A program made the translations under genes and the position numbers. Shown here piece by piece: positions 1-64,000 of a stretch of DNA of 64,000 nt (position 1 is its first letter; every line of letters starts with the position of its first letter). The notes beneath the pieces were generated by a model. The model ran no database searches, was not told the DNA's origin, and saw nothing but the letters and a program-made list of their open reading frames with translations. Source of the stretch: Candidatus Saccharimonadales bacterium (GTDB taxonomy: Bacteria > Patescibacteriota > Saccharimonadia > Saccharimonadales > DASZAF01); contig DATIIB010000009.1 in assembly GCA_035480055.1 (NCBI GenBank), forward strand, positions 21,068-85,067. Reading direction: 5' to 3'.

Positions 1-2
1 CG

Positions 3-1028
3 ATCGAGCTTTTAATTCACGACCTTAAGAACGTGACCTTTCTTCAGGGCAAAGCAAGCAAAATTGATCGGGCTACCAAGCGCATCACGCTTGAAGATGG
101 CAGCACCGTCCAGTACGACAAAGCTATTTTTGCCCTGGGCGTGATCACCAGCTATTTTGGCATTCCTGGGATGAAAGAATATTCACACGGCTTAAAAACC
201 ATGGAAGAACTCGATCAGCTGCACAAAGATCTGCACGAAGAGTTTGTGGACGATCGCATGCCGGATAAAAACTATGTCATTGTTGGTGCCGGCCCCACGG
301 GTGTGGAGCTAGCTGCGTCACTACGCAGCTATTTGCGACAGATTGCCAAATGGCATCACGCTCGCAGCAACAAAATTACGCTTGAACTTATCGAGGCCGC
401 ACCGCGGATTCTGCCTCGTTCGCATCAAAAAGGTTCCGAGCTGGCAGCCAAACGGCTTCACAAATTGGGAATCAAAATGATGCCTGGCAAAAAAGTTGAA
501 GCCGAAACCGCAGACAGCCTGATGGTCAGTGGCCGCTCGATTCCCACCCGGACGGTAATTTGGACCGCTGGCGTGACGAACAATCCTTTTTACGAGAGTA
601 ACAAAACCCAGTTTTCGTTAAACGAACGTGGACGAGTCACAGTGAACAGGTTTATGCAAGTTGATGATTCTTTGTTTGTGATTGGCGATAATGCCGACAC
701 CCCGCATGCCGGCTTGGCGCTCACCGCGGTCCGCGATGCTCGCTATGTGGTACAGCAAATTGTGCGCACCACCAAAGGCAAGTCTCTGCAAGCCTATCAT
801 CAAAAGACGCCAATCACCGTTATTCCGATCGGCCATAAATGGGCGCTGGTTGAATACGGCCCACTCGTATTTGGCGGCTGGCCTGGTGGTTTGTTGCGCT
901 GGCTGGCCGATTTGGTGGCCTATAAAGATATCATGCCACTCGGTCAGGCATTTAGCCTGTGGCGAAACGACAAAGCATACGAAGACGATGGATGTGAGAT
1001 CTGTGCGCAGGCGCAGTTTAAGCACTAA
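3..1028 (+). CDS. ndh: Type II NADH dehydrogenase (NDH-2) / FAD-dependent pyridine nucleotide-disulfide oxidoreductase, 5' end cut by window edge
   Basis: The frame stays open back to position 3 (IELLIHDLKNVTFLQGK), so the listed GTG at 33 is probably internal. Second dinucleotide-binding motif VIVGAGPTGVELA and distal motif LFVIGDNA are typical of NDH-2. Confidence 0.8.
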   Translation: MELLIHDLKNVTFLQGKASKIDRATKRITLEDGSTVQYDKAIFALGVITSYFGIPGMKEYSHGLKTMEELDQLHKDLHEEFVDDRMPDKNYVIVGAGPTGVELAASLRSYLRQIAKWHHARSNKITLELIEAAPRILPRSHQKGSELAAKRLHKLGIKMMPGKKVEAETADSLMVSGRSIPTRTVIWTAGVTNNPFYESNKTQFSLNERGRVTVNRFMQVDDSLFVIGDNADTPHAGLALTAVRDARYVVQQIVRTTKGKSLQAYHQKTPITVIPIGHKWALVEYGPLVFGGWPGGLLRWLADLVAYKDIMPLGQAFSLWRNDKAYEDDGCEICAQAQFKH

Positions 1029-1151
1029 TTTACGGGCGAATAAGGCGCGAGTCATTTTGTCAACGAAAACGCGGGTACATATAAATAACAGAGGTAGAAC
1101 TCGCTTATCCACACTCGCTCGTGTACTTTAGACAACGAACAAAAATGCGAA

Positions 1152-2312
1152 CTACTTGTGCGAGTAGAGTTGTAGTAATTTTGGCGCCACGGTCTCGACG
1201 TCGTATTGGATGATTTCTTTTGCTTGCCACGCATGGAGCTGCAAGCGCAGTTTTTTATTGCTAAGCAGCAATTGTATTTTGTCAGCAAAAATTTGCGTAT
1301 GACGTGGTTGGAAGAGCAGATGGTTGGCCTGCGGTCCAAGGACCGTGCGGTAGCCTTCGTTGTCACCGCCCATCACGACGCCAGCGCCTGCAGCCATGGC
1401 TTCCAGCAAAACAATACCAAAACTTTCACCGCCGGTTGATGGAAAGATGGCCAGTTCGGCGCTCGCCAGGTAATTGGGTTTATCCTCTTCGCTGACAAAA
1501 CCCACAAAGCTGATAATGTCTTGCAGCTGATAATGACGCACTCGCTGCTTAAGAGAATGTTCCAACGGGCCTTTGCCGCAGATCAAGACGCGCAGATTGT
1601 CTGCTGCCCCACGGTCGCGGAGACGCCTGACGGCTTCGATTAAATACTGACAGCCTTTGCGTTCAACCAGTCGCCCCAAAAAGACGATGTTCACTTTGCC
1701 ATCCATCAAATGCGGAATGGGTTTGGCTGCAGCAAAACGCTGTCGTTCCACCACATTGGGCAGCACCAGGCAATCTTTTGCGGCAAAATGTTTGATCGCA
1801 AACTCTTGGGCTGCAGGAGACACTCCCACCAAATGATCAAAACGCTGCATCATGCGGCGTTGCCACAGGCCGAGTAATCTTGCGGCATTGTTAACCATCC
1901 AGTGATGGCCAACGATATGAAACGTGCCGACGACCACAGTGCCTTCAGCGGCTTGGTTGACGATTCGTCCGCCCATCATTGGACTGCAAGGAAGCTGCAC
2001 GTGTAACACATCAAATTCTTCACGGTCCAAGACTGCGCTGATCGCCTCGCGATGAACCGGCAGCGGGACCGAGAGACGATTTTTGTTAAACCGTATATGC
2101 ACATTGCGAGCGAGCGAGTAAATATCATTCCGTGTGGCGGCCAACTTGGTTTCGCCAACCAGGTAGCGAACGGTGTGACCGTGTGCGGTAAACCAGTCGC
2201 CAAGGGTGGTGATGTATTGTTGGACGCCGTCAGGGTTGTCCAAGCTGTCGTCGAAGACAATCCCAATTTTAAGGCGAGGCGATTTAGCGTTCTTGGGCAA
2301 CGACTTGTTCAT
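1152..2312 (-). CDS. Glycosyltransferase family 4 (GT-B fold)
   Basis: N-terminus KIGIVFDDSLDNPDGVQQYI and C-terminal ESFGIVLLEAMAAG motif. I prefer the ATG at 2312 (MNKSLPKN...) over the ORF-track start at 2435, which would run deep into the upstream gene. It still overlaps the upstream stop by 29 nt. Confidence 0.8.
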   Translation of the reverse strand: MNKSLPKNAKSPRLKIGIVFDDSLDNPDGVQQYITTLGDWFTAHGHTVRYLVGETKLAATRNDIYSLARNVHIRFNKNRLSVPLPVHREAISAVLDREEFDVLHVQLPCSPMMGGRIVNQAAEGTVVVGTFHIVGHHWMVNNAARLLGLWQRRMMQRFDHLVGVSPAAQEFAIKHFAAKDCLVLPNVVERQRFAAAKPIPHLMDGKVNIVFLGRLVERKGCQYLIEAVRRLRDRGAADNLRVLICGKGPLEHSLKQRVRHYQLQDIISFVGFVSEEDKPNYLASAELAIFPSTGGESFGIVLLEAMAAGAGVVMGGDNEGYRTVLGPQANHLLFQPRHTQIFADKIQLLLSNKKLRLQLHAWQAKEIIQYDVETVAPKLLQLYSHK

Positions 2313-3426
2313 AAATCTCCTCGTAGCGGTCCACGATGACCGATGAGTCAAACTGTTTGACATATTCTTTTGCCCATTTACGCCAGAGGTTGCGAATTTG
2401 GTCGTCAAACAGCAGCAGCTCCAACCGTTCGGCAAACTCTTCAGTGGCTTTAGGGTTAATTAACGAGATGCGGCCGCGTTCTTTCATGACTCCCTCGTAG
2501 CCCTCGTTGTTGCCACACACCGTCACGGCACCCATGGCCATGGCTTCGATCAGAACAATGCCAAAACTTTCACCGTATAACGCTGGCGAGCAAAAGATGT
2601 CGGTGGTTTTTAAGTACTGTAATTTTTCTTCTTCACTAATAAAGCCCAAAAACTCAACGTTCGGGAGGTGGTGCATATCGACATAATCCTCAAGCATGGT
2701 GCGCTTGGGGCCATCGCCGGCGATGAGCAGCCGCACGTTTGGATGAGTTTGGATCAGTTCCTCGTAGGCTTTCAGAAGCCAGATAACTCCTTTGCGACCT
2801 TCCAGCCGGCCCACGCAAAAGATTGTTTTGATGTCATCTTGATGATACTGCGGCAGGTAGGCTACTTTGGCAGGATTGTAGTAGCTGAGGTTGACGCTGT
2901 TGGGAATAATTTCGATCGGTGTGCCGTTGGTGAGCGACCGTACATAGCTGGCTGCAGAATCAGAGACCGCGGTTAGGTAATCGAGATTTTTGAATACCTG
3001 TTTGGTGTAGGGCGTAATGACTTTTTCAAAGCCTTTGTTCAAGCGGCCGTCTGGCAGTTTGCCATGGAAGGTGGCGATATTAGCACAGTGCGACCGAGCC
3101 AAGATTTGCATTGGCAGACGTGGAATCCATGGTTCATGAAAGTGCAGGACATCGAAGTTTTCTCGAGCCAGAGTTTGGTCAATCTCATCGCTATCAACAT
3201 CGTAAGAAATATCAGAAGTGGTTCGAAATGGCGTAGTGAGTGCGCGCGAACGGGCCAGAAGAAGGATATCAGGATCGTACTCATCGGGGATTTCTTTGGG
3301 TGCAGGGGTGATAATCCGCACCTCGTGTCCACGCTTTTTAAGCTCGGCGTGGATGGTGTTCACATAGGAGAGCACGCCTCCGGGCCGACTGAATACATTA
3401 TACGGACAAACAAGACCGATCTTCAT
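2284..3426 (-). CDS. Glycosyltransferase family 4 (GT-B fold)
   Basis: MKIGLVCPYNVFSRPGGV N-terminus and ESFGIVLIEAMAMG motif. I prefer the ATG at 3426 (the 16th codon of the listed ORF). Confidence 0.8.
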   Translation of the reverse strand: MKIGLVCPYNVFSRPGGVLSYVNTIHAELKKRGHEVRIITPAPKEIPDEYDPDILLLARSRALTTPFRTTSDISYDVDSDEIDQTLARENFDVLHFHEPWIPRLPMQILARSHCANIATFHGKLPDGRLNKGFEKVITPYTKQVFKNLDYLTAVSDSAASYVRSLTNGTPIEIIPNSVNLSYYNPAKVAYLPQYHQDDIKTIFCVGRLEGRKGVIWLLKAYEELIQTHPNVRLLIAGDGPKRTMLEDYVDMHHLPNVEFLGFISEEEKLQYLKTTDIFCSPALYGESFGIVLIEAMAMGAVTVCGNNEGYEGVMKERGRISLINPKATEEFAERLELLLFDDQIRNLWRKWAKEYVKQFDSSVIVDRYEEIYEQVVAQER

Positions 3427-3454
3427 AACAACTCGTTCCCAGTATACCAAGCTT

Positions 3455-4393
3455 TCACGACTTATTGGCAAAAATGTGCCATAGCGAGTTGGGAATCATC
3501 TGACGAGCATCGGCAACATCTTCGACCACGGTAGGGGCATGGTTAGGCATGTTGGCGTAATGGATATGCACGCTGGTAAACATCTGCTTAAGGTGCTCTA
3601 CCACCTTGTGGTTATCAAAATATTGATCTGTAGAAACGGCAACGTGCTCAACCGGTAGTGGCAAGGGCTGCGCGGTTAGATCAATGTTGAGCATTTCGGC
3701 CATGGTCGTAAAGTAGGTGCGCACTTCGTTTGTCTTCCAAAGGATCACTTCAAAGTCGATAAGGTTTTGGCGTTCAGTCCAGGTGTAACCTTTCATCTTG
3801 GGGTGCGAACGAGCTCGCAGGTTATAGGTGGTGGCGATAAACGGCTTGCGCAGTATCAAGTTGTCAAAGGCTTTGGCCGTGGGCCGTCTGGCCATTGTGC
3901 GAGCCACACGCACAAAGAAACGTCGTTTGCGCGGCGCAATGTTGAAGTCGTTGTAATGCACAAAACCAACCAGGCTAAACAAATGAGCAACTTGTGGCAA
4001 TAACTCTGGGTGACGCTGCAGCATGCGTACCACCACCACAAAACCGAGCGACATGCCGCCCACGACAAATCTTTGTCCGTCTGGAAAACGCTGCCGCACA
4101 AAAGCCGCCAGATAATCGGCAAGACCATCAGTATTGGGTTTTTTGCCAATGGTGGTAAGGCTGGGCATGCCACCAAAGCCGGGCATATCAGGCAAGACGA
4201 CTGGCGCATGTTCGTTGACCGCTTGAGCCAGGCTATACATGCGCTCTAAGCTGGAGTGATGCCCATAAATAAGCAACGCTGGCAGCCGATCAGCATGCGC
4301 TGCAGAGGCTGGCAGCTCGAGGACGCGGCCAGACAAACCTTGAATATGCGTGCGTGCAAGGAACTGGGCGGGAATTTTGGGAGTGGTGACCAT
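3455..4393 (-). CDS. Alpha/beta-fold hydrolase
   Basis: LLIYGHHSS oxyanion-type segment and nucleophile elbow GGMSLG (GxSxG). A GAGGGG SD-like element lies upstream of the ATG. First gene of the hydrolase-GT4-GT4 minus-strand operon. Confidence 0.7.
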   Translation of the reverse strand: MVTTPKIPAQFLARTHIQGLSGRVLELPASAAHADRLPALLIYGHHSSLERMYSLAQAVNEHAPVVLPDMPGFGGMPSLTTIGKKPNTDGLADYLAAFVRQRFPDGQRFVVGGMSLGFVVVVRMLQRHPELLPQVAHLFSLVGFVHYNDFNIAPRKRRFFVRVARTMARRPTAKAFDNLILRKPFIATTYNLRARSHPKMKGYTWTERQNLIDFEVILWKTNEVRTYFTTMAEMLNIDLTAQPLPLPVEHVAVSTDQYFDNHKVVEHLKQMFTSVHIHYANMPNHAPTVVEDVADARQMIPNSLWHIFANKS

Positions 4394-4448
4394 AACTGCC
4401 CCTCATTGTACCGGAAAATAGCGTTCAGGATAGACTGCGGATGCAAAA

Positions 4449-4994
4449 TTGGCTAGAATGCAGATAGTGAAAACAATCCTGATTAGGTTCTTTGCCGATT
4501 ACGTCTTTGCCATTCTGGTGGTCATCGCTGGTGTTATTTTACTGAGGTACAAAGCCAAGCGCGGCGAGAATATTGTCCGCGGCGTATTGGCCGGCATATC
4601 GGGCGTCATCCTGGATAAAGCCAGCGGGTTGGTATATTACCATGAGCGCCCGTTTGTAGTGCTGGGTCGTGATCCGTTAGCGGTTAATCCAGCGAACAAC
4701 TCGTTTCCCTCGGATCACTCGCTGCTGGTATTTGTGGCGGCTTTTGTGGTCTGGGCGTCAACCAAAAACTGGAAACTTGGTATTGGCCTCATGCTCGGTG
4801 GCGTGGCAGTTGGTTGGGCACGAGTGCTGGCCTTGGTACACTGGCCAATCGATATTGTTGGCTCATTCGTGATGGCGGTTGTGGTGGTGGCGATCTGGTT
4901 TGGGATTCCTTTACCCAAGCGATTGCAACGATTAAGCACCTGGACCGAAGCGTTCATACAGCGACGATTGCCAAAATGGTTGATCGGTCGCTAG
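4449..4994 (+). CDS. PAP2-family phosphatase (undecaprenyl-diphosphatase / BcrC-like), membrane
   Basis: PAP2 motifs YHERPF, FPSDHS and ARVLALVHWPIDIV, plus several hydrophobic helices. The exact start is uncertain: TTG 4449, ATG 4458 or GTG 4467. Confidence 0.75.
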   Translation: MARMQIVKTILIRFFADYVFAILVVIAGVILLRYKAKRGENIVRGVLAGISGVILDKASGLVYYHERPFVVLGRDPLAVNPANNSFPSDHSLLVFVAAFVVWASTKNWKLGIGLMLGGVAVGWARVLALVHWPIDIVGSFVMAVVVVAIWFGIPLPKRLQRLSTWTEAFIQRRLPKWLIGR

Positions 4995-5017
4995 AATAAA
5001 AGACGGAGATTCTTGCT

Positions 5018-5533
5018 ATGGCAACCACCATTACTTCCAACGATCAGCTGATTGACGAACTTGACCCGATCCCATACATCTATCGTTTTTCTTACATTGA
5101 GTTGCTGCGTGTCGCGCTGACTGGCGCAATCTTGGGCCTACTGGTCCCGCTGGTAGCTAGTCCAATTAGTCGCTTTATTATCGAGCCATTCTTTTGTCGC
5201 AGTGAAAATTCGTTTAGTTTTTGCGCCCAAGGTGGCGCGCTGGCTTTTGGGATTTCGCTGATCATACTCTCTGTCGGAAGTCTGTTGGTGCTGGCGAGTT
5301 TGCGGACCTATCAGCCGCTCATTAATGTCCTGGCGCCGCTCGCCACTTTGTGGGGCTTGGATCAATATGTTGAGACGATTTCTGGGTCGCACAAGCCGCA
5401 GTTCTGGCTCATTTCAGCGCTGCTTTTTGGCCTGGCTTATGCCTTGTTTTATCTATTGCTGCGCATACGGTACTTCATTGCGAGCTTGGTGCTGATTGTG
5501 CTGGTAGTAGTGGTGGTGCGGTTGCAGTTTTAA
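5018..5533 (+). CDS. Hypothetical multi-pass membrane protein
   Basis: The 171-aa ORF has 4-5 hydrophobic segments and a GGAG SD upstream. No family recognised. Confidence 0.55.
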   Translation: MATTITSNDQLIDELDPIPYIYRFSYIELLRVALTGAILGLLVPLVASPISRFIIEPFFCRSENSFSFCAQGGALAFGISLIILSVGSLLVLASLRTYQPLINVLAPLATLWGLDQYVETISGSHKPQFWLISALLFGLAYALFYLLLRIRYFIASLVLIVLVVVVVRLQF

Positions 5534-5555
5534 AGGTGCTATACTTGGGGTAGGT

Positions 5556-6734
5556 ATGAACGTGCTTATTCTTCTACTCTTAGTGGTAAATGCGGTGGGG
5601 ATTGCTTTCCTGCTGCTTCGTTCTGGCACGCAAAAAGGTGGCGACGACGGCCGCTTAGAGCGCGTGTTCAAAGAAGAGATGCAACTGAATCGCCGCGAAC
5701 TGGCGGTAAATGTCAAAGACAGTAGCGATTCTATGGACAAACGACTCGCCGGAATTGCAGCGCATCAGGCGCAGGCGATTGCCAAGCTGGTAGAGACGGT
5801 GGAGAAAAAACTGCAGCTCATGCAGCATGATAATGCGCAGCAGTTGGAAAAAATGCGCGTCACTGTGGACGAAAAGTTGCAAAGCACCTTAGAAAAACGG
5901 CTCGGTGAATCATTTAAACAAGTTGGTGACCGCTTGGAGCAAGTGCATAAAGGGTTGGGCGAGATGCAACAACTTGCCAACGGCGTGGGCGATCTCAAAC
6001 GAGTGTTGACCAATGTCAAAACACGCGGCACCTGGGGTGAGATTCAATTAGAGAGTTTGCTTGAACAAATTCTGGTTCGCGAACAATATGATAAAAACGT
6101 AGAAGTAGTGAAAGGCAGCGGCGCTCGGGTAGAGTTCGCGATTAAAATTCCTGCCAAGGACGAAAAGAACTCGATTGTTTGGCTGCCGATTGATGCCAAA
6201 TTCCCAATGGAAGATTATCAGCGCCTTATTGCGGCGCAGGATGCGGCCAATCCAATTGAAGTGGCGGTTCACTTGAAGGCGCTCGAGAATCGCATCAAAC
6301 TTGAAGCCAAAAAGATTCACGAAAAGTACATTCATCCGCCAGAAAGTACCGACTTTGCGTTGCTGTATCTGCCCACCGAAGGATTGTATGCCGAAGTCAT
6401 CCAACATCCTGACCTTGCGCAGTCTATCCAGCAGACGCACCGTGTGATCGTGGCTGGCCCGCACACAATTGCCGCACTGCTCAACAGCCTGCAGATGGGC
6501 TTCCGCACTTTGGCAATCGAAAAGCGCACCAGCGAGGTCTGGGAAGCTTTGGCTTCGGTCCGCACAGAGTTTGGTAAGTTTGGCGACATCTTAGAAAAAA
6601 CCAAACAAAAGTTGGAACAGGCTACGAGCACCATCGATAGCGCGGCCAGCAAAAGCCGCACCATTGAGCGCAAACTACAAAAAGTCCAAACGCTCGAACC
6701 CAAGAGCGAAGACCCCAAACTTCTCGAGATTTAG
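5556..6734 (+). CDS. rmuC: DNA recombination protein RmuC
   Basis: N-terminal TM helix, long coiled-coil region, and an RmuC core (TRGTWGEIQLESLLEQIL ... FALLYLPTEGLYAE). Confidence 0.85.
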   Translation: MNVLILLLLVVNAVGIAFLLLRSGTQKGGDDGRLERVFKEEMQLNRRELAVNVKDSSDSMDKRLAGIAAHQAQAIAKLVETVEKKLQLMQHDNAQQLEKMRVTVDEKLQSTLEKRLGESFKQVGDRLEQVHKGLGEMQQLANGVGDLKRVLTNVKTRGTWGEIQLESLLEQILVREQYDKNVEVVKGSGARVEFAIKIPAKDEKNSIVWLPIDAKFPMEDYQRLIAAQDAANPIEVAVHLKALENRIKLEAKKIHEKYIHPPESTDFALLYLPTEGLYAEVIQHPDLAQSIQQTHRVIVAGPHTIAALLNSLQMGFRTLAIEKRTSEVWEALASVRTEFGKFGDILEKTKQKLEQATSTIDSAASKSRTIERKLQKVQTLEPKSEDPKLLEI

Positions 6735-6736
6735 TC

Positions 6737-7270
6737 ATGGCAGACAATATTGCAACCGACGAATTCCCTTACCAGATCGTCGCGCTGTTTGAGCCACATT
6801 CGGCTGTGGGCGATCGTGTGTACAAAGGCCCGCGTGGCTGGCTCCCGCAGGTAACGCTGAAGCGACGATTCGGGTTGCGAGCAATGACTGAGCAAGCGTT
6901 TCTGACTGAAGCTCATGCGTTTATTGAAGCTGCTTCCTCATTTAAGATCGAGTTTGGTGAGATCGATGCAGCCCGGCATAAGCTGCCGGTTGAAGTGGTC
7001 GAAGTGGTGAATCAAGCACCCTGGGATTTTTACCATGCCTTTATACAGCACTTTGGCCGGCACATTAATTCGCGTTTTCCTGAGCGCGAAGGCGAGCATT
7101 ACTATCCGCACATGACCATTGAATGGCATGGCAAGCGAGTGGTTGATCCGAACCTTTTTCGCAATAGCTCGCGGACGGTCTGGCACACTTGGCTGCTCAA
7201 GGATGACATTGCGGCCGATGATGCGCGTATTTATGCCAAGTTTCCGTTGCGAGGCGGCAAAGCTCGATAA
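6737..7270 (+). CDS. Hypothetical protein, possibly a degenerate 2H phosphoesterase (LigT-like)
   Basis: One clean H-x-T-x motif (PHMTIEW) and one degenerate copy (PQVTLK, Gln in place of His). Starts 3 nt after the rmuC stop. Confidence 0.5.
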   Translation: MADNIATDEFPYQIVALFEPHSAVGDRVYKGPRGWLPQVTLKRRFGLRAMTEQAFLTEAHAFIEAASSFKIEFGEIDAARHKLPVEVVEVVNQAPWDFYHAFIQHFGRHINSRFPEREGEHYYPHMTIEWHGKRVVDPNLFRNSSRTVWHTWLLKDDIAADDARIYAKFPLRGGKAR

Positions 7271-7277
7271 ATGCAAA

Positions 7278-7295
7278 CGCCCGCAGGTGCGGGCG
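7278..7295. terminator. GC-rich hairpin after the 6737-7270 gene (no plus-strand U tract)
   Basis: CGCCCGC / aggt / GCGGGCG: a 7-bp GC stem with a tetraloop, 8 nt after the stop. Flanked by AAA upstream and AAAG downstream, so the T-run is on the minus-strand reading only. Confidence 0.4.
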
Positions 7296-7409
7296 AAAGA
7301 AAAAGGCAATCAGTACCTTTAATGTACCATTAGCAGAAAGGTTTTGCAAGCATAAGCAATGTCGAAAAATTACGGTACCAATTCTGGACACAATGCGCTA
7401 CACTAACAA

Positions 7410-7769
7410 GTGCATTTAAGGATTACCATTAGCACTATGGGCATGTACGTCAAGCAACAGCAAAACAACACGCGTCTTCATCATCGACTGACGCACGAAC
7501 TCGATAAACACCTTAACCAACCCAAAACTCCTCTTGTTGCAGCCGAGATCGCAGCTGAAAAACCCATTGTCTCTTTCCGATACGCGTTAGCTATTGTACT
7601 GACCTTTGGCGGCTTTGTAGCCTTTCTGCTTGCCATGGTGCAACACCAAAACCCTAGCGCTGTTGATTCACCACTTCACGCACGCTCGCTCGCATTCCTC
7701 GGACTCGCGGGCGTTATTTTAGGCCTTTTGACGCTGTTCGTCGGTCGTCATCGTTCGCAGCAGCGATAA
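7410..7769 (+). CDS. Hypothetical small membrane protein (2 predicted TM helices)
   Basis: Two hydrophobic stretches (YALAIVLTFGGFVAFLLAMV and LAFLGLAGVILGLLTLFVG). Start uncertain: GTG 7410, 5 nt after TACACT, or ATG 7437/7443. Confidence 0.4.
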   Translation: MHLRITISTMGMYVKQQQNNTRLHHRLTHELDKHLNQPKTPLVAAEIAAEKPIVSFRYALAIVLTFGGFVAFLLAMVQHQNPSAVDSPLHARSLAFLGLAGVILGLLTLFVGRHRSQQR

Positions 7770-7779
7770 AAAATCTTCA

Positions 7780-9114
7780 TTATTTTTTAGCAGTTTTGTG
7801 GCGAGCCATAAAGTCGATCACCACTGCGGCTGTCCACGAAAATTCGGTCGCTCCAGCGCCGTGCCCATCTATGGGCGAAAAGTATTCTCTAAAGCCAGAC
7901 AACCGAACCAATTCCAAGGATTTGCTGACGATTTCATCAGCCTCTTGATCAAAGCCATAAAAACGCAAGCCATCCGCGATCAGCCAGTTAGTGTTGAGCC
8001 ACGTAGGTCCAGACCAATAATGATGTTCGCCAAAATATTTGGAAGTTTTTGGCACGCTTGGCACAGGATAGGGCAGCCAGTACTCTTTTTTGTTGGTGAG
8101 TAGTCGCACCAATTTGGCAGCTCGCTCTTTACTAATCGACCGCGAGTATAGCGGCATGAGAGTGCCAAGAGTTGGCGAGGCCAACGGTTCTTCGGTAATA
8201 AAATTACGTGAATAATACTGCTTGCCCTGCTCACTCCACAACCCATCAAGCGCGATGGGCGCCTTGGCAAACTGCACGCGCAGCTGCGTGGGCAAGCGTT
8301 GTCTAAGGTGCTTGGCAATATCGGCCAGGATCTGGTTGTTGCGGATAAGGATAGAGTTGAAAAATAAATCTTCAATGCTAAAGATGGACCGGCGCAACAC
8401 CTGATTGGTCACATATTTTTTGCGGCGTAATCGACGGACAATATCGTATAAACGCAGCGCGTCTAGGGTTGAAATACGTTCGTGCACTCCGCCTAGCTGC
8501 GCATCTTGGCGAATGATATCGATGAGCTTATCGAGTTGCAGCTTGTCCACCAAGCTAATCCATAACGGCGTATTGTGGTAGCGAAGTTCCTCGATCCAGG
8601 GCGGAGTATCATCCATGCCGGTTTCCCAGGGATGCAGCAGAATCACCAAGCCTTCTTTGTGCGGATTGCGTTCGGTGTACAGCCACAGATGATACGCCAG
8701 AAGCTTGGGGTAAAACTCTTTGTATAGTCGCGTGCGTGCGGCATCGCCAAGTTGCTGGCCAATTTGCCACACCGCTTCAGCGAGGAGCGGTGGCTGAGTA
8801 ATACCACTGGTAGCAACGGTTGGTGGGGAAAGCGGGGACACTTCGCTCCGCCAGACCCTGGCACCATTGCGGTAGCTATGCTCGCCGTGGAAGATTTGGT
8901 GCGGCACCATGCCGTTTTGCCACTGACCGGCAAACAATGAACGCAGTTCACGGATGGCGCGTTGCGGTTTGTAGTGGCTCAGTCCAATCGCGACAAAGCA
9001 GGAATCCCACAACCACTGGTTGGCGTACATATCAACCGCTGGCTGCGTCCATGTGCCGTGGTCATTCCGCGCTAAGATTGCTTTGGCTTCGGCAAATAAT
9101 TCCTCATCGCTCAT
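7780..9114 (-). CDS. GH63-like (MGH1/glucosylglycerate-hydrolase-like) six-hairpin glycoside hydrolase
   Basis: Motifs QWLWDSCFVAIGL, LLHPWETGMDDTPPW, YWSGPTWLNTNWLIADGL and EYFSPIDGHGAGATEFSWTAAV resemble (alpha/alpha)6 GH63/GDE_C-type enzymes as I remember them. The substrate cannot be called. Confidence 0.6.
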   Translation of the reverse strand: MSDEELFAEAKAILARNDHGTWTQPAVDMYANQWLWDSCFVAIGLSHYKPQRAIRELRSLFAGQWQNGMVPHQIFHGEHSYRNGARVWRSEVSPLSPPTVATSGITQPPLLAEAVWQIGQQLGDAARTRLYKEFYPKLLAYHLWLYTERNPHKEGLVILLHPWETGMDDTPPWIEELRYHNTPLWISLVDKLQLDKLIDIIRQDAQLGGVHERISTLDALRLYDIVRRLRRKKYVTNQVLRRSIFSIEDLFFNSILIRNNQILADIAKHLRQRLPTQLRVQFAKAPIALDGLWSEQGKQYYSRNFITEEPLASPTLGTLMPLYSRSISKERAAKLVRLLTNKKEYWLPYPVPSVPKTSKYFGEHHYWSGPTWLNTNWLIADGLRFYGFDQEADEIVSKSLELVRLSGFREYFSPIDGHGAGATEFSWTAAVVIDFMARHKTAKK

Positions 9115-9116
9115 CT

Positions 9117-9620
9117 TTAACGGTAGTTCGTGAAGTTAAGTGGAAAGTCAAAATCGTGCGTGCGTAGTAACTGCATCACGGCCTGTAGGTCATCTTTGCT
9201 GGTACTGCTGACACGGACGGCATCGCCCTGAATCTGGGTTTTTACCTTGGGAAAACGGTCGCGCAGCAATTTGGTGATCGCCTTGGCTTTATCTTGATCG
9301 AGGCCTTTAATGAGCGGCACCTGCCAAGTCATCTTCAAGTTGCTGGTAACTGGTTCGCGGCTGGCGTCCAGCGTTTTTTGCGAAATATCCCGCGCAGCAA
9401 ACCGTTTGCGCAAGATATCAATAATGCTATCCAGATGAAACTGATTGTCGCCGGTAATCGTGACTTGGCCATTGCCAATTTTGGGATCAAACTCCACGCT
9501 TGCCGAACTGCCTTTAAAATCATAGCGGTTCGCAATTTCGCGTTTGGTTTGGTCAATTGCATTGTGTACTTCGGAAAGGTCAAACTCCGAAACGACGTCA
9601 AAGGTAAAATCTTTTGCCAT
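9117..9620 (-). CDS. yajQ: YajQ-family nucleotide-binding protein (UPF0234)
   Basis: MAKDFTFDVVSEFDLSEVHNAIDQTKREIANRYDFKGS is a typical YajQ N-terminus. I prefer the ATG at 9620. Only 2 nt separate it from the downstream GH63-like gene. Confidence 0.85.
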   Translation of the reverse strand: MAKDFTFDVVSEFDLSEVHNAIDQTKREIANRYDFKGSSASVEFDPKIGNGQVTITGDNQFHLDSIIDILRKRFAARDISQKTLDASREPVTSNLKMTWQVPLIKGLDQDKAKAITKLLRDRFPKVKTQIQGDAVRVSSTSKDDLQAVMQLLRTHDFDFPLNFTNYR

Positions 9621-9626
9621 AGCTTT

Positions 9627-9632
9627 ATTGTA
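9627..9632 (-). promoter_or_regulatory. -10 box TACAAT 6 nt upstream of the yajQ ATG (leaderless-type)
   Basis: The minus strand reads TACAATaaagctATG. Confidence 0.45.
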
Positions 9633-9700
9633 TGTCGCCCATAAGCCACAGGGCAAGAGGTGTTATAAGGTTGCTGCCAGCCTATAGAGGTTATATACTA

Positions 9701-10720
9701 ATGATAATTATGAACCCATACCAAGCGCAAATCGACCACACCGTCGAAGGTCTCAAGAAACGCTTTGTTGACCTTGCCGACAAACGGGATATTTTTAAAG
9801 ATCCCGATTTTAAAATGCTCTACGGCATGATCAAACGGGCTGACCCCGAGCATCGGCCGCTCATCGGCAAACTGATCAATGAAGTGAAGCTGACATTTGA
9901 GCAAATGATTGCTGACGCCGAGAATGCTGAGGTTGCCTCCAAGCCGCTTGATCCCACAGCGCCATTCGACGTCAATGTCGCGGCCACCAGACACCCGGCA
10001 TTACTCCCATTGCCACAGGGTTCGCAGCATCCTTTGGTGGCTGAGCTGGAGAATGCCTTGAGCATCTTTCGTCATATGGGTTTTGAGACCGTGCAAGCTC
10101 GCGAGCTTGATGACGAATATCACATGTTCGATAGCCTTAACTTTCCGCCAGGACACCCGGCGCGTGATAACTGGGATAGCTTTGTGACCGATGATGGTCT
10201 GATGCCGATTGCCCACACCACTGCCATGGACAATCGTTTTCTGCTAAATAAAACACCACCAATCGCGGTGGTGACGGCCGGTCGTTGTTTCCGCAACGAA
10301 GATGTTGACGCCACGCATGACCATACCTTTTACCAACTGGATGGCTTGTTTGTGGCCGAAGGCGCCACGCTGGGCGACATGCTGGGTGTGCTGAAGGTCT
10401 TTTTTGAGAATTTCTTTGGCCAGTCGTTGAAGATCAAAACGCAACCAGCGCACTTTCCTTTTGTGGAGCCTGGCCTGGAGTTTTTGATTGAAAAACCAAA
10501 GCACATTGGTGGCTCAGGCGATTGGCTCGAGGTGTTGGGCTGCGGCATGGTTCACCCGAACGTTCTGCGTGAAGGTGGCATTGATCCAGCGCAATATCAA
10601 GGGTTTGCCTGGGGTGGTGGATTCGACCGTTTGGTCATGCTGAAGTATGGTATCGAAGATATCCGCCATTTCCACTCAGGTCGGTTGGAATTTTTGAAGG
10701 AGTTTGCAAATGCGCGTTAG
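9701..10720 (+). CDS. pheS: Phenylalanine--tRNA ligase alpha subunit
   Basis: Class II aaRS core (HPARD, FRNEDVDATHDHTFYQLDG, GCGMVHPNVL, GFAWGGGFDRL). Start is ATG 9701 or 9710. Confidence 0.95.
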   Translation: MIIMNPYQAQIDHTVEGLKKRFVDLADKRDIFKDPDFKMLYGMIKRADPEHRPLIGKLINEVKLTFEQMIADAENAEVASKPLDPTAPFDVNVAATRHPALLPLPQGSQHPLVAELENALSIFRHMGFETVQARELDDEYHMFDSLNFPPGHPARDNWDSFVTDDGLMPIAHTTAMDNRFLLNKTPPIAVVTAGRCFRNEDVDATHDHTFYQLDGLFVAEGATLGDMLGVLKVFFENFFGQSLKIKTQPAHFPFVEPGLEFLIEKPKHIGGSGDWLEVLGCGMVHPNVLREGGIDPAQYQGFAWGGGFDRLVMLKYGIEDIRHFHSGRLEFLKEFANAR

Positions 10721-13205
10721 TCTTGCCTGGATTCAGGAATTTACCGATGTTGATCGGACGGTTGAAGAGCTGGTGGAGCTTATTGGCTCTCGCCTGGTGG
10801 AAGTTGAAGAGACGATCAACTGGGGCGAGCGCTTTAAAGGCGTGCTGATTGCCGAAATTACCGCAGTACAGCCTCATGACAATGCTGACAAACTCAATAT
10901 CTACCAAATTTCGGTTGGCAAAGACGAGACGCGTCAGGTTGTCTCTGGCGACAAGACTTTGCAAAAAGGCGACAAAGTTGGCTACATCCCACCCGGCGTC
11001 ATGGTTCCGAGTAGCGCGGATCACAAATCGCCAGTTGTCATCGAAGAGGTGAGTATGCGCGGCGTGATTTCGCAGGGAATGCTTGGGTCAGCTCGAGAGT
11101 TGTGTTTGAGCGACGAGCACTCCAAAGTGCAGGTTTTGGATACAGACGCAGCTGTTGGTACTCCTTTTGCCGAGGCGTATAACCTCAACGATATTATTTT
11201 GGACATTGAAAACAAATCGTTTACTCACCGACCCGACTGCTTTGGGCTGCTGGGCATTGCCCGCGAAGTTGCAGCTATTCAAGGCAAGCAATTCGAAAGC
11301 CCCAGCTGGTTCAAAAGCGACGTGATTGCGGTTGAAAAAGGCAGCGGTAGTCTTCCTCTCGAAGTTACCAATGAGATTGCCGACCTGGTCCCACGGTACA
11401 TGGCGGTCAGTGTGCGAAATGTCAATCTGGGCCAATCGTCGCTGATGATGCAAAGCATGTTGACCCGCATGGGTATTCGGCCGATCAATAATATTGTCGA
11501 CATTACTAACTATCTGATGCTGCTGACTGGCCAACCGCTGCATGCGTTTGATTTTGATAAAGTGGCAGTGCTGAGTAATAGCAACCAGGCCAAGATTATC
11601 GTCCGCGCAGCCAAAGAAGGCGACAAACTCGCGCTGCTAGACGGCCGCACAATCGATGTCCGTCCTGGGGCGGTGGTGATTGCCACGCCTGAAAAACCAA
11701 TTGCCCTCGGTGGGATTATGGGCGGCAGCGAAACCGAGATCGACGAACACACCACCAACATCATTATCGAATCAGCCAACTTCGACATGTACAACCTGCG
11801 CACGACCGGCATGACGCATGGCCTGTTTACCGACGCATTGACCCGCTTTGCCAAAGGTCAGTCACCAACTATCTGTGCGCCAGTGCTCGGCCACGCTTTG
11901 GGGATGTTGATCGAAACATCCGCTCATGCCGAAATTGGCAGTGAGGTGATTGATATTTATCCTAAGCCAAAACAGTCGCATGTCATTACCTGCAACAGTG
12001 GTTGGGCTAATAACTTTTTGGGAACCACACTTGAAACATCAGAGATGCACCAGATTTTGCAAAACATCGAGTGCGACGTGCAGGCCGACAAAGGTTGGCT
12101 GAAGGTGACGCCGCCTTTGTGGCGTTCGGACCTTTGGATTAGCGAAGATATTGCTGACGAGATTGGCCGCTTGCATGGCTTTGACACGATCGAACCCACC
12201 ATGCCTATGCGCGATTTTCATCCTGCCTTGCCTCATCCTCTGGAGCGACTTAAGCAAGAAGCCAGGGCTTTTTTGGCAGATGCTGGAGCGAACGAGGTGG
12301 TGACCTATAGCTTTGTGTCCGACGCGTTGATGCGCCAAACTAATCAAGAGAATGAGTCGGCTTTTCATCTGGCGAATTCGCTTTCACCAGAGCTTGCGTA
12401 TCTGCGCACTAATTTGCTGGGTTCCTTGCTGACCAAAGTACATCCTAACCACAAAGCTGGGTTTGATACCTTTGCGTTGTTTGAACAAAACCAAACGCAG
12501 CACAAGGGCGAGCTAGATGATGAAGGCTTGCCCCGCGAGCATCACGCCCTGGCACTTATCTGGAGCGCCACGCCCAAAGCCTACGCTGTTGCCACGCAAG
12601 GTGCGCCGTATTATCAGGCCAAGTATTACTTTGAGGAACTTTTGCAGCGGCTTGGCGTGCCTGATCTGCATTATCGCTTGGTACGTCCGCACACGCTTGA
12701 TTCGGTGCCGCTGTGGCTGCAAATGCGCATTGAGCTTTTTGACCTTGGTCGTTCGGCCATCGTAATGAAAGAAGATGTCATGCTTGGTGTAGTAGGTGAA
12801 CCGAGCCAAGCAGTTCGCAAAGCCCAAAAGCTGCCCGAAGCGGTTGCGATGTTTGAAGGTGACCTAGAGGAAATACTCAAAGTTCGCGCCGAAAAGCCAG
12901 CTTACGTGCCATTGTCGCGTTTTCCAGGTACCACCCAAGACCTCTGTTTTAGAGTCTCATCCGATCTGCTGTACAATGATTTGGTCTTGGCCATTACCGA
13001 CTTTTTACAGCATCAGCATGATATTGTTTTTTCAGTTTCCCCACTCGATATTTTCCAGCATGAAGATCAACCAAACTACAAGCAGATCACCGTTCGGCTT
13101 ACCTTACACCACCGTAGCCGCACATTAACTACGGCCGAAATTAACGAACTGCTCGACCACCTCAGCGTCCAGATCGGCAGCGCGTTGCGTGCCGAGCGCG
13201 TATAG
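10710..13205 (+). CDS. pheT: Phenylalanine--tRNA ligase beta subunit
   Basis: MRVSLAWIQEF N-terminus and tRNA-binding OB, B3/4 and B5 regions. GAAGGAG SD lies 7 nt upstream of ATG 10710. Overlaps the pheS stop. Confidence 0.95.
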   Translation: MRVSLAWIQEFTDVDRTVEELVELIGSRLVEVEETINWGERFKGVLIAEITAVQPHDNADKLNIYQISVGKDETRQVVSGDKTLQKGDKVGYIPPGVMVPSSADHKSPVVIEEVSMRGVISQGMLGSARELCLSDEHSKVQVLDTDAAVGTPFAEAYNLNDIILDIENKSFTHRPDCFGLLGIAREVAAIQGKQFESPSWFKSDVIAVEKGSGSLPLEVTNEIADLVPRYMAVSVRNVNLGQSSLMMQSMLTRMGIRPINNIVDITNYLMLLTGQPLHAFDFDKVAVLSNSNQAKIIVRAAKEGDKLALLDGRTIDVRPGAVVIATPEKPIALGGIMGGSETEIDEHTTNIIIESANFDMYNLRTTGMTHGLFTDALTRFAKGQSPTICAPVLGHALGMLIETSAHAEIGSEVIDIYPKPKQSHVITCNSGWANNFLGTTLETSEMHQILQNIECDVQADKGWLKVTPPLWRSDLWISEDIADEIGRLHGFDTIEPTMPMRDFHPALPHPLERLKQEARAFLADAGANEVVTYSFVSDALMRQTNQENESAFHLANSLSPELAYLRTNLLGSLLTKVHPNHKAGFDTFALFEQNQTQHKGELDDEGLPREHHALALIWSATPKAYAVATQGAPYYQAKYYFEELLQRLGVPDLHYRLVRPHTLDSVPLWLQMRIELFDLGRSAIVMKEDVMLGVVGEPSQAVRKAQKLPEAVAMFEGDLEEILKVRAEKPAYVPLSRFPGTTQDLCFRVSSDLLYNDLVLAITDFLQHQHDIVFSVSPLDIFQHEDQPNYKQITVRLTLHHRSRTLTTAEINELLDHLSVQIGSALRAERV

Positions 13206-13243
13206 GTATTCAAAGTTGTCAGCCTAGGGTAGAGTAGAAAGAG

Positions 13244-15028
13244 ATGAAGTCGATCATACGAATTTTGGTGTTTGCCGGCAGCCTGTGGCGCTATTATGCG
13301 GCCATTGCGGTGCTGACTCTTTTTGTGGCGGCGCTTACCCAGCTTCCTCCAATTCTGATTAAAGTGGCGACCGACGAGATTAGTAAAATTATTGCGCACC
13401 AACCAGCTCGCGAGCAGGTAGTGCTGTGGGCGGTGATTGGCATCTTTGCATCCGGCGTGGTGGTGACTTTTCTGAGTAACTACTCTGGCTATTTGGGCGA
13501 TATCATGGCTGCCAAGCTGCGTAAGATTCTGAGCGAACGCTACTTCCAGCATCTTTTGCAATTACCGCAGGCCTATTTTGACAATGAGCTGACCGGCACC
13601 ATTATTAATCGCCTTAACCGTTCGATTACCGATGTAACCCAGTTTATGAATGTCTTTAGTAACAACTTTTTCTCCTGGTTGCTGCAAGTTGTTTTTGCAA
13701 TCGCGATTGTGGGCTACTACAGTTGGCAACTGGCCTTTTTGATTTTTATCATTCACCCGATCTTCCTCTTCCTAACCATTCGTACAAGCAAAAAGTGGAT
13801 TGTGCATCAGGGCAGAAAAAACGAATTTACCGATGTCGCCAGCGGTCGTTTTGCTGAGGCTGTGGGCCAGATCCGCGTGGTCAAGTCGTACAACCGCGAG
13901 GCCGGGGAGCGGCATTTCTTTGAGGATTACTTTAAAAAGTTTGTGCAGGAGACCTATCCACAATCGCGCGGTTGGCACTGGCAGGATATTTTGCGGCGGA
14001 TGGTGCTGGAAGTAATCTTCTTTGGCATGTTGCTCTATATCTTTGTGCAAACTTACCACGGCAACTTCACCGTGGGCACCATGTTTATGATGATCCAATA
14101 TATTTTGGCCGTCCGGTTGCCGATTATGAGCATGTCGTTCATCGTGGACAACACCCAACGCGCTGTGGCTGGTAGCCAGGATTTCTTTAAGGTGATGGAA
14201 CTGGAACCGCAAGTTGCGGACGCGCCCGATGCCCACGCCGCGATTATCAAAAACGGCCGGATTGAGTTTTCGCATGTCGATTTTGGCTATGATAATGAAA
14301 AACGTGTGTTGCACGACATTAGTTTTGTGGTTGAGCCTGATACCAAAGTGGCGTTGGTTGGCGAAAGTGGCGAAGGTAAGACTACTCTGACCAGCTTGCT
14401 CCTGCGCTTGTATGATGTCGACGGTGGCGAAATCCTTATCGACAACCAAAACATTGCCGAAGTTACCCAGCATTCGCTGCGTCACAATATTGGCGTGGTG
14501 TTTCAGGATCCGAACCTTTTCTCTGGCACTATTCGCGAGAACATTGCGTACGGTAACCCGCGAGCCAGCCTCAAAAAAATTCAAGCTGCAGCCAAAGCGG
14601 CTAACGCGCATGACTTTATCGTCAAGTTTACCGAAGGCTACGATACAACCATTGGTGAGCGAGGCGTAAAGCTGAGTGGCGGCCAAAAGCAACGTATCGC
14701 CATCGCCCGGGCTATTTTGAAAGACGCGCCGATCTTGATCTTAGATGAAGCAACCAGCTCGCTGGACAGTCGTTCGGAGCACTTGGTGCAAGAAGCGCTG
14801 GAGCGGTTGATGGAAGGCCGCACTACGCTGATCATCGCGCACCGCTTGAGTACAATTGCCGACGTCGACCAGATTGTGACCTTGCGCAAAGGGCGGATTG
14901 ATGAAGTTGGTTCACCTCGCCAGCTGGCTAAAAGCAAAGGCATTTATGGACAATTGCTGGAACTGCAGGGCGCCAGCTTGGACCGCCAGAAGCGCGAGCT
15001 GAAGCGGTTTGATATTAAAGCTGAGTAA
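13244..15028 (+). CDS. ABC exporter, fused permease/ATPase (MsbA/type-1 exporter-like)
   Basis: Six-TM N-terminal domain, Walker A GESGEGKTT, signature LSGGQKQR and Walker B ILILDEATS. Confidence 0.9.
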   Translation: MKSIIRILVFAGSLWRYYAAIAVLTLFVAALTQLPPILIKVATDEISKIIAHQPAREQVVLWAVIGIFASGVVVTFLSNYSGYLGDIMAAKLRKILSERYFQHLLQLPQAYFDNELTGTIINRLNRSITDVTQFMNVFSNNFFSWLLQVVFAIAIVGYYSWQLAFLIFIIHPIFLFLTIRTSKKWIVHQGRKNEFTDVASGRFAEAVGQIRVVKSYNREAGERHFFEDYFKKFVQETYPQSRGWHWQDILRRMVLEVIFFGMLLYIFVQTYHGNFTVGTMFMMIQYILAVRLPIMSMSFIVDNTQRAVAGSQDFFKVMELEPQVADAPDAHAAIIKNGRIEFSHVDFGYDNEKRVLHDISFVVEPDTKVALVGESGEGKTTLTSLLLRLYDVDGGEILIDNQNIAEVTQHSLRHNIGVVFQDPNLFSGTIRENIAYGNPRASLKKIQAAAKAANAHDFIVKFTEGYDTTIGERGVKLSGGQKQRIAIARAILKDAPILILDEATSSLDSRSEHLVQEALERLMEGRTTLIIAHRLSTIADVDQIVTLRKGRIDEVGSPRQLAKSKGIYGQLLELQGASLDRQKRELKRFDIKAE

Positions 15029-15029
15029 C

Positions 15030-15515
15030 ATGGAGGAGCATATGAACGTTGATGTTGAGAAAGTAATTCGAGAATATCTCCCGCGGATTGTGCATATGTC
15101 GCTGGGCACCAGTAAGGACAATAGGCCATGGGTTTGTGAAGTACATTTTGTGTACGATGAGCATCTTAATCTCTATTTCCGCTCACTCACTTCCCGCCGA
15201 CACAGCCAAGAAATTGCCACCAACCCGCATGTCGCTGGCAACATTGTGCGCCAGCATGCTGTGGGCGAATATCCTCCCCTCGGTGTTTATTTTGAAGGCA
15301 CCGCAGCCATGTTGACCGACGAAGCCGATCGTAAAGCCATTGAGCCTGTTTTTAAAGAGCGCCTGCAAAATCCTGCCGATATTTTGGCTGATGCCCAAAA
15401 CCCTGATGGCCATCAATTCTACAAAATCACTGTCGATAATTGGTATGTTTTTGGCAAGTTGGACGGCGACAAAGTCCAGAAGCATGTGTTGGTGTGGAAG
15501 GGTGGGGCGAAATAA
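15030..15515 (+). CDS. Pyridoxamine 5'-phosphate oxidase-family (FMN-binding split-barrel) protein
   Basis: VHMSLGTSKDNRPWVCEVHFVYDEHLNLYFRSLTSRRHSQEI is typical of the PNPOx-like fold. Start is ATG 15030 or 15042. Confidence 0.7.
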   Translation: MEEHMNVDVEKVIREYLPRIVHMSLGTSKDNRPWVCEVHFVYDEHLNLYFRSLTSRRHSQEIATNPHVAGNIVRQHAVGEYPPLGVYFEGTAAMLTDEADRKAIEPVFKERLQNPADILADAQNPDGHQFYKITVDNWYVFGKLDGDKVQKHVLVWKGGAK

Positions 15516-15536
15516 TTTTCTGGAGAGGAAACAGCT

Positions 15537-16277
15537 ATGACCTTAAAAAACAAAACAGTTCTTGTTACTGGTGGCTCTAAAGGTATTGGCCGTGCTTGCG
15601 TTCTAGCTTTTGCCGAGCAAGGCGCCAATGTCATTATCAACTACGCTCATGATGAGAAAACTGCTCGAACAACTGCCGAAGCGGCTATGAAGCACGACGT
15701 CAAAATTCTTATTGTGCAAGCCGATATTGCCAATCAAACTGAAGTCGACTCAATGTTCGCTACAATTAAAGCAGAGTTTCCAACAATTGATGTACTGGTA
15801 AATAATGCAGGTATCTTCGCGGAAGGTGATAGCCCGGATAATCTTGAGGCTATCCAAAAAGTATTCGATACAGATTTATTCGGCGAGATTCGCGTGACCA
15901 ACGCAGCGCGCAAGCTTATGCCAAAAGGCAAGATTATTTTTATTTCATCTATTCATGGCAAGCTCGGCAATGGTCGACCAAGCGCTATTGGTTACTCGGC
16001 GTCCAAGGCTGCATTGGACTCTTACATGAAAAATTTGGCAAAGGCTCTTGCGCCCGATGTCCTAGTAAACTCTATCGCACCTGGCCGAACGCTAACGCCC
16101 ATGTGGGGCAATATGACTGAAGAATACAAACGTTCTCAAGCAGAAGGTCATTTGATTGACCGCTGGATTGAGCCAAGCGAAATCGCTGATGGCGTAGTAT
16201 TCCTCGCCAAGAACGATGCAGTGTGTGGCGAGGTGTTAGTAATTGATGGCGGTATGAGCCTGAAAGTTCTCGGTTGA
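15537..16277 (+). CDS. SDR-family oxidoreductase (FabG-like)
   Basis: TGGSKGIG cofactor motif, NNAG, and catalytic YSASK. By eye it has lower GC and more T-ending codons than its neighbours. Confidence 0.85.
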   Translation: MTLKNKTVLVTGGSKGIGRACVLAFAEQGANVIINYAHDEKTARTTAEAAMKHDVKILIVQADIANQTEVDSMFATIKAEFPTIDVLVNNAGIFAEGDSPDNLEAIQKVFDTDLFGEIRVTNAARKLMPKGKIIFISSIHGKLGNGRPSAIGYSASKAALDSYMKNLAKALAPDVLVNSIAPGRTLTPMWGNMTEEYKRSQAEGHLIDRWIEPSEIADGVVFLAKNDAVCGEVLVIDGGMSLKVLG

Positions 16278-16750
16278 TGTCAGTCGGTCCCATCCGCAAT
16301 AACCTTGTGCTTGAACTTCACGTACCGAGCTTTGCGCCAGTCCGAGAGTTCTATGCGCAGTTTGGTTTTGAAGAATTATCGTATGACCCAACCTCTGGCG
16401 GCGGCAGTGACCTCGGGTACCTCGTCCTTATCCGCCGCGACAGTATCGGCGATACTCTGCTCAACTTTTATGGCGATAAAGCCAAGGTGACCAAGCACGC
16501 CTATTTTGCAGACTTCCCGGCAGATACGCCACGCGGCTATGCAGTAGAAATTACCGTGCCTGTAAGTAATGTTGACTCTTTGTGGCAGAAAGTGGAGCCA
16601 CATCTTGAGCCAAAAACAATTTCCCAGCCGCTCATTACTAAGCGTTGGGGCAAAAGGGACTTTCGAGTGATCGACCTGTTTGGCTTTTACATTCGCTTCA
16701 CTGAGCTCGTGGATTGGGGCCAGGGAATGTCAAAGCTGGAGACGCTATGA
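16277..16750 (+). CDS. VOC / glyoxalase-bleomycin-resistance family protein
   Basis: LELHVPSFAPVREFYAQFGFEE ... RDFRVIDLFGFYIRFTE. The ATG at 16277 overlaps the SDR stop (TGATG). Confidence 0.65.
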   Translation: MSVGPIRNNLVLELHVPSFAPVREFYAQFGFEELSYDPTSGGGSDLGYLVLIRRDSIGDTLLNFYGDKAKVTKHAYFADFPADTPRGYAVEITVPVSNVDSLWQKVEPHLEPKTISQPLITKRWGKRDFRVIDLFGFYIRFTELVDWGQGMSKLETL

Positions 16751-17115
16751 TCCCTTCGCCTGAAGCTCAAGCCATCCTCAACAAAATCAACTACGCCACG
16801 CTGGCGACTACTGATGTTGACGGTAACCCTTGGAATAGTCCAGTCTACTGCGCCTACGATAAAGGTTACAATGTCTATTGGGGGTCGCATGCCGAAAGCC
16901 AACATTCAAAGAATATCCGGGCTAGCGGTAAGGTGTTTATTGTAGTTTACGACTCTACTGCTGAGCCGGGCCAAGGCGAAGGCGTTTATATTCAAGCCCA
17001 GGTGGTCGAGCTCACTCATCCGGAGGAAATTGTAGCAGCCCATGCCTTATGGCGTAAAACTACTGGGCGAAATGTATGCGGTGGAGGGAGATGTTCCTGC
17101 TGCCTGCTTGCATGA
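16747..17115 (+). CDS. PNPOx-like FMN-binding protein, probably 3'-truncated/fused
   Basis: INYATLATTDVDGNPWNSPVYCAYDKGYNVYWGSHAESQHSKNI. ATGA overlap with the upstream stop. The last ~22 codons (RKTTGRNVCGGGRCSCCLLA) look like an out-of-frame read of the adjacent remnant. Confidence 0.6.
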   Translation: MIPSPEAQAILNKINYATLATTDVDGNPWNSPVYCAYDKGYNVYWGSHAESQHSKNIRASGKVFIVVYDSTAEPGQGEGVYIQAQVVELTHPEEIVAAHALWRKTTGRNVCGGGRCSCCLLA

Positions 17116-17206
17116 TTTGCAGCAACATCTACCCGGACTTACAAGCGGCGAAGGTTTTCTGGAATACGAGTTTGTGCGCTACGATCCAATTAAAAAGGTT
17201 TCGTGA
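17036..17206 (+). pseudogene. C-terminal remnant of a TetM/OtrA-type ribosomal protection protein (EF-G family domain V)
   Basis: A short open frame, below the ORF-track cutoff, reads ..GEMYAVEGDVPAACLHDLQQHLPGLTSGEGFLEYEFVRYDPIKKVS*. It matches the pattern G-[DE]-[IV]-P-A-x-C-[IL]...L....T.G.[GS].....F..Y seen at the C-termini of ribosomal protection proteins. No N-terminal GTPase part is present. Confidence 0.55.
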
Positions 17207-17235
17207 GACAAGCTCCCGTACTCTATACTAATGAG

Positions 17236-18054
17236 ATGACGCACGATCAGCACCGTTGCCCCTGGGCCAATTCCACCGAACTAATGGCTGCGTATCACGA
17301 CACTGAATGGGGCGTGCCGGTCCACGATGATCGCCATCTTTTTGAAATGCTTTGTCTGGAAGGCGCGCAGGCGGGTTTGAGCTGGCAGACGATTTTGGCG
17401 CGGCGCGAGAATTATCGGCGAGCGTTTGATAACTTTGCTGCTGAAAAAATCGCACAGTACACCGAAGCCAAACGTGCGGCGCTTTTACAAGACGCGGGGA
17501 TTATTCGTAACCGCTTGAAGGTTAATGCTTTCATTGAGAACGCCAAAGCCACGCTGGCAGTGCAACAGAAGCACGGAAGTTTGGATGCATATCTGTGGAG
17601 CTTTGTAGGCGACCGCACACTCACTGATCATGACCAAGCTGCCAACATCAGCAAGCAGCTCAAAAAAGATGGCTTTCGGTTTGTTGGCCCCACCACTTGC
17701 TACGCCTTTATGCAGGCCGTGGGGATGATGAACGATCATGCGCCGGAGTGTTTTCGATATCGGGTTACCACAGAGCAGATAGGTGATAGGCAAAATATAA
17801 CAGAGGACGTTTCTCTATCCGCCAAACTTGCCACTGCCAAAAAGCAAGTGCCCGTCGGCGCCCGTTATATGCATTACAAACAGCGTAGCTATAAAGTTAT
17901 CGCAGTCGCCCTGCGCGAAGAAGACACTGAACCCTGCGTTGTGTATCAGGCTGAATACGAAGACGAGCTCGTGTGGATACGTCCAGTCGCCAACTGGAAC
18001 GAAGACGTGACGGTGGACGGCAAGACAGTGCAGCGCTTTACCAAACTTTCATAA
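17236..18054 (+). CDS. tag: DNA-3-methyladenine glycosylase I fused to a C-terminal DUF1653 domain
   Basis: Tag core with the Zn ligands (RCPW, YHDTEWG, NDHAPEC) and HhH region. The C-terminal ~70 aa (YMHYKQRSYKVIAVALREEDTEPCVVYQAEYEDELVWIRPVANWNEDVTVDGKTVQRF) match the DUF1653 pattern. I prefer the ATG at 17236. Confidence 0.85.
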   Translation: MTHDQHRCPWANSTELMAAYHDTEWGVPVHDDRHLFEMLCLEGAQAGLSWQTILARRENYRRAFDNFAAEKIAQYTEAKRAALLQDAGIIRNRLKVNAFIENAKATLAVQQKHGSLDAYLWSFVGDRTLTDHDQAANISKQLKKDGFRFVGPTTCYAFMQAVGMMNDHAPECFRYRVTTEQIGDRQNITEDVSLSAKLATAKKQVPVGARYMHYKQRSYKVIAVALREEDTEPCVVYQAEYEDELVWIRPVANWNEDVTVDGKTVQRFTKLS

Positions 18055-18163
18055 AAATGTACAAAAGACATCGCCCACTACACCTAGTGTTTGCTATAAT
18101 AAGGGCAACACTGAAAAGTGGAGGGGTAATTTATTCGCGCACGCGGGAAAGATAAAGGCGGTT

Positions 18164-18694
18164 ATGAAGCGTCCAAAAATTGACGGCGAAAAAATACGGA
18201 ACAACGCGATGAGGGGTGTTATTTTGGCCGCCGTGGGCGCTTTTTTAGTCGGGTCGGTCGGAATTTATTTACTGACCGTCTTCTCGAGTAAAAACTCAGA
18301 CGATACTACTACCAACCCAACAGCACAAACAAAGGAGAAGCCTGTGGACCAGTCACTTATTGTTAAAGAACCGATTACGGAACTGCAAAAAATTGATGAA
18401 GTTGTGGGCAATGGCGATGAAGTCAAAGCCGGCGCAACGGTTAAAGTAAACTACAAAGGCGCACTGGCGACCACTGGCCAAATCTTTGACCAAAGCACCT
18501 CGCCGATTGAACTCGGACTCGACCAAGTAATTCAAGGCTGGAAAGACGGCATTCCTGGTATGAAGGTTGGCGGTAAGCGCAAGCTCCTGATTCCTGCTGC
18601 CCAGGGTTACGGTGCTTCGGGCACGCCTGATGGTTCGATTCCACCAAACAGCGACTTGGTTTTTGAAGTCGAAGTGGTGAGCATTAGCAAATAA
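18164..18694 (+). CDS. FKBP-type peptidyl-prolyl cis-trans isomerase, N-terminally membrane-anchored
   Basis: TM helix VILAAVGAFLVGSVGIYLLTVF followed by an FKBP core (VNYKGAL..GQIFDQS ... VIQGWKDGIPGMKVGGKRKLLIPAAQGYG ... LVFEVEVV). Confidence 0.9.
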   Translation: MKRPKIDGEKIRNNAMRGVILAAVGAFLVGSVGIYLLTVFSSKNSDDTTTNPTAQTKEKPVDQSLIVKEPITELQKIDEVVGNGDEVKAGATVKVNYKGALATTGQIFDQSTSPIELGLDQVIQGWKDGIPGMKVGGKRKLLIPAAQGYGASGTPDGSIPPNSDLVFEVEVVSISK

Positions 18695-18716
18695 ACACAA
18701 AAAAAGGGAGAGGGTC

Positions 18717-18974
18717 ATGGCAAAACAAATTAAAATTTATACCACTAACACCTGCGCATACTGCAACGCGGTCAAGCAGCTTTTGGATAGCAAAGGGCAC
18801 AAGTACGAGGTAATTAACCTGGACGATCAGCCCGAAAAGCGTGAAGAAATGATGCAGCTGACCGCACTGATGACCGTTCCTGTGGTTGCGGTGACGGACG
18901 ACGCAGACGCAAGCGTTATGCCCAAGATTGTCCAAGGTTGGAATCCAGGCCGCTTGATTGAGGCAGTTTCGTAA
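18717..18974 (+). CDS. Glutaredoxin-like protein (NrdH/Grx family)
   Basis: IKIYTTNTCAYCNAVKQLL has a CxxC active site, and TVPVV follows downstream. Its stop overlaps the trxB start (TAATG). Confidence 0.8.
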   Translation: MAKQIKIYTTNTCAYCNAVKQLLDSKGHKYEVINLDDQPEKREEMMQLTALMTVPVVAVTDDADASVMPKIVQGWNPGRLIEAVS

Positions 18975-19912
18975 TGGCTGACGACACAATTCACGATCTG
19001 GTTATTGTCGGCGCTGGCCCGTCAGCTTTGGCCGCCGCTATTTATACCACCCGCGAAGATATTGAGACGACACTGCTAGAAAAGGGTGTGGTTGGCGGTT
19101 TGGCGGCAATTACCGATTGGGTGGACAATTATCCTGGCTTTGCTAAAGGTGTGTCGGGTTTGGAATTTGCAGACCAACTTCGGGCCCAAGCCGAACGCTT
19201 TGGCGCCAAGATTGTCCTGGGCGAAGTGAGCCAGGTCATTGACGAAGGCGACTACAAACGACTGACCACTACCGACGGCGACTACAAAGCCAAAGCAGTC
19301 TTGATTGCCACCGGCACCGATTATAAGAAGTTAGGCATTCCCGGTGAACAAGAATTTTACGGCCGCGGTGTGCATTATTGTGCTACCTGCGATGGCGCAT
19401 TCTACCGTGACAAGCGTTTGGTGGTTGTTGGCGGAGGTAACTCGGCTGTTCAGGAAGCGTTATTCTTAACTCGATATGCGACTCACATTGATATGCTCGT
19501 CCGCTCGGAGCTCAAGGCTTCCGATGTGCTACTGCACGAACTGGCCAAAAATGACAAAATCACCGTTCATGAAGGCACCACTACCGACCAGATTGAAGGC
19601 GCGGACAATAAAGTTACCAAAGTGCTTGGCATGCACGAAGGCAAGCAAGTAACCTTTCAAACCGACGGTGTATTTGTATTTATCGGCCTGATTCCTAACA
19701 CTCAATTCTTGCGCGGTTCTGCTATAGAGATCGACGAGCGCGGTTTTATCGTTACCAACGCCAAGCTCGAAACCGCAATGAAAGGCGTGTTTGCTAGCGG
19801 TGACGTGCGTGCCGGCGCAACCATGCAGATTGCCAGCGCATCTGGTGAGGGAGCAACTGCGGCTTTGATGATTCGCCAATACCTTGAAGGTGGCGACGGC
19901 AGGCTTTACTAG
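18974..19912 (+). CDS. trxB: Thioredoxin-disulfide reductase
   Basis: GAGPSALAAAIY FAD motif, redox-active CATCDG, GGGNSAVQEA NADPH motif and FASGDV. Confidence 0.95.
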   Translation: MADDTIHDLVIVGAGPSALAAAIYTTREDIETTLLEKGVVGGLAAITDWVDNYPGFAKGVSGLEFADQLRAQAERFGAKIVLGEVSQVIDEGDYKRLTTTDGDYKAKAVLIATGTDYKKLGIPGEQEFYGRGVHYCATCDGAFYRDKRLVVVGGGNSAVQEALFLTRYATHIDMLVRSELKASDVLLHELAKNDKITVHEGTTTDQIEGADNKVTKVLGMHEGKQVTFQTDGVFVFIGLIPNTQFLRGSAIEIDERGFIVTNAKLETAMKGVFASGDVRAGATMQIASASGEGATAALMIRQYLEGGDGRLY

Positions 19913-19915
19913 CAC

Positions 19916-20599
19916 TTATTTTTGGACAAACAAATCCGGGCGATCGGTGCAGAGACCGTCGATGCCCCATTTTTGGAGTCGGGCAACTCGGGCTGGTGCA
20001 TTAACTGTGTAGCAATAAGTGAACAGGCCACGGGCTTGTGCTATTTTGATAAACCACGGTAGCAACAGCCGATGCTGAGTCCCCACCCCGTACAGGACAC
20101 CTCGTTTCACGAGCAGAAAGCGCAGCGGAAAGCGTCGTTGCAGTAAGGCAATTCGTAGAGATGAATGCAGTTGGCGCACTTTCAGAATTTCGCCAAGGTG
20201 GAATGAAGAAATAATGATATCGTCTAGCGTGTATTTCTTTTGTCGCAAAAAGGGCTCAAGCGCTGTCACTAGCGGCTGGGCAATCCCGCGGGTTTTAATT
20301 TCGATATTAAGTTTTATCTTGCCATGCAGGTGCTGCAAGATTTCCTCGAGTGTGGGAATGGGAATGCCATCACGCGTGGCAAGTGCTTTTACCTCAGCAA
20401 GCGTTAGCTCACGGATATGATGCTTAATAAACGCAATCCGTTTGGTAGAACGGTCATGGATGACCACCAGCTGTTTATCTTTGGTGAGCCGAATGTCAAA
20501 CTCAACAAATGCCGCATGGCTGGCAACCGCCTTGTCAAAACTGGCCAAGGTGTTTTCGGGCGCCAACCCGCGCGCGCCTCGGTGACCGATGATAATCAT
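19916..20599 (-). CDS. Glycerophosphodiester phosphodiesterase
   Basis: IIGHRGARGLAPENTLASF, VEFDIRLTKDKQLVVIHD. GDPD family. Confidence 0.85.
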   Translation of the reverse strand: MIIIGHRGARGLAPENTLASFDKAVASHAAFVEFDIRLTKDKQLVVIHDRSTKRIAFIKHHIRELTLAEVKALATRDGIPIPTLEEILQHLHGKIKLNIEIKTRGIAQPLVTALEPFLRQKKYTLDDIIISSFHLGEILKVRQLHSSLRIALLQRRFPLRFLLVKRGVLYGVGTQHRLLLPWFIKIAQARGLFTYCYTVNAPARVARLQKWGIDGLCTDRPDLFVQK

Positions 20600-20605
20600 G
20601 TCCGT

Positions 20606-20635
20606 AGTATACCATTAGTGGAGATGAGATATAAT
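20606..20635. promoter_or_regulatory. Back-to-back divergent leaderless-type promoters in a 43-bp intergenic region
   Basis: On the minus strand, TATACT (20606-20611) lies 6 nt from the glycerophosphodiesterase ATG (20599). On the plus strand, TATAAT (20630-20635) lies 7 nt from the ATG at 20643. Confidence 0.5.
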
Positions 20636-20642
20636 CTGTAGC

Positions 20643-21596
20643 ATGACAGAGAGCATGCTCACGTTAGCGACGCCAGATGGCAAAGCGCTTCCTCTTTTTG
20701 ACAAAACCATTCGTTCACCGATATTAGATGCTCTAGACCTTAGGGCTAATGAGGAATCACTCGAGCGAGCAACTGGCGTCATGCAACAGCTCGCAAGCTT
20801 TGCGGTGACTCATGGATTACGCTCCATTTTACGGCAGCGCTTACAGTGTGCAGACAACTATACTTGGTTGGAGCTTCAACAAGAGATCGGCATCAAGCCT
20901 ACGCATGTCAAATACCTTCTGGCCGCAGCCCAGAGCCATGCGAGTCCTGAATGGCTTCGCCATGACGGTCCTATTCCACCTGAGAAAGTCGGCTATAGGC
21001 TTTTCGCTAATTTTTACTTAGGCAGACGGAGCATACAGAGCCTTTTTGGCCGGTTTGGCGCAGTTGGCCCTTCGGTAAACCCAAATTATGTGCAAACGCT
21101 TCACACTCATAGCCAACACCTTATCGGCGCAGTTGATGGAAAGTACCAGACGACCGAATATCGATATAAGGGCGAGATTGACTCTAAAAGCTATGACGAT
21201 CAAACTATAGAATTTTGGCAACGGTTTGCTGCCACTACGAATTTTGCGCGCCGGCAACGGGTGTACGGCAAGGACGGCCATCCAATGATTGCTCGCGCTA
21301 ATGATGTACACGCCATTTCTTGCGTGCTTCCAGGTACGGTAAGCTTTGCGCTCGAATTACCACCAAGCCGAAGTTTCAGTACTACTTTTGAAGAAACTGG
21401 AAAAGTGCGTAAAAAGCTCAAAGCCAAAGAGGTGATTCCCACTAAGGTGAAGACGGCTAACGACCGCGTGACACAAGGTACTCTCCAAGAATCGGCTGCC
21501 CCAGTTATGGAATTGTTGTCGGCGAAAGCGGCGACTACTCATCCCGAGGCGAGTCATGTGGTAGAATTGCTGTATAACGGCCTTGTGGGGTACTAA
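20643..21596 (+). CDS. Hypothetical protein (ORFan, 317 aa)
   Basis: Long ORF with ordinary amino-acid composition and no recognisable motif. Contains AGG/AGA/ATA codons that look rare in neighbouring core genes. Confidence 0.55.
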   Translation: MTESMLTLATPDGKALPLFDKTIRSPILDALDLRANEESLERATGVMQQLASFAVTHGLRSILRQRLQCADNYTWLELQQEIGIKPTHVKYLLAAAQSHASPEWLRHDGPIPPEKVGYRLFANFYLGRRSIQSLFGRFGAVGPSVNPNYVQTLHTHSQHLIGAVDGKYQTTEYRYKGEIDSKSYDDQTIEFWQRFAATTNFARRQRVYGKDGHPMIARANDVHAISCVLPGTVSFALELPPSRSFSTTFEETGKVRKKLKAKEVIPTKVKTANDRVTQGTLQESAAPVMELLSAKAATTHPEASHVVELLYNGLVGY

Positions 21597-21616
21597 ATTT
21601 AAGAAAGGATTTTCCT

Positions 21617-22144
21617 ATGCCCGACTTTAACCAAGTCTTACCAACTGGCGCAATCGATGATGGCGTCGTCAACACTGTAATTGAAATTTCCCAAGGCTCA
21701 TTCCTCAAGATTGAATGGGATCGCCAGCGCGCCGCCTTTATGCTGGATCGCGTGGAACCGAGCGTGTTTGCCAAGCCCTGCAATTACGGCTTCATTCCTC
21801 AAACATTGGACGAAGACGGTGACGAGCTCGACACCCTAGTTGTGTGCGGTGAACCATTGCCAACCGGCATTTGGCTTGAAGCCCGCATTATTGGCATTAT
21901 GAACTTCGAAGACGACGGCGAAATGGATCACAAAGTGGTGGTGGTGCCAGCTGATGACCGTAATACTGGCGACAGCATTACCACGCTCGACGATCTTGGC
22001 GAACGTTGGAAGCAGCAGGTTGAATTCCACTTTAACCACTACAAAGACCTCAAGAAACCTGGCACAACCAAGGTCCTTGGCTGGGGCGACATCGAGGATG
22101 CCAAAAAAATCATCAAAGAATGTGCTGAACGGTATAAAGCATAG
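21617..22144 (+). CDS. ppa: Inorganic pyrophosphatase (family I)
   Basis: VIEISQGSFLKIEWD, YGFIPQTLDEDGDELDTLVV, DHKVVVVPADD. Confidence 0.92.
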   Translation: MPDFNQVLPTGAIDDGVVNTVIEISQGSFLKIEWDRQRAAFMLDRVEPSVFAKPCNYGFIPQTLDEDGDELDTLVVCGEPLPTGIWLEARIIGIMNFEDDGEMDHKVVVVPADDRNTGDSITTLDDLGERWKQQVEFHFNHYKDLKKPGTTKVLGWGDIEDAKKIIKECAERYKA

Positions 22145-22152
22145 AGCTAATT

Positions 22153-22584
22153 ATGCGTTCAATCGTGGCCAAGGCCATATTACTTGATAAAGCAAATAAC
22201 ATATTGATACTTCGTCGCAGCGGTACTCATCCGTACTGGGCCTTCCAGCTTGATCTGCCTGGCGGTTCGGTTGAAGTAGACGAAGAACCCCTGTTCGCGA
22301 CGGTCCGTGAAATATATGAGGAGTCAGGTTTGCGTGTGGCGCCTACCGAGTTGCAGCTGGCGCTCGCCGAGGATGATGAAGACGACACGCACCACCATAT
22401 GCTGTATTGGGCTCGTCTTAGTCATACAACGCCGAGGGTGCAGCTTAGCTGGGAGCATGACCTGGCGGAGTGGTTGCCGTTTAGTGAACTGGCAACGCGG
22501 ACGATTGCGCCAAATGCAGATTCGTATTTTCTGCGGACCATGCGGTATCTGCACGAGAACCACGATCAGCTTGTCTTGCGCTAA
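22153..22584 (+). CDS. NUDIX hydrolase
   Basis: Nudix box GGSVEVDEEPLFATVREIYEESGL. Confidence 0.85.
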   Translation: MRSIVAKAILLDKANNILILRRSGTHPYWAFQLDLPGGSVEVDEEPLFATVREIYEESGLRVAPTELQLALAEDDEDDTHHHMLYWARLSHTTPRVQLSWEHDLAEWLPFSELATRTIAPNADSYFLRTMRYLHENHDQLVLR

Positions 22585-22598
22585 CCGTAGCGACTCCA

Positions 22599-22604
22599 TA
22601 CAAT
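22599..22604 (+). promoter_or_regulatory. -10 box TACAAT 6 nt upstream of the second NUDIX gene ATG (leaderless-type)
   Basis: ccaTACAATgaggacATG. Confidence 0.4.
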
Positions 22605-22610
22605 GAGGAC

Positions 22611-23201
22611 ATGTTGAAAACTCTCCCTGCGAATGCCACATTGATCCCCAAAAATGCCAAGCAAGTCTTTGAAGGTATTATTTTTGATGTCTACCAATGG
22701 CAGCAAGAAATGTTTGATGGCAGCCACAAAACTTTTGAGATGTTGCAGCGTCCGGACACGGTGCAGGTTATTGCCGTACATGACCACAAAGTTTTGGGTC
22801 TTGAGGAGCAACAGCCTGGTCGGCCGATGTACTTTCGGATGCCAGCTGGTCGCGTTGACGAAGGCGAAGATTGGCTAACAGCGGCAAAACGCGAATTGCT
22901 CGAGGAAACCGGTTTAAATTTTGCTAGCTGGCGTTTGATTTTGGTGCGTCAACCGATTGTAAAGATTGAATGGTTTGTGGCGACCTTTATCGCAATGGAT
23001 CAGATAAGCAAGCAGGCGCAGTCTCTCGATGCAGGCGAACAAAGTAACGTTTTGTGGTTCAGCCTTGATAAGCTAAAACAACGCATCGATCACGAACAAT
23101 CGCCATTAATTGAGTACCTTCGCCCCCTGATTGACCCGTGTCGGACTATTGATGAGCTGACGGCGATAGCTGAATTCCACGGCCAAGAAGTTGACCGCTA
23201 G
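22611..23201 (+). CDS. NUDIX hydrolase (ADP-ribose pyrophosphatase-like)
   Basis: Nudix box PAGRVDEGEDWLTAAKRELLEETGL. Confidence 0.85.
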   Translation: MLKTLPANATLIPKNAKQVFEGIIFDVYQWQQEMFDGSHKTFEMLQRPDTVQVIAVHDHKVLGLEEQQPGRPMYFRMPAGRVDEGEDWLTAAKRELLEETGLNFASWRLILVRQPIVKIEWFVATFIAMDQISKQAQSLDAGEQSNVLWFSLDKLKQRIDHEQSPLIEYLRPLIDPCRTIDELTAIAEFHGQEVDR

Positions 23202-23261
23202 CGAGCAAGTTTGTACAATAAGCATAACCATATCTTGAGTGCTTAAGGTGGAGGGAAATCT

Positions 23262-24278
23262 ATGAAGACACGGATAGGAATAAATGGGTTTGGGCGAATT
23301 GGGCGAAATGCTTTTAAGATTGCCTTTGACCGCGATGACATCGAGATCGTGGCGATCAATGATCTGACTGATCCAGCTACATTGGCGCATTTATTAAAGC
23401 ACGATAGCAACTACGGCGAATATCAGCACGAAGTAACTGCTGACGAAACCGGCATTATCGTCAACGGCCAGCATATCAAAGTCATGGCCGAAAAAGATCC
23501 CGCCAATCTGGCTTGGGGAGCGCATGGCGTGGATGTAGTGATTGAAAGCACCGGTTTCTTTACCGATCCAGCCAAAGCCAAAGCGCATATTGATCCAGCA
23601 GGTGCCAAAAAAGTGGTGCTTTCTGCTCCGGCCAAAGGCGACGGGGCTGATACGATTGTGCTTGGCGTTAACGAAGACAAGCTCAAAGATTCTACAGAAG
23701 TCATTAGCAACGCTAGCTGTACGACCAACTGTATTACGCCGGTTGCGGGAGTGATTGAATCAGCTTTTGGCATCGAAAAAGCGATGATGACCACTGTGCA
23801 TAGCTATACTGCCAGCCAAAAACTCCAAGATGCACCAGCTAAAGATTTACGCGAAGCCCGTAACGCTGCCGAGAACATTGTGCCTACCACTACTGGTGCG
23901 AGCATTGCCGCAGCCAAGGCATTGCCAGCGCTGGAGGGCATCTTTGGGGGGATGAGCGTTCGTGTCCCAACTCCGGTTGTGTCGCTCGCTGACTTTGTGA
24001 TCATCGTCAAGCGCGAGGTGACCGTTGATGAAGTAAACGAAGCCTTTAAGAAGGCAGCCAAAGAGCCATTCTACCAAGGCATCTTGGACGTTACCGAAGA
24101 AGAACTGGTTTCGCGAGACTTTATCGGTAACAGCCATTCAGCCATCGTTGACCTCAAACTAACTGCGGTCGTAGGCGGTAACATGGTTAAAGTTGTTGCT
24201 TGGTATGACAATGAATGGGGCTACAGCAACCGTTTGGTGGAAGTGGTCGCCGACGCGGGTAAACTGCTGCACGAATAA
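23262..24278 (+). CDS. gap: Type I glyceraldehyde-3-phosphate dehydrogenase
   Basis: INGFGRIGRN, active-site SNASCTTNC, WYDNEWGYS. GGTGGAGGG SD upstream. Confidence 0.97.
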   Translation: MKTRIGINGFGRIGRNAFKIAFDRDDIEIVAINDLTDPATLAHLLKHDSNYGEYQHEVTADETGIIVNGQHIKVMAEKDPANLAWGAHGVDVVIESTGFFTDPAKAKAHIDPAGAKKVVLSAPAKGDGADTIVLGVNEDKLKDSTEVISNASCTTNCITPVAGVIESAFGIEKAMMTTVHSYTASQKLQDAPAKDLREARNAAENIVPTTTGASIAAAKALPALEGIFGGMSVRVPTPVVSLADFVIIVKREVTVDEVNEAFKKAAKEPFYQGILDVTEEELVSRDFIGNSHSAIVDLKLTAVVGGNMVKVVAWYDNEWGYSNRLVEVVADAGKLLHE

Positions 24279-24794
24279 ATGAACCAGGACCCTAGCCAAC
24301 AACCCGACAGCGAACCAAGCGAAGACGCTCTTGAGCGTGAAAAACTTCAGGTCAACACCGACACTTTGCAGAGCATACGCACCGAACTCCGGAACAATCC
24401 CCGCACCTACCATATGGTAACCAAACATTTTGGTCCTTCTGACCATCTGTATTTTGGAGATGGTTTTGGTGCGGCTAAAGGTAAGCGTCCGGATTTTTCT
24501 ATCAGTACCCAGAGTGACGACACTGGAGTGATCGGCACGGTTTCTACTGTTGAGGAGATTGATGAGGAGGGCATTGTGACAGAGCAGAACTATCACTTTG
24601 TGTTGGAAGGCGACACTGTGCGAATTCGCAAGGTTGTGACGACTATCGACACTAATTATCCTCCCAAGAGGCGGCTTGAGAGCTTGTGGCAAGTTGAGAG
24701 CATCGAACCTGATCTGTCACTTGAAGGGTGCCGTGAACTTAACCTGACAGTCAATCGATGGCTGCATTCCGATGCCGAAGCGTGGGAATCGTAG
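24279..24794 (+). CDS. Hypothetical protein (ORFan, 171 aa) between gap and rpiB
   Basis: The ATG directly abuts the gap stop (TAAATG). Acidic N-terminus, no recognisable family. Confidence 0.55.
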   Translation: MNQDPSQQPDSEPSEDALEREKLQVNTDTLQSIRTELRNNPRTYHMVTKHFGPSDHLYFGDGFGAAKGKRPDFSISTQSDDTGVIGTVSTVEEIDEEGIVTEQNYHFVLEGDTVRIRKVVTTIDTNYPPKRRLESLWQVESIEPDLSLEGCRELNLTVNRWLHSDAEAWES

Positions 24795-24800
24795 TACACT
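24795..24800 (+). promoter_or_regulatory. -10 box TACACT 6 nt upstream of the rpiB ATG (leaderless-type)
   Basis: tagTACACTaaaaatATG, directly after the stop of the 24279-24794 ORFan. Confidence 0.4.
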
Positions 24801-24806
24801 AAAAAT

Positions 24807-25256
24807 ATGAAAATCTACATTGGCTCAGACCACGCCGGGTTCGACGCAAAAGAAAAGTTATTTGCGCACCTCAGTAAACTCAAATACGACATTGAAGATG
24901 TGGGCGATAAGGTTCTGGACCCTAACGACGACTATCCCCAATTTGCCTATGCGGCCACGGCGAAATTGCTGGGCGATGCAGATCCTGAGAGCAAAGCGAT
25001 TTTGCTGTGTGGCAGTGGCCAGGGGATGTGCATTGCTGCCAACCGGGTACATGGTATTCGAGCCTCACTGTGTTGGGATGAACAAAGCGCCACAGAAACG
25101 CGCGAAGACAATGATAGTAATGTGCTGTGTCTGCCCGCGCGTGTATTGACCCAGGCTGAGCTTGAACGAGTGACAGAAGCATGGCTCAAAACGCCTTTTT
25201 CTGGAGCACCCCGCCACGCCCGGCGGATTAAAGAGATTGAAGAATTGTACGGCTGA
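24807..25256 (+). CDS. rpiB: Ribose-5-phosphate isomerase B
   Basis: MKIYIGSDHAGF, CGSGQGMCIAANRVHGIRA. Confidence 0.93.
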   Translation: MKIYIGSDHAGFDAKEKLFAHLSKLKYDIEDVGDKVLDPNDDYPQFAYAATAKLLGDADPESKAILLCGSGQGMCIAANRVHGIRASLCWDEQSATETREDNDSNVLCLPARVLTQAELERVTEAWLKTPFSGAPRHARRIKEIEELYG

Positions 25257-25909
25257 TGGCTACGATCTGTCCTACCGTGACTGCCGAAACGCCACAAGAA
25301 TATGCCGCCAATCTTGCTGAGGTAGCCGCGTTCGCTGCGCGTATTCATATTGATGTCGCTGACAGTGCCTTTACGCCGCGGCAGCTGATTATGCCCGCGC
25401 AGGTCTATCTGCCACAAGATGTGATGAGCGACATTCATGTGATGCTGGAGGAGCCTGCTAAGGAACTCATGACCCTTATTAGCCTGCGACCGCATTTGGT
25501 AATTTTTCACGCCGAATCCAAAGGTGATCTGGCGGGATGTTTGGGTGCGCTGCAAAAAGCAGGCATTGCAGCAGGTATTGCGCTGTTGCCGGATACTCAG
25601 GTTGCGGACGCTGCACCTTTAATAACTCTGGCCGACCATGTGCTTATTTTTGCCGGACACCTCGGCTTCCAAGGCGGAACAGCCGATATGAACCAGGTGC
25701 AAAAGATTGCTCAGATCAAAGCGCTCAATGCCAAGGCCGAGATCGCTTGGGACGGTGGCATCAATGACCACAATGCGGCTGAGCTCGCCGCAGCTGGTGT
25801 TGATGTGCTGAATGTGGGCGGATTTATTCACGATGCTGCTGACCCAACGGCTGCATATCAGCGGCTTAGTGCAGCGGTGGAGCGTCCGCGCGTTCAGTCA
25901 GCCAACTAG
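25256..25909 (+). CDS. rpe: Ribulose-phosphate 3-epimerase-like (divergent)
   Basis: TIM-barrel pattern IHIDVADSAFTP, DIHVM, IFHAE, GIALLPDT, GFQGG, WDGGIN and NVGGFI parallels Rpe motifs but is divergent. The start overlaps the rpiB stop. Confidence 0.7.
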   Translation: MATICPTVTAETPQEYAANLAEVAAFAARIHIDVADSAFTPRQLIMPAQVYLPQDVMSDIHVMLEEPAKELMTLISLRPHLVIFHAESKGDLAGCLGALQKAGIAAGIALLPDTQVADAAPLITLADHVLIFAGHLGFQGGTADMNQVQKIAQIKALNAKAEIAWDGGINDHNAAELAAAGVDVLNVGGFIHDAADPTAAYQRLSAAVERPRVQSAN

Positions 25910-26528
25910 AAGTCACCTCGACCGCACTCGTTACCGACAATGTGCCCACTTCCAATCGCCGTGGTATGGTCGTCTGCCGTCGACAGCTTTGTTCGTAAGT
26001 AATAGCGTCTGGGGGAAGCTTCTTATGAGGTGCAAGCGTCTTAAAGATCCGCCCGTCTGGTGAATTCCCAAACATCAGCTGCACTTCGGCTCGTACTCCT
26101 CTGTCGCCCAAGAGGAGGCATGAGAGATGAGCAATTTTGCTTACATCCGGCTTGGCGAGCAACTCTTGCAACTCTTTGAGATCAGCGATCTCTTGTTTTG
26201 CAACAGTAAGACGAGGTCTTTGAGTTGTATCCGGGTTGCAGCGGAACTCTGTGGTGCCAATATTAAACGCATAAGTCGGGTCATCGAGCGCAGTTGGTGG
26301 GCTATCTCTAATATCATCGATCTTGTACTTTGCTGCAATGTAAGAATCAGACAGTGCATCACGGAACGCTCTGCTAGATTCGTCGGTAGCGGTTCGTACG
26401 GTCATTCGAAGAACTTCGGCACGAAAGCCTAACAAAGGTTCGGCATCCGGGCTTTTAAGGTACTCAATTGTATAGCCAAGCGCCTTGGAGAGGTCGTAGC
26501 CACCAGAAAGATCGATACTTTTAGACAT
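25866..26528 (-). CDS. Hypothetical protein (ORFan, 220 aa)
   Basis: Longest ORF in this interval, on the opposite strand to the flanking pentose-phosphate genes. Its 3' end overlaps the rpe 3' end by 44 nt. No family recognised. Confidence 0.5.
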   Translation of the reverse strand: MSKSIDLSGGYDLSKALGYTIEYLKSPDAEPLLGFRAEVLRMTVRTATDESSRAFRDALSDSYIAAKYKIDDIRDSPPTALDDPTYAFNIGTTEFRCNPDTTQRPRLTVAKQEIADLKELQELLAKPDVSKIAHLSCLLLGDRGVRAEVQLMFGNSPDGRIFKTLAPHKKLPPDAITYEQSCRRQTTIPRRLEVGTLSVTSAVEVTSSWLTERADAPPLH

Positions 26529-26606
26529 AAGGCTATGCTGACATATTTATCCAAGCAACGCAATGCCTTCTGTGTAAACTTCAGCGGTGCTATAATCATA
26601 AGTAAT

Positions 26607-27461
26607 ATGGTACAACTGACGACACATCAATTAGAGGTAAAGGCCAACATAATCCGCGAGGATCTTATTAAAATGCTCGAACATGCGGGTTCTGGCCATT
26701 CGGCTGGACCGTTGGGACTTGCCGACATTTTTACCGCGCTATATTTTAATATTCTCAAGCAAGACCCCAAAAATCCCAACTGGGATGAACGCGACATTTT
26801 GGTCTTAAGCAACGGCCACTGCGTGCCAATTCGCTATGTGGCCATGGCGCACGCAGGCTACTTCCCTAAGGAAGAATTGATGACGCTGCGCCAGTTTGGG
26901 TCAAGGTTGCAAGGTCACCCAGAGCGACTGCGCTTACCAGGTCTCGAAACCACATCTGGACCACTTGGATCTGGGTTGAGTCAGGCTGCGGGCATGGCAA
27001 AGGCGCTCAAGATGAACAAGGCCGAGCATCGTTGGGTCTACTGCGTGACCAGTGATGGTGAGCATGACGAAGGCAATTTTTGGGAAGGGGTGATGTTTGC
27101 GGCCAAATACAAACTCCACAATCTGATCGCCATCGTTGATCGCAATAATATTCAGATTGATGGTCACACCGAAGACATCATGCCGCTCGAAGATCTGCAT
27201 GCCAAATGGGAAGCCTTTGGCTGGCACGTGATCGAAATAAATGGTCACAATATGGAAAGTATCATCGATGCCTGCAGTATGGGTCGGGCAGTATTTGAAA
27301 AACCAACGGTTATTATCGCCCACACCATTCCGGGCAAAGGCGTTGATTTTATGGAATACGATCCTGCTTGGCATGGCAAGCCGCCAAAATCCGACGAAGC
27401 CAAAAGGGCGCTGAAAGAACTACGAACCCTGGGTGGCAAAATTAGGAGCGAACATGAGTAA
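26607..27461 (+). CDS. Transketolase, N-terminal (TPP-binding) subunit
   Basis: GSGHSAGPLGLADIF, SNGH, TSDGEHDEGNFWEG. Split-tkt organisation. I prefer the ATG at 26607 (MVQLTTHQL). Confidence 0.93.
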   Translation: MVQLTTHQLEVKANIIREDLIKMLEHAGSGHSAGPLGLADIFTALYFNILKQDPKNPNWDERDILVLSNGHCVPIRYVAMAHAGYFPKEELMTLRQFGSRLQGHPERLRLPGLETTSGPLGSGLSQAAGMAKALKMNKAEHRWVYCVTSDGEHDEGNFWEGVMFAAKYKLHNLIAIVDRNNIQIDGHTEDIMPLEDLHAKWEAFGWHVIEINGHNMESIIDACSMGRAVFEKPTVIIAHTIPGKGVDFMEYDPAWHGKPPKSDEAKRALKELRTLGGKIRSEHE

Positions 27462-28437
27462 TCCCCTTGATATGCAATTAATCTCCAATATTGATGACGA
27501 CGGAGCAACCGAAGAGCCAATCCGGGCCGGTTTTGGCCGCGGACTGCTGGCGGCTGCTAAGCAGAATGATCAGATTGTCGGACTGTGCGCAGACCTGACC
27601 GAGTCAACCCGCATGATTGAGTTTGCCGAAGCCTTTCCTGAGCGCTTTGTTGAGATCGGCGTGGCCGAGCAAAACCTGGTCACCGTGGCTGCGGGCATGG
27701 CGGCCATGGGCAAACGGCCGTTTGTGAGTAGCTATGCGGCATTTTGCCCTGGCCGCTGTTGGGAGCAGATCCGGACGACCATTGCGCTTAACGATCAACC
27801 GGTGACGATTGCTGGTTCGCACGCTGGGGTGAGCGTTGGTCCAGACGGAGCAACACATCAAATGCTCGAAGACATTGCCCTGATGCGAGCCTTGCCGAAT
27901 ATGATTGTGGTTGCGCCAGGCGATTCCATAGAGGCCGAAAAAGCAACGCTTGCCCTCGCGGCAGTGAGCAAGCCTTCGTATCTGCGGCTGGCCCGCGAAA
28001 AAACGCCGGTCTTTACCACTGAGCACACGCCGTTTGAACTTGGCCGAGCCTATGTATTATGGGGCGGCAATGACATCACCTTGATCGGTACCGGCACCAT
28101 GACCTACCAATGTCTTCTGGCTGCCAAACTGCTGCAGGCTAAAGGTATCAGCGCCGAAGTAGTGCATGTGCCTACCATCAAACCGCTTGATAAAACCACT
28201 ATTTTGGCCAGTGTGCAAAAAACTGGCAAAGTTATTACGGCCGAGGAAGCTCAGATCAACGGTGGATTGGGCGGCGCTATTGCCGAACTTCTGGTCGAAG
28301 AACACCCAGCGCTGATGTGGCGCATCGGCATGCAAGATCGCTTTGGTGAATCAGGCACGCCGCAGGAGCTTCTTGAAGCGTTTGGACTGACGGGCAAGCA
28401 TATTGCCGAGTCAGCCCAAACGATGTTGACCAACTAA
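27454..28437 (+). CDS. Transketolase, C-terminal (pyrimidine-binding) subunit
   Basis: FVEIGVAEQNLVTVAAGMA, GPDGATHQMLEDIALMRALPNM. AGGAG SD precedes ATG 27454, which overlaps the upstream stop. Confidence 0.93.
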   Translation: MSNPLDMQLISNIDDDGATEEPIRAGFGRGLLAAAKQNDQIVGLCADLTESTRMIEFAEAFPERFVEIGVAEQNLVTVAAGMAAMGKRPFVSSYAAFCPGRCWEQIRTTIALNDQPVTIAGSHAGVSVGPDGATHQMLEDIALMRALPNMIVVAPGDSIEAEKATLALAAVSKPSYLRLAREKTPVFTTEHTPFELGRAYVLWGGNDITLIGTGTMTYQCLLAAKLLQAKGISAEVVHVPTIKPLDKTTILASVQKTGKVITAEEAQINGGLGGAIAELLVEEHPALMWRIGMQDRFGESGTPQELLEAFGLTGKHIAESAQTMLTN

Positions 28438-29042
28438 CTATTGGCCTGGACCGCCGCGTACGTCCCTACGCCAAGTTGCTCAAGGTATTCTTTCATACTT
28501 ACTTTGCCATCAGTGCAAATTGGACTGTGCGGATATTTTTGTACTTGGCTGCTGTCAGCCAATTCGAAATCATCAACCAAGGTAGTGTCATCGCATTTTT
28601 CGTGCTGCGAAGTGCCGTCGGCTCTCCAATTAGGATAGGCCTTGACGGTCACCGTGCCGGCGGTAAAGACGCCGATATCCATGCCAGCTTTCTGCGGTTG
28701 CAGATCGTATTTATAGCAACTTACCACCACGCTATTGCCCACAATAAAGGCTGCGGGTCCGCGCGTGCCATCTGCGAGCTTGACGTGCTCTGTGGTTGCG
28801 CATCTTTTTTTGAACTCTGCCATTGATATTTTTGGCGCACCATTTTCTGTTTTGTGCGGGGTTGCCGATGCGGAAATCGGCGCGGCTACCTGCTGGCCAT
28901 GAACTGCGCCGCCACCGCAACCTGCAAGCGTGCCCACACCACCAAACAAAAGAGCGCCCGTTGCGAGCGCTCTTTTTCTTCGTAGTCGTGTTGGTGCTGG
29001 TGCGGTGACCGGCGAGGTCTGTAATTCGAGTAGTTTTTCCAT
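28434..29042 (-). CDS. Putative secreted lipoprotein (4 Cys in mature part)
   Basis: Basic n-region RLRRKRA, hydrophobic core and lipobox TLAGC. AAGGAGG SD upstream. No family recognised. Confidence 0.6.
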   Translation of the reverse strand: MEKLLELQTSPVTAPAPTRLRRKRALATGALLFGGVGTLAGCGGGAVHGQQVAAPISASATPHKTENGAPKISMAEFKKRCATTEHVKLADGTRGPAAFIVGNSVVVSCYKYDLQPQKAGMDIGVFTAGTVTVKAYPNWRADGTSQHEKCDDTTLVDDFELADSSQVQKYPHSPICTDGKVSMKEYLEQLGVGTYAAVQANS

Positions 29043-29104
29043 TGTGCTTAGCCTCCTTTAAGCACTTCTATCGTACTATAGCAACATAACTTTACAAAAA
29101 AACA

Positions 29105-29119
29105 ACACATGGCATGTGT
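29105..29119. promoter_or_regulatory. 15-bp palindrome ACACATG-g-CATGTGT upstream of the fba promoter (candidate operator)
   Basis: Perfect 7+1+7 inverted repeat lying ~37 nt upstream of the TGCTATACT -10-like box (TATACT 29156-29161). Confidence 0.35.
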
Positions 29120-29187
29120 AGGTGAAGGATTCTAGGGCGGGTCAACCATAAGTGCTATACTGGCAGGTAGATAAACGGATGGGAATC

Positions 29188-30099
29188 ATGGCTTTGACAA
29201 TACCTCAGATTCGAGATAATTGCGTACGGGCACGTCACCTTATGCAGCGTTCGCGGCAGCAACATTTTGCCGTTGGTGCATTTAATATTGACAATCAGGA
29301 GACGCTAATCGCAGTCTGCAAGGCGGCGCAAAAGCTGCAATCGCCGGTGCTGGTTGAGGTAAGCGATGGCGAAGTGAAAGCCATGGGCTTGGAGAATATT
29401 CGCGACCTGGTGGACAACTACAAGCAGGAATATAACCTGGAAATGTACATCAACCTTGACCATTCGCCGTCGGTTGAGGCTTCGAAGCGGGGCATTGATG
29501 CCGGCTTTGAATTTATTCATATCGATATTAGCCAGGCCAATCACGATGCCACCGACGAAGAAATTATTGCCAAAACCAAAGAAGTTGTGGCCTATGCGAA
29601 GTTTACGGGTGCGCTAGTGGAGGCTGAGCCGCATTATTTTGGCGGTAGTTCAAACTTGCATACCGAAACGATTGATTACGAAGAAATCAAAAAAACCTTT
29701 AGCACCCCGGAAGGAACCAAGGCTTTTGTCGATGCGACCGGCATTGACACCTTTGCCGCCGCCATTGGAAATCTGCATGGTAAATATCCAGTGCCAAAGG
29801 TGCTCGACCTGGAGCTGTTGGAGCGCATTCGGGAAGCCATCCAATGTAACATCAGTCTACACGGTGGCAGTGACACGCCGCTGCATTATTTTGCCGAAGC
29901 TGCCAAAATTGGAGTGAGCAAAGTTAACATCAACTCTGACATGCGTGTTGCCTTCCGAAAGACGCTCGAAAAAGTGCTGGCTGACAATCCTGACGAATAC
30001 GCAGTGGTTAAGCTAATGCCTACCGTCTACGAGGCGGTGCAAAAGGTGGTGGAGGAAAAAATCAGCGCCTTTAACTCTGCCGGAAAGGCTGTGGTCTAA
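29188..30099 (+). CDS. fba: Class II fructose-bisphosphate aldolase
   Basis: FAVGAFNIDN, LDHS, IHIDIS, GNLHG, LHGGSD. Start is ATG 29179 or 29188. Confidence 0.9.
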   Translation: MALTIPQIRDNCVRARHLMQRSRQQHFAVGAFNIDNQETLIAVCKAAQKLQSPVLVEVSDGEVKAMGLENIRDLVDNYKQEYNLEMYINLDHSPSVEASKRGIDAGFEFIHIDISQANHDATDEEIIAKTKEVVAYAKFTGALVEAEPHYFGGSSNLHTETIDYEEIKKTFSTPEGTKAFVDATGIDTFAAAIGNLHGKYPVPKVLDLELLERIREAIQCNISLHGGSDTPLHYFAEAAKIGVSKVNINSDMRVAFRKTLEKVLADNPDEYAVVKLMPTVYEAVQKVVEEKISAFNSAGKAVV

Positions 30100-30100
30100 G

Positions 30101-31060
30101 ATGAGCGTTCGCATGTTGGCGATTGGTACCGCCACGCAGGACGTGTTTTTATCTGGTGAAGCCTTGCAGCCGCACAGGCATGGCAAGGAACTCTTCGAGG
30201 AACTTAAGTTAGGTTCCAAATTGACTCTTGATGCGATCGTTTTTGCGACCGGTGGGAATGCCATGAACGCCGCTGTCACCTTTGCACGGCAAGGATTGCA
30301 CAGTAGTTTTATGGGAGTCATTGGCGACGACCCGGCCGGGCAGGCGGTCACCAGAGTGCTTGACGACGAAGACATCGACACCACGTATCTCCACGTGGCC
30401 GACGATCAAACCACCAGTTACTCAACCATCCTGCTCGCGCCAACTGGCGAACGCACCATTCTGAATTATTCTGGCGCCAAGATTGGACATGGTAAACACA
30501 CCGTCGACATGCACGCTCTGGACGGCGACTGGCTATATATTTCTTCCATGGGTGGCTCGATGCAGCTACTGGCAGATGTAGTGGATGCTGCGGCCAAAAA
30601 AGGTATGAAGGTGGCATTTAATCCAGGCAGCCGAGAACTGCAATATCCGGATAAGATTCGTGGCTTGCTGGACGATGTGACGTTGCTGGTGATGAACAAA
30701 GAGGAAATGCAGTTGATCGTAGAAGGCGACACCATGGAAGAGCTGGCTCGTCATGCAGCGCACTACGTGGATTACGCCGTGGTGACCGATGGCCCGCAAG
30801 GAGTGACGGCAGTGGGTAAAGGCAAGGTGGTCACCGGCGGCATGTATAAAGATGTGAAAGTGGTTGACCGCACAGGTGCGGGCGATGCCTTTGGTTCTGG
30901 CTTTGCGGCCATGGTTGCCAAAGGTGAAACGCTGGAGAAAGCGGTGGTGTTTGCTAGCGCTAATTCCACTTCGGTGGTGACCAAAATCGGCGCCACAGCC
31001 GGAATCCTCCATGCCCGCGCTCATTTGGAAGATATGCCATTGAAGGTGAAGCGGCTGTAA
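30101..31060 (+). CDS. PfkB-family carbohydrate kinase
   Basis: GGNAMNAAVTFARQG and DRTGAGDAFGSGFAA are ribokinase-superfamily signatures. Starts 2 nt after the fba stop. Confidence 0.85.
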   Translation: MSVRMLAIGTATQDVFLSGEALQPHRHGKELFEELKLGSKLTLDAIVFATGGNAMNAAVTFARQGLHSSFMGVIGDDPAGQAVTRVLDDEDIDTTYLHVADDQTTSYSTILLAPTGERTILNYSGAKIGHGKHTVDMHALDGDWLYISSMGGSMQLLADVVDAAAKKGMKVAFNPGSRELQYPDKIRGLLDDVTLLVMNKEEMQLIVEGDTMEELARHAAHYVDYAVVTDGPQGVTAVGKGKVVTGGMYKDVKVVDRTGAGDAFGSGFAAMVAKGETLEKAVVFASANSTSVVTKIGATAGILHARAHLEDMPLKVKRL

Positions 31061-31148
31061 CCTGTGTAAAAACATCTAGCTCTCCCCGGTCAGCATTGTC
31101 TGACTCGCGTGCATCGTGCTATGCTAAAGCCAGAAACTACTTACGCTT

Positions 31149-32414
31149 ATGGACACGCACAAAAAGATCCACACCACGCTCCGTGATTTACTTGACGCCG
31201 AAGAACCACTCTTTAGCCAGAGTTTGAGGCAGCTCGAGGAAGCCAGCGGTCACAAGGGCACGGACGTCAAGCTGACGGCCGAAATTATTGAGAAAGCTCA
31301 CCAGATTATGGCCACGCTTGGGCTCGACCCGGCTGACACCAATGGACCGGAATTATTCAGTGCGCTCAATAATAAACTGGGCGAGCAAGATGCGCATTTG
31401 GCAAAGACAATTGGTGGCACAGATGCCAGTGATGTCGCGCAGATGCTGCCACTGATCGCGGCTGCAGTGGCCAAAGCCGACATACCACGCGACTGTTGGG
31501 TGCTCAAAAAAGCGGTTGCGAAAGAATTTTTGCGCCACATGCCACCCAAGGGAATTATGAAAATCTTGGGCTACACCGACGTGGCAGAAATGCTCAAAAA
31601 AGAGCAGATCGGCGAGCTATATGGTGCGCTTCGTTTTGCCGAAACGTCGGACTGGCTACGAGAGTTTAACAAAAAATACGAAACACTGACGCCAAGCGAT
31701 TTCGAAACTCGGCAGATCGAAGTCATCCAAATGCCCAAGAATCGCTGGGGCGATATTGCGGCGCATTTTATTGAAAAAAAGCGCCATAACATTACGCACC
31801 TGAAGGAACTTGGCGTTATCTTAATGTTGCCAATGAAGGAAGCCTTTGACTACGGCATTACCATTAAGGTGATGGCCTTGCTGCTGCACTATCATAACGA
31901 GATTCGCCTGTATAGTTCGTACTTCAAACTGCAACAAGTCAAGCCACATTTTGGCAAGATTTTTGTCGACACTCTCAACGCCGATCCCGACCTTGGTCCA
32001 ATTATGGCCGGTCAGCATATCCATTGGCGAGTGATCCAACGGTACTTTGGCAAACTGAAAGATGAATACCATCCTGAAACCTTTGAGCCCCACGTACAGC
32101 CAGAAGATTTACACTGGCGCAAAGCCGAAGAGACCATGTATCAGATTGACCCAGAACTGGCCATGTGGCGCGATCTGGATTACGTGGCGCTGCAGTTTGA
32201 AGATGGCCCAGTGACCTTCAACATGATGGACGTGAGCATGAGCTACTCTAATAAAACGCATTATCCGGAACGCAATATTTATCATTTTCGCGAAAGCTTG
32301 TGGAATGAAATCTTTATCCGCTACATGGGTCACAAAACGTTGGAGCAGCAAATTCTGGAGCAACTTGATAACGACATGATTAAGCCGGAAGATCTCACGG
32401 CTGAGGACGACTAA
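31149..32414 (+). CDS. Hypothetical protein (421 aa, His-rich C-terminal half), native-looking codon usage
   Basis: Long ORF with no recognisable family. Segments HNITHLKE, LLHYHNEIRLY and HIHWRVIQRYFGK. Followed 3 nt later by the LOG-like gene. Confidence 0.65.
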   Translation: MDTHKKIHTTLRDLLDAEEPLFSQSLRQLEEASGHKGTDVKLTAEIIEKAHQIMATLGLDPADTNGPELFSALNNKLGEQDAHLAKTIGGTDASDVAQMLPLIAAAVAKADIPRDCWVLKKAVAKEFLRHMPPKGIMKILGYTDVAEMLKKEQIGELYGALRFAETSDWLREFNKKYETLTPSDFETRQIEVIQMPKNRWGDIAAHFIEKKRHNITHLKELGVILMLPMKEAFDYGITIKVMALLLHYHNEIRLYSSYFKLQQVKPHFGKIFVDTLNADPDLGPIMAGQHIHWRVIQRYFGKLKDEYHPETFEPHVQPEDLHWRKAEETMYQIDPELAMWRDLDYVALQFEDGPVTFNMMDVSMSYSNKTHYPERNIYHFRESLWNEIFIRYMGHKTLEQQILEQLDNDMIKPEDLTAEDD

Positions 32415-32416
32415 GC

Positions 32417-33022
32417 ATGAGCCGCTACCAAATCTGCGTCTCGGGGGCTGCTTCGGGCGATACTGTGGAATATGCGCATCAGTTGGCGTACGAGCTTGGC
32501 CAAGCGATTGCCAAAAGCGGTCATGTGCTGACCACTGGCGCCACAATCGGCTTACCTGAATGGGCAGCGCGCGGCTGTAACGAACATGGCGGATTGTCGA
32601 TCGGCTTTTCGCCTGCTAGCACTTACCGCGAACATGTTAAGTCGTATAAACTGCCGACCAAAGAGTTTGATTATATCAACTTTACAGGCATGGATTATGT
32701 CGGCCGCGATGTCTATTTAGTTCGTTCAAGCGACGCGGTCATTACCGTTGGCGGCCGCATGGGCAGCTTGCATGAGTTTTCGACCGCCATTGAAGCGCAC
32801 AAAATTTGCGCTGTGCTTCTGGGCAGCGGCGGGCTGGCTGATTTTATTCCGATCCTTGTTGACCGCATCACCACCCCTGGCAAAGAAGACATTATGTTTG
32901 ACACCGACCCAGCACGCATCGTGGACCGCATCGTTGCGCTTTTGGACGAAAAATACGCAGACTTCCGTGATGAACTTGACCATTTGCCACCGCCCAAAAA
33001 GGTGCACGAACGCCGCGGCTAA
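32417..33022 (+). CDS. TIGR00725 / LOG-like (SLOG superfamily) Rossmann-fold protein
   Basis: YQICVSGAASG N-terminus, TTGATIGLPEWAARG, VITVGGRMGSLHEFS (compare the LOG PGGxGTxxE motif). Confidence 0.7.
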   Translation: MSRYQICVSGAASGDTVEYAHQLAYELGQAIAKSGHVLTTGATIGLPEWAARGCNEHGGLSIGFSPASTYREHVKSYKLPTKEFDYINFTGMDYVGRDVYLVRSSDAVITVGGRMGSLHEFSTAIEAHKICAVLLGSGGLADFIPILVDRITTPGKEDIMFDTDPARIVDRIVALLDEKYADFRDELDHLPPPKKVHERRG

Positions 33023-33082
33023 GGTTTGCAAATCGATTAGGTAGCCGCTACTCTGGGAAGATGATTGAACTTCTGAGGAAAT

Positions 33083-34216
33083 ATGGTTTGGCATCGACAC
33101 TTGGGATATGAGGCACTCGCGGCTGGCCACGAACAGATTCCGTCGGAGTTTAACCCTACAAACGTGCGCAGTGATTCCGATACGAACGCCGACGAGGATC
33201 CGACTGCAGCTCAGGATGAACTTGCGGCATCTATTGCGGAAAAAGGAATATCTCCCGAATGTATTCTTGAAGACCAAACCCCTGATGCTCGGGTGGCGCC
33301 GATAGTCGGCCAAGCGGCGGTTGATGCAGTAGTCGAGCCAACAGTCGGCCGCTTTATCGGGACGCGCGAACAGCCAGATGGTAGATATGCCGATTACACT
33401 CTGAAAAACAGTACTATAGTGTCTGTGCCGACATCGACAGGATTTTCTATAGATAGGGAAAGCGACAATAGGGCAAACGAAATATTTAATTCAGCTCCCA
33501 CAGATGTGGCAAAGGAAACAGCTCAGGAAGACGAATTAGAACCAGTCGACACAGAGCCTATCGACGAGCAAGTGATCGAGCAACTCAGATCGCATGACCC
33601 TGAAGATCCGTACATTACAGATGCGATTCGATACATGGAAGTGGCCGGCGAAGCAGGCTATAAGGTTGTCGCGGCATACGGCATTGAAGTGGGTGACGGT
33701 GCTCTTGCTATGCAATGCTTTGAGAAAGTTGCCGACCCGGTAGAAAAATGGCGGCTCCATGCTTATGCGCATGAGCGTAAAAGTGATGCGCTTGGCAGTG
33801 ACTATGCGGTTGCGCTTGGCGAAGCCCGAGCAGAGGCAGCGCAGACAGGTGACACCGAGGCGACGCTAAGCATTGAGACTGCTCGCTTGTGCGAAGAGCT
33901 GGCGGTAGCCGAGCCAACCCAAACCGATCGCGATACACAAGCCTACCTGCTAAGTGGCGTAGTTACAGCCTTGAGCGCGGTTGATTCGGAAGCATTGAGT
34001 CGCACCAGCCGTGAAGATGTGGCTGCGATTATTGGCACTCTGGTACAGAATGGACGAGCAGCAGAGGCGACAGAAAAGGTAGTTCCTGCCTTGCCGGGTG
34101 CGATGCAAGCGGAAGCTCAGGAGCTCGTGACATTACACCGTGCCTTGAATGGGCAAATGAGCAAAAAGGAGCTAAGAGATATACAAAGAGTACTGCTCCA
34201 AGCCATTTCCTGCTGA
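33083..34216 (+). CDS. Hypothetical acidic protein (ORFan, 377 aa)
   Basis: Asp/Glu/Ala-rich ORF with many ATA, AGA and AGG codons in its first ~150 codons. GAGGAA SD upstream. No family recognised. Confidence 0.55.
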   Translation: MVWHRHLGYEALAAGHEQIPSEFNPTNVRSDSDTNADEDPTAAQDELAASIAEKGISPECILEDQTPDARVAPIVGQAAVDAVVEPTVGRFIGTREQPDGRYADYTLKNSTIVSVPTSTGFSIDRESDNRANEIFNSAPTDVAKETAQEDELEPVDTEPIDEQVIEQLRSHDPEDPYITDAIRYMEVAGEAGYKVVAAYGIEVGDGALAMQCFEKVADPVEKWRLHAYAHERKSDALGSDYAVALGEARAEAAQTGDTEATLSIETARLCEELAVAEPTQTDRDTQAYLLSGVVTALSAVDSEALSRTSREDVAAIIGTLVQNGRAAEATEKVVPALPGAMQAEAQELVTLHRALNGQMSKKELRDIQRVLLQAISC

Positions 34217-34256
34217 ACAGCAAGAGGATCCTCGTCCTTACCAGGTCGCCTTAGAA

Positions 34257-34613
34257 TTGATCGCGTCGGAAGAGAGAAAGGAGCGACCAGTGGTTGAATA
34301 TAACTGGATTATCGCGACGATCAAAAGTCATAAGCTTCCCTTTACGGAAATTACTACTGATTTCATCCGCACCTATATGCCAAGATGCTTCGAGCTGTTA
34401 GATAAGCATCTTGACGACACTTGGACTGAATCCCCAGAAGCTTGTGCAGAAAATGTAAACATACTTTTGAACGGTGGCATTGAGCATGCGAGGTGGTACT
34501 ACCGGCCGGTCCAAGAAAGCTATGAGGGGAGACCGCTGACACGTCGAATAGCTACAGCGAAACTCCGGGCGGCGCTTCATCTGGCTCGGCATAGCGTGTG
34601 GGAGAAGGAGTAG
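34257..34613 (+). CDS. Hypothetical protein (ORFan, 118 aa)
   Basis: The ORF has a TTG start as listed and shares the atypical codon set (AGA, AGG, ATA) of the preceding gene. No family recognised. Confidence 0.4.
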
Positions 34614-34637
34614 ATCGTCATTACTGCTGGAATGGTT

Positions 34638-34643
34638 TAAAAT
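34638..34643 (+). promoter_or_regulatory. -10 box TAAAAT 7 nt upstream of the uvrB ATG (leaderless-type)
   Basis: ggttTAAAATagaatcaATG. Confidence 0.4.
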
Positions 34644-34650
34644 AGAATCA

Positions 34651-36621
34651 ATGTCCCAAAAATTCAGTCTCAATAGCAAATACCGTCCAATGGGTGACCA
34701 GCCGCAAGCGATTGCGACGCTGACCAAGGGTTTATTGGCGGGCAAAAAAGAGCAGGTGCTGCTGGGGGTAACCGGTTCGGGCAAAACCTTTACCATGGCG
34801 AATCTTATTCAAAATACCCAAAAGCCAACATTGGTGGTCAGTCACAACAAAACCTTAGCCGCGCAGCTGTATAGTGAGTTCAGACAGTTCTTTCCAGATA
34901 ACGAAGTGCACTACTTTGTCAGCTACTTTGATTACTACCAGCCAGAGGCTTACATTGCCAGCAGCGACACCTATATCGAAAAAGATTCCAAGATCAACGA
35001 AGAAATCGACCGGCTACGTCACGCCGCAACCGACTCTCTATTGAGTCGCCGCGATGTGATCATCATTGCCAGTGTCAGCTGCATCTATGGTATTGGGTCG
35101 GTGAGCGATTATGACGGACTGGCCCTCAGAGTGAAGGTGGGCGAGCAACGCAAGCTCGACAAGTTTGTGCGCCACCTGACCGACATTCAATATACCCGCA
35201 ATGACATGGATTTTCATCGCAGTACCTTCCGGGTGCGTGGCGATGTGGTGGATGTCTTTCCGGCCAATGGCGAAACCGCCTACCGAATTGAGTTTTTTGG
35301 CGACGAAGTCGATCGCATTACCCACATTGATCCGTTGACCGGTGAGATCTTGGGTGAGCAGCAAGATCTCACCATCTTTCCAAGCTCGCACTATGTCTCG
35401 CCGCAAGACCAAGTAAAGGCCGCGCTTGGCAAGATTAAGCAAGAGCTGGAGCAACGCGTGGCGCAATTTAACAGTGAAGGCAAGTTGCTGGAGGCGCAGC
35501 GTTTGCAGCAGCGGACCAAATTCGATCTGGAGATGCTGGAGGAAACAGGGTTCGTGAAAGGTATCGAGAATTACTCGCGCTACTTAACGAACCGCGAACC
35601 TGGCGAGCAGCCTGCCACATTGCTGGATTATTTCCCAGATGATTTTTTGCTGCTGATTGATGAGTCGCATATGACCTTGCCGCAAATTCGTGGCATGTAC
35701 AACGGTGACCGCGCGCGCAAAGAGGTGCTGGTGGAACATGGCTTTCGCCTGCCGAGCGCGCTGGACAACCGCCCCTTAACCTTTACAGAGTTTGAGCGAC
35801 ATGTGAATCAGACAGTCTACGTGTCGGCAACACCGGCCGAATACGAGCTGGCCCGTGGCGGTACGCCTGTTGAGCAAGTTATTCGCCCAACAGGTCTGCT
35901 TGATCCGCCAATTGAAGTCCGTCCTACAACAGGTCAGATCGATGATTTGATTGCCGAAATCAGAGCCACGGTCGAAAAGCGCCAGCGAGTTTTGGTGACC
36001 ACGCTCACCAAGCGAATGGCCGAGGATCTGCATGAATATTTAAGCGAACTTGGCATCAAGAGTCAGTACCTTCACTCCGACATCGACACTATGGAGCGCA
36101 CCGATATTTTGCGTGATTTGCGTCTGGGTGTGTACGATGTGCTGATCGGTATTAACCTGCTACGTGAAGGGTTAGACCTGCCGGAAGTGAGCCTAGTTGC
36201 CATCATTGACGCTGACAAAGAAGGTTTTCTGCGAAGCTCTCAAGCGCTTATCCAAACAGTCGGCCGGGCTGCTCGCCATGTCGAAGGCCATGTCATTATG
36301 TATGCCGATCGCGTTACCGACAGCATGCGCTACACCATGGACGAGACCACGCGCCGCCGAGCGATCCAAGAGCAATACAATACCGAGCACGGTATAACAC
36401 CAGAAGGTGTGAACAAATCGATCGAAGAAGGCTTGCGAGCGCTCATCCCTAAGAGCGAAAAAGAAATCCCAGCCTTCGACCTTAAAAAGATTCCCAAAGA
36501 AGATTATGCGCATCTTATTCGTGACCTCAGTGGCCAAATGGAGCTTGCCGCTGCAAACTTACAGTTCGAAAAAGCAGCTGAGCTGCGCGATATGATTGAC
36601 GAGATCAAAGCCAAGCTTTAA
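34651..36621 (+). CDS. uvrB: Excinuclease ABC subunit B
   Basis: [12 protein letters not shown] Walker A, DESH box, helicase motifs and C-terminal UVR motif ([15 protein letters not shown]). Confidence 0.97.
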
Positions 36622-36682
36622 GCGCGCTTTACAAGCTTATCCTTTCGCGGTACTATGCGCGTAACCAATGGAGGGTTACGAA

Positions 36683-37717
36683 ATGGTAAAACGATCATGG
36701 GTGCCAGACTACAAACTACCTGTCTGGGCAATGCGTAGTAAATATTACCTGATGGAATTTATTGCAGCCCTGGGTGGTTTGCTGGTGACAACAGTGATCC
36801 TCGACAGAGTGCTTTTTGGCATTACGCGGTATCTCGCTGATTCCCAAGGGACACGCAGCGTCGGCGATCAGCTCAACCTCTGGGCCGTGGCCTTTCTGAT
36901 CGTTGCTTTACCTGTCACGCTTTTATTTTACAAGCGTTCTCGTTTTGAAGAGCTGGAGCGTCCAGCGGTTGCAACCACCAAGCTGCGTCGTTTCTTTTTG
37001 TACATCTTTATGTTGGCCATGTTGGCTGGATCTGTACTGTTTGCGGTCTATGCACTGTACACGCTACTTTCTGCACTACTCGGGGCGACCGAAATAGGCG
37101 ATGCACTGTTGCAGCAGACGTTGCCCGCTGCACTGGCGGCAGGTTTGAACGGATTTGTTTTTCGCAGTCTGATGCGAGTTGATAGTCCTACGCACATAAA
37201 AGAGTTCGCCGTACTGTACGGAGGTATAGGGGTTGTGCTGTTGGTTGCGTTGCTGGTGATGACCAGTGTGCAGGCGCGCAGTAGTCTGGTTGATGAAAAA
37301 ACAAGTAACGACCTCCAAACGGTAAGCGCTCAGGTGGAAGAATACTACAGCCAAAAAGGCCAGTTACCCAATAATCTTTCTGACCTCACTCTCGACAAGT
37401 CTTTGCTGCGACGAGGCGAAAAGCACGGATACACCTTCTCAAAGCGTAGTGCGCAGAGTTATCGTTTGTGCGCGACGTTTAAAAGTAAGCGGACTGACGC
37501 AATAAACGCTGACGTGACACCTGCTCCTTTGAAGCGGAGTACGCTGATACCAACAGAAACCAATTTTACGGTGCATGATGCAGGCAACTACTGCTTTACC
37601 ATAAACGCGGGAGTCGGTGCAGTGCCGTATACAGATGGCTATCCTCCAACCACTCCTGATGCATCTTCAGACTCAACAAATTCGACCCTGCAAGACCAGA
37701 GCACGGGCGCCTATTAA
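36683..37717 (+). CDS. Membrane protein: DUF5671-like multi-TM N-terminal domain fused to a pilin-like C-terminal domain
   Basis: Four or more TM helices, then DLQTVSAQVEEYYSQKGQLPNNLSDL ... YRLCATF ... NYCFTI. This resembles the globular domain of CPR type IV pilin-like proteins, with two Cys. GGAGGG SD lies 6 nt before ATG 36683. Confidence 0.55.
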   Translation: MVKRSWVPDYKLPVWAMRSKYYLMEFIAALGGLLVTTVILDRVLFGITRYLADSQGTRSVGDQLNLWAVAFLIVALPVTLLFYKRSRFEELERPAVATTKLRRFFLYIFMLAMLAGSVLFAVYALYTLLSALLGATEIGDALLQQTLPAALAAGLNGFVFRSLMRVDSPTHIKEFAVLYGGIGVVLLVALLVMTSVQARSSLVDEKTSNDLQTVSAQVEEYYSQKGQLPNNLSDLTLDKSLLRRGEKHGYTFSKRSAQSYRLCATFKSKRTDAINADVTPAPLKRSTLIPTETNFTVHDAGNYCFTINAGVGAVPYTDGYPPTTPDASSDSTNSTLQDQSTGAY

Positions 37718-37765
37718 TCGCAGTGCTGGTTTACCTACGGCTGTTTATACTATAATGTAAAGATC

Positions 37766-38056
37766 ATGTCACAGATTACATTAGAGGAAGTGTACGCCCT
37801 TGCTCGATTGGCGAAAATTTCGTTAACCGAGCCGCAGGCCAAACAAATGCAGCAAGAAATCTCCCAAATTCTTGGCTTTGCCCAGCAATTAAATGCGGTA
37901 GATGTTAAAGATCTGGAGCCGACCTATCAAGTTACTGGACTCAAAAACGTCACCCGTGAAGATAAAATAATTGATTATGGCGTGACTCCGGCGGATCTGT
38001 TGCAAAATGCGCCGTCTCAGCAAGATGGCAGCCTGAAAGTAAAGCGGGTCTTATAG
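37766..38056 (+). CDS. gatC: Asp/Glu-tRNA amidotransferase subunit C
   Basis: Length 96 aa, VYALARLAKISLTEPQAKQMQQEISQILGFAQQLNAVD, position directly upstream of gatA. Confidence 0.9.
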   Translation: MSQITLEEVYALARLAKISLTEPQAKQMQQEISQILGFAQQLNAVDVKDLEPTYQVTGLKNVTREDKIIDYGVTPADLLQNAPSQQDGSLKVKRVL

Positions 38057-38059
38057 TTT

Positions 38060-39481
38060 ATGAACGAACGAACATCGCAGATTATTCCTATTGTGCGTGC
38101 CGTAAAAGCCGGCACCACCACCGCGCGTCAACAAGTTGAGGCAGCAATAGCTCGGATTGCCGAAAAGGAAAAGTATCATACTGTGCTCGAAGTCGTAGCT
38201 GACCGCGCGCTGGCCAGAGCTGACGCAATTGATCGCGCGGTGCAATCGGGAGAATTGGTGGGACAATTAGCAGGCGTCCCTTTTATTGTGAAGGATAACA
38301 TTCTGACCCTCGGAAGCACCACCACGGCTGGCAGCAATATTCTGAAGAACTTCAAGGCGCCGTATCAAGCGACAGTGATTGAACGACTGGAAGCCGAAGG
38401 GGCGATTGTGGTGGCTAAGGCCAACCTTGACTCCTTTGGTCACGGATCAAGCACCGAGAACAGTGACTTTGGCCCATCCAAAAACCCGCATGATGTCACT
38501 CGAGTACCAGGTGGTTCGTCCGGTGGTTCAGCAGCAGCGGTAGCGCTTGATATCGTTCCTTTTGCACTCGGCACAGACACCGGTGGTTCGATTCGCCAGC
38601 CAGCCAGCTTTAGCGGCGTGCTCGGACTGAAGCCAACATATGGCGCTGTTTCGCGCTTTGGGGTGGTGGCCATGGCCAGCTCAACAGATACCGTTGGCCC
38701 ACTTGCCAAAAGTGCGTATGACGCACAGCTCGTTATGGACATCATGAGCGGAGTTGACGAACGCGATGCAACCAGCATCGAGACTGCTCGCACCCAGACT
38801 CCTCTCGACCTTCACGAACTCAGAGTCGGCGTGATCAAACAGCACATGGGCGAAGGCGTACAGCCAGAGGTCAAAGCCGAAGTCCAAGCTGCTGTCGCCC
38901 GGCTTCAGGCCGCAGGCGCCACAGTCAGCGAGATTGATCTTCCGTCGCTTGAACTGGCATTGCCGGCGTATTACATTATTGTGCCAGCCGAAATCAGCTC
39001 AAACTTAGCTCGATATGATGGAATAAAATTTGGTCATGTCGCCAAAGATGCCAATGACCTAAGTGAGCAATATGCCCAGACGCGTGCTGAGGGCTTTAAT
39101 AACGAAAACATCCGCCGCATTATGATCGGCACCTACGTACTTTCCAGCGGCTACTACGACGCCTACTACCGCAAGGCCCAGACCGTTCGGACGTTGATTA
39201 TCAACGAATTTAATCAGGCGTTCCAAAACGTTGATATCCTAGTCGGCCCAACCGCGCCAACCACCGCCTTCAAACTTGGCGAGCATAGCGCTGATCCACT
39301 CGAGATGTATGTTGCCGATGTCATGACCGTTGGAGTGAGCCTGGCAGGCTTGCCAGCAGCGAGCGTGCCCGTGGGCATCTCTGCCGGTCTTCCGGTGGGT
39401 ATGCAGGTGATCGCTCCGCAACGCCAGGATGCCAAGGTGCTGGCAGTGGCGGACGCGCTGATGAAGGAGGTGAGTGCATGA
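38060..39481 (+). CDS. gatA: Asp/Glu-tRNA amidotransferase subunit A
   Basis: Amidase signature GGSSGGSAAAVA ... GTDTGGSIRQPA. Confidence 0.96.
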   Translation: MNERTSQIIPIVRAVKAGTTTARQQVEAAIARIAEKEKYHTVLEVVADRALARADAIDRAVQSGELVGQLAGVPFIVKDNILTLGSTTTAGSNILKNFKAPYQATVIERLEAEGAIVVAKANLDSFGHGSSTENSDFGPSKNPHDVTRVPGGSSGGSAAAVALDIVPFALGTDTGGSIRQPASFSGVLGLKPTYGAVSRFGVVAMASSTDTVGPLAKSAYDAQLVMDIMSGVDERDATSIETARTQTPLDLHELRVGVIKQHMGEGVQPEVKAEVQAAVARLQAAGATVSEIDLPSLELALPAYYIIVPAEISSNLARYDGIKFGHVAKDANDLSEQYAQTRAEGFNNENIRRIMIGTYVLSSGYYDAYYRKAQTVRTLIINEFNQAFQNVDILVGPTAPTTAFKLGEHSADPLEMYVADVMTVGVSLAGLPAASVPVGISAGLPVGMQVIAPQRQDAKVLAVADALMKEVSA

Positions 39482-39894
39482 TACTTCTTTTTGAACTGAT
39501 TATGGGATTGATTATCCTGGGCGCGATTGGTCTCTTTATTTGGACGCTTCGTTCTCGGCATACGCGCACCTTGGACATCGGCTACTACAAAGGGCAGTGG
39601 GCCAAAGTACTCAAAACCCTTAGCACCGGTGAGCAGGGCTGGCGGCTGGCGATTATCGATGCCGATAAGCTGCTTGATCAGGCTTTGCGACAGCATGGCG
39701 CCAAAGGCGAGACGCTTGGTGATCGGCTCCGCGACCGCGAAAAACTTTTTTCTAAATACAATGATCTCTGGGCAGCACACAAACTGCGCAACAAGCTGGT
39801 GCACGAGCCTCAAGTAAATCTTTCTAAGGCTATGGCCGGACGAGCTTTGCAAGAATTTCAGCGTGCCTTGAAAGAATTAGGAGCTTTGGCATGA
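39478..39894 (+). CDS. Small TM-anchored protein with HEPN/DUF4145-like helical domain, embedded in the gat operon
   Basis: N-terminal TM helix LFELIMGLIILGAIGLFIWTL. The helical domain carries LWAAHKLRNKLVHE (an R-x4-H motif). ATGA start/stop overlaps occur at both junctions (39478-39481 with gatA, 39891-39894 with gatB). Confidence 0.65.
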   Translation: MILLFELIMGLIILGAIGLFIWTLRSRHTRTLDIGYYKGQWAKVLKTLSTGEQGWRLAIIDADKLLDQALRQHGAKGETLGDRLRDREKLFSKYNDLWAAHKLRNKLVHEPQVNLSKAMAGRALQEFQRALKELGALA

Positions 39895-41384
39895 TCGACC
39901 GCAGTGTATTTGATCAATATGAACCAACCATTGGGATTGAGTGCCATGTACAACTTTTGACCGACACCAAATTGTTTAGTGGCGCAGACAATGACGCCCG
40001 CGATAAAGCGCCGAATAGCCCTGGCGTGGTGTCGCCAATCTGTTTTGGCCTGCCGGGCACTTTGCCAGTGCTCAACCAGCGAGCTATAGACCTGTGCATT
40101 CGCGCTGGCGTGGCGTTGAACGCCGAAGTAGCACCGGTGAGTAGCTTTGATCGCAAGCATTATTTTTATCCAGATCTTCCCAAAGGCTACCAGATCACTC
40201 AGCTTCACCGGCCAATCATTGGCAAAGGCGTCGTAGAAGTTCCTGTTGGCGACCAAGTGGTGGAGGTACGAATCCACCATGCGCACCTTGAGGAAGATGC
40301 TGGCAAATCTATTCACCCAGCTGGCGCCGACTACAGTTTGGTTGATTACAACCGGGCAGGTACGCCGCTGATCGAAATCGTCTCCGAACCTGACATCCAC
40401 AGCGCTGCTGAAGCTAAAGCATACGTGCAGGAGTTGAACTACTTAATGCGCTATGCAGGGGTGACGCTTGGCAACTTGTATTACGGTAACCAGCGGTTTG
40501 ACGTTAACATTTCGGTGGCCAAAAAGGGCGCAACCGCACTTGGTACTCGAGCTGAAGTGAAGAACCTTAACTCATTTCGCTCAGTTGAAAAAGCGGTCGA
40601 GTATGAGTTTAAGCGCCAGGTTGAACTTATAGAACGTGGCGAAAGTGTGGCTCAGGAAACCCGCGGCTGGCACGATGCCAAGCAGAAAACCTTTAGCCAG
40701 CGCAGCAAAGAAGAAGCCGAAGATTATCGTTACTTTCCCGAAGCTGACATTCCCCCGGTGGAAGTCACGCCGGCCCAAATGGAAGCTGCAGCTAAAGAGG
40801 TCACGCCACGGTTGCCATGGACGATTCGTCGTAAGTTAGCGCTGAGCAAGGTGAGCCTGGCCACCACCAATACGCTGCTGGAATTCCCTGATATCATCGA
40901 TGCCTGCCTCGCGATTCAAGCCATGGATAATCCCGAGCTCTTGCAAGCAGCGGTGAATCTGCTGGTTAATACCGAGCTTCGTTTCCGCAAGATTGGCGAA
41001 GATGAGCAAGCCGAAATGGCAAGCACCATGCCACCTGCCAACACAATCGCCAGCTTGGTGCAGTTGTACCTGGACAAAAAGCTAAGTTCGAATGGTCTGC
41101 TGGAACTGTACGGCCAACTGCGCACCGAAAAAGACATTGCCTCAGTCGATGTCGCCGTTTTTGCCGAAAAGAGCGGACTTTTGCAGGTCTCTGACACTGG
41201 CGAGATTGAAGCAATCGTGGCTGCCGTGCTGGCTGACCCAGCTTCTGCCAAAGCCGTCGCCGATGTGAAAGCTGGCGAGCAAAAAGCAATTGGCTTTTTG
41301 GTGGGCAAAGTAATGCAACAGAGTAAGGGCAAAGCCAATCCGGCCATGGCCAAAGAGATTATCACTACGCAACTCCAGATTTAA
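39891..41384 (+). CDS. gatB: Asp/Glu-tRNA amidotransferase subunit B
   Basis: YEPTIGIECHVQL, YFYPDLPKGYQITQ, HLEEDAGK, C-terminal YqeY-like tail. Confidence 0.96.
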   Translation: MIDRSVFDQYEPTIGIECHVQLLTDTKLFSGADNDARDKAPNSPGVVSPICFGLPGTLPVLNQRAIDLCIRAGVALNAEVAPVSSFDRKHYFYPDLPKGYQITQLHRPIIGKGVVEVPVGDQVVEVRIHHAHLEEDAGKSIHPAGADYSLVDYNRAGTPLIEIVSEPDIHSAAEAKAYVQELNYLMRYAGVTLGNLYYGNQRFDVNISVAKKGATALGTRAEVKNLNSFRSVEKAVEYEFKRQVELIERGESVAQETRGWHDAKQKTFSQRSKEEAEDYRYFPEADIPPVEVTPAQMEAAAKEVTPRLPWTIRRKLALSKVSLATTNTLLEFPDIIDACLAIQAMDNPELLQAAVNLLVNTELRFRKIGEDEQAEMASTMPPANTIASLVQLYLDKKLSSNGLLELYGQLRTEKDIASVDVAVFAEKSGLLQVSDTGEIEAIVAAVLADPASAKAVADVKAGEQKAIGFLVGKVMQQSKGKANPAMAKEIITTQLQI

Positions 41385-41407
41385 TCTTTACGCTGGGCAG
41401 AAGCGTG

Positions 41408-41413
41408 TAGAAT
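41408..41413 (+). promoter_or_regulatory. -10 box TAGAAT 6 nt upstream of the galU ATG (leaderless-type)
   Basis: gtgTAGAATagatccATG. No SD is possible in the 6-nt spacer. Confidence 0.45.
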
Positions 41414-41419
41414 AGATCC

Positions 41420-42298
41420 ATGACTAAAGTACGAAAAGCAATCGTGGCAGCGGCGGGCATGGGTACTCGCTTCTTGCCTCAAACAAAAGCAATGCCCAAA
41501 GAGATGTTGCCAATTGTCGACAAACCGGTCATCCAAATTATTGTCGAACAACTGGTTGCTGCTGGCGTGACCGACGTTATCATAGTGACCGGGTCGAACA
41601 AGCGGGCTGTCGAAGATCACTTTGACCGTTCCGAAGAGCTCGAAAACGAACTCCGCCAAAAAGGCAAAGATGAATTTGCTGAGCAAATAAAAGAAGTGGC
41701 CGAGATGGCGAACTTTATTTATTTGCGCCAAAAAGGTGAGCCAAAGGGCAATGCCCGACCATTATTGAATGCCCGGCACTTGATTGGTGACGAGCCGTTT
41801 TTTGTTGTCTTTGCGGATGACTTCTTTCGTTGCGATGTCCCGTATCCTCAGCAGCTATTGAATACGTATGAAAAAACTGGCCAGACAGTGATCTCACTTA
41901 CCGAAGTCCAACCGGCCGACAGCACTCGCCTTGGCATGGTGGTGACCGGTGAGCAAATTGATGAACGCACTTATAGACTGAGCAGCCTGGTTGAGAAACC
42001 TGGACCGGACAAGACGCCTTCACTCCTGGCGACCGTGGGTAGTTTTTTGCTTACGCAGGATATCTGGCCGCTGGTTGAAGAATTGCAGCCTGGTGTGGCT
42101 GGCGAACTGGTGCTGGCGGATGCCATTAACGAACTGGCTAAAACCAAGCCGGTGTATGGGCATGTGATCGATGGCGTTTGGCATGATGCGGGAAGTAAGA
42201 TGGGGTATTTGGAGGCAGTGGTTGATCATGCCTTGCTCGATCCAAAATTTGGGACAACTTTTCGCCACTATTTGCAAAAACGGTTGCAGGAAGAATAG
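41420..42298 (+). CDS. galU: UTP--glucose-1-phosphate uridylyltransferase
   Basis: KAIVAAAGMGTRFLPQTKAMPKEMLPIVDKPVIQ. Confidence 0.93.
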   Translation: MTKVRKAIVAAAGMGTRFLPQTKAMPKEMLPIVDKPVIQIIVEQLVAAGVTDVIIVTGSNKRAVEDHFDRSEELENELRQKGKDEFAEQIKEVAEMANFIYLRQKGEPKGNARPLLNARHLIGDEPFFVVFADDFFRCDVPYPQQLLNTYEKTGQTVISLTEVQPADSTRLGMVVTGEQIDERTYRLSSLVEKPGPDKTPSLLATVGSFLLTQDIWPLVEELQPGVAGELVLADAINELAKTKPVYGHVIDGVWHDAGSKMGYLEAVVDHALLDPKFGTTFRHYLQKRLQEE

Positions 42299-42321
42299 CC
42301 GCGATATGATACCATATAGGT

Positions 42322-42564
42322 ATGGATGCATTTGAAATACTCGTGCTTATACTAGGGATCATGCTCGCGTTGTTCCTGCTCTTAGGAATTGTGGCCGGAG
42401 TCTATATCGTGAAGGTGATGCGCCACGTTGAGGCGATCACTCAAAAGGCTGAAAACGCGGCCAGCTATGCCGAATCGGCTGGCAAAACAATTGCAAGCGC
42501 AATGAGCCCGACACTGGTGGCAGCTGCGATTTTCAAGCAAGTTAAAAAGACATTTGGTAAATAA
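42322..42564 (+). CDS. DUF948-like small membrane protein
   Basis: Single N-terminal TM helix followed by a short helical tail. The architecture matches DUF948, with weak sequence support. Confidence 0.5.
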   Translation: MDAFEILVLILGIMLALFLLLGIVAGVYIVKVMRHVEAITQKAENAASYAESAGKTIASAMSPTLVAAAIFKQVKKTFGK

Positions 42565-42574
42565 GGAGACAGTT

Positions 42575-43021
42575 ATGGCACAGCACAAAGAAGGTAAAGG
42601 TAGCGGTAAATTTGTTCTTGGGGCAGCACTCGGCGCGGCTGTAGGCGCCATCACCGCGCTACTCACCGCCCCAAAAAGTGGTAAAGAAACTCGCGAAGAT
42701 CTCAAAAACAAAGCTACCGAGATGAGCCATGAGGCCATGCGCCAACTCCGTAAACTGGAAGGTGAATTGAACAAGCGTATCTCTGATGCCAAGCGCTTGG
42801 TTGGTAAGCTTGAAGGCAATGCACGGACCGAAGTGGAATCACTGATTACCCGGGCAGAACGCATGCGTGACCGCGCGATGAAGATGGCCGAAGACATCAA
42901 GAACGACACCAAAAAGCAGCTCGACGAGAAATTTATGAGTGACGCCAAAGCCGTGTTAGATGACCTGCAGGACATCAAGCAACACGTCAGCGACCGCGCT
43001 AAAAAAGAAGCTAAGAAGTAG
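42575..43021 (+). CDS. YtxH domain-containing protein
   Basis: GKFVLGAALGAAVGAITALLTAPKSGKETREDLKNKA is the YtxH signature, followed by a Lys/Glu-rich coiled coil. AAGGAG SD precedes ATG 42575. Confidence 0.8.
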   Translation: MAQHKEGKGSGKFVLGAALGAAVGAITALLTAPKSGKETREDLKNKATEMSHEAMRQLRKLEGELNKRISDAKRLVGKLEGNARTEVESLITRAERMRDRAMKMAEDIKNDTKKQLDEKFMSDAKAVLDDLQDIKQHVSDRAKKEAKK

Positions 43022-43032
43022 CCCTTACTCCT

Positions 43033-43314
43033 GTGGCAAGGCAATCGTTTACCCAAAAAACAAGCGATACCATTGCCAAAGGGGCAATGGCTGGTGTGCT
43101 CGACGACCTTTTTCAGAATATGTATTCGCGCCGTTGGCAAATCTACAAAATGAACTTTGTCCGTGGTATGGTCTTTGGCTTTGGTGGTGTGCTGGGCGGG
43201 ACTATTTTGGTGGTGATTCTTATTTGGACCTTGTCTCTTTTTGACCATCTGCCGGTCATCGGTCACTTTGTGGAAACCGTGCGGCACTCGCTGGAAACAG
43301 CTCAGAAAAAGTAG
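43033..43314 (+). CDS. DUF5665 domain-containing membrane protein
   Basis: NFVRGMVFGFGGVLGGTILVVILIWTL ... LPVIGHFV matches the DUF5665 pattern as I remember it. GTG start as listed. Confidence 0.65.
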   Translation: MARQSFTQKTSDTIAKGAMAGVLDDLFQNMYSRRWQIYKMNFVRGMVFGFGGVLGGTILVVILIWTLSLFDHLPVIGHFVETVRHSLETAQKK

Positions 43315-43385
43315 CGGTGGTGTGCAAAAAACCACAGCCCTCGCTTCGCCCTGCGTGCTATAATTGAACAAACGGGGGTAAAAAG

Positions 43386-46300
43386 GTGAGTAAAGCGGCA
43401 ACCGATTTGCAGGCTAGTGATTACGTGCATTTGCACAACCACACGCACTATAGCGTGCTGGATGGTTTGCAAAAGGTTCCCGAAACCCTTAGCCGTGCGC
43501 AAGATATGGGCATGGAGGCTATGGCAATTACCGACCATGGCACACTCTCTGGCGCCATCGAATTCTACAAGGTCGCTCAAGACAAAGGGATGAAGCCGAT
43601 TATCGGCATGGAAACCTATGTCGCCCCGCGCACCATTGCCGACAAAGATCCAGCTAAAGACAAAGCCCGCTATCACTTAATTCTCTTGGCCATGAATCAG
43701 AAAGGGCTCGAGAATCTCTTCCGGCTCAGCTCGATTGCCTGGCTGGAAGGCTACTATTACAAACAGCGTATCGACCATCTGCTGCTGGAACGCTACAACG
43801 AAGGGCTGATCGTGCTCTCTGGCTGTATTGGTGGAGAGGTCGGTGAACATTTGCGACAAGATCAAGACGACAAGGCATACGAATTTGCCAAATGGTACAA
43901 GTCGATTTTTGGCGATCGCTATTACATTGAAGTGCAGGATCATGGCCACCCAGATCATCCGCATAAGTGGGATGAGCAGATTAAGGTTAATCAAAAACTG
44001 CTGAAGCTCGCCAAAGATTTAGACATTCCACCGGTGGTGACCTGCGACGCTCACTATGCTTCGCCTGAAGACAAGGATGCGCACGAAATTCTGCTGTGCG
44101 TACAGACTGGGGCAAATCTTAGCGAAGAAAGCCGTTTTAGCCTCAAAGATTTTGACCTGTTTGTCGAAGATCCACAAGCCGTGATCACCCGTTGGGGTAC
44201 CGATCACCCCGAGGTTATTGCCAATACTCGGGCGATTGCGGAACGCTGCGAGATCAAGTTTGACCTGGGCGGTATTCACATTCCAAAATTCGACGTGCCC
44301 GAAGGTCATACCGAAAAGACCTTTCTCGATGAGCTGGTGTATCAAGGATTAGCTGAACGCTACGAAGGCTTGCCGCATGATGAAGCGCATGCGCTCTCGA
44401 TCGAGGAAGCCAAGGCCAAACTCAAAGATGACGTGTTGCAACGCACAGAATATGAGCTGGGTGTGATCGACCGCATGGGCTTTAACGGCTACATGCTGAT
44501 CGTGCAAGATTTTATTAACTGGGGCAAAGACCAGGGGATCATATTTGGACCAGGACGCGGTTCAGCGGCGGGTTCGATTATTGCCTTTGCGCTGCGTATT
44601 ACCGACATTGATCCGCTTAAGTACGATTTGCTGTTTGAGCGTTTTCTCAACCCAGACCGTATTTCGATGCCAGATATTGATGTCGACATTCAAGACACCA
44701 GACGCAATGAGGTCATCGAATACTGCGCCAAAAAGTATGGCAGCTCGCGCGTGAGCAACATTGTGACTTTTGGCACCATGGCTGCTCGGGCCGCGGTACG
44801 CGATGTGGCGCGGACGCTCGAGGTGCCCTATGCCGAAGCTGACCGCTTGGCCAAAATGGTGCCGCAGCCGGTTCAGGGCCGTCATATCCCACTGGCTGTG
44901 TCGATTCAGGAAGATCCTGATCTCAAAAAGGAGTATCAAAATAATCCCACCAGCAAACGGGTCATTGACCTGGCTTCGCGGCTGGAAGGTACCATCCGTA
45001 GCCACGGGGTTCACGCCTGTGGAGTGGTGATTGCGCCCGATGATGTGGTGAAGTTTCTGCCACTCGAAATGGCTCAAAAAGGCGTCGTTGCCACGCAGTT
45101 CCCCATGGGTCAGGTGGAGGAGCTTGGGCTGCTGAAGATGGACTTTTTGGGGCTCTCTAACCTCACGATTATCAAAAACGCGATGCGTATTATCAAAAGG
45201 GTCAATGGCGTTGATATTGACCTGGAAAAAATGCCGCTTGATGATCCAAAAGCCTACGAACTGCTCGCCAGCGGCGATACGACCGGCGTCTTTCAGTTGG
45301 AATCGGCGGGGATGAAGCGCTACTTGAAGGAGCTCAAGCCAACTGTGTTTGATGACATTATCGCCATGGTCGCCCTCTATCGTCCAGGACCGATGCAGTT
45401 TATTGATGACTTTATTGCGCGTAAACACGGCCGCAAGCAAATTACCTACATGCACCCGCTGATGAAAAACGCGTTGGAAAACACCTATGGCATTTTGGTC
45501 TACCAAGAACAGGTCATGCAGATTTCCAAAGAGTTGAGTGGATTTACCGGCGGCCAAGCTGACACCTTGCGTAAGGCGATCGGTAAAAAGAAGATCGATG
45601 TGATGCAAAAGATGAAGGTTGACTTTATTGAAGGCGCGATCAAAAATGGCGCCGAACGGGAGTCGATGGAAAAGTTCTGGAAGCAGCTCGAAGATTTTGC
45701 CGCGTACTGTTTTAACAAATCGCACGCTGCCTGTTACGGACTGATTGCGTACTGGACAGCCTATCTTAAAGCCTATTACCCTGCTGCCTTTATGGCCGCA
45801 CTGATGACCAGTGACCAAGATGACACCGACCGCTTGGCGATCGAGATCACCGAATGCAAACACATGGGCCTTGAAGTCCTTGCGCCAGACGTGAATGAAT
45901 CGTTTGGCGAATTTGCGGTTGTGCCTGGAACCTCGCAGATCCGGTTTGGCTTGAATGCGGTGAAGAACGTTGGCGCCAATGCGGTGGAAACCATTTTGGC
46001 GGCTCGCCAAGCAGGTGGTGAATTTGCGAGCATTGAGGATTATGCCAAGCGTGTTAATTGTCGTATTGTGAACCGCAAGAACTTGGAAAGTCTGATTAAA
46101 GCGGGAGCGTTTGACCGTTACGGTAATCGTTCGGACTTGCTGTTTAATCTTGATGGTATCCTCGCGTTTGCTAGCAAACTGCAAAAGGAAGCCGAAAGCG
46201 GTCAAGCGAACCTGTTTGGCGATATTGGTGAAGCTCTGCCCGCTGCTCACCTGCAACTAGAGAGCGCGCCTACTCAGGTCACCGAGCAAGAAGTGTTGCA

Positions 46301-47105
46301 ATGGGAGCGTGAATTGTTGGGGTTGTATCTTTCGAGTCATCCTCTGGATTCGTACGAGACCTATCTGATGGAGCGAACACATGATCTGCTGAGTCTCAAA
46401 CAAGGAATGGATGGCTGTGCGGTGACCGTGGGCGGGGTGATCTCGGCCGTGCGGCAAATCGCTACCAAAAAAGGCGACAAGATGGCTTTTGTAAAGGTTG
46501 AAGGCAAGGCGGGCGAGACCGAGCTGATTATTTTCCCCAAGACGTACGAGAAATGCCAAGCGCTGCTGGAACAAGACCGAGTGATTATCGCCAATGGCAC
46601 GGTGAGCGCAAAAGATCGCAATGGTAACTTGAGCGATGAGATTAAGGTGCTGGCTGACGATATTCGGTTGCTGACTTTGGCTGAAATGCAGGAGTATAAG
46701 CCCAATGGCGAACGTTTGCCCGCGCCTAAAAAAGCGATGGTCACGGGTAAGCGCGGAAGCAGTCGCAAGCCCTGGGGGGGTGGTGGTAATGGCGGGGGCT
46801 ACCAACCCAAAGCTGCACCAGCTGCACCCCAAGTAGTGAAGTCGGTCGGTGCCGCAGCTGCAACGCCAACCTATGATGGCCCGCCACGAACTCTGTACGT
46901 TCATGTGCGTGATCCGAATGATCATAATGGGTTGCTCAAGCTCAAACAATCGCTCAACGACTTTCCCGGTAATTCTTCGGCTGTCCTGGTGCTGGGCGAT
47001 GAACGCAAGTCGGCTATCAAGCTGCCGTTTACCATTAATCCACACGATGCATTACTGAGTTCAATCCGCCAGTTGTTTGGCGAAGAGTGCGTGATCTTAA
47101 AATAG
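43386..47105 (+). CDS. dnaE: DNA polymerase III alpha subunit (DnaE-type)
   Basis: PHP domain YVHLHNHTHYSVLDG, palm PDIDVD, fingers, OB fold, then a Gly-rich linker and an extra C-terminal ~75-aa domain. GTG start with a GGGGG SD-like element. Confidence 0.96.
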   Translation: MSKAATDLQASDYVHLHNHTHYSVLDGLQKVPETLSRAQDMGMEAMAITDHGTLSGAIEFYKVAQDKGMKPIIGMETYVAPRTIADKDPAKDKARYHLILLAMNQKGLENLFRLSSIAWLEGYYYKQRIDHLLLERYNEGLIVLSGCIGGEVGEHLRQDQDDKAYEFAKWYKSIFGDRYYIEVQDHGHPDHPHKWDEQIKVNQKLLKLAKDLDIPPVVTCDAHYASPEDKDAHEILLCVQTGANLSEESRFSLKDFDLFVEDPQAVITRWGTDHPEVIANTRAIAERCEIKFDLGGIHIPKFDVPEGHTEKTFLDELVYQGLAERYEGLPHDEAHALSIEEAKAKLKDDVLQRTEYELGVIDRMGFNGYMLIVQDFINWGKDQGIIFGPGRGSAAGSIIAFALRITDIDPLKYDLLFERFLNPDRISMPDIDVDIQDTRRNEVIEYCAKKYGSSRVSNIVTFGTMAARAAVRDVARTLEVPYAEADRLAKMVPQPVQGRHIPLAVSIQEDPDLKKEYQNNPTSKRVIDLASRLEGTIRSHGVHACGVVIAPDDVVKFLPLEMAQKGVVATQFPMGQVEELGLLKMDFLGLSNLTIIKNAMRIIKRVNGVDIDLEKMPLDDPKAYELLASGDTTGVFQLESAGMKRYLKELKPTVFDDIIAMVALYRPGPMQFIDDFIARKHGRKQITYMHPLMKNALENTYGILVYQEQVMQISKELSGFTGGQADTLRKAIGKKKIDVMQKMKVDFIEGAIKNGAERESMEKFWKQLEDFAAYCFNKSHAACYGLIAYWTAYLKAYYPAAFMAALMTSDQDDTDRLAIEITECKHMGLEVLAPDVNESFGEFAVVPGTSQIRFGLNAVKNVGANAVETILAARQAGGEFASIEDYAKRVNCRIVNRKNLESLIKAGAFDRYGNRSDLLFNLDGILAFASKLQKEAESGQANLFGDIGEALPAAHLQLESAPTQVTEQEVLQWERELLGLYLSSHPLDSYETYLMERTHDLLSLKQGMDGCAVTVGGVISAVRQIATKKGDKMAFVKVEGKAGETELIIFPKTYEKCQALLEQDRVIIANGTVSAKDRNGNLSDEIKVLADDIRLLTLAEMQEYKPNGERLPAPKKAMVTGKRGSSRKPWGGGGNGGGYQPKAAPAAPQVVKSVGAAAATPTYDGPPRTLYVHVRDPNDHNGLLKLKQSLNDFPGNSSAVLVLGDERKSAIKLPFTINPHDALLSSIRQLFGEECVILK

Positions 47106-47204
47106 TACTCGCTTTTTGTACCATATGTTGCTCGCTTTTCAATGTATACGCATGCAGTGTGTATATGCTATATTCGGCAGTATTGATTAAGGAGCAACCA
47201 CCGT

Positions 47205-47681
47205 ATGACAATGGCCGCCGAACGTCTCGAACCAACCGCTGGAACTACTGAGGGAGCAGTCATTAGGCAGCGGCAGATAAGATACGTGGCTATGGCGGTC
47301 GTACCGGCGGTTTTGCAACCTTCGCAACCCGAGGTGCCTCCAGCTGACTCGCAAGTGGAGGTAGTTTTGGGGCCACAAGCAGCTGAGGCTATAGGCAAAG
47401 ACCCAGAACTGCGCGAAAATTTTAAGCGTATTATGTCTACGGGAGAGATTGCAGTCCGTTTACTGCCTTTGAATGCCGACGCTGTCCCCAAATGCATTGA
47501 AGGCACATACGATGGATACACACTACATACCGATGACTCCGGAGAGCAGATGGCAAGGTTGGAGCCGACTGGCGATCTGGCTACGCCCCAGGAGAGAGCG
47601 GCGTTGCTCTATCATTTTCAGGTGATCACCCGTGATCCGGCAATTCCCGAAGCGACCTGGGACCAAGTTATCAATGGCTGA
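47205..47681 (+). CDS. Hypothetical protein (ORFan, 158 aa)
   Basis: AAGGAG SD 8 nt upstream. Atypical codons (AGG, ATA, AGA within the first 30 codons). No family recognised. Confidence 0.55.
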   Translation: MTMAAERLEPTAGTTEGAVIRQRQIRYVAMAVVPAVLQPSQPEVPPADSQVEVVLGPQAAEAIGKDPELRENFKRIMSTGEIAVRLLPLNADAVPKCIEGTYDGYTLHTDDSGEQMARLEPTGDLATPQERAALLYHFQVITRDPAIPEATWDQVING

Positions 47682-48174
47682 TCGAAAGCCCGTAAAGTGC
47701 AATTCCTAAGGCAACGCTGACGTTGAAAGACTCTTTGGTACCCTGCATTGGGATTTCAATCGCAGAATCGGCAGCTGCAAGAATTTCTGGCGGAATGCCG
47801 TGCACTTCTTCGCCGAGTAAAAGGGCGATCTTGGCATGAGTCGGGGTGTATTCAGGAAGCATGGTGGCTGTCGGCGTTTGCTCCAGGGCCAGGAGTTCGT
47901 AGCCGTCTTGTTGTAACTTGGCGACAACCTGCAGCGGATCTTCGGCATAACTAAACGGCAGTGTTTGCTCTGCGCCAAGCGCAGTTTTATGAATCTGCGC
48001 GGTTAACTTGGAGGTGATGTGCGGTAGCCGAGCATCACCGAGCACTGCCGGATAGGGTGTATACCCTGTAAGATACAGATGAGCCACGCCAAATCCATCA
48101 CATGTGCGGAAAAAAGAACCCACATTATGTGTGCTTCGAATATTGTGGGCAATAACTACAATCGTTGTGTTCAT
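47671..48174 (-). CDS. SpoU/TrmH-family RNA 2'-O-methyltransferase
   Basis: HNVGSFFRTCDGFGV, LLLGEEVHGIPPEIL, IPMQGTKESFNVSVALGIALY (SPOUT knot motifs). Confidence 0.85.
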   Translation of the reverse strand: MNTTIVVIAHNIRSTHNVGSFFRTCDGFGVAHLYLTGYTPYPAVLGDARLPHITSKLTAQIHKTALGAEQTLPFSYAEDPLQVVAKLQQDGYELLALEQTPTATMLPEYTPTHAKIALLLGEEVHGIPPEILAAADSAIEIPMQGTKESFNVSVALGIALYGLSISH

Positions 48175-48180
48175 AACTTT

Positions 48181-48214
48181 ATCATATCAAGTTGTGGTGC
48201 TTATGTTTTATAAT
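48181..48214. promoter_or_regulatory. Divergent leaderless-type promoters for the SpoU methyltransferase (minus) and pilB (plus)
   Basis: On the minus strand, TATGAT (48181-48186) lies 6 nt from the ATG at 48174. On the plus strand, TATAAT (48209-48214) lies 7 nt from the ATG at 48222. Confidence 0.45.
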
Positions 48215-48221
48215 GGGAGCA

Positions 48222-49838
48222 ATGGCTATCGACCGACAAGCAGAAAAATTCCGAGAAGGAGAAGAGCAGAGTACTAAGCAACGCGCCACACTCCTGGGCC
48301 TTGCATATGCTGACTCTCGCCAGCTCCAGAGCACGCCGCTCCTTCAAGGTGTCTTGACCTTGCCCGAAATGTATCGAGACAAAATGGTCCCGCTCCGCGA
48401 CGAGGGTGAAAATGGGAGCCTGGTTTTTGCTATCACCGTAGGAACTCCCCAACCTATCCTTCGCAGCTTACGCGAAAAGTACATTGATCGCAATGTACAG
48501 TTCGTGATGATCAGCAACCCTGGCTTCAAGGAATTCATGCAGCGCTATGATCCGCCCAAGGAAGTCCATTACCAGGATGTCAAAATTGCCAGCGCTGGTG
48601 ATAGCGATACTCTCTACGATGTCTCCAAAACGCTTGATGGCGTGCTGGCCGACGACATTCTTGATTACTTGATTACCCAAGCTGACAAGCTTCGCGCTTC
48701 GGACATTCACTTTGAATGTGCTCGTAATTATGTACGCATGCGCTTTCGCGTGGACGGCGCGTTGCATGTGGTCGCACAGCTGACGCATCAAAAATATTAT
48801 GTGGTTACTGGGGCTATTGCCTCGCGGGCCAATATCGCCACGCATGCGGCCACTGCCCAAACCGGTCATATGCTGTATGATTTTCGGAATCCCGATGGTA
48901 CTGTGCGCCAGCTGAACATGCGTATCGAAACCGTGCCGACGATTTATGGCCAAGATGCCGTGGTCCGTCTCTTTAATGTCGATGCGTCCATGCTGTATCT
49001 TGACCAACTGGGCCTGGATGATCGCCAGCGCAAAGAGATCGACGAAGTGATCACCCACCCGCATGGCATGCTCATGGTCGTTGGTCCAACCGGTTCGGGC
49101 AAGTCTACCACGCTCTATTCAATTATCAATGCTTTAAATGACCCAGCACGCAAGATTATCACCCTGGAAGATCCGGTGGAGTTTGCGATCGAAGGAGTGA
49201 GCCAGATTCCGGTAGCCTCGCGCCAAGGCGGAAGTTTTGCCGAGAATTTGCGGGCGGTCTTGCGACTCGACCCGGACGTTATTATGGTTGGGGAAATTCG
49301 GGACATCGACACCGCCAAGACGGCAATTCAAGCGTCGGTCACTGGGCACTTAGTTTTGACCACCTTTCACGCCAGTGACGCTGCAACCGCTTTAACGCGC
49401 ATGACTGACATGATTGGCCAAAACCCCATCTTCACCAACGCCATCAAGATGGTTATTGGTCAGCGGCTCGTTCGTCGTCTGGACGAAGACACCAAGGTTG
49501 GCTACGAACCAGACGAAAAGACGGCAGAACACATTCGTAAAATACTTTCCACCCTGCCCGAGGCTATCGAAAAGCCAAACCTTGATAACATCACGTTGTA
49601 CAAACCTGGCCAGTCAGACGACAATCCCTTTGGCTACAGCGGCCGGATGATGATCATGGAGCAGATGATCTGCGACGAAAACATCCAAGAATTATTGCGC
49701 GGCGACCCCAGTCAGTTAAATCCTGACGTGCTGCAAAAAAGTGCGGTAAGCCACGGCATGGTGACCATGGAGCAAGATGGACTACTCAAAGCGCTCCAGG
49801 GTCATACCACATTGGAAGAACTTTACCGCGTGCTTTAG
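48222..49838 (+). CDS. pilB: Type IV pilus / type II secretion ATPase (PilB/GspE family)
   Basis: T2SSE N-terminal domain, Walker A GPTGSGKST, Asp box, Walker B/His box (TGHLVLTTFH). Start is ATG 48222 (leaderless-type) or 48213. Confidence 0.9.
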   Translation: MAIDRQAEKFREGEEQSTKQRATLLGLAYADSRQLQSTPLLQGVLTLPEMYRDKMVPLRDEGENGSLVFAITVGTPQPILRSLREKYIDRNVQFVMISNPGFKEFMQRYDPPKEVHYQDVKIASAGDSDTLYDVSKTLDGVLADDILDYLITQADKLRASDIHFECARNYVRMRFRVDGALHVVAQLTHQKYYVVTGAIASRANIATHAATAQTGHMLYDFRNPDGTVRQLNMRIETVPTIYGQDAVVRLFNVDASMLYLDQLGLDDRQRKEIDEVITHPHGMLMVVGPTGSGKSTTLYSIINALNDPARKIITLEDPVEFAIEGVSQIPVASRQGGSFAENLRAVLRLDPDVIMVGEIRDIDTAKTAIQASVTGHLVLTTFHASDAATALTRMTDMIGQNPIFTNAIKMVIGQRLVRRLDEDTKVGYEPDEKTAEHIRKILSTLPEAIEKPNLDNITLYKPGQSDDNPFGYSGRMMIMEQMICDENIQELLRGDPSQLNPDVLQKSAVSHGMVTMEQDGLLKALQGHTTLEELYRVL

Positions 49839-50974
49839 GCTTCTGGCGTAATCACTGCGGCGATTGCCGGCACCAAGCCGTCATCAAAAACCGAAGGAAT
49901 GATTTTATCAGGGGTGGGAGAGCTGACCAATGCCGCAATGGTCTCTGCTGCTCGCAGTTTATGCGTATCAGTAATTTTGGTAACTGCATTGTCGAGCGCC
50001 CCGCGGAAGATGCCCGGAAAGGCGAGCGCGTTATTCACTTGATTAGGAAAATCGCTGCGGCCCGTGGCAACCACCAGTGCGCCGGCTGCCTTCGCAACAT
50101 CGGGCATCACTTCAGGGGTCGGGTTGGACAGTGCGAAGATGATTGGGTCTTTGGCCATGGTGCGAATCATCTCGGCAGTGAGCAGATTTGGTTTGGAGAC
50201 ACCAATAAAGACGTCGGCATCCTGCAGCGCGTCTTCCAATGAGCCATCAAGGTCGTGGGGGTTGGTATATTCCAGCAGCATTTGTTTGGCATTGGTAAGA
50301 TCGGTACGATTTTTGCTGACAATGCCTTTACTATCAATCGCGATAATTTGAGGCTGAGCGTACAAATGGAGCAGTTTGATAATTGCCGTTCCCGCAGCGC
50401 CGGCACCAATGACCACAATTTTGCAATCACTTAACTTTTTGTCAGTGACCTTCATGGCATTAATGAGTCCGGCCAGCGTGATGACCGCGGTGCCATGTTG
50501 GTCGTCGTGCATGACCGGAATATCAAGCGCTTCCTTGAGTCGCGCTTCAATTTCAAAACACTGCGGAGCGGCAATATCTTCCAGATTAATGGCGCCAAAA
50601 CTCGGGGCCATGGCGGTGACTGCGGCCACAATCTCATCCGGAGTGTGCACGTTCAGTACGATCGGCACGGCATCAATGTTCGCAAAGTGCTTAAAGAGCA
50701 TGGCCTTGCCCTCCATGACTGGCATGGCGCCGTAAGGACCGATGTCGCCAAGCCCAAGCACGGCAGAACCGTCTGAGATCACCGCCACTAAGTTATTGGT
50801 CCACGTGTACTCACGCATCTCCTTGGGATGCTCGGCCACGTATGACGATACTGCAGCCACGCCAGGGGTATAATAGGCGGCCAGGGTTTCGCGCGTAGGC
50901 GTGTCGCGGAGGGCGGTGGTAATTTTGCCTTTGAATTTTTTGTGAAGCTCAAGTGCGAAAGTATTTATATCCAT
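49835..50974 (-). CDS. NAD(P)-dependent malic enzyme (short form)
   Basis: LAAYYTPGVA, GLGDIGP, FGAINLEDI, VVIGAGAAGTA. Confidence 0.9.
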   Translation of the reverse strand: MDINTFALELHKKFKGKITTALRDTPTRETLAAYYTPGVAAVSSYVAEHPKEMREYTWTNNLVAVISDGSAVLGLGDIGPYGAMPVMEGKAMLFKHFANIDAVPIVLNVHTPDEIVAAVTAMAPSFGAINLEDIAAPQCFEIEARLKEALDIPVMHDDQHGTAVITLAGLINAMKVTDKKLSDCKIVVIGAGAAGTAIIKLLHLYAQPQIIAIDSKGIVSKNRTDLTNAKQMLLEYTNPHDLDGSLEDALQDADVFIGVSKPNLLTAEMIRTMAKDPIIFALSNPTPEVMPDVAKAAGALVVATGRSDFPNQVNNALAFPGIFRGALDNAVTKITDTHKLRAAETIAALVSSPTPDKIIPSVFDDGLVPAIAAVITPEA

Positions 50975-51009
50975 ACCTATAATTATGCCTGAATCATCTC
51001 GTCTTTGAT

Positions 51010-52011
51010 ATGATGAAAGGAATTATGAATGCTCTCCAATTAGTTGACGCAAAAGAGTATGGCGAACAGCTCGCAGCTATAATCCCGAGTGCCAAGAAAC
51101 GGATTCTTATTGCGGCCATGATTGTGGCGTACGATACGTATACTGGGCCACTTCTCGAAGCCATATTGCAGGCTCAGAAGCGGGGCGTGGCCGTGCACAT
51201 TGTGGTGGATCGCTTTTCACAGCTCCCGTTGGCGTACGAAGGATTTTTCTTTAGTAAAGAGATTCAGCGCCGGCGCCAAGACTTTGAAACATTTGCCGCA
51301 GCGCTGCAAAAAAGTGGGGGACGAATCTCATACGTTGGCAAAAAATGGTCACATAACCCATTTGCCGGTCGCTTACACGCCAAGTTTACGGTAGTTGACG
51401 ACACTGCTTACACTTTTGGAGGCGTGAATTTTAGTGGACGGCACTTTGGCTTTGCAGATGTCATGGTGCAAACGCGGGATGTAAAGGTATGCGATACGCT
51501 AGAAGCGTTGGCTACAAAGATTGCAGCACACTCTATTCTTAAGGACTTAGATGAGACAATCAATGACAGTTCCCAGCTCTTGTTTGATGGTGGCACGCCC
51601 GGCACCTCTGTTATTTACCAGCGGACCTGTGAACTCGCGGCCAAAGCTTCCAAAATATACTACGTGTCCCAGATGTGCCCGAGTGGCAAGTTGGGCCGTA
51701 TTCTGCATGACAAAAAGGCGGAATGCTATTTTAATCGACCGTCGCAGGCCGGTCCACCTAACAACCTGGGGATATGGGTTGATCAGCGACGTTTTGGCAT
51801 TGCCAACCTTTATAAAGGTGCAACCTATATCCACGCCAAATGTATGCTTTTTGAAATGCCAGATGGTTCAAAAGCACTTATAACCGGTTCGAATAATTTT
51901 AGTTGGCGCGGCATTGCCTATGGAACCAAAGAGATCGCGATGTACTCAACCAATACGCACCTTTATGATCAGCTATATGATTTTATGCAGCGTAGGATTA
52001 TCAGCCGTTAA
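51010..52011 (+). CDS. Phospholipase D-like (two HKD motifs) protein, no TM segment
   Basis: HKD motifs RLHAKFTVVDD..GGVNFS and YIHAKCMLFE..ITGSNNFS. It could be a cardiolipin/phosphatidylserine synthase-like enzyme or a nuclease; these cannot be distinguished here. Confidence 0.75.
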   Translation: MMKGIMNALQLVDAKEYGEQLAAIIPSAKKRILIAAMIVAYDTYTGPLLEAILQAQKRGVAVHIVVDRFSQLPLAYEGFFFSKEIQRRRQDFETFAAALQKSGGRISYVGKKWSHNPFAGRLHAKFTVVDDTAYTFGGVNFSGRHFGFADVMVQTRDVKVCDTLEALATKIAAHSILKDLDETINDSSQLLFDGGTPGTSVIYQRTCELAAKASKIYYVSQMCPSGKLGRILHDKKAECYFNRPSQAGPPNNLGIWVDQRRFGIANLYKGATYIHAKCMLFEMPDGSKALITGSNNFSWRGIAYGTKEIAMYSTNTHLYDQLYDFMQRRIISR

Positions 52012-52085
52012 TAGGAGTTTTCAATTCTATCTTCTTGTGGTAGAATAGTGTTTGACTTTGAGCATAAAATAAGAGAGTAAGAGAC

Positions 52086-52553
52086 ATGTTTCAGTTGATT
52101 CAGAAAGTTGAAGCGAAATACCGCAAGCCACGCGTCGTCGACGCTCGTACTGGCGATACAGTTCGCGTACACCAAAAGATTAAAGAAGGTAACAAAGAGC
52201 GTATCCAGATTTTTGAAGGGTTGATTATCCGAACCGACCGCAAAAATTCGCTGACCAGCCGCATCACTGTGCGTCGCATTGCTAGTGGCGTTGGCGTTGA
52301 GAAGAGCTTTCTGCTCCACTCACCACTCGTGTTGAAGGTAGAAGTGATCAAGCGTTCGAAAGTTCGCCGTAACTACCTTTCATTCATGCGTGATCGTACC
52401 GGTAAGTCAGCTCGTCTGACCGCCGTTGACTTTGATAAAGATCGAGTCAACCGCGCGAACCGCGCCGCTGAGGAAGAAGAAGCGCAGATTAAAGAAGCGG
52501 CTGTCGAGGCTCACGATAAAGAAGCTGCGAAAGCCAAAAAGCCAAAGAAGTAA
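52086..52553 (+). CDS. rplS: 50S ribosomal protein L19 with ~40-aa Lys/Glu/Ala-rich C-terminal extension
   Basis: GDTVRVHQKIKEGNKERIQIFEGLIIR ... RRNYLSFMRDRTGKSARL, then EEEEAQIKEAAVEAHDKEAAKAKKPKK. Confidence 0.95.
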   Translation: MFQLIQKVEAKYRKPRVVDARTGDTVRVHQKIKEGNKERIQIFEGLIIRTDRKNSLTSRITVRRIASGVGVEKSFLLHSPLVLKVEVIKRSKVRRNYLSFMRDRTGKSARLTAVDFDKDRVNRANRAAEEEEAQIKEAAVEAHDKEAAKAKKPKK

Positions 52554-52570
52554 TTCCTTGCCTACTTACC

Positions 52571-52598
52571 AAACCGCACCTGATCTGGGTGCGGTTTT
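52571..52598 (+). terminator. Rho-independent terminator after rplS
   Basis: AAACCGCACC / tgatctg / GGTGCGGTTT: a perfect 10-bp stem with a GC-rich 7-bp core, running into TTTT, 18 nt after the rplS stop. Confidence 0.75.
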
Positions 52599-52651
52599 GC
52601 TATGGATCATCCTTTCTTTTAGCTTTGAGAGCTGCTATAAATACGTAGATT

Positions 52652-54061
52652 ATGAGCGATATTTTAATTTATTACACAGAGTCAACTGAACAAGATCCAG
52701 AAGCGCCTACCGTCCATGGGCCTATGGATGGAGAAGCGGAGCTAGAGCCAGAGGCAGTGACGCAAGCAGCAATTATGAAAGATCATCGGGAGAACAACCT
52801 ACCTCCGCAACTAGTCCTTGATTCCATTGAAGATCGTGGAGCGCCAATTGAGGTGGCTGCGGCGCAAGCTCCGACGGTTGAGACTCAAATAGTTACTGAC
52901 CGCACTCAGCTGGGAGCGGCCGTGCTTCGTGTCTCTGATGAACCCGCCAAACGTGCCGAAGACGAACCACATAATGTTACAGACCCTGCTGAAGAAGCTA
53001 CTCCTCCTCTCGCAGCAAGCGGCGGCGAGGGTGGTGACGGTAGATTCCCCCGAGACGGCGCCCCTCTAGGCGGCGAAGGCGATGACGAAGATCCAGAAGG
53101 TTCAGAAGAACCCGAAGAGCTATCCGAGGAAGAATTCTGGACCAGAGAATCAGAGGAGCTACGGCAAAAGTCGGCCTCCGAGATTCTTGCTACGGTAGAA
53201 TCCAGAGCGTTTCAACCCGCTCCTCCGGTTATTGAGAAGCGCAATGATGGCGATGTTGAAGTGACGATAGTGCTTTGCGAGCAACCGCCAAAGGATAATG
53301 CGAACCTGCCTAAAGAAGTTGGGGGTTGTGACCTTGTGCTGGTTGAACAATATGGTGGACTTAACAACCAACGGGAACTGCAAGAACAATTTTCACGAAC
53401 TGAAGGTACAGGGGTGCGTTTTATTGGCACGGATGAGACTCATCCTCAGTCCTATCATCACGAAGCAACAGAATCTGCGAAACAGACTTTGCATTACGCT
53501 GTCAATCTTCTTTACCCTGTCCCAGAGGCGGTATCAGCAATGCAGTCTTACATCGCAACTAGGGATATAGCTGTTGAGGCGCAAGACACCTTACAGGCGC
53601 AACAGATCAAAGGGGTCATACGGAGCCAAGAAGAACCCGCATCGATCGGCGTCATCATGCGTCCGCATCATCATCAGGCTGTGGCTGAAGTTGGGGAAGA
53701 GGCTTCAGCTGAGAGAACAGCCGAGATTGCCGATAAAGCTGCGCAAGCTATGACTCCTGATGACCTCGCCGTTGAAGCCTTCCGAGCTGGGAATACTGAG
53801 CAGATGAGAATTACGGCCGAACAGGCAATCATTAGCAAATACATTTACCGCTTTTTGCCCGGCGAAGGATTAACCCACCAAGGCGATGTGCGCCGCGCCA
53901 ATAGAGTAGCAATGGCGCTTACTGACGACCAACGCGAACGGATCCTTGCGCGCCTTTCATCGGCACTCGCTGATCAGGGAGAATACTTTCATAAGAAAGC
54001 ATCCAAAGTACGACAGGCACTATACGAAGTAATCAACCAGCCTCAAACCTCCGAAGAATAG
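52652..54061 (+). CDS. Hypothetical acidic protein (ORFan, 469 aa)
   Basis: The N-terminal ~170 aa are Glu/Asp/Pro/Gly-rich and look disordered; the C-terminal half looks helical. Frequent ATA/AGA codons. No family recognised. Confidence 0.55.
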   Translation: MSDILIYYTESTEQDPEAPTVHGPMDGEAELEPEAVTQAAIMKDHRENNLPPQLVLDSIEDRGAPIEVAAAQAPTVETQIVTDRTQLGAAVLRVSDEPAKRAEDEPHNVTDPAEEATPPLAASGGEGGDGRFPRDGAPLGGEGDDEDPEGSEEPEELSEEEFWTRESEELRQKSASEILATVESRAFQPAPPVIEKRNDGDVEVTIVLCEQPPKDNANLPKEVGGCDLVLVEQYGGLNNQRELQEQFSRTEGTGVRFIGTDETHPQSYHHEATESAKQTLHYAVNLLYPVPEAVSAMQSYIATRDIAVEAQDTLQAQQIKGVIRSQEEPASIGVIMRPHHHQAVAEVGEEASAERTAEIADKAAQAMTPDDLAVEAFRAGNTEQMRITAEQAIISKYIYRFLPGEGLTHQGDVRRANRVAMALTDDQRERILARLSSALADQGEYFHKKASKVRQALYEVINQPQTSEE

Positions 54062-54087
54062 ACTTTACCTTCTTTGTCAAAAAGTAC

Positions 54088-54093
54088 TATACT
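54088..54093 (+). promoter_or_regulatory. -10 box TATACT 6 nt upstream of the rnhB ATG (leaderless-type)
   Basis: gtacTATACTgccgatATG. Confidence 0.45.
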
Positions 54094-54099
54094 GCCGAT

Positions 54100-54660
54100 A
54101 TGATCATTGGGGTAGATGAAGTCGGAAGGGGATGCTTGGCTGGACCGGTCTGCGTGGCGGCAGTGGCTTTGAGCTCGCCCATTACCGGACTGGACGACTC
54201 CAAAAAGATTCCTGCGCCAAAACGCAAAAAACTATCGATCGAAATTAAACAGTTGGCTGAGTATGTTGGCATTGGTTGGGCGCAGCCTAAAGAAGTTGAC
54301 CGGCATGGCATTGTTGGTGCGCTGCGACTTGCGGCTGAGCGAGCCTTGGCGGGTGTGAACGACCGCGCCACTCGCATACTCCTTGATGGTAATAGCAACT
54401 ACCTGCATGACACTCGGGTGACTACAATTATTGGCGGCGATGGTCTTGAAGATTGTATCTCGGCTGCTTCGATTGTGGCCAAAGTTGCTCGCGACAGTTA
54501 TATGCAAGCGGTGGACGCGCTCTTTCCGCAATACGGATTTGCTTCGCACGTTGGGTATGGGACAAAAGCGCATCGGCTGGCGATTACCACGCACGGACCA
54601 TGCGCGCTGCACCGTATGAGCTTTGCGCCGCTGAAAACTCTCAGCTATGTCCTCAACTGA
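54100..54660 (+). CDS. rnhB: Ribonuclease HII
   Basis: MIIGVDEVGRGCLAGPV, DDSKK, SIVAKVARD. Confidence 0.93.
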   Translation: MIIGVDEVGRGCLAGPVCVAAVALSSPITGLDDSKKIPAPKRKKLSIEIKQLAEYVGIGWAQPKEVDRHGIVGALRLAAERALAGVNDRATRILLDGNSNYLHDTRVTTIIGGDGLEDCISAASIVAKVARDSYMQAVDALFPQYGFASHVGYGTKAHRLAITTHGPCALHRMSFAPLKTLSYVLN

Positions 54661-54991
54661 GACTGGCCGTCAGGCAGAAACCGCTGCCGCAGCGTATCTG
54701 CAGCGCCACGGCTTTACGATTATTGAGCGGAACTGGCGAACGCGTTGGTGCGAGATTGATATTGTGGCCCAAAAAGCAAAGACGATTCATTTTGTAGAGG
54801 TTAAATATCGCAAAACAGACGCGTGGGGAGGTGGACTCGAATACATCACGCCCCGCAAACTCCAACAAATGCAGTTTGCAGCGCAATTGTGGGTGGCGAA
54901 TCACGCGTGGAAGGACGAATACAGCTTGGGCGCGATTGAAGTAACTGGCACTCAGTTTGCGGTGTCGGAGTGGCTGCCGGACTTGAGATAA
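54647..54991 (+). CDS. yraN: YraN-family (UPF0102) endonuclease-like protein
   Basis: GRQAETAAAAYLQRHGFTIIERNWRTRWCEIDIVA...HFVEVKYR. Overlaps the rnhB stop. Confidence 0.85.
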   Translation: MSSTETGRQAETAAAAYLQRHGFTIIERNWRTRWCEIDIVAQKAKTIHFVEVKYRKTDAWGGGLEYITPRKLQQMQFAAQLWVANHAWKDEYSLGAIEVTGTQFAVSEWLPDLR

Positions 54992-57501
54992 TCGGCGATG
55001 GTGGCCAGGTCACGTTCGCGCCACTGCACTCGGGCTTCGATATTCTCAGTTGCCTGGCGGACTTCTCGACCGATTCTAATATCATCTGTCGTTGGACCAA
55101 AGAATTCTCGAAACGACGCAAGCTCTTCGGCGCTGCCAAACGCATTTCCAGCGTAACGCGGAAAGATGGTAAAATGCGCGTCTGAGCCGAAGTTTGTCGT
55201 AACCCATCCCCATTCATTTTGGAGCCACTGCCAGGTTTGCGCTCGAGTCCCTTGTTGGCGAATCAAATTGGCAAACCAGTAAAAAATATCTTGCGGCTTC
55301 ACCTGCTTGGTAGTCAGCATGTCCAGCAAGCGAGTGATCCGCGCAGGGTCTGTAGCTGCGCTCAGGCCGATTGCTAGATGCTGGCGGACTTCGGGCGTGG
55401 CTTGCGGAGTGTGCCAGCTCAGCAATTTTTCAAAGGTTTGCTGGTCACCAAAACGAGCAGCTACTGCAAAAATGACAGGTCGAATATCGCCCAGGATGGC
55501 TTCGGGGTTATTAGCTTTGGCGAAAAGTTTTTGAGCAAACGCCACCGCTTCAGGTGCTTCAGCATAGACCATAAGATTGAGGATGAGGGGGCGAAGTAGT
55601 TCGTCAAAATACGATTCGCCGACAATGCGTTCCCATCCCAAGCGGTGATACTGCTTGGCCGCTAGCGCGCCAACAAAGTGCTTAAGATCTGTCTGCACTT
55701 GCGCATCGTCATTGGTAAGTAATTTAAGTGAGCCAACAATATCCGCAATTACCTCCCAGACCGGCTCGCTGGCTTCGTCTTTGTACGCGGCCAACAGCGT
55801 AAGCAACTGTGGCGTGGATTGTAGCCCAGCCTTGGCAAGGTCGTGTGCTTCACTGAGCAACCCCAATCGGTCAATGACAGCCAACTCACCAGCTGAGATG
55901 CAAGCCGCAAGCTCAGCCAGGTGCGCAGGACTATAGAGAGTGAGATAAAATCCAGTTCGTCCGGTATTGAGCAAAAGTGGCCGATCCGAAGGAGCGTATG
56001 AGATGGTAGCGACAGATGTTTGGAGGATTTCTGGATTAAGCTTGGTATTTGCAAGTAATGGCACAGGCCAGAGGCGCGCTTCGGTATTCGCATGTGCAGG
56101 GCTGGCAAAAAAACGTTGCTGCTGGACGGTGATGGCGCTTTTTTCTGTGGCAACTTTGACCACCGGGTGACCCGACTGCGTAATCCACGGCGTCATAAAA
56201 GCACCAATGTCTTTGCCCGAGGCCTCACTCCAGGCAGCCCATAAATCAGTGGCGGCGGCATTGCCATACGCATGCTGAGCGATGTACTTTTGAAGGCCAC
56301 GGCGGAACGCATCGGCACCCATGTAGGCATGGGCCATGTGCACCAAGCTTGCTCCTTTGCCGTACACGATCGCAGCGTCAAATAATGACTGAATTTCATC
56401 CGGGTGATCCACCTCTTGCTGGACACTTTGAATACTTTGCAGCGAATCTCGGTCAAGCGCAGCCGAAATCTCCTGGTTATAAAACTGCGTCCACATCTGC
56501 CAATCTGGAAAGAGCTTGTCCTGGGCGTAATTCGCCATCCAGGTGGCAAAACTTTCGTTCAACCAGAGGTCATTCCACCAGTGCATGGTTACCAGGTTGC
56601 CAAACCATTGGTGCGCGAGCTCATGCGTGACTACTTCGGCCACGCGCTGGCGCGAAGCGGTGGCGGTGCTGCTATCAACAAACAGCGCGCTTTCGCGGTA
56701 CACAATGAGCCCCCAGTTTTCCATGGCGCCAAAGCTGAAGTCGGGTAAGCCGACCATGTCGCATTTGGGCAGCGGGTAGGGAACGCCAAAATAATCATTG
56801 TAGAGTTCCAGGCATTTTACCGCTGTAGCAAGCGCAAACTTCGTTTTTTCGGCATTGCCAGGTGTTGCATAGCCACGCACCACCACGCCTTCTGCCGTGG
56901 TTGCTTCCTTATATTCAAGTTTGCCAACCACCCAGGCCAAAAGGTATGTGCTCATGACAGGTGTGGTTTCAAAGCTGGTGACCAGTTGAGCGTCTGTTGT
57001 TGTCTGCGAGGTCACTGGCGTATTGCTCAAAACGGTCACCTCTGGCTCGGTTGTCAGAATAAGGCTGAAGGTGGCTTTGGCCGCGGGCTCATCGATGCAA
57101 GGAAACACTTCACGAGCATGGTGGCTTTCAAACTGCGTGGCCAGCAACTCCTCGGCTTGGCCGTCGACAGTGAAGTAGCAAGGGTAGAGGCCGTGCATTG
57201 GGTCGGTGATCTGCCCAGCAAAGGTGAGCGTGAGAGTATGCTCGCCTACCGGCAATGCCTGCGCGGCCGTCAGGGTTAGCTCATTGTTTTCACCAAACGT
57301 CGTAGGTGCTGGCTCGCCGTCAATTGTAGCCGAACTGATGGTGAGCTCTTTGGCATGTAGTTTGATTTCGTTGCTTTGGGCAAGCAGTTCGCCCGTAATC
57401 TGCACCGTGCCTTTAAAAGTTCGGGCCGTTCGTTCCAGTCGGAGTTCTAATGTGTAGCGTGCCGGGCGAAAAAGCTCGACTAATTGGCGAAGTTTGGTCA
57501 T
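54952..57501 (-). CDS. pepN: M1-family aminopeptidase (aminopeptidase N-like)
   Basis: GAMENWG exopeptidase motif, HELAHQWFGNLVTMHWWNDLWLNESFA (HExxH-18-E) and an ERAP1-like C-terminal domain. I prefer the ATG at 57501 (MTKLRQLV). Confidence 0.93.
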   Translation of the reverse strand: MTKLRQLVELFRPARYTLELRLERTARTFKGTVQITGELLAQSNEIKLHAKELTISSATIDGEPAPTTFGENNELTLTAAQALPVGEHTLTLTFAGQITDPMHGLYPCYFTVDGQAEELLATQFESHHAREVFPCIDEPAAKATFSLILTTEPEVTVLSNTPVTSQTTTDAQLVTSFETTPVMSTYLLAWVVGKLEYKEATTAEGVVVRGYATPGNAEKTKFALATAVKCLELYNDYFGVPYPLPKCDMVGLPDFSFGAMENWGLIVYRESALFVDSSTATASRQRVAEVVTHELAHQWFGNLVTMHWWNDLWLNESFATWMANYAQDKLFPDWQMWTQFYNQEISAALDRDSLQSIQSVQQEVDHPDEIQSLFDAAIVYGKGASLVHMAHAYMGADAFRRGLQKYIAQHAYGNAAATDLWAAWSEASGKDIGAFMTPWITQSGHPVVKVATEKSAITVQQQRFFASPAHANTEARLWPVPLLANTKLNPEILQTSVATISYAPSDRPLLLNTGRTGFYLTLYSPAHLAELAACISAGELAVIDRLGLLSEAHDLAKAGLQSTPQLLTLLAAYKDEASEPVWEVIADIVGSLKLLTNDDAQVQTDLKHFVGALAAKQYHRLGWERIVGESYFDELLRPLILNLMVYAEAPEAVAFAQKLFAKANNPEAILGDIRPVIFAVAARFGDQQTFEKLLSWHTPQATPEVRQHLAIGLSAATDPARITRLLDMLTTKQVKPQDIFYWFANLIRQQGTRAQTWQWLQNEWGWVTTNFGSDAHFTIFPRYAGNAFGSAEELASFREFFGPTTDDIRIGREVRQATENIEARVQWRERDLATIADYLKSGSHSDTAN

Positions 57502-57507
57502 ATCTCT

Positions 57508-57513
57508 ATAGTA
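57508..57513 (-). promoter_or_regulatory. -10 box TACTAT 6 nt upstream of the pepN ATG (leaderless-type)
   Basis: The minus strand reads TACTATagagatATG. Confidence 0.4.
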
Positions 57514-57606
57514 CGGGGTAGGAACAGGCTCGAGCAAGTTTTTCACTGGTGGAGTAGCTTGGATACATTGACTTCTTACGCTTATTATGCTATCATCGGT
57601 ACTAAT

Positions 57607-58287
57607 ATGAACGGTCAAGAAGCACAAGGTCCAAAGCCCGAACGCAAGAGTTTCTTAACGAGCCGAGTAGGTATTGGTTCTCTTGCAGTTGCTGCAGCAT
57701 TGGCTGGGAGTGGTGTCGCATTGGGGGTGGAGCATCTCATCTCAGGCGGTAATGAAACTAATACCACTGCGCCCATGGCAACCCCTGAGGATATAAGCCA
57801 CCAAAAAACGCAGCTCATTCCTCTTGATGGCGAAGGCTTTTCGGCTTCGGAAAATCAAACAGCTGCAGATCTTGCTAACTCAATAACTACCCAGCACTAC
57901 GCAGTTACTATTAAGGCGCCGGGGCGAGGTGAAGCTAAGAAGATATATAAGATAGAACTTCCACCTACTCAAAAAAAAGAACGTCCGACCATTGGTTTTG
58001 TGATGCAAGCGACGCAAGCAGATGTCCCCGCCAATCAGCAACCTACTGCGGATGCAGAATTGATCATGGCTCCCGGCTATGCTGACCTCCAGACGAATAA
58101 GCCAACCGCTATTTACTTTGAGCCTGCTCGCGGTCAAGGAACCTTGAAACTTGGTGTGGTGACAGGCTTTAAAGGAGATGTTTCGCCAAATGCCGTGTCT
58201 GCCCACTTGGTTGGCAAGCCTCTGGGCGTCAGCGAAGTCCCAACGACTGGAGTGCAGCTTTATCAAATTCCAGAGGCTGACGAGTAA
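57607..58287 (+). CDS. Hypothetical secreted/membrane-anchored protein (ORFan)
   Basis: I prefer the ATG at 57607. N-terminal hydrophobic segment VGIGSLAVAAALAGSGVALGV. Atypical ATA codons. No family recognised. Confidence 0.5.
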   Translation: MNGQEAQGPKPERKSFLTSRVGIGSLAVAAALAGSGVALGVEHLISGGNETNTTAPMATPEDISHQKTQLIPLDGEGFSASENQTAADLANSITTQHYAVTIKAPGRGEAKKIYKIELPPTQKKERPTIGFVMQATQADVPANQQPTADAELIMAPGYADLQTNKPTAIYFEPARGQGTLKLGVVTGFKGDVSPNAVSAHLVGKPLGVSEVPTTGVQLYQIPEADE

Positions 58288-58331
58288 CCCTTGCCTTCCC
58301 CGATCGCACATTGTATAATGCACACAGTTAC

Positions 58332-58356
58332 CCCGGCCGCCAAAGGTCGGGTTTTT
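58332..58356 (+). terminator. Intrinsic-terminator-like hairpin plus T5 between the secreted ORFan and nusA
   Basis: CCCGGCC / gccaaa / GGTCGGG (7 bp, one G-U) followed by TTTTT. It lies downstream of a TATAAT box at 58314-58319. Confidence 0.55.
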
Positions 58357-58381
58357 ACTTAAAAAATAGGAGACGTATTTA

Positions 58382-59545
58382 ATGGATGATCTTAACACTA
58401 AACAATTAGTCCAAGCCATTACCCACATTGCTGAAGAAAAAAACCTGCCCGAAGATGAAGTCCACGACATTATCCAACAGGCTATCGCTGCTGCCTGGCG
58501 CCGCGATTATGGTACCAAAGAACAAGAAGTACGCGTGCAGCTCAACCCGAGCACTGGCGTTGCTACCGTTTTGGTGAGCAAAACTGTAGTGGATGACGAC
58601 GATGTTGCTGACGAAGACACCGAAATCGGCGTGACCGAAGCTCAAAAGATTAAGCCCGGCGTGCAAGTCGAAGAAACCGTAGAGATCACTCACACACCTA
58701 CGCGCTTTGGTCGTGTTGCCGCACAGACCGCCAAGCAAGTTATCTTGCAAAAGCTCCGCGAAGCCGAACGCGAAGTGGTCATGGGCGAATACGAGGACAA
58801 AATTGGCACCGTGATCATCGGTACTGTGCAGCGAGTTGAACCACGCTTTGTACGAATCGAACTTGGCAAAGCAACCGGCATCCTACCGCAAAGCGAACAG
58901 ATTCCTGGCGAGTATTATGCCGTTGGCTCGCGCATTAAAGTCTTTTTGAAAGATGTCGAACGCGGCAATCGCGGCCCACAACTTATCCTGAGCCGCGGCA
59001 ACTCTGAGTTTATTGAATACCTCTTTCGTCAAGAAGTTCCCGAAATGGAAAACGGCGCAGTCGAGATCAAGGCGATTGCTCGTCAAGCCGGTCAGCGCAC
59101 CAAGATTGCGGTGCACTCAACCGTTCCAGGTGTTGACCCAGTTGGCACCTTTGTTGGTGGCCACGGTACTCGCGTCCAAGCGGTCATGAACGAGATTGGT
59201 GACCAAGAAAAGATCGACATTATTACTTTTAACGACGACAGCAAAACCTTTATCGCCAACGCACTGAGCCCGGCCGAAATTGCTGGTATTGAGCTTGATG
59301 AAGCAACCAAAAAAGCGGTGGTTAAAGTTCCCGAGGACCAACTGTCGATAGCCATTGGCCGTGGTGGTCAGAACGTGCGTCTTGCGAGTCAATTGACTGG
59401 CTACGAACTGGACATCGAAGCAGCAACTGGCGAAAAGAAAACCGCCACCCCTCCAAGCGCAGCCGCTCCGAAGAAGCGCAAGAATATTGAAGATTCTTTG
59501 CTGACCGCTATCGAAGAAACCAGCGAGACAATAGAGGAAAAATAA
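58382..59545 (+). CDS. nusA: Transcription termination/antitermination factor NusA
   Basis: N-terminal domain, S1 and two KH domains (IAIGRGGQNVRLASQLTG). AGGAG SD upstream. Confidence 0.95.
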   Translation: MDDLNTKQLVQAITHIAEEKNLPEDEVHDIIQQAIAAAWRRDYGTKEQEVRVQLNPSTGVATVLVSKTVVDDDDVADEDTEIGVTEAQKIKPGVQVEETVEITHTPTRFGRVAAQTAKQVILQKLREAEREVVMGEYEDKIGTVIIGTVQRVEPRFVRIELGKATGILPQSEQIPGEYYAVGSRIKVFLKDVERGNRGPQLILSRGNSEFIEYLFRQEVPEMENGAVEIKAIARQAGQRTKIAVHSTVPGVDPVGTFVGGHGTRVQAVMNEIGDQEKIDIITFNDDSKTFIANALSPAEIAGIELDEATKKAVVKVPEDQLSIAIGRGGQNVRLASQLTGYELDIEAATGEKKTATPPSAAAPKKRKNIEDSLLTAIEETSETIEEK

Positions 59546-59552
59546 AACGCAG

Positions 59553-59579
59553 TTAGCACTCTTGACTTGCGAGTGCTAA
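59553..59579 (+). promoter_or_regulatory. CIRCE element (HrcA operator), perfect consensus, overlapping the clpC promoter
   Basis: TTAGCACTC-ttgacttgc-GAGTGCTAA matches the published consensus TTAGCACTC-N9-GAGTGCTAA at 18/18 arm positions. The spacer contains TTGACT (59562-59567), and TATCAT lies 18 nt downstream (59586-59591). Confidence 0.85.
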
Positions 59580-59633
59580 TGACGGTATCATAAAAGTACC
59601 CATTACATTTGCTAAAAGGGGGTACAAAAGCGT

Positions 59634-62132
59634 ATGTATCATAGCGAATTCGCTGAATTTCTTCACCACCTGACCGACAATGCCCGGCTCAGTTTGAAGA
59701 ATGCTGAATCGATTGCCCGTAACCTCGGTTCTGCCTATATTGGCACCGAGCACCTGCTGCTCGGCGTGCTTTCGCAGGATAGCTCAGTGGCTGCCAAGAT
59801 GCTGGCCGTTTCGGGAGTGACTATTGATCGTGCGCAACTCGCGCTGAAACTCACGCCAAAATCATTGGCGATTAGTGGCGGCGGTGGCACGAGCGTGCGT
59901 GCCCTCAGCGAAACCGCCAAACTGACTCTGCGATTGAGCTGGGATGTCGCGCAGGAATTCAACCAGGACTTTTGCGGCACTGAGCACATTTTGTACAGCA
60001 TCCTCAGCCAAAAGAATGCCCGGGCAACCGTACTGCTGCGCGATATGAAGGTGGACATCGACGAGTTAATGGGCGATCTGGAGCAGTTTTTGAATCGTCA
60101 GCAAGATGATTACGAAGCGACTGAAGTGACTGCTGAGCGCCGGAGTAAAAAACGTTCATTGATTACGCACTTTGGCATCGACTTAACTGCTAAGGCTCGC
60201 AAGGGCGAACTCGACCCCGTTATTGGCCGTGACCCTCAGATTAAGCGCATGATCACCATCCTTGGACGCCGTACCAAAAACAATCCCGTGCTCCTGGGAG
60301 AGCCAGGCGTGGGCAAGACGGCTATTGTTGAAGGTTTGGCGCAGCGAATCGTGGCCGAAGACGTTCCTGAGCATTTGATTGATAAGCAGATTGTCACTCT
60401 TGACCTTGCGGGGATGATCGCTGGCACTAAGTACCGCGGTGAGTTCGAAGAACGGCTGCGCCAGATCATTGACGAGTTGGTGCACGATCGCCAGACGATC
60501 GTCTTTATTGATGAAATTCATTTGCTGGTTGGCGCAGGGGCCGCCGAAGGTGCAATCGACGCGGCGAACATGCTTAAGCCAGCTCTGGCTCGCGGCCAAC
60601 TGCAGTTGGTTGGCGCAACCACCTTGGACGAATACAAGAAACACATCGAAAAAGACGCTGCCTTAGAGCGACGTTTACAGACCATTATTGTGCCCGAACC
60701 AAGCCTAGACGAGACAATTGCGATCTTGCACGGCGTGAAGCGCCACTACGAAGCGCACCACCATGTGCAGATTGATGACGAAGTGGTCGCCGAAGCAGCG
60801 CACATGGCCAAGCGGTATATCGGTGATCGCTTTATGCCCGACAAAGCCATCGACTTGCTGGATGAGGCTGCTGCTCAAGCGCGCATTGATCGCGGCAAAA
60901 ATTCTTCGGAGATTCGCCGTTTGACCAAAGAACTGAAGCATATTACGGCTCGCATGGAATCGGCAGTGGACGATGAAAACTACGAACGAGCAGCACGGTA
61001 CAAGACTCGGATGAGCCAAATTACCGAAGAGCTGAGTGAGTTGCGCCACAAAAAAGGTGTGCGCCAGATTCAGCTTACCTCTGATGATATTGCTCGGACG
61101 GTCGCGCAGATGACTGGGGTGCCTGTGCGCCGCGTGCTGCGTTCGGAAGCACGACATCTGCTCCGACTCGAAGAGAAGCTAAGTAAGCAATTGATTGGCC
61201 AAAGCGAGGCGGTGACGGCGGTAGCCAAGGCGATTCGTCGCAATCGTTCAGGTATTACAGACAAGAATCGCCCGATTGGCTCCTTTATCTTTCTCGGTCC
61301 CACTGGCGTAGGCAAAACTGAGCTGGCTCGTATTCTGGCCCGCGAACTGTACGCCAACGAATCATCCTTGATCAAGATCGACATGAGTGAGTTTGGCGAA
61401 CGGCATACCGCTTCTCGCTTGGTCGGCGCACCTGCTGGGTACGTAGGCTACGAAGAAGGCGGTCAATTAACCGACAAAGTTCGCCGGCAGCCCTATTCAC
61501 TCATTCTCTTTGACGAGATCGAAAAAGCGCATCCTGAAGTCTTTAACTTACTGTTGCAGATTCTGGAAGACGGCCAGCTCACGGACGCTAAAGGTCGCAA
61601 GGTTGACTTCCGCAATACGTTAATTATTCTTACCAGCAACATTGGTGCCGAGAAACTGCAAAAAGAAGCCGCGCTTGGTTTCCGTGCAGAAAGCACCAGC
61701 GAGCACGACCGTTTGGCGCAAGTTCATGACCAAAATAGCGAGCAAGCTCTGGAAGAACTCAAGAAGTTAATGCGCCCTGAGCTGTTGAACCGTTTTGACA
61801 AGCGGCTGGTCTTTCGGGCGTTGACTCGTCAGGATGCTCGGAAAATCCTTGATTTGCAGCTCAACAATCTCGCCGAACGACTGGCGACCAAAGGGATTAA
61901 TATCAAAGTGATGCCGCTTGCCAAGCAGGCACTACTCGAAAAAGGCTACGATAGCACCAATGGTGTTCGGCCGCTGCGCCGGGTTATTGAAGAGGATTTG
62001 GAAGATGCGCTGGCAGAAGGAGTTTTGGCCAACCAGTATGCCGAGGGCAGCGTGATTCGCGTGACGCATCGCAATGGACAGTTCCAGTTTGATCTGGCTG
62101 AAAGTGGCGTGCTACAAAAGGAACGCAAGTAG
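59634..62132 (+). CDS. clpC: ATP-dependent Clp protease ATP-binding subunit ClpC
   Basis: Two Clp_N repeats, two AAA+ modules ([18 protein letters not shown]) and a UVR-like linker ([18 protein letters not shown]). Confidence 0.95.
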
Positions 62133-62168
62133 TCCCTTGACAAGGTGACAGTGTGCTACGATAAAAGC

Positions 62169-63140
62169 ATGAAGCGCTTTTCTAGATTAGGTGGACTGTT
62201 AGTTTCTTTGCTCTTTCTGGCAGCCGCTGGCGGCGCGGTATTTTTCCGTCAGGATATTCTGGATTGGTGGGCCCTGCGAAGTTATACGCCGCCAGCCGAG
62301 GTGCAGCAACTAGCCGATCAAGGTACGGTCACTAAGTATGCGCGGCGCATCTTTTATGCTTCGCATCCAGCGGTCGAAGATAGCGCGCCATTTAACCAAC
62401 ATTGCAACCAGCATGCTGAGAAAACAATTGTGCTGGGCTGCTACGATGGCCGCTACATATATGTCTATAATGTGACCGATCAGCGCCTCAACGGCGTCAA
62501 GCAAGTGACGGCTATGCACGAAATGCTCCATGCTATCTACCAACGACTTTCGCCCAGTGAGCGGACCAAGGTTGATAGCGAGGTTGAAGCTCAGTTTAAA
62601 TCCATGAACGATGCCCACATTAATGAACTTGTGGCAGAGTATCAAAAAAGCGAACCCGGCGAAGTTGATAACGAACTGCATTCCATTTTGGGCACCGAGG
62701 TTGGCGGGCTGAGTCCTGACCTCGAGACGTATTACACTAAATACTTTACCAATCGTCAGGCGGTGGTCAGTTTTGCCAACCAATATGAATCCGCGTTTAC
62801 TGACAGCCAAAAGAAGATCGCTACAATCGATGCCCAACTTGCGTCGTTGCAGTCTCAGATTGATCAGAATCAAAAGACACTGGCCGCGCAGCAAACCGTG
62901 TTGGATGCGGAATCGGCCCGTATGAGTTCGTTGCGTTCGAGCGGCAGCGTGGATACCTATAATGCTGCAGTGGCGCCGTATAATGCCAAAGTCCAGGCGT
63001 ATAACGGGTTGATTGCTGACACCAAGCAGCTGGTGGCGCAGTACAACAGTTTGGTTGAAACGCGGAATGCGCTGGCCACGGCGCATAACAATCTGGCGCA
63101 GAGTCTTAATAGTAGTTTGCAAGCGCTTCCAGCGCAGTAA
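62169..63140 (+). CDS. Membrane-anchored protein with HExxH motif and Gln/Asn/Ala-rich coiled-coil tail
   Basis: TM helix LGGLLVSLLFLAAAGGAVFF and VTAMHEMLHAIYQRL (HExxH). The C-terminal ~120 aa are coiled-coil-like with recurring YN dipeptides. I prefer the ATG at 62169. Confidence 0.6.
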   Translation: MKRFSRLGGLLVSLLFLAAAGGAVFFRQDILDWWALRSYTPPAEVQQLADQGTVTKYARRIFYASHPAVEDSAPFNQHCNQHAEKTIVLGCYDGRYIYVYNVTDQRLNGVKQVTAMHEMLHAIYQRLSPSERTKVDSEVEAQFKSMNDAHINELVAEYQKSEPGEVDNELHSILGTEVGGLSPDLETYYTKYFTNRQAVVSFANQYESAFTDSQKKIATIDAQLASLQSQIDQNQKTLAAQQTVLDAESARMSSLRSSGSVDTYNAAVAPYNAKVQAYNGLIADTKQLVAQYNSLVETRNALATAHNNLAQSLNSSLQALPAQ

Positions 63141-63153
63141 CAAAGGTGTAAAG

Positions 63154-64000
63154 ATGGCAAAAGCAACCTCTCAATTTGTTTGCCAACAATGTGGCGCTAT
63201 CCGCTCCAAATGGGTAGGGCGCTGCGATAATTGTGGTGAATGGAACAGTTTTGTCGAGCAAGTTACTGACTCTTCGATGGCTATTGGGGGAAATCTCAAA
63301 AGTTCGGGCAAGGCACTGCTACCCACGCCAGTTTCCAAAGTCAGCGACAATGCGACCCGCAACCGCACCAGTACCAAGATCAAAGATGTTGATGATGTGC
63401 TTGGCGGCGGCATCGTCCCGGCCAGCGTGATCCTGTTGGCCGGCCAGCCGGGCATTGGGAAGTCGACCATTCTGACTCAGATTGCGCACTCAGTGGCGAT
63501 GACCGACCCTGTTCTGTATGTGAGCGGTGAAGAGTCCGCTGAGCAGATTAAAGCTCGTGCGTCACGCCTGGGCGCGTTGAGCGATCAATTATTGCTGGCC
63601 AGCAGTGTCTCGGCTGACGATATTGCCAGCACGATCAGTACTGGCAAGTACAAACTGGTCATTGTTGACTCGATCCAAACCATTGCCACAGCCGGTATCA
63701 GCTCTGGCCCTGGGAGCGTCAGCCAAGTGACGAACTGCCTGAACCTGTTGTCGCAAGTTGCCAAGGCGCATAATACTTCGCTTATTATTGTTGGGCATGT
63801 GACCAAAGAAGGCAGCATTGCCGGACCGAAGTTGCTGGAGCATTTGGTTGATGTGGTGCTCAACCTTGAAGGGGACCGGTATGGTGGCTTTAAAGTACTG
63901 CGCGCGGTCAAAAATCGCTACGGCTCTACTAACGAAGCAGGTATTTTTGAAATGGGCGAAACCGGCCTAGAGGTCGTAGCCAATCCATCAGCTGCGCTTT
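63154..64000 (+). CDS. radA: DNA repair protein RadA/Sms, 3' end cut by window edge
   Basis: Not in the ORF track because no stop falls in the window. MAKATSQFVCQQCGAIRSKWVGRCDNCGEWNSF zinc ribbon, Walker A GQPGIGKST, KNRYG motif near the edge. Confidence 0.93.
   Translation, partial: MAKATSQFVCQQCGAIRSKWVGRCDNCGEWNSFVEQVTDSSMAIGGNLKSSGKALLPTPVSKVSDNATRNRTSTKIKDVDDVLGGGIVPASVILLAGQPGIGKSTILTQIAHSVAMTDPVLYVSGEESAEQIKARASRLGALSDQLLLASSVSADDIASTISTGKYKLVIVDSIQTIATAGISSGPGSVSQVTNCLNLLSQVAKAHNTSLIIVGHVTKEGSIAGPKLLEHLVDVVLNLEGDRYGGFKVLRAVKNRYGSTNEAGIFEMGETGLEVVANPSAAL

What the first reader, a model, noticed from the sequence alone, without database searches (positions are those of the whole stretch)
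59553..59579. Perfect CIRCE/HrcA operator on the clpC promoter; clpC-X-radA synteny without a CtsR module
The sequence TTAGCACTC-ttgacttgc-GAGTGCTAA matches the CIRCE consensus (TTAGCACTC-N9-GAGTGCTAA) at all 18 arm positions.

It starts 8 nt after the nusA stop. Its 9-nt spacer carries a TTGACT -35 box, with TATCAT 18 nt downstream, so a bound repressor would occlude the clpC promoter.

From established knowledge, CIRCE/HrcA classically controls groESL and hrcA-grpE-dnaK. In Bacillus, clpC sits in ctsR-mcsA-mcsB-clpC-radA-disA and is controlled by CtsR.

Here the clpC...radA linkage is kept, with one extra gene in between. No ctsR, mcsA or mcsB precede clpC, and CIRCE sits in that position. 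This suggests the Clp ATPase was moved into the HrcA regulon in this lineage.
Basis: partly seen in the sequence, partly recalled or inferred. Interest (0 to 1): 0.65.

Follow-up and report, generated by a model that had tools for sequence, protein, structure and literature searches.

The report
HrcA operator on Saccharibacteria clpC promoter
A perfect copy of the heat-shock repressor binding site (CIRCE) sits on the promoter of the clpC protease-ATPase gene in this Saccharibacteria genome and in every relative examined, so this reduced-genome lineage most likely controls its Clp protease with the chaperone repressor HrcA rather than with the CtsR system that Bacillus uses.

Summary
TTAGCACTC-ttgacttgc-GAGTGCTAA lies at 59553-59579 and is the only CIRCE-like site in the 64-kb window. 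It starts 7 nt after the nusA stop and ends 54 nt before the clpC start codon. The spacer carries a TTGACT -35, with TATCAT 18 nt downstream.

The window comes from a Saccharimonadales (Saccharibacteria/TM7) MAG. All nine relatives chosen by ClpC similarity alone (48-85% identity) carry the same module, although the flanking DNA is unalignable and nusA is sometimes not the upstream neighbour. None of 75 ClpC loci from other phyla has it.

ctsR, mcsA/mcsB and CtsR boxes are absent. In relatives, clpP is also covered: it either has its own CIRCE or sits inside the clpC operon.

A short HrcA (about 230-245 aa), which NCBI labels only "transcriptional regulator", is widespread in the order. In one relative a single 1.13-Mb contig carries hrcA, dnaK and clpC, each behind CIRCE.

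I could not find hrcA in the window's own MAG, because only 79 kb of that contig was reachable.

Verdict: a real HrcA/CIRCE-repressed clpC-X-radA operon. It is an apparently unreported, lineage-wide extension of a known regulon, parallel to clpB and lon in Mollicutes. Interest is moderate.

The parts
58382..59545 (+). nusA (387 aa), the upstream neighbour; its stop is 7 nt before the operator
   Evidence: Pfam NusA_N, S1 and KH domains; gene table. nusA is adjacent to clpC in L002, L006, L109, L205, L217 and L219, but not in L001, L003, L004 or L214.
59553..59579 (.). CIRCE operator: left arm TTAGCACTC (59553-59561), 9-nt spacer, right arm GAGTGCTAA (59571-59579)
   Evidence: Zero mismatches and the only site in the window. 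Arms are conserved in front of clpC in all Saccharibacteria relatives while the flanks are not.
59562..59567 (+). -35 hexamer TTGACT, inside the CIRCE spacer
   Evidence: Promoter scan, 10 of 12. A TTGnnn hexamer occupies the same place in the spacer in all 11 relatives tabulated.
59586..59591 (+). -10 hexamer TATCAT, 18 nt after the -35 and 6 nt after the right arm
   Evidence: A TAnnnT hexamer lies at 17-18 nt spacing in all relatives.
59616..59622 (+). Shine-Dalgarno-like AAGGGGG, 11 nt before the clpC ATG
   Evidence: Read directly from the sequence.
59634..62132 (+). clpC (832 aa), a class I Clp/Hsp100 ATPase
   Evidence: Two Clp_N repeats, two AAA+ modules and a UVR motif. Full-length single-stretch match to S. 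aureus and B. subtilis ClpC at E about 1e-230, whereas ClpB matches in two pieces. Walker A motifs at residues 222 and 555, and an LGF tripeptide at 681-683. NCBI name: Clp protease ATP-binding subunit [Candidatus Saccharimonadales bacterium].
62151..63140 (+). Gene X (329 aa): N-terminal membrane helix, invariant HE[ML]LHA motif, C-terminal coiled coil. It starts 18 nt after clpC and is probably co-transcribed.
   Evidence: No Pfam or NCBIfam family apart from weak coiled-coil hits. Orthologues follow clpC in L001, L002, L004, L109, L205, L214, L217 and L219, and precede clpP in L003. Alignment.
63154..64000 (+). radA (449 aa in full; cut by the window end). It starts 13 nt after X and is probably in the same operon.
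   Evidence: Translation shows the zinc ribbon and RecA-like P-loop. Full gene with Zn_ribbon, AAA_25 and Lon_C/ChlI hits in L081.

Best explanation
The element is an HrcA operator (CIRCE) fused to the clpC promoter of a Saccharimonadales bacterium. The -35 box lies in the 9-nt spacer between the two arms, and the -10 box starts 6 nt after the right arm. A bound HrcA dimer would therefore cover the core promoter and block RNA polymerase.

When unfolded proteins accumulate under heat or proteotoxic stress, they titrate GroEL/ES. HrcA then loses activity, and the clpC-X-radA(-TRAM) operon is transcribed together with hrcA-grpE, dnaK and dnaJ.

This lineage lacks CtsR/McsA/McsB. It has placed its Clp protease genes (clpC here; clpP as well in relatives) in the class I HrcA regulon.

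Shown: the sequence, its uniqueness, the promoter geometry, conservation across the order, absence of the CtsR module, presence of a short HrcA in the order, and its co-occurrence with CIRCE-clpC on one contig in a relative.

Inferred: HrcA binding, repression, GroEL dependence, the transcription start, co-transcription of X and radA, and the presence of hrcA in this particular genome.
For: 1. Perfect 18/18 CIRCE, the only site in 64 kb.
2. It overlaps the best promoter-like site of the region.
3. Unbiased conservation. All 9 Saccharibacteria ClpC loci fetched by protein similarity alone (L001-L004, L006, L205, L214, L217, L219; ClpC 48-85% identical) carry CIRCE with 0-2 mismatches. Each has a TTGnnn in the spacer and a TAnnnT 17-18 nt downstream, while the flanks are unalignable. 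Three more turned up in the CIRCE-selected metagenome scan (L109, L150, L154). L002 changes both arms symmetrically (TTGGCACTC...GAGTGCCAA), which preserves the dyad.
4. The module stays with clpC when nusA is not the neighbour (L001, L003, L004, L214).
5. None of 75 ClpC loci from other phyla has CIRCE upstream. About 24 Firmicutes loci instead have ctsR about 2 kb upstream, and 9 of 15 tested have CtsR boxes.
6. clpP is also covered. It has its own CIRCE in L003 and L147, and lies inside the clpC-X-clpP-radA operon in L004.
7. HrcA is present in the order. Short HrcA proteins confirmed by Pfam have more than 8000 relatives, some labelled Candidatus Saccharibacteria or Saccharimonadales by NCBI.
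8. One 1,127,446-bp contig carries CIRCE-clpC (perfect), CIRCE-hrcA-grpE (perfect) and two CIRCE copies before dnaK. A second genome is supported by matching contig length, GC and tetranucleotide correlation r = 0.94.
9. There is no Rfam match, no U-tract and an unremarkable RNA fold.
Against: hrcA was not found in the window's own MAG. It is absent from contig positions 14.4-93.1 kb. None of the 240 listed HrcA hits could be tied to GCA_964479845.1 or to its annotated twin assembly. The rest of the genome could not be searched.

There is no expression, transcription-start or binding data. No terminator separates nusA from clpC, so read-through transcription may add to clpC expression.

The lineage's HrcA lacks about 95 positions of the canonical C-terminal domain. 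Whether it behaves like the B. subtilis protein, including its GroEL dependence, is unknown.
Confidence: 0.85

Rival explanations
1. The inverted repeat acts at the RNA level, as a nusA terminator, an attenuator or an mRNA-stability hairpin, rather than as a protein operator.
For: It lies 7 nt after the nusA stop and can form a 9-bp hairpin (centroid structure).
Against: - No U-tract follows the repeat.
- Fold z-score is -1.5, and 13 of 200 shuffles fold at least as well.
- There is no Rfam match.
- The arm sequence, not merely the pairing, is invariant and identical to CIRCE across relatives.
- The element stays with clpC when nusA is elsewhere (L001, L003, L004, L214).
- From its own promoter the repeat would not be transcribed, because the -10 lies downstream of it.
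Confidence: 0.03
2. The site is a relic. This genome has lost hrcA, the operator is no longer bound, and clpC is expressed constitutively.
For: hrcA was not found in the 79 kb of the contig that could be inspected.
Against: An unbound 18-base palindrome would not stay perfect. It is perfect here and has 0-2 mismatches in relatives down to 48% ClpC identity. Short HrcA is widespread in the order, and it is on the same contig as CIRCE-clpC in a relative with 67% ClpC identity.
Confidence: 0.04
3. clpC is transcribed mainly by read-through from nusA, and CIRCE-bound HrcA acts as a roadblock rather than by occluding a promoter.
For: There is no terminator-like site between nusA and clpC. The nusA-clpC adjacency recurs in six relatives.
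Against: The -35 and -10 hexamers are conserved at fixed spacing in all relatives, including those where a different gene lies upstream. The same -35-in-spacer design precedes hrcA, dnaK and dnaJ in relatives. This rival would add to the main explanation rather than replace it.
Confidence: 0.08

Closest known systems
[quoted passage not shown]
   Same: The operator sequence TTAGCACTC-N9-GAGTGCTAA is identical (consensus as quoted in PMC3842655). Relatives of this organism have CIRCE before hrcA-grpE, dnaK and dnaJ.
   Different: The target here is clpC-X-radA, not a chaperone operon. The operator encloses the -35 box; from my own knowledge, in B. subtilis it lies between the transcription start and the start codon. 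The lineage's HrcA is about 100 residues shorter.
HrcA regulon of Mollicutes (Mycoplasma pneumoniae, M. gallisepticum, Spiroplasma melliferum), which includes clpB and lon
   Same: Both are reduced genomes in which HrcA is the stress regulator, and in both CIRCE controls AAA+ chaperone or protease genes besides dnaK and groESL (PMC5138195; PMC7737663).
   Different: The recruited genes there are clpB, lon, pepA and pip. Here they are clpC and, in relatives, clpP, that is, the Clp protease itself, together with radA and a lineage-specific HExxH protein. The phylum is unrelated, so the parallel is convergent.
clpP of Streptococcus salivarius, dually controlled by CtsR and HrcA (Chastanet and Msadek 2003, J Bacteriol 185:683; title seen in the reference list of PMC3842655, paper not held, content from my own knowledge)
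   Same: A Clp protease gene carries a CIRCE operator.
   Different: There CIRCE is added on top of CtsR control. Here no ctsR gene or CtsR box exists.
ctsR-mcsA-mcsB-clpC-radA-disA operon of Bacillus subtilis (class III, CtsR-repressed)
   Same: The clpC-radA linkage is retained. ClpC is a full-length orthologue-like protein.
   Different: ctsR, mcsA, mcsB and disA are absent. An unrelated gene X lies between clpC and radA. The repressor is exchanged for HrcA. About 24 Firmicutes loci in the same search do show ctsR upstream of clpC.

Membership tests
CIRCE / HrcA operator | 9-bp inverted repeat TTAGCACTC-N9-GAGTGCTAA | tested here: met
   18 of 18 arm positions match at 59553-59579; it is the only site in the window.
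CIRCE / HrcA operator | Located in the promoter or 5' region of a stress (proteostasis) gene, on the coding side | tested here: met
   It ends 54 nt upstream of the clpC ATG and overlaps the best sigma-70-like site of the region.
CIRCE / HrcA operator | Conserved at the orthologous position in related genomes while the flanks diverge | tested here: met
   9 of 9 relatives chosen independently of CIRCE, plus 3 CIRCE-selected loci; 0 of 75 loci from other phyla.
CIRCE / HrcA operator | hrcA gene present in the same genome | tested here: inconclusive
   Not present in contig positions 14.4-93.1 kb; the rest of the MAG could not be searched. In a relative with 67% ClpC identity, hrcA and CIRCE-clpC lie on one 1.13-Mb contig.
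CIRCE / HrcA operator | HrcA binds the site, and the downstream gene is derepressed by heat or unfolded proteins | not testable with these tools
   Requires a gel-shift assay or footprinting, and heat-shock RNA-seq.
ClpC (class I Clp/Hsp100 ATPase, ClpP partner) | Clp_N double repeat, two AAA+ modules, short UVR-type middle domain | tested here: met
   Pfam Clp_N x2, AAA, AAA_lid_9, UVR, AAA_2 and ClpB_D2-small. Single-stretch full-length match to solved ClpC structures, while ClpB matches in two stretches.
ClpC (class I Clp/Hsp100 ATPase, ClpP partner) | ClpP-docking tripeptide loop in D2 | tested here: met
   LGF at residues 681-683 in ...[11 protein letters not shown].... That this is the docking loop is judged from its position in D2, not from a structure.
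CtsR (class III) regulon | ctsR gene, usually directly upstream of mcsA-mcsB-clpC | tested here: not met
   A CtsR probe finds about 24 Firmicutes loci but nothing in the window or in Saccharibacteria loci. The gene table upstream of clpC shows nusA, an unknown gene and an M1 peptidase.
CtsR (class III) regulon | CtsR box (tandem A/GGTCAAA heptads) in the clpC promoter | tested here: not met
   The window has 5 weak matches against 5.06 expected, none near clpC. There are 0 of 10 in Saccharibacteria upstream regions against 9 of 15 in Firmicutes controls.

The most novel reading that the evidence does not exclude
In Saccharimonadales a truncated HrcA of about 235 aa, lacking roughly the first 95 positions of the canonical C-terminal domain, is the single master regulator of proteostasis. 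Through a lineage-specific promoter design with the -35 box inside the CIRCE spacer, it jointly controls the chaperones (hrcA-grpE, dnaK, dnaJ), the whole Clp protease (clpC, clpP), the DNA-repair gene radA and a lineage-specific membrane HExxH protein (X). This would be a convergent counterpart, in the candidate phyla radiation, of the streamlined Mollicutes heat-shock network, with a repressor whose dimerisation and GroEL sensing may work differently from the studied full-length proteins.
Probability: 0.45. Interest if true: 0.5.

Novelty: new member of a known kind. Interest (0 to 1): 0.38.

Why it matters
Almost nothing is known about gene regulation in Saccharibacteria or other candidate-phyla bacteria. 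Searches of the held literature found no paper that links HrcA or CIRCE to Saccharibacteria or Patescibacteria.

This result gives a concrete, testable regulon for the group: one repressor, a well-defined operator, and a defined set of targets that includes the Clp protease.

It also explains why HrcA looks absent from their annotations. The short form scores 178 bits against the NCBIfam hrcA cutoff of 197.2 bits and is named only "transcriptional regulator".

It shows a second, independent case after Mollicutes of a reduced genome folding protease control into the chaperone regulon.

It is not a new mechanism. Moving genes into or out of the HrcA regulon is a known kind of evolutionary change.

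Tried and rejected
**Searching for hrcA**
- I looked for hrcA inside the window and in 15 kb beyond its ends. I used a B. subtilis HrcA probe recalled from memory (probe only) and 21 CIRCE-linked HrcA ORFs, and found nothing.
  - P0116 is from ERZ27247346.
  - P0346 is from GCA_034680565.1.
  - P0329 is from GCA_965225085.1 and occurs in the same run, SRR9179562, as the window organism. I rejected it as a different organism on GC (0.547 against 0.510) and tetranucleotide correlation (0.76 against 0.94 for a same-genome control).
  - No hit has an accession near HSX28662.1.
- The CIRCE sites in L032, L044 and L053 precede groEL, groES and htpG, not hrcA.

**Rival readings tested and rejected**
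- RNA element or terminator: no Rfam hit and an unremarkable fold.
- CtsR control: no gene and no boxes.

**Other dead ends**
- clpP is not in the window.
- One Pfam call failed on wrong coordinates.
- The S. salivarius clpP paper is not held.

Full report
**1. Observation**

The sequence at 59553-59579 is TTAGCACTC-TTGACTTGC-GAGTGCTAA. It matches the CIRCE consensus at all 18 arm positions.
- It is the only match in the 64-kb window at up to 3 mismatches, where dinucleotide shuffles give 0.03. It is still the only one at up to 4 mismatches.
- nusA (58382-59545; NusA_N, S1, KH) ends 7 nt before it. clpC (59634-62132) starts 54 nt after it.
- The spacer holds TTGACT (59562-59567), and TATCAT (59586-59591) follows after 18 nt. 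This is the best sigma-70-like site in 58300-63300, at 10 of 12.
- An AAGGGGG ribosome-binding site lies 11 nt before the ATG.
- Downstream, gene X (62151-63140) starts 18 nt after clpC, and radA (from 63154) starts 13 nt after X.

**2. Source organism**

The ClpC protein is encoded on contig CAYZNG010000002.1 (317,011 bp) of MAG GCA_964479845.1. The identical protein is NCBI HSX28662.1, "[Candidatus Saccharimonadales bacterium]". The closest reference genomes found by ClpC similarity are Saccharibacteria MAGs. GC content is 0.51.

**3. What ClpC is**

- The protein has two Clp_N repeats, two AAA+ modules, a UVR-type middle domain and the D2-small domain.
- It aligns full-length in one stretch to S. 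aureus and B. subtilis ClpC (E about 1e-230), whereas ClpB aligns in two pieces.
- It has Walker A motifs at residues 222 and 555, and an LGF tripeptide at 681-683 where the ClpP-docking loop is expected.

It is therefore a ClpP-partner ATPase, not ClpB.

**4. Conservation**

Of 80 ClpC loci fetched from reference genomes by protein similarity alone, the five Saccharibacteria loci (L001-L004, L006; ClpC 48-62% identical) all carry CIRCE with 0-2 mismatches directly upstream of clpC. None of the other 75 loci does.

Four more relatives, chosen by ClpC identity or contig length and not by CIRCE, also have it:

| Locus | ClpC identity to window |
|---|---|
| L217 | 85% |
| L219 | 79% |
| L205 | 68% |
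| L214 | 67% |

- In all of them a TTGnnn hexamer sits in the spacer, and a TAnnnT hexamer follows at 17-18 nt.
- The DNA on either side is unalignable.
- L002 changes both arms symmetrically (TTGGCACTC...GAGTGCCAA), which is what selection on a dyad-symmetric protein site predicts.
- The module stays with clpC when nusA is not the neighbour (L001, L003, L004, L214). It therefore belongs to clpC and is not the end of nusA.

**5. The rest of the regulon in the lineage**

- In L003 a second CIRCE (1 mismatch) lies directly before clpP-radA.
- In L004 clpP lies inside clpC-X-clpP-radA, behind the single operator.
- A metagenome locus, L147, also has CIRCE before clpP.
- A metagenome scan for the operator with the embedded TTG returned sites before hrcA (21), dnaK (8), groES (6), dnaJ (3), htpG, sHSP genes, clpC-like genes and clpP. 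The taxa of most of these loci are unknown.

**6. The repressor**

- Many of the CIRCE-linked hrcA genes encode short proteins of 217-245 aa. Pfam confirms the winged-helix HrcA DNA-binding domain plus only about the last 120 of 215 positions of the HrcA C-terminal model.
- One of them scores 178 bits against the NCBIfam hrcA cutoff of 197.2. This fits NCBI's label for its relatives, [quoted passage not shown]. More than 8000 relatives exist.
- On the single contig ERZ14708565:NODE_1 (1,127,446 bp):
  - clpC-X-radA lies at about 451 kb behind a perfect CIRCE;
  - hrcA-grpE lies at about 722 kb behind a perfect CIRCE;
  - dnaK lies behind two CIRCE copies.
- A second genome gives the same picture:
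  - HrcA P0099 and ClpC P0180 both report a 982,009-bp longest contig;
  - their loci have identical GC and a tetranucleotide correlation of 0.94;
  - the clpC locus is fully syntenic with the window.
- The design with the -35 box inside the spacer is also used at hrcA, dnaK and dnaJ in these relatives.

**7. No CtsR system**

- A CtsR probe finds ctsR about 2 kb upstream of clpC in about 24 Firmicutes loci from the same search. It finds nothing in the window or in any Saccharibacteria locus. The probe sequence was recalled from memory and was validated by those hits.
- CtsR boxes occur in 9 of 15 Firmicutes controls and in 0 of 10 Saccharibacteria upstream regions.
- The window's weak matches equal the chance expectation, and none is near clpC.
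- The genes upstream of clpC are nusA, an unknown gene and an M1 peptidase, with no mcsA or mcsB.

**8. Rival readings**

- *RNA element or terminator:* disfavoured. There is no U-tract, the fold z-score is -1.5, and there is no Rfam hit. The arm sequence itself, not just the pairing, is conserved.
- *Relic operator in a genome that lost hrcA:* cannot be excluded directly, because I could not search the whole MAG. A perfect palindrome with no binding protein is unlikely, given how well the site is conserved.
- *Read-through from nusA:* may contribute, since no terminator intervenes. The conserved promoter hexamers argue for an autonomous promoter.

**9. What could not be done**

- hrcA is not in contig positions 14.4-93.1 kb.
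- Candidates followed up from the homologue lists belong to other assemblies.
- The most tempting one, P0329, occurs in the same sequencing run as the window organism but is a different organism by composition.

**10. Comparison with known systems**

- The operator and the presumed mechanism are those of the class I HrcA/CIRCE regulon (consensus as in PMC3842655).
- HrcA control of AAA+ proteostasis genes beyond groE and dnaK is established in Mollicutes, for clpB, lon, pepA and pip (PMC5138195, PMC7737663).
- Chastanet and Msadek (2003) reported CIRCE on clpP, combined with CtsR, in S. salivarius. I saw only the title; the content is from my own knowledge.
- What is new here is the lineage (candidate phyla radiation), the targets (clpC and clpP together with radA and gene X), the complete replacement of CtsR, the promoter-in-spacer design, and the short HrcA.
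- No paper in the held library links HrcA or CIRCE with Saccharibacteria or Patescibacteria.

**11. Verdict**

It is a new member of a known kind of regulon. It is of moderate interest, mainly as the first concrete regulon model for Saccharibacteria and as a convergent parallel to Mollicutes.

Noticed in passing
L159:5755 region (- strand), L207:10001-10717, L215:8001-8696, L202:10001-10708: HrcA in Saccharimonadales is short, at about 230-245 aa against about 340 aa. It has the winged-helix domain plus only the last ~120 of 215 positions of Pfam PF01628. It scores below the NCBIfam hrcA cutoff (178 against 197.2 bits), and NCBI labels it only 'transcriptional regulator'. Only the N-terminal domain aligns to the T. 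maritima structure 1STZ.
   Followed up: partly
window 62151-63140: Gene X, between clpC and radA, is conserved across the order. It has an N-terminal membrane helix, invariant HE[ML]LHA and E[LM]HS motifs (HExxH metallopeptidase-like) and a C-terminal coiled coil. It matches no Pfam or NCBIfam family. It always travels with clpC or clpP.
   Followed up: partly
L003:21450-22076; L004:8013-8567; L147:2516-3150: clpP is also under CIRCE in relatives. It has its own operator in L003 and L147, and lies inside the clpC-X-clpP-radA operon in L004. The window contains no clpP.
   Followed up: yes
L003:9947-9990, L004:4500-4555, L006:9954-10003, L150 (reverse strand), L154:7362-7418: In several relatives the clpC ATG lies only 17-20 nt after the right arm, that is, 5-8 nt after the -10 box. 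Those mRNAs would be leaderless or nearly so. The window's gene has a leader of about 35 nt with a Shine-Dalgarno sequence.
   Followed up: no
L215:11279-11351; L202:18132-18204; L210:11364-11438; L211:10661-10732: dnaK in relatives is preceded by two tandem CIRCE copies about 46 nt apart, the first enclosing a TTGAC -35 box. clpC has only one copy.
   Followed up: no
L203:13366-20787 (contig region just upstream of, and overlapping, window 1-1028): This region holds a haem-copper oxidase operon (COX2, COX1, COX3, COX4-like, UbiA-type haem O synthase), a Pyr_redox_2 (NDH-2-like) gene, a cupredoxin and a polyprenyl synthase. That is respiratory equipment in a Saccharibacterium, a group usually described as fermentative.
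   Followed up: no
L093, L098, L158 (FmdB-type zinc-ribbon genes); L089 (rpoH-like sigma factor): In metagenome contigs of unknown taxa, the same CIRCE variant precedes small FmdB-family zinc-ribbon genes (three loci) and an RpoH-like sigma factor gene.
   Followed up: no
L002:3925-3951: The operator in L002 has a symmetric double change (TTGGCACTC...GAGTGCCAA) that preserves the dyad, and its -35 box is shifted 2 nt within the spacer. L211 shows the same arm variant before hrcA.
   Followed up: no
L211-L213 (GCA_965225085.1; runs SRR9179560 and SRR9179562): A second, different Saccharimonadales organism (GC 0.547) co-occurs with the window's organism in run SRR9179562. It has hrcA, grpE, dnaK and dnaJ, each behind CIRCE-like sites.
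   Followed up: partly
window 1-64000: ARAGORN finds no tRNA gene in the whole 64-kb window. Several long ORFs have no Pfam family (for example 31149-32414, 33083-34216, 42382-43401 and 52652-54061). A DUF5671 protein is encoded at 36668-37717.
   Followed up: no
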